Source: Fonticula alba ATCC 38817 (lineage: Eukaryota > Protista > Nucleariida). Taken from it: DNA of 9,695 bases. Positions 1 through 9,695 of this stretch are shown here, piece by piece. The stretch lies in assembly GCA_000388065.2 (NCBI GenBank), contig KB932230.1; one strand, written 5' to 3'. Both the position numbers and the translations under genes were made by a program. Under the pieces are notes generated by a model. The model made no database searches and was not told the DNA's origin. It saw only the letters and a program-made list of their open reading frames with translations. The stretch's first letter is position 1. Every line of letters starts with the position of its first letter.

Positions 1-184
1 CGGCCCCCGGCCGCTCGGTCCAGGGTCGATCGGGCGGAGCCAGGGGGGCGGGGGGCGCATTTTACGGCTCTTTCGTCCCCGCCCACCCCCCGGCATGCCA
101 GCCCCGCCACCGGTGACAAATGTTTGCTCGACAGCCGCGGCCGACCAGCCGGCCAGCCGGGACACAGCGAGGAGGGGGTCACAT

Positions 185-206
185 ACACACACACACACAC
201 ACACAC
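185..206. repeat. (AC)11 microsatellite
   Basis: Perfect AC repeat read directly. Confidence 0.95.
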
Positions 207-348
207 GCCCGGGGCCACGCATGCACCGATCCCACCACCGCGTCCCGGTTCTCGCGCCCACGTAGCTCTATTTGTCGGCTTGTGTGTCCCTATGTTTGCA
301 CGTGTGTGGGGGAGGACGTATGAGTTTGCTCGTCCGGTGTAATCTTGT

Positions 349-399
349 CCCCCGCCCCCGCCCCCGCCCCCGCCCCCGCCCCCGCCCCGCCCCGCCCCC
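349..399. repeat. (CCCCCG)6(CCCCG)2CCCCC tandem repeat; G-quadruplex-prone on the minus strand
   Basis: Nine runs of 4-5 C separated by single G. Confidence 0.92.
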
Positions 400-636
400 T
401 CCGGTCGCCCCCGGCGTCCCCCGAGAGTGCTGAGGCACGCTAGGATGGCCCCCAGCGTGTCCGTGGCTGCCGCTGCCGTCGGGTTTCGAAAGTGCAGACG
501 TTTCCAGCGCCGGCCCCCGGCCGCCCCCTTCCCCCGCCCCGGACAATCTTCCCCTACATGGCCCCTGGGGAAGTTTGGGCGTTTGTTGGCAGTCGTCGTC
601 TACAGGGCCGCCTGCCCCCTCTCGATTGTCTGTAGT

Positions 637-656
637 TCTCTCTCTCTCTCTCTCTC
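637..656. repeat. (TC)10 microsatellite
   Basis: Read directly. Confidence 0.95.
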
Positions 657-973
657 GCCCTAAGGTGTTCTGGTTTTACACTTCCCACATGCCCCTCGCT
701 GTGATTTCCCTGTTCTTGGAGCCATATTCGAGAGTCCCCGCCGACACACCTCCCGGGATTGCCAGTTCACCATAGCCCGCCTCCTCCCCCGCCCTTGTCT
801 CCCTTTCCTCCTCTCCTGGCCCATCTCCTTGCCTCGCCCCTCTCGCCACCCACCCGCGTAGTTTTCCCATCCCTCCCTGCCCGCCTCCCCGGCCCGGTGC
901 GGCCCCTCCCCACCCCCACCCCCCCGCCCTCCGCCAGATCTCGCCCCCGCTCTGCCCGGGACCCGTCGCTTAC

Positions 974-982
974 TTTTAAAAA
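974..982 (+). promoter_or_regulatory. TTTTAAAAA AT island, possible TATA-like core promoter element
   Basis: The only pure A/T run of this length upstream of the gene, about 55 nt before ATG 1034. Position only; no transcript data. Confidence 0.25.
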
Positions 983-1033
983 GCACACTCCAACACCCTT
1001 GCACACAGAGGCCTGCCGAAAAGAGGACTCCTG

Positions 1034-1277
1034 ATGGGCGCCGCTCAGGGGAGATTCCCCAAATTCGCCTCCCCCAAGTCCAGCACCTCGCAGGGGCCCC
1101 CGCCGCGACCGCAACAGCCACACCCTGGCGCCGGGCCCCCGGCTGGCCATGTGCAGCCCCCACCCACGGGGACCTCGGGCCCTTCGACCATCCCGCCAGC
1201 CGGCCTGGTCAGCGGCTTCGGCCTGACCGAGAAGAACGAGGAGGACCCCTGCCTCGAGTTTGAGGCCGGCCCATGGC
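1034..1277 (+). CDS. Exon 1 (MGAAQGRFPK...EEDPCLEFEAGPW), Pro-rich N-terminus
   Basis: 5' part of ORF 1034..1372. It ends at donor C|GTGCGT (1278), phase 1, matching acceptor ATGCACAG at 1448. The start codon is the least certain part (-3 is C, +4 is G). Confidence 0.72.
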
Positions 1278-4200
1278 GTGCGTCCTCCCCTCCCCCACCT
1301 CCGACGATCCTACTCCCTTTCTCCCCCCCTCCCCCCACTGTCTCCTGCCTGCCCTGTGGCCGTCTCTTCTGACCGTTGCCTGTATCGTCCTCACCATGTG
1401 TTCCCATGCACATTCCGCCCCTCTCCCCCCCCCCCCCCCCATGCACAGTGTCCCTCATCTCGTGGCGCGAAATCCCCCCCAATGAGTCGGCCGCCGATGA
1501 GGCCAAGGCTGCCACGGTGGCCGAGCCCGCCCTTCTGGTCGGCGCCTCGGCCAAGACCCCCCCCGTTTTGCCGACCGACAGTTCTGCCGTGGCGATCCCC
1601 TCGGAGGAGGCTACTGCTCCCGGGCCGGAGGATGCCGTCCCCGTCTCCCCGGCGGCCACCGAGGCCACAACTGCCTGGTCCTCATCGGCCAATGAGTTGT
1701 CCTTGCCCCGGCTGTCAACCGATCTTCCGGCCAACCTGCCGCCGACCTTCCTGCCGGCTCCGGTTGCTCCGGTTATCCAACAGTCTCCCACCTCCGCCAC
1801 GGCGCCCACTCTCCCGATTACCACCGGTGCGTGGTCGCTCGCCCACTCGCCCCCCCTGACACCCCCTCCCCCTCCTGCCTTCCCTGTCCTGCTCCCGTGC
1901 TAACTTGCTGATCCATGTTTCTGTCACTGCATGTGCATGTAAATGTATCCACGCCCCACGCCCACAGGAGGCGCTGCACCGCTCGATGGCTGGCGTTCCA
2001 GCTCGCCGGTCATCTCCGCTTCTCTGGTCGCCCGGGCCGAAGTGATCGCCGATCAGCCGCAGGACGGCCAGCCCGACGCCTCACCCGAGCCCGAGTCCCA
2101 GTCCCAGGCAAGCGATGATGACGATGATGACTCCTTCGAGGAGTTCTCCAGCACCGACTCGATCTCCTCGCTGGGCGGCTTTTCCGAGGACTCGGAGCAG
2201 CAGGAGCGTCTGGTCTTTGATCTGACTCTGCGCGTGAATGATGCCGTTCGCCTGGCCAGCCTCTCCTGCATGGCCACACCACAGACAACCCTCTGGTCCA
2301 AAGCGTCCGTCGGTCAGCCCTACCCCCTGGACAACCCGGCTGTGCGTGCCTCTCTCCGCCTCTCCTCCCTGCCTGCGTCTCCACCTCGTCCTAACCCATG
2401 GGTTATACCCCCCCCCCTGTACTCCCCCAATCCCCCCACACAACCAGGCGATGATGGGCAGTCTCCAGTCCTTCTCGACCGGGCCCTACACCGCCGGGCA
2501 GGTTATCACCGGTCGCGTGTCTTTCAACCTTCCTCTCGACCTGGAGCAGCGGCACTACTTCGCTTGTGTGCGTTCCCCTGCCTCCCCTCTGCCTGCTCTT
2601 GCGCCGGTCCCGGCATCTTGGCCCTAACCCCTCCCCCCCTTCCCTCGGGTGCCTTTCATCCTTTACACAGATCCTCGACCAGAATGGAACCATTCTTGCC
2701 AAGCTGCGGCTCCTCTTCTCCGGGCACATGCACCTGCCGGCCCGGCAGCAGCAGGCCGAGCGTGCCACCCGGCGCGAGCGTGACGCCTACCTGGAGCAGG
2801 TCCGCGAGGTCCTCGGGCAGGACGCCTACCGGGAGTACTTCGTCATTGGCCAGCGCTCCAGCATCAAGCCCAAAACCCGATTCATCTCGAATGATGCCGG
2901 CATCAAGCTGGCCTTCCACCTCTTCGAGCCGCAGACCACCGCGCCCCCGGCGGCATCGGCCGGCTCGGACCCCGCTGCCTCGGGGCCCGGCGACTCGCAC
3001 GACCCGGCCGGCTATACGGCCCCCACTGCGCTGGTGATCATTCCCTGCCATGTGTTGGCCCTGTTCGAATCGCTGGCCCGGCACATGGCCAGCCATGCCA
3101 GCTTTCCGGTTGTGGTGGCTCTTGTCGAGCTGCAGGGCTACGGCCAGAGTGACGGCCGCCGAGCCACCAGCGAGGACCGGCAGGATCTCTGGCGCGACTT
3201 GCGGTCTTTCATTCGCCACCTGAAAATTTCCTTCCCCTGCCTGCCGGTGGTCTTGGGAGGGGCCTTCCGCTTCAGCGGCCTCGTGCTGAATTACGCCACC
3301 TGGCGCCAGCGCGAGCCCATCAATGCCCTGTTCTTCCTGGCGCCGGATGTCTGCGACGAAACCAGCAACATGCAGGGGATCATGAATTTCCACAAGGACA
3401 TCCGCATCAAGGTCAACTGGACCACTCTGGCAGTCGGGGTGCTGACCGGCGGCCGAGTCCAGGGCGACCGCCCTGTGTATGAGCTCTCCTACCCGGAGGG
3501 CTTCACCCGCGCCGTGCCATCGGTGGTGGAGTCCGTCAGTGTGCGTTGCCTTGTTTTTCCCCCCCCCCCCTCTACATGTCCCCCCGGCCTTCGTCCATGG
3601 CCTCCATATTGATCCCCCACAATCCCCCCCCCCTCCCCCTCCCCCCTCCACGCCGCTCCAGATGAACAATCTCCTGGCCACACGCCCCGCCGATGCCCGG
3701 CGCCAGTTTGCCCAGCTGGATGTGCCGTTTGGCTTCTGGATTGGTGAGAACGACGAGTTCATCTTCTCCGAAAAGGCCTCTCTGATCCCGCATCAGGCCA
3801 TCATCTCGGCCCAGTGCCCGGTCAGCGTGCGCACGCACTCGGAAATCCGCATCTTGCCAGATCTCGGGCACTTTGCCATCCTCGGCACACCGGGTGCCAC
3901 GGCGGTTCTCCGGTGGATCCAGCGCGTCGTGCGCCAGGGCGTTGTCTTCCGGAACAGCATGCTCCGTCTGTCCCTCTGGTCGGCTTCCTGTCCGCTGCGT
4001 GCCGGTGCCAATCCCGTGGCGGCCAGTACCACCTCGGCCCCGGGGTCCGCCTCGTCAAGTCCCTTCCTCTCGGCGCCGCTCTTCCTGGGGTTCGGCGGCT
4101 CTGGCGATGTGTCTGGCTCGCATGAGTATGTCACCCCGCCGGCCGGGGGGACCGGGGTGTCGCCGGGCGCCCAGCGGGCCTGGGCGGCCCTGGCCGCTGC

Positions 4201-7200
4201 CTCCGGTGGCACTGGCCGCCCGGGGCACAACTTCGGCCCCGGCTGCTTGGCCCTGCCCTCGACGCCTGTTCCCCGGTCGATGTCCTTCTCGGTGTCCGGC
4301 CGGCGGCGGACGCACCTCTCCTCCGGCGGAGGGCCCATCCGGCCGGCGGGGCTTCTGCCGCTGGAGCAATTCCGCGTTTTGTCCCTCTCGCGCAACAAGG
4401 TCCTGGCCGAGCTCCGGCGCCTGTCCCGGTCGTCGGGGCTGGAGTTCGCGGCCGATGTGGCCGAGCAGGCGCGTGTCATCCTCTTCGACACGCGGGACTT
4501 CCTGCTGGCCGAGACCCATGGAGCTGGGGCTTTCTGTGCGGGGCTGGTGGCACATGTGCCCGCCGCCACGGCGGCCATCCTCGAAGAGCACCATACCCAC
4601 CACCCTGTGGGGACGTTGGGCGGGGCCGGTCCCGTTGGTGGCCGCAGTCGCAGTGGCAGCATCCTCGGTTCGCTGGCGGCCGTGGCCACTGGCGGGTCAG
4701 CCAGTCCGCCTGGGGGTTCTTCCTCGCGACGGGCGTCGCTCAGCGTGCCGGACCCCGGGGCCCGCGCGCGGTCCGGCTCCACGACCGGCCCGATGCCGGT
4801 GTTGCCGCCCACCTCGGCAGCCCGGCCAATCGGCGAGTCCTCCGACGCCGGGGGCTACTTCCTGAACAGTGACGCCGGGGAGACGGCCGCCCCCGGGCAC
4901 CTGGCTGGCATCGGGGCTGGAGCTGCCTGCGGCGGGTGCGAGGCCGAGGCATTGGAGCAATCTGCCGTGCAGGACCAACTGGCCCCGGGCCGGTATTACG
5001 CCGTCCGGCACTTGGTCCATGCGTGTGGCACATTGCAGCCCTTCCTCCAATTTGATCCGGATCCGGCTGTCGCGATGATGCCGGAGCCCGGCGAGGGCGA
5101 GCCTTCCGGGGGGGATACCCCGGAGCCCGAGCCGGACCGGGAGCCACCGGCGGCGGTCCCCTCCGCCGTGTCGCCCCTGCTGCCGGTTCCGGGGCTCACT
5201 TCCACCGGGGGCGGGGCCTCCATCTCGGAGATGCTGTCGCGATTCATCCCCTTCCCCGGGTCGTCTCGGAGTGCCGGGCCCGGTAGTGGGGCCGGACCCC
5301 CGATGTCGGCACCGGCCTCCCCGGCTCCGGACGCCAGGCCGGCCACGCCCCCGGCCTCGGAGGATTCCCCCTTGGCATCGGGATCCGGGTCCACGGAGCA
5401 GCATGTGTCCTCGCTGCCACCGCCGCCGGGGCCGGCTCCCTCGGTGGTGGCCATCCTCCTGGGTGGCCTCTGTACGGTGGGCCTGGCGCGAACCATCACC
5501 CAGCACTACCGGATCCGGGCCCTGGTGGACCTGGACACCGATGTCCTGGGCGGGGCATATGCCAGCATCCGTGGCCACACCCGGCTCCGGGTGCAGGAGC
5601 GCATCCGGCATCTGGTCAGGCACATGCGGTACAATGCGCCTGGCTGTCCGATTGTTCTGGTTGGCCATGGTGTGGGTGCTGCGCATGCGGTGCGCTACAG
5701 TCGCTGGCCCGAGCGCGAGCCCATTCACGGCCTGGTGCAGTTGGCCCCGGTGGCGGCCGACCTGCTGCGTGTGGACGCCGTGGTGTCGGCACTGGCCGAT
5801 GGCATGCAGTCGACCGACGCCGAGGCCTGGTCCGTCGAAGTGGCCACCGAGATCCCGGCTGCCCGTGGCGCAGTGCCACCCCCCCCGGCCTCGGTGGGGA
5901 GACCGGCCACGGGATCCGCCTCGGGGCATTATCAGTTCCCGGCGAACTTCGTCCCGCCGGCCTTCATCAACCCCTTCAACTATGGCATGGCCGTGTGTTC
6001 GGCAGCCGCGGCGGCCGGTGGCCCTGGCGATCCAGTCGGACATGGTGAGGTGGCTGCCTCGGCCCTGATCGAGAGTGCCGTTCGCAGTCGGTCCAGCTCC
6101 CTGGCCGACTGCCTGACCTCGGAGACGGTCTTCTTCGGTGGCCAGGGCACCGACTCGTGGGAGGTGATCAGCACCGTGAGCCCCGGCGCACCGCCGGAGT
6201 CCATGGCCCCAGGTGGCAGCCGGGCACAAACGGCCCCCTCCTCGCCGGAGCAGCGTGCGTCACTGGTCGCCGGGCAGCACCAGCAGCAGCAGCAGCACCA
6301 GCAACAGGCAGCCCGGTATCGGAGCACATCGCGCCCGGTATCTCTGCCCACCAGCGCCCCGGCGGCCTTGGCACCGGGGGAGGCGCGGGTCCTGGCCGCG
6401 GCGTCGGTGGCGGCCAGCGCGCCTGTCGGGGATCTTCTGTCGCATGCCATTGCTCACCTGGTGTCGGGTATTGATGTGGCCTGTGCCGTGTGGTCGGGTG
6501 ATGCGGATGAATTGACCGACCAGTCGCGCCTGGTGGAGGCCATTCGCAACAGCTGCACCATCGACAAGGCCCATGCGGCCATGGTGGTTGCGGGTCTCGG
6601 GGTGCCGGCCGCCAAGCCGGACACCAGCGGCAGCGGTGCCCCGTCCGGGGGCGCAGCATCCTCGGGCGTCGGTGGCGGGATTGCCGGCGGGGTGTCGCCC
6701 ATCACGCCCCCTGGGGGCGGTCCCTCGGCCGGCGCGGCGGGTTCTTCTCTGATCCCCGGGGCTGGCGCCGGTGCCGGTGCCTCTCCCTCCTCGTCGTCCT
6801 CCTCCACCGGCCTGGCCATGGGAGGTGTAGGTGGCCTCGGCGGGGGCGCCAATGCGGCCGCCACCAGCGTCGACCCGGCCACCGGCCAGCTGACCGACCT
6901 GTCCGTGAGCACCCTGCGCCAGGTGGAGCTCCTACATGGGACCTCCTACTTCAGCATCCTGCTCACGACCTCCCCTTCGGTTGGGGCCTGGATCAATGAG
7001 CTGGCGCAGTTGCTGTCGCCGCACTCCAGCCACTCGAGGCTATTTGGGCGTCTGGACGACCCGAAGGCCGTGGCGCGCTATGGGCCGCTGACCGGCGAGG
7101 CCTTTGAACGGCGGAGCATGCTCGGGCGCGGTGCCTTCGGCACGGTGCACCTGGTCCGGCACCGGCCCTCCGGTCGGACCATGGCCATGAAGGCCATGAG

Positions 7201-8551
7201 CAAGAATCGCCTTGGGCTGGCCGAGTTCCACAAGGACATCCTTGGGGCCATCCGCGAGCGCAATGTCCTGCGGGAGCTGGCGCACCCGTTCGTCGTGTCC
7301 TACTATGGGAGTTTCCAGGACGAGCGGCATCTCTTCATCCTGATGGAGTACATTGTTGGTGGCGAGGTGCGTCATGTGGAGGGCTTTTCCCCTCTGCCGG
7401 GCTGGGTGCCGGCTCTGGGTGATCTTACTGTGCCACGTGTGCTGGTCTCCCCCCCCCGGCCGCCACTCCATTTTCCTCTTCTCGCCCTTTTCTGACTCCC
7501 CCCTCGCTTGCCGGATTTGCCTGCACCCTCTGGAAAATGGCCACCATCCCTCCTCTCTCTCTCTCTCTCTCTCCCTCTGTCGCTGGGTGTGCCTCACTCG
7601 CAGATGTACACCCACCTCAAGGCCGAGCACCATTTCAGCGAGGCACGCGCGCGCTTCTACACCGCCGAGCTGATCCTCTTCCTGGAGTACCTGCACCAGC
7701 GCGGCCTGGTGTACCGGGACCTGAAGCCGGAAAATATCCTCATCGACGCGCAAGGGCACATCAAGGTCACGGACTTCGGCTTCACCCGGAGTCTGGTGCC
7801 CCGGCTGCCGGGCAGCGGTGATGGCCAGAGCACCGACACCGGGGGCTTGATCGGCTCCTCGGCGGTTGGCGGGACTGGCGGCGCGGCGGCGACGGCGGCG
7901 GCGGCGGCGGCCCCGGCCCCGCGCATGCTCGCCGGCGGCAGCGGCCCCCAAGGTGTCCTCATCCAGGCAACGCAGTCTTTCTGCGGCACGCCGGAGTACA
8001 TTTCGCCGGAGATGATTCGCAAGAACTTCTACACCTTCTCCACGGACCTCTGGTCGCTGGGCATCCTGGTGTATGAGATGCTCACTGGCGCCACGCCCTT
8101 CGCGCGCAGCCGCTCGCTGGAGGAGCTGTATGTGAACATCCTGCGCGCACCGATCGGCTACCCGAACACCATGAGCCCGCTGGCCAAGGACTTCATCCGG
8201 TCGCTGCTGCGCAAGGCTCCAGATGACCGCCTCGGCACGCGCCGGGGGATGATTGAGCTCCAGGAGCACCCCTGGTTCCGGGGGATCTCCTGGGAGCATC
8301 TCCGCCGTCGGGAGGTCGAGCCGCCCTTCGTGCCGCGCATCATGGGCGAGACCGACACCACGTACTTCCTAAGTGCGGCAGGGCCGCCGCCGGGGGCGGC
8401 CGCCGGGGGCAACCCCGGGTCGGCCGCCTCGGCTGCTGCCCCTCCGGCTGGACCCACCTTCTCCAACAGCGTGTGGGCTGACCATACGCTGCCTTCAGAC
8501 CCGAAGCGCCTTGCACCTGAGGTGTACACCACGCTCTTTGAGAGCTTCTAG
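1034..8551 (+). CDS. 7-exon gene for a 2212-aa protein: tandem degenerate alpha/beta-hydrolase domains fused to a C-terminal PKA-C-like AGC Ser/Thr kinase
   Basis: Splicing at six GTGCGT...CAG introns gives one uninterrupted frame of 6639 nt (intron phases 1,1,0,0,0,0). Two junctions fall inside recognisable domains and restore them: hydrolase ...ESVS|MNNL... and kinase ...MEYIVGGE|MYTHL.... An in-frame TAA at 977-979 lies upstream of ATG 1034, and TAG is at 8549-8551. Third codon positions are strongly G/C. Confidence 0.9.
1278..1448 (+). other. Spliceosomal intron 1 (171 nt)
   Basis: GTGCGT...ATGCACAG, branch-like TTCTGAC 1367-1373, C16 run 1425-1440, no internal AG. Confidence 0.78.
1449..1826 (+). 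CDS. Exon 2 (LSLISWREIPP...APTLPITT), Ala/Pro/Thr/Ser-rich linker
   Basis: Internal part of ORF 1376..1903, bounded by CAG (1446-1448) and G|GTGCGT (1827). Phase 1 at both ends. Confidence 0.8.
1827..1967 (+). other. Spliceosomal intron 2 (141 nt)
   Basis: GTGCGT...CCCACAG, branch-like TGCTAAC 1898-1904, no internal AG. Confidence 0.85.
1968..2341 (+). CDS. Exon 3 (GGAAPLDGW...YPLDNPA), including acidic tract DDDDDDSFEEF
   Basis: Part of ORF 1943..3037, between acceptor CCCACAG (1967) and donor GTGCGT (2342). Phase 1 in, phase 0 out. Confidence 0.85.
2342..2447 (+). other. Spliceosomal intron 3 (106 nt)
   Basis: GTGCGT...CAACCAG, branch-like TCCTAAC 2389-2395, C10 run 2408-2417, no internal AG. 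Confidence 0.85.
2448..2567 (+). CDS. Exon 4 (AMMGSLQSF...EQRHYFAC), 40 codons
   Basis: Part of ORF 2238..2627, between acceptor CAACCAG (2447) and donor GTGCGT (2568). Phase 0/0. Confidence 0.82.
2568..2670 (+). other. Spliceosomal intron 4 (103 nt)
   Basis: GTGCGT...TTACACAG, branch-like CCCTAAC 2622-2628, no internal AG. Confidence 0.85.
2671..3540 (+). CDS. Exon 5 (ILDQNGTIL...VVESVS), most of hydrolase repeat 1
   Basis: Part of ORF 2566..3612, between acceptor TTACACAG (2670) and donor GTGCGT (3541). Phase 0/0, 290 codons. Confidence 0.9.
2881..3935 (+). other. Protein domain: alpha/beta-hydrolase repeat 1 (Hydrolase_4/MAGL-like), nucleophile Ser absent
   Basis: DAGIKLAFHLFEP; ELQGYGQSDGRR (cf. 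DxRGHGxSxG); WRDLRSFIRHL; PVVLGGAFRFSGLVLNY at the nucleophile elbow; FFLAP; WIGENDE (Asp 3752); ILPDLGHFAIL (His 3869). Assigned by eye from motif order. Confidence 0.8.
3541..3661 (+). other. Spliceosomal intron 5 (121 nt)
   Basis: GTGCGT...GCTCCAG, branch-like ATTGAT 3608-3613, C12 run 3559-3570 and C10 run 3624-3633, no internal AG. Splicing joins the two parts of hydrolase 1. Confidence 0.88.
3662..7366 (+). CDS. Exon 6 (MNNLLATRP...MEYIVGGE): end of hydrolase 1, linker, hydrolase 2, kinase N-lobe
   Basis: Part of ORF 3479..7495, between acceptor GCTCCAG (3661) and donor GAG|GTGCGT (7367). Phase 0/0, 1235 codons. Confidence 0.9.
4980..7010 (+). other. Protein domain: alpha/beta-hydrolase repeat 2, split by long low-complexity inserts, Ser and His absent
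   Basis: VVAILLGG; ERIRHLVRHM; PGCPIVLVGHGVGAA (G-H-G-V-G, 5663-5677); YSRWPEREPIHGLVQLAP; WSGDADEL (Asp 6506); ELLHGTSYFSIL (Tyr 6947 at the His position). Motifs are colinear with repeat 1. Boundaries approximate. Confidence 0.7.
6275..6307 (+). repeat. Coding CAG-rich repeat (QHQQQQQHQQQ)
   Basis: CAG/CAC/CAA codons in exon 6, inside an insert of hydrolase repeat 2. Confidence 0.9.
7367..7603 (+). other. Spliceosomal intron 6 (237 nt)
   Basis: GTGCGT...CTCGCAG, branch-like TTCTGAC 7490-7496. Splicing gives MEYIVGGE-MYTHL, matching the PKA hinge pattern MEYVxGGE-[LM]FSHL. Confidence 0.95.
7553..7572. repeat. (CT)10 microsatellite in intron 6
   Basis: Read directly. Confidence 0.95.
7604..8551 (+). 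CDS. Exon 7 (MYTHLKAEHH...TTLFESF*): kinase C-lobe and AGC C-terminal tail
   Basis: Part of ORF 7508..8551, from acceptor CTCGCAG (7603). Contains YRDLKPEN, DFG, SFCGTPEY, DLWSLG and HPWF. Confidence 0.95.
   Translation: MYTHLKAEHHFSEARARFYTAELILFLEYLHQRGLVYRDLKPENILIDAQGHIKVTDFGFTRSLVPRLPGSGDGQSTDTGGLIGSSAVGGTGGAAATAAAAAAPAPRMLAGGSGPQGVLIQATQSFCGTPEYISPEMIRKNFYTFSTDLWSLGILVYEMLTGATPFARSRSLEELYVNILRAPIGYPNTMSPLAKDFIRSLLRKAPDDRLGTRRGMIELQEHPWFRGISWEHLRRREVEPPFVPRIMGETDTTYFLSAAGPPPGAAAGGNPGSAASAAAPPAGPTFSNSVWADHTLPSDPKRLAPEVYTTLFESF
7883..7912 (+). repeat. Coding GCG repeat (AAATAAAAAA) in the kinase activation-segment insert
   Basis: GCG codon run between DFG and SFCGT. Confidence 0.9.
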
Positions 8552-8618
8552 CTGCGCGTTCGCACATGTGCATGCATATGACGCGCCCGACACAGACACA
8601 CCCACATACATAGGAGCG

Positions 8619-8651
8619 AAAAAAAATAATAATGATAGTAATAATATGTAA
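8619..8651 (+). promoter_or_regulatory. A/T-rich island (A8 TAATAATGATAGTAATAATATGTAA), candidate 3'-end processing signal
   Basis: Starts 68 nt after the stop codon and is the most AT-rich stretch in the window. It contains AAATAA/AATAAT but no canonical AATAAA, and GT-rich sequence follows. Confidence 0.45.
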
Positions 8652-8881
8652 GTGTGCGTGCGTGTTTTTGTGCGCGTTGGTGAGCGCGCCCGGACCGGTT
8701 CTCTCGTGACGCGAGTGATGTCAACTGGCCTTCCTCGCCCGAGTGGGCGTCTCCCCCCCACCGTTGAAGATCGCTCTGCCGCACGAGCGCATATGCCTGG
8801 CTCTGCTCCTTCCTCTTCCCCCTTCCTTGTTCCTCTCCCGCCTGTTCTGTGTCCTTGTTCCTCTGCCCCATACACTTGTCT

Positions 8882-8907
8882 TGTATGTATGTGCGTGTAT
8901 GTGCATG

Positions 8908-8945
<38 letters not shown>

Positions 8946-8946
8946 C
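8882..8946. repeat. Compound GT/AT/GC microsatellite with (GT)12 core at 8915-8938
   Basis: 65 nt of unbroken purine-pyrimidine alternation. Confidence 0.95.
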
Positions 8947-9630
8947 CTTATCCTGTGACGGGTGTGAGCAGGGTTGTTTTGATCTCGGGTGTCCGGCCAG
9001 GCGTGCATGATGTCTACCCGGGTCCCTACCCCCAGCCATGGTGGCGCCTTTCTCTGTCTCTCCCCCTCTCCCTCTTTGGCATCCAGCTAGCGAGAAAAAA
9101 GAAGGAGAGGCGAGGCGAGGGCGCGCGGTCGCCGGGGACCGCGCTTGGGACGGGTGATGCTTGGTTAAGGCAATGCCGGGTCCGCGAGCGAAGGTCGCGG
9201 AGGAGCAGGGGCTGTGGGGCCGGCCAGGCGCCCCTTTCCCCGCAACAAGGCTTAGCGGAAGTCCCACGAGGGAAAGGAATATTAGGCAAATATTAATTGG
9301 CCGATGAAAGGGCCAGCGCCATTCGCCCATCTATCGGCCCCATTTCCGGATGAACATCTGATCTCGCTAGCACAGATGAGCAGCTTGTCCAATTTCGACC
9401 GTAGATCAGGGGTGCACATGCTCAGCGGGTCTCGAAAATACTCTTCACGGATGATCGGCCCGGCAAATCTAACTTCTGGCCCCCGGCCGGGGGGGGAAAA
9501 CGATCTTGCGTTCCCACACGGCCGCCAGGCGGGCTGGGCGCTTCGCCCTCGGCGTCGCGCGTGCCCTCCCCAGGGCAACCGGTCAGGCATCCTCCTTCAA
9601 CAACGACGCCCCAAGAGCCTGCTCCCGCCG

Positions 9631-9648
9631 CCCCCCCCCCCCCCCCCC
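9631..9648. repeat. C18 homopolymer
   Basis: Read directly; followed by AG. Confidence 0.9.
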
Positions 9649-9695
9649 AGCGCCCCTCCCGCCCTCGTCGCCTGCTGGCCCCAGGGGGCGAGGGC

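What the first reader, a model, noticed from the sequence alone, without database searches (positions are those of the whole stretch)
2881..8551. Tandem pseudo-hydrolase domains fused to an intact PKA-like kinase: candidate ligand-sensing kinase
Seen: after splicing, one polypeptide carries two alpha/beta-hydrolase repeats with broken catalytic triads, followed by an AGC kinase with all catalytic motifs and a PKA-type terminal FxxF. I recognise no cyclic-nucleotide-binding, PH or C1 domain. Established: PKA-C is normally a stand-alone subunit controlled by a separate R subunit, while other AGC kinases carry their sensor in cis (PKG two cNMP domains, PKC C1/C2, Akt PH). Hydrolase folds with lost triad residues can serve as receptors or scaffolds (gibberellin receptor GID1 lacks the His; NDRG proteins and neuroligins are non-catalytic). 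Inference: the two dead lipase-like folds may bind a lipid or ester ligand and gate the kinase, a PKG-like layout with a different sensor. I cannot confirm novelty; similar architectures may already exist as automatic annotations.
Basis: partly seen in the sequence, partly recalled or inferred. Interest (0 to 1): 0.85.

Follow-up and report, generated by a model that had tools for sequence, protein, structure and literature searches.

The report
PKA-like kinase with two dead lipase domains
This Fonticula alba gene really encodes one 2212-residue protein in which two catalytically dead monoglyceride-lipase-like domains precede an intact PKA-like kinase, and the same uncharacterised layout is conserved in aphelids and ichthyosporeans, so it is an old, unstudied way of building a regulated kinase.

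Summary
Observation confirmed. Seven exons (1034-8551, + strand) give a 2212-aa protein identical to the public 'AGC protein kinase, variant [Fonticula alba]'. RNA contigs join exons 4/5 and 5/6, and intron 6 is absent from the RNA runs.

The domain order is:
- an MGxxxG N-terminus (myristoylation-type motif);
- a beta-sandwich domain;
- alpha/beta-hydrolase repeat 1, monoglyceride-lipase-like, with Phe571 at the nucleophile elbow and Asp693 and His732 kept;
- repeat 2, with Gly1332, Asp1611 and Tyr1758 at the triad positions and large low-complexity inserts;
- a kinase with every catalytic residue and a terminal FESF.

The new result is that this is a family, not a one-off. At least 16 representative proteins share the layout. 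Named sources are Paraphelidium, Amoeboaphelidium, Chromosphaera (two copies) and Amoebidium. Three checked homologues are single intronless ORFs.

No member has Ser at the repeat-1 nucleophile, although 93 of the 101 closest stand-alone hydrolases do. Repeat 2 usually has Gly there. The family kinase profile is closest to PKA-C.

The ligand-sensor reading is plausible but untested; scaffold or membrane-targeting roles fit equally well. I found no paper on this layout. Verdict: a new variant of a known kind (an AGC kinase with regulatory modules in the same chain), of moderate to high interest.

The parts
1034..8551 (+). Whole coding gene: 7 exons (1034-1277, 1449-1826, 1968-2341, 2448-2567, 2671-3540, 3662-7366, 7604-8551), 2212 aa plus stop
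   Evidence: The spliced translation is identical to P0001. Introns are all GTGCGT..CAG. An RNA contig in X4 joins exon 4 to exon 5 and skips 3541-3661. Exon 6 words are held at 1.00 in the RNA runs. Intron 6 words are at 0.00 in RNA runs and 0.91 in DNA runs.
1034..1054 (+). N-terminus MGAAQGR: N-myristoylation-type motif (Gly2, small residue at position 6)
   Evidence: MGxxx[S/T/C] starts 10 of the 15 aligned homologues, and Fonticula has MGAAQG. That it is myristoylated is an inference from the motif.
2198..2874 (+). Conserved N-terminal domain (aa ~285-440; spans introns 3 and 4): six-strand beta-sandwich followed by long helices
   Evidence: It aligns across the family. The AF2 model has pLDDT 71.3. 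It has no Pfam hit. Only weak, generic Ig/SKICH/arrestin-N-like fold matches were found, all E > 1e-3.
2881..3940 (+). Pseudo-hydrolase repeat 1 (aa 443-755; spans intron 5), monoglyceride-lipase-like alpha/beta-hydrolase fold with cap
   Evidence: Pfam Hydrolase_4 E 1e-11. Atlas feature score 0.98 to Hydrolase_4/Abhydrolase_1 clusters. AF2 pLDDT 91.4, pTM 0.89. Foldseek PDB best matches are MGLL, Rv0183 and Yju3p, E 3e-14.
3265..3267 (+). Phe571 at the nucleophile-elbow position of repeat 1 (G569-A-F-R-F573)
   Evidence: DSSP on the model gives strand 565-570, turn at 571 and helix 572-581. F571 aligns with the Ser of GGHSSG in 93 of 101 stand-alone relatives.
3752..3754 (+). Asp693, the retained acid position of repeat 1 (GENDE)
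   Evidence: Alignment to GxxDELFD of stand-alone relatives and to family members. In the model it lies in the loop after strand 685-690.
3869..3871 (+). His732, the retained histidine position of repeat 1 (LGHFAIL)
   Evidence: It aligns to HLSIL of stand-alone relatives. Among family members it is kept only in P0001, P0003, P0004, P0018 and P0082.
3941..5422 (+). Inter-repeat linker (aa 756-1249), mostly A/G/S/P low complexity and far longer than in homologues; holds the RRASL motif at 4727-4741
   Evidence: Composition A14 G13 S13 P11 %. The homologues' linkers are about 80 aa. RRASL is not conserved.
5423..7045 (+). Pseudo-hydrolase repeat 2 (aa ~1250-1790), an alpha/beta-hydrolase core broken up by two long low-complexity inserts (aa ~1380-1595 and ~1625-1740)
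   Evidence: BLASTP against repeat 1 E 6e-9. hhalign probability 100 %, E 2.6e-44. 12 of 15 family repeat-2 segments hit Hydrolase_4. Fonticula's own Pfam hit is only 18.9 bits.
5669..5671 (+). Gly1332 at the nucleophile position of repeat 2 (G-H-G-V-G)
6506..6508 (+). Asp1611, the retained acid position of repeat 2 (SGDADEL)
6947..6949 (+). Tyr1758 at the histidine position of repeat 2 (GTSYFSIL)
   Evidence: It aligns to SH/TH/GH of P0003, P0004, P0006 and P0018, and to HLSIL of the stand-alone profile.
7103..8548 (+). AGC kinase domain plus C-terminal tail (aa 1810-2212; spans intron 6, 7367-7603)
   Evidence: Pfam Pkinase E 9.5e-63. K1839 (7190-7192), E1861, D1936 (7718-7720), N1941, D1954 (7772-7774) and E2033 are all present. 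The family profile is closest to PKA-C among solved structures, 383 bits against 356 for Akt.
7787..7969 (+). Fonticula-specific ~60-aa G/A-rich insert in the activation segment (aa 1959-2019), followed by Ser2022 (7976-7978) at the PKA Thr197 position in S-F-C-G-T-P-E-Y
   Evidence: Homologues have about 10 residues here. Composition G22 A21 %.
8537..8551 (+). Terminal F-E-S-F (aa 2209-2212) and the stop codon
   Evidence: An FxxF (or close variant) at the very C-terminus occurs in most family members.

Best explanation
The window holds the Fonticula alba member of a conserved, uncharacterised family of opisthokont-protist kinases.

Shown:
- One polypeptide is built, in order, of an MGxxxS/T-type N-terminus, a small beta-sandwich domain, two paralogous monoglyceride-lipase-derived alpha/beta-hydrolase domains, and a PKA-type AGC kinase ending in FxxF-COOH.
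- Repeat 1 lacks the nucleophile serine in every member seen and has lost the oxyanion motif, so it is a pseudoenzyme.
- Repeat 2 lacks the serine in most members; in Fonticula it also lacks the histidine.
- The kinase keeps every catalytic residue and a PDK1-type activation-loop Ser.

Inferred mechanism: the protein is anchored to a membrane by N-myristoylation. The two dead lipase folds act as non-catalytic regulatory or targeting modules. Most likely they use what remains of the capped hydrophobic pocket, or their surfaces, to bind a lipid, a membrane or a partner. In that way they would set where and when the attached PKA-like kinase is active, in place of a separate cAMP-binding R subunit.

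Fonticula's copy is a divergent, insert-laden version, about 1000 aa longer than its relatives because of A/G/S/P-rich inserts.
For: One polypeptide:
- Exon 6 is a single 3705-nt ORF that runs from the end of repeat 1 through repeat 2 into the kinase N-lobe.
- A spliced RNA contig covers exons 4, 5 and 6.
- Intron 6 is absent from the RNA runs.
- Three homologues (P0013, P0020, P0006) are single intronless ORFs on eukaryotic contigs.

Family:
- An exhaustive HMMER search with repeat 1 found 200 hits. About 16 of them are long proteins with Hydrolase_4 plus C-terminal Pkinase; in most a second hydrolase stretch is matched.
- Named members are Paraphelidium tribonemae, Amoeboaphelidium protococcarum, Chromosphaera perkinsii (two copies) and Amoebidium parasiticum.

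Dead hydrolases:
- Family alignments and the DSSP elbow position.
- The contrast with stand-alone relatives, 93 of 101 of which have H-S at the elbow plus HGGG, D and H.

Fold: AF2 pLDDT 91.4 with monoglyceride lipases as best matches; repeat 2 by hhalign, E 2.6e-44.

Kinase type:
- PKA-C is the top match of the family profile.
- In the tree, all 16 family kinases plus 6 DFGF/FxxF-COOH kinases are split from 47 Akt/SGK-type and other rows with 100 % SH-aLRT support.
- The DFGF and GDTxNF tail motifs are present.

Myristoylation motif.
Against: - No binding, localisation or activity data exist. Nothing computed here shows that the hydrolase folds touch or control the kinase.
- Bulky F/Y at the repeat-1 nucleophile position and loss of the oxyanion motif may occlude the ancestral substrate site.
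- Repeat 2 of one member (P0006: GHSFG plus Asp plus His) may still be catalytic, so 'non-catalytic' is not a rule for the whole family.
- Fonticula's position 6 is Gly rather than Ser/Thr, and 5 of the 15 aligned homologues lack the MG start (possibly mis-called starts).
- Whether Fonticula's repeat 2 folds at all, with its ~330 aa of inserts, was not modelled.
- The E6-E7 junction was not seen directly in a read, because a filter blocked 7699-7734.
Confidence: 0.6

Rival explanations
1. Strict ligand-gated kinase. One or both dead lipase folds bind a small lipid or ester such as a monoacylglycerol or lysophospholipid. Binding allosterically releases the kinase, as cGMP does in PKG.
For: - There are two tandem homologous domains N-terminal to a PKA/PKG-type kinase, which is the same topology as PKG.
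- Repeat 1 keeps a confidently modelled cap over the core and resembles MGL with its lipid tunnel.
- The fold has been conserved across Holomycota and Holozoa despite loss of catalysis.
- From established knowledge: GID1, D14/KAI2 and ABHD5 show that alpha/beta-hydrolase folds can act as ligand receptors.
Against: - There is no conserved pseudosubstrate. RRASL at aa 1018 is unique to Fonticula.
- Residues at the elbow vary widely among members (F/Y/L/G/A/H), which is not what a conserved ligand site would show.
- The oxyanion motif is lost.
- No interface or pocket could be inspected with these tools.
Confidence: 0.25
2. Scaffold or localisation module only. The beta-sandwich and the dead hydrolase folds are inert protein-protein or membrane-docking surfaces that place a constitutively active kinase. 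They carry no allosteric control.
For: - The conserved N-terminal MGxxxS/T motif and the beta-sandwich domain suggest targeting.
- From established knowledge: other dead alpha/beta-hydrolases (neuroligins, NDRG) work as adhesion or scaffold proteins.
- Fonticula tolerates ~1000 aa of disordered inserts between and within the domains. That is easier to reconcile with beads on a string than with a tight allosteric assembly.
Against: - Two hydrolase folds have been retained in fixed order, with strongly conserved motifs (RGxGxSGGxRG, LNY, EPVDG). This points to more than generic bulk.
- No partner is known.
Confidence: 0.3
3. Bifunctional enzyme. At least one repeat still hydrolyses an ester, through a non-canonical nucleophile or through repeat 2, and the kinase is coupled to that reaction.
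For: - Repeat 2 of P0006 has GHSFG with Asp and His. P0018 has a Ser at the nucleophile position.
- Fonticula's repeat 1 keeps Asp693 and His732.
Against: - Fonticula has Phe571 and Gly1332 at the nucleophile positions and Tyr1758 at the repeat-2 histidine position.
- No family member has Ser in repeat 1.
- The HGGG oxyanion motif is absent in both repeats.
Confidence: 0.05
4. Annotation artefact. Two neighbouring genes, a hydrolase and a kinase, have been merged by the gene model.
For: GC-rich genomes give long spurious ORFs; for example, antisense ORFs of 510 aa occur in this window.
Against: - Exon 6 carries repeat 2 and the kinase N-lobe in one frame with homology on both sides.
- Homologues from five other named species have the same order.
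- Three homologues are intronless single ORFs.
- The RNA evidence supports the spliced model.
Confidence: 0.02

Closest known systems
cAMP-dependent protein kinase catalytic subunit (PKA-C; also PRKX and PKG kinase domains)
   Same: - PKA-C is the best solved match of the family kinase profile (383 bits, E ~1e-113).
- Shared motifs are DFGF after the catalytic loop, a GDTxNF-type tail motif, a truncated hydrophobic motif FxxF at the very C-terminus, and an activation-loop S/T-x-C-G-T-P-E-Y.
- The protein has an N-terminal MG start, as myristoylated PKA-C alpha does.
   Different: - PKA-C is about 350 aa and is controlled in trans by R subunits. Here about 1800 aa (about 830 in homologues) precede the kinase in the same chain, and there is no cNMP-binding domain.
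- Fonticula's own kinase is no closer to PKA than to Akt. It has TDTTYF in the tail and a 60-aa activation-loop insert.
cGMP-dependent protein kinase (PKG)
   Same: Two tandem homologous regulatory-type domains sit N-terminal to a PKA-type kinase in one chain.
   Different: The tandem domains here are alpha/beta-hydrolase folds, not cyclic-nucleotide-binding domains (PF00027 not found). No conserved autoinhibitory pseudosubstrate was found.
Monoglyceride lipase / lysophospholipase-type alpha/beta-hydrolases (Pfam Hydrolase_4, PF12146; human MGLL, M. tuberculosis Rv0183, yeast Yju3p)
   Same: - The core fold and cap are the same (Foldseek E 3e-14, TM 0.58-0.74).
- The DxRGxGxSxG loop, the GxxDE acid loop and, in repeat 1, the His loop are shared.
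- The nearest stand-alone relatives are auto-named acylglycerol lipase or lysophospholipase.
   Different: The nucleophile Ser is replaced by Phe571 in repeat 1 and Gly1332 in repeat 2. The HG oxyanion motif is lost. The repeat-2 His is replaced by Tyr1758. The domains are fused in tandem to a kinase.
Non-catalytic alpha/beta-hydrolase folds used as receptors or scaffolds (GID1, ABHD5/CGI-58, neuroligins, NDRG); recalled from the literature, not tested here
   Same: The hydrolase fold is kept while one or more triad residues are lost, so a non-enzymatic role is expected.
   Different: None of those is fused to a protein kinase. No sequence relationship beyond the superfamily was tested. Ligand binding here is unproven.
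Oomycete 'Arb2 + Pkinase' proteins (ESM Atlas cluster, 245 members, ~698 aa)
   Same: This is the best feature-based look-alike of the compact homologue P0004 (score 0.91). It has a non-kinase N-terminal domain (Arb2, which as I recall has an alpha/beta esterase-like fold) followed by a kinase.
   Different: It is only a language-model lead. There is no alignment or E-value, the Pfam family is different, there is one N-terminal domain rather than two, and homology to this family was not tested.

Membership tests
AGC protein kinases, PKA/PKG/PRKX-like branch | Complete eukaryotic protein kinase catalytic core (GxGxxG, VAIK Lys, alphaC Glu, HRD/YRD Asp, Asn, DFG, APE Glu, subdomain XI Arg) | tested here: met
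   G1817/G1819/G1822, K1839, E1861, D1936, N1941, D1954, E2033 and R2106. All lie in invariant columns of the family alignment. Pfam Pkinase E 9.5e-63.
AGC protein kinases, PKA/PKG/PRKX-like branch | AGC C-terminal tail with a hydrophobic motif; in PKA-type kinases it is truncated to FxxF at the C-terminus | tested here: met
   The protein ends ...TLFESF. Family members end in FDQF, FKDF, FAEF, FDDF, FQNF, FEDF and similar. The tail motif PPFxPxxxxxGDTxNF is conserved; Fonticula has PPFVPRIMGETDTTYF.
AGC protein kinases, PKA/PKG/PRKX-like branch | Closer to PKA-C than to other AGC subfamilies | tested here: inconclusive
   - Family profile: PKA-C 383 bits against Akt 356 bits.
- Tree: the family groups with DFGF/FxxF-COOH kinases at 100 % SH-aLRT.
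- Fonticula alone: Akt1 240 bits, TPK1 236, PKA-C alpha 233.
- No named PKA, PKG or PRKX reference sequences were available for the tree.
AGC protein kinases, PKA/PKG/PRKX-like branch | Regulation by cAMP through R subunits | not testable with these tools
   There is no cNMP-binding domain in cis. Binding of a separate R subunit cannot be assessed from sequence here.
Alpha/beta-hydrolase fold, Hydrolase_4 (monoglyceride-lipase-like) | Alpha/beta-hydrolase core fold with cap | tested here: met
   Repeat 1: Pfam 45 bits against a 27-bit cut-off, AF2 pLDDT 91.4, Foldseek best matches MGLL/Rv0183 at E 3e-14. Repeat 2: hhalign probability 100 %, E 2.6e-44; no structure was modelled for Fonticula's repeat 2.
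Alpha/beta-hydrolase fold, Hydrolase_4 (monoglyceride-lipase-like) | Catalytic triad Ser (in GxSxG) - Asp - His | tested here: not met
   Repeat 1 has F571 / D693 / H732. Repeat 2 has G1332 / D1611 / Y1758. So these are members of the fold family, not of the enzyme class.
Alpha/beta-hydrolase fold, Hydrolase_4 (monoglyceride-lipase-like) | HG(GG) oxyanion-hole motif after strand beta3 | tested here: not met
   Stand-alone relatives have HGGGA. Fonticula's repeat 1 has IIPCHV and repeat 2 has ILLGGLC. Family members vary at this site.
PKG-type cis-regulated kinases | Tandem cyclic-nucleotide-binding domains (PF00027) and an autoinhibitory pseudosubstrate | tested here: not met
   No PF00027 hit at E <= 1. 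No conserved RRx[SAG]-hydrophobic motif exists across the family.
Ligand-receptor pseudo-hydrolases (GID1/D14-like in function) | Specific small-molecule binding in the capped pocket that changes partner or effector activity | not testable with these tools
   Model coordinates cannot be inspected and no binding data exist.
N-myristoylated proteins | Met-Gly start with a small or uncharged residue at position 3 and Ser/Thr/Ala/Gly/Cys/Asn at position 6 | tested here: met
   Fonticula has MGAAQGR. MGxxx[S/T/C] occurs in 10 of the 15 aligned homologues. Actual lipidation was not tested.

The most novel reading that the evidence does not exclude
The family is a new class of second-messenger-gated kinase. 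In it, a PKA-type catalytic domain is switched by a lipid (for example a monoacylglycerol or lysophospholipid) bound to dead monoglyceride-lipase domains at the membrane. It would have been inherited from the opisthokont ancestor and lost in animals and Dikarya. That would be a lipid analogue of PKG, built from pseudoenzymes.
Probability: 0.2. Interest if true: 0.85.

Novelty: new variant of a known kind. Interest (0 to 1): 0.6.

Why it matters
AGC kinases are textbook examples of how a conserved catalytic core is coupled to different sensors: cNMP domains, C1/C2, PH.

This family adds a layout I could not find described. It pairs tandem catalytically dead lipase folds, a beta-sandwich and a myristoylation-type start with a PKA-type kinase. 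It is conserved in lineages on both sides of the animal-fungus split: Fonticula and aphelids on one side, ichthyosporeans on the other.

If the dead folds bind a ligand or a membrane, three things would follow:
- a new route from lipid signals to PKA-type phosphorylation;
- a clean natural example of pseudoenzyme domains recruited as regulators;
- a marker gene for reconstructing signalling in the opisthokont ancestor.

Even if they are only scaffolds, the family-wide loss of the repeat-1 nucleophile with retention of the fold is a well-defined pseudoenzyme case that can be tested with simple constructs.

Tried and rejected
1. Word-indexed protein search with exon 6. It returned only the protein itself, because low-complexity words swamped the candidate list. 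This says nothing about homologues.
2. Word-indexed search with the family alignment. It returned only P0004 plus unrelated kinases, so it was useless for taxonomic range.
3. First read-laying run. The second call laid only part of exon 6, so the exon 6-7 junction was not seen directly. I used word shares of intron 6 instead.
4. Conserved pseudosubstrate. Fonticula has a Kemptide-like RRASL at aa 1018, but no homologue has one at an aligned place. Rejected as a family feature.
5. N-terminal domain identity. Foldseek against PDB and AFDB clusters gave only generic beta-sandwich matches with E > 1e-3 and TM < 0.6, so no family was assigned.
6. NCBIfam on the repeats and the nearest stand-alone hydrolases found nothing above cut-off.
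7. Repeat tree. Most repeat-1 segments group together, most repeat-2 segments group together, and the stand-alone enzymes form one clade (95 % SH-aLRT). The backbone support is weak (54-85) and branches are long. This is consistent with one duplication before the family spread but does not prove it.
8. Literature. No paper on this architecture or on these accessions was found in the held library.
9. tRNA, Rfam and tandem-repeat scans of the window found only microsatellites.
10. Ser574, three residues after the elbow, as an alternative nucleophile. Rejected: it lies inside helix 572-581 of the model and is not conserved.


Full report
WHAT IS IN THE WINDOW

The window is 65-73 % G+C. On the + strand it carries one long interrupted reading frame. 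From the sequence I placed six introns, each starting GTGCGT and ending CAG. The seven exons are 1034-1277, 1449-1826, 1968-2341, 2448-2567, 2671-3540, 3662-7366 and 7604-8551. Together they splice to 6639 nt, which is 2212 codons plus a stop. The translation is identical to P0001, a public protein named 'AGC protein kinase, variant [Fonticula alba]', with PF00069, PF07714 and PF12146 on record. The organism is therefore the cellular slime mould-like amoeba Fonticula alba, a relative of fungi.

IS IT ONE PRODUCT?

- Exon 6 alone is a 3705-nt open frame. It contains the end of hydrolase repeat 1, all of repeat 2 and the N-lobe of the kinase.
- Four small 2012 runs of the same organism behave as RNA. 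In X4, one 3047-nt contig carries the end of exon 4 directly before 2671, skips 3541-3661 (GT..AG) and runs on to 4696. It has 1142 nt upstream of exon 5, and exons 1-4 sum to 1116 nt.
- These runs hold 99-100 % of the sampled words of exon 6 and none of intron 6. DNA runs of the organism hold 91 % of intron 6.
- The exon 6-7 junction was not seen in a laid read, because a filter blocked 7699-7734.
- Independent support comes from homologues. P0013, P0020 and P0006 are single uninterrupted ORFs on eukaryotic contigs with the same domain order.
- A gene-merging artefact is therefore very unlikely.

THE TWO HYDROLASE REPEATS

Repeat 1 (aa 443-755):
- It passes Pfam Hydrolase_4 (45 bits, E 1e-11).
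- A language-model search puts it among Hydrolase_4/Abhydrolase_1 clusters at 0.98.
- With a 97-sequence alignment, AlphaFold2 gives pLDDT 91.4 and pTM 0.89.
- The best solved matches are human, mycobacterial and yeast monoglyceride lipases (Foldseek E 3e-14 to 1e-10, TM up to 0.74).

Repeat 2 (aa ~1250-1790):
- It is below Pfam's cut-off in Fonticula (18.5-18.9 bits).
- It matches repeat 1 by BLASTP (E 6e-9 over 53 ungapped residues).
- As a family profile it matches the repeat-1/stand-alone profile over the whole domain (hhalign 100 %, E 2.6e-44, 259 columns).
- 12 of 15 family repeat-2 segments hit Hydrolase_4 on their own.
- In Fonticula the core is split by two inserts rich in A/G/S/P, at aa ~1380-1595 and ~1625-1740.

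ARE THE TRIADS BROKEN?

Yes.
- The 101 closest stand-alone relatives found by an exhaustive HMMER search mostly carry HGGGA, GGHSSGAG, GxxDELFD and HLSIL. Of these, 93 have His-Ser at the elbow.
- In Fonticula's repeat 1 the Ser column holds Phe571 (G-A-F-R-F). In the model, residues 565-570 are a strand, 571 is the turn and 572-581 a helix, which is the nucleophile-elbow geometry. Asp693 and His732 are kept.
- In repeat 2 the three positions hold Gly1332 (G-H-G-V-G), Asp1611 and Tyr1758.
- The oxyanion HG motif is missing in both repeats.
- All coordinates were checked against the spliced sequence.

THE KINASE

- Pfam Pkinase scores E 9.5e-63.
- All catalytic residues are present and sit in invariant columns of the family alignment.
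- The activation segment carries a Fonticula-only insert of about 60 G/A-rich residues. It then reads S2022-F-C-G-T-P-E-Y, the usual PDK1-type site.
- The chain ends in FESF.
- Against solved structures, Fonticula's domain scores the same for Akt1, yeast TPK1 and PKA-C alpha (240, 236 and 233 bits). Its best stand-alone database hits are a mix of Akt, SGK and RSK types at 40 % identity or less.
- At family level the picture sharpens. The 13-sequence profile hits PKA-C first (383 bits), 27 bits above Akt.
- The family consensus has DFGFA and GDTxNF, and ends in FxxF.
- In a quick maximum-likelihood tree, all 16 family kinases plus six DFGF/FxxF-COOH kinases are separated from 47 Akt/SGK-type and other rows with 100 % SH-aLRT support.
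- 'PKA-like' is therefore fair for the family. I had no named PKA, PKG or PRKX references for the tree.

THE MAIN NEW RESULT: A CONSERVED FAMILY

- The HMMER search of 1.84 billion representatives with repeat 1 returned 200 hits. About 16 of them are proteins of 834-1384 aa.
- Of the seven long hits scanned with Pfam, five show two hydrolase stretches plus a C-terminal Pkinase; P0013 and P0020 show one hydrolase stretch.
- Names recovered are Paraphelidium tribonemae, Amoeboaphelidium protococcarum (KAI3649756.1 and three near-copies), Chromosphaera perkinsii (two paralogues) and Amoebidium parasiticum. The rest come from unnamed assemblies and metagenomes. One is auto-named 'protein kinase A'.
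- The layout therefore occurs in Holomycota (Fonticula, aphelids) and Holozoa (ichthyosporeans). In the kinase tree the ichthyosporean sequences group apart from the aphelid/Fonticula ones. This is what inheritance from an early opisthokont would give, but that is an inference.
- Across the family the repeat-1 nucleophile column is never Ser (F/Y/L/G/A/H), and its His is kept in only five members.
- Repeat 2 mostly has Gly. P0006 has GHSFG with Asp and His, and P0018 has a Ser, so some repeat-2 copies may still be enzymes.
- A repeat tree groups most repeat-1 segments together and most repeat-2 segments together, with the stand-alone enzymes as a separate clade. The backbone support is weak.

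- The N-terminus: 10 of the 15 aligned homologues start MGxxx[S/T/C], and Fonticula starts MGAAQG. This is the N-myristoylation pattern.
- A weakly conserved domain lies before repeat 1 (Fonticula aa ~285-440). It models as a six-strand beta-sandwich followed by long helices (pLDDT 71). It has no significant fold match and no Pfam hit.

HOW IT PROBABLY WORKS

Shown: the domain order, the dead triads, the intact kinase and the conservation.

Inferred: a membrane-anchored PKA-type kinase whose N-terminal half, consisting of the beta-sandwich and two pseudo-lipase folds, targets and/or regulates it.

I cannot separate three versions of this:
- a scaffold or targeting module without allostery (about 0.3);
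- a mixture of the two.

For a ligand: the capped MGL-like fold is retained for a very long time without catalysis. Against a conserved ester-type site: the residues at the elbow vary, bulky aromatics often fill the nucleophile position, the oxyanion motif is gone, and there is no conserved pseudosubstrate (the RRASL at aa 1018 is private to Fonticula). Residual hydrolase activity in Fonticula is unlikely (about 0.05).

COMPARISON WITH WHAT IS KNOWN

- The kinase works like, and is probably a member of, the PKA/PKG/PRKX branch.
- The repeats are members of the Hydrolase_4 fold family but fail the enzyme's defining triad.
- The overall topology resembles PKG but fails its defining cNMP domains.
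- A feature-based Atlas search with the compact homologue pointed to an oomycete 'Arb2 + Pkinase' cluster of 245 members. That is an untested lead to another esterase-like-fold-plus-kinase layout.
- I found no paper on this architecture. Public names are generic ('AGC protein kinase, variant', 'hypothetical protein', 'putative cAMP-dependent protein kinase catalytic subunit').

VERDICT

It is a new variant of a known kind. It is already auto-annotated in sequence databases but, in the paper library I could search, I found no description of it as a family. Interest 0.6.

Noticed in passing
window 1278-1448, 1827-1967, 2342-2447, 2568-2670, 3541-3661, 7367-7603: All six introns start with the same hexamer GTGCGT and end CAG. 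They are 103-237 nt long and C/T-rich.
   Followed up: partly
window 4727-4741 (aa 1018-1022): RRASL, a perfect Kemptide-like PKA consensus site, sits in the low-complexity linker between the repeats. No homologue has it at an aligned place, so it may be a lineage-specific autophosphorylation site or chance.
   Followed up: partly
window 7787-7969 (aa 1959-2019): A ~60-residue Gly/Ala-rich insert lies inside the kinase activation segment. It is absent from all homologues, and its effect on activation-loop function is unknown.
   Followed up: partly
P0006 (locus L003:3001-6660), repeat 2 around aa 700: One unnamed homologue keeps GHSFG plus the Asp and His in repeat 2. It may be a true hydrolase-kinase bifunctional protein and a useful contrast for experiments.
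   Followed up: partly
window 3941-5422, 5813-6460, 6548-6895: Fonticula's protein is about 1000 aa longer than its relatives because of A/G/S/P-rich inserts between and inside the domains, including a poly-Gln run near 6274-6303. They are kept in frame within one 3.7-kb exon.
   Followed up: partly
window 183-206, 349-399, 640-657, 8882-8945: Microsatellites flank the gene: (CA)n, (CCCCCG)x8.8, (CT)n and (TG)n.
   Followed up: no
window 4697-6229 (- strand) and other antisense ORFs: Long antisense ORFs (up to 510 aa) overlap the coding exon. They have Arg/Gly/Pro-rich, homology-free translations and look like by-products of the high G+C content.
   Followed up: no
ESM Atlas cluster: Oomycetes have a 245-member cluster of ~698-aa proteins with an Arb2 domain followed by a kinase. 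This may be an independent or related esterase-fold-plus-kinase layout.
   Followed up: no
L001 7079-7300 and L002 1410-1658: In two unrelated homologue loci a small EF-hand protein gene lies next to the hydrolase-kinase gene. This may be chance; it was not checked in Fonticula, where the window ends about 1.1 kb after the stop.
   Followed up: no
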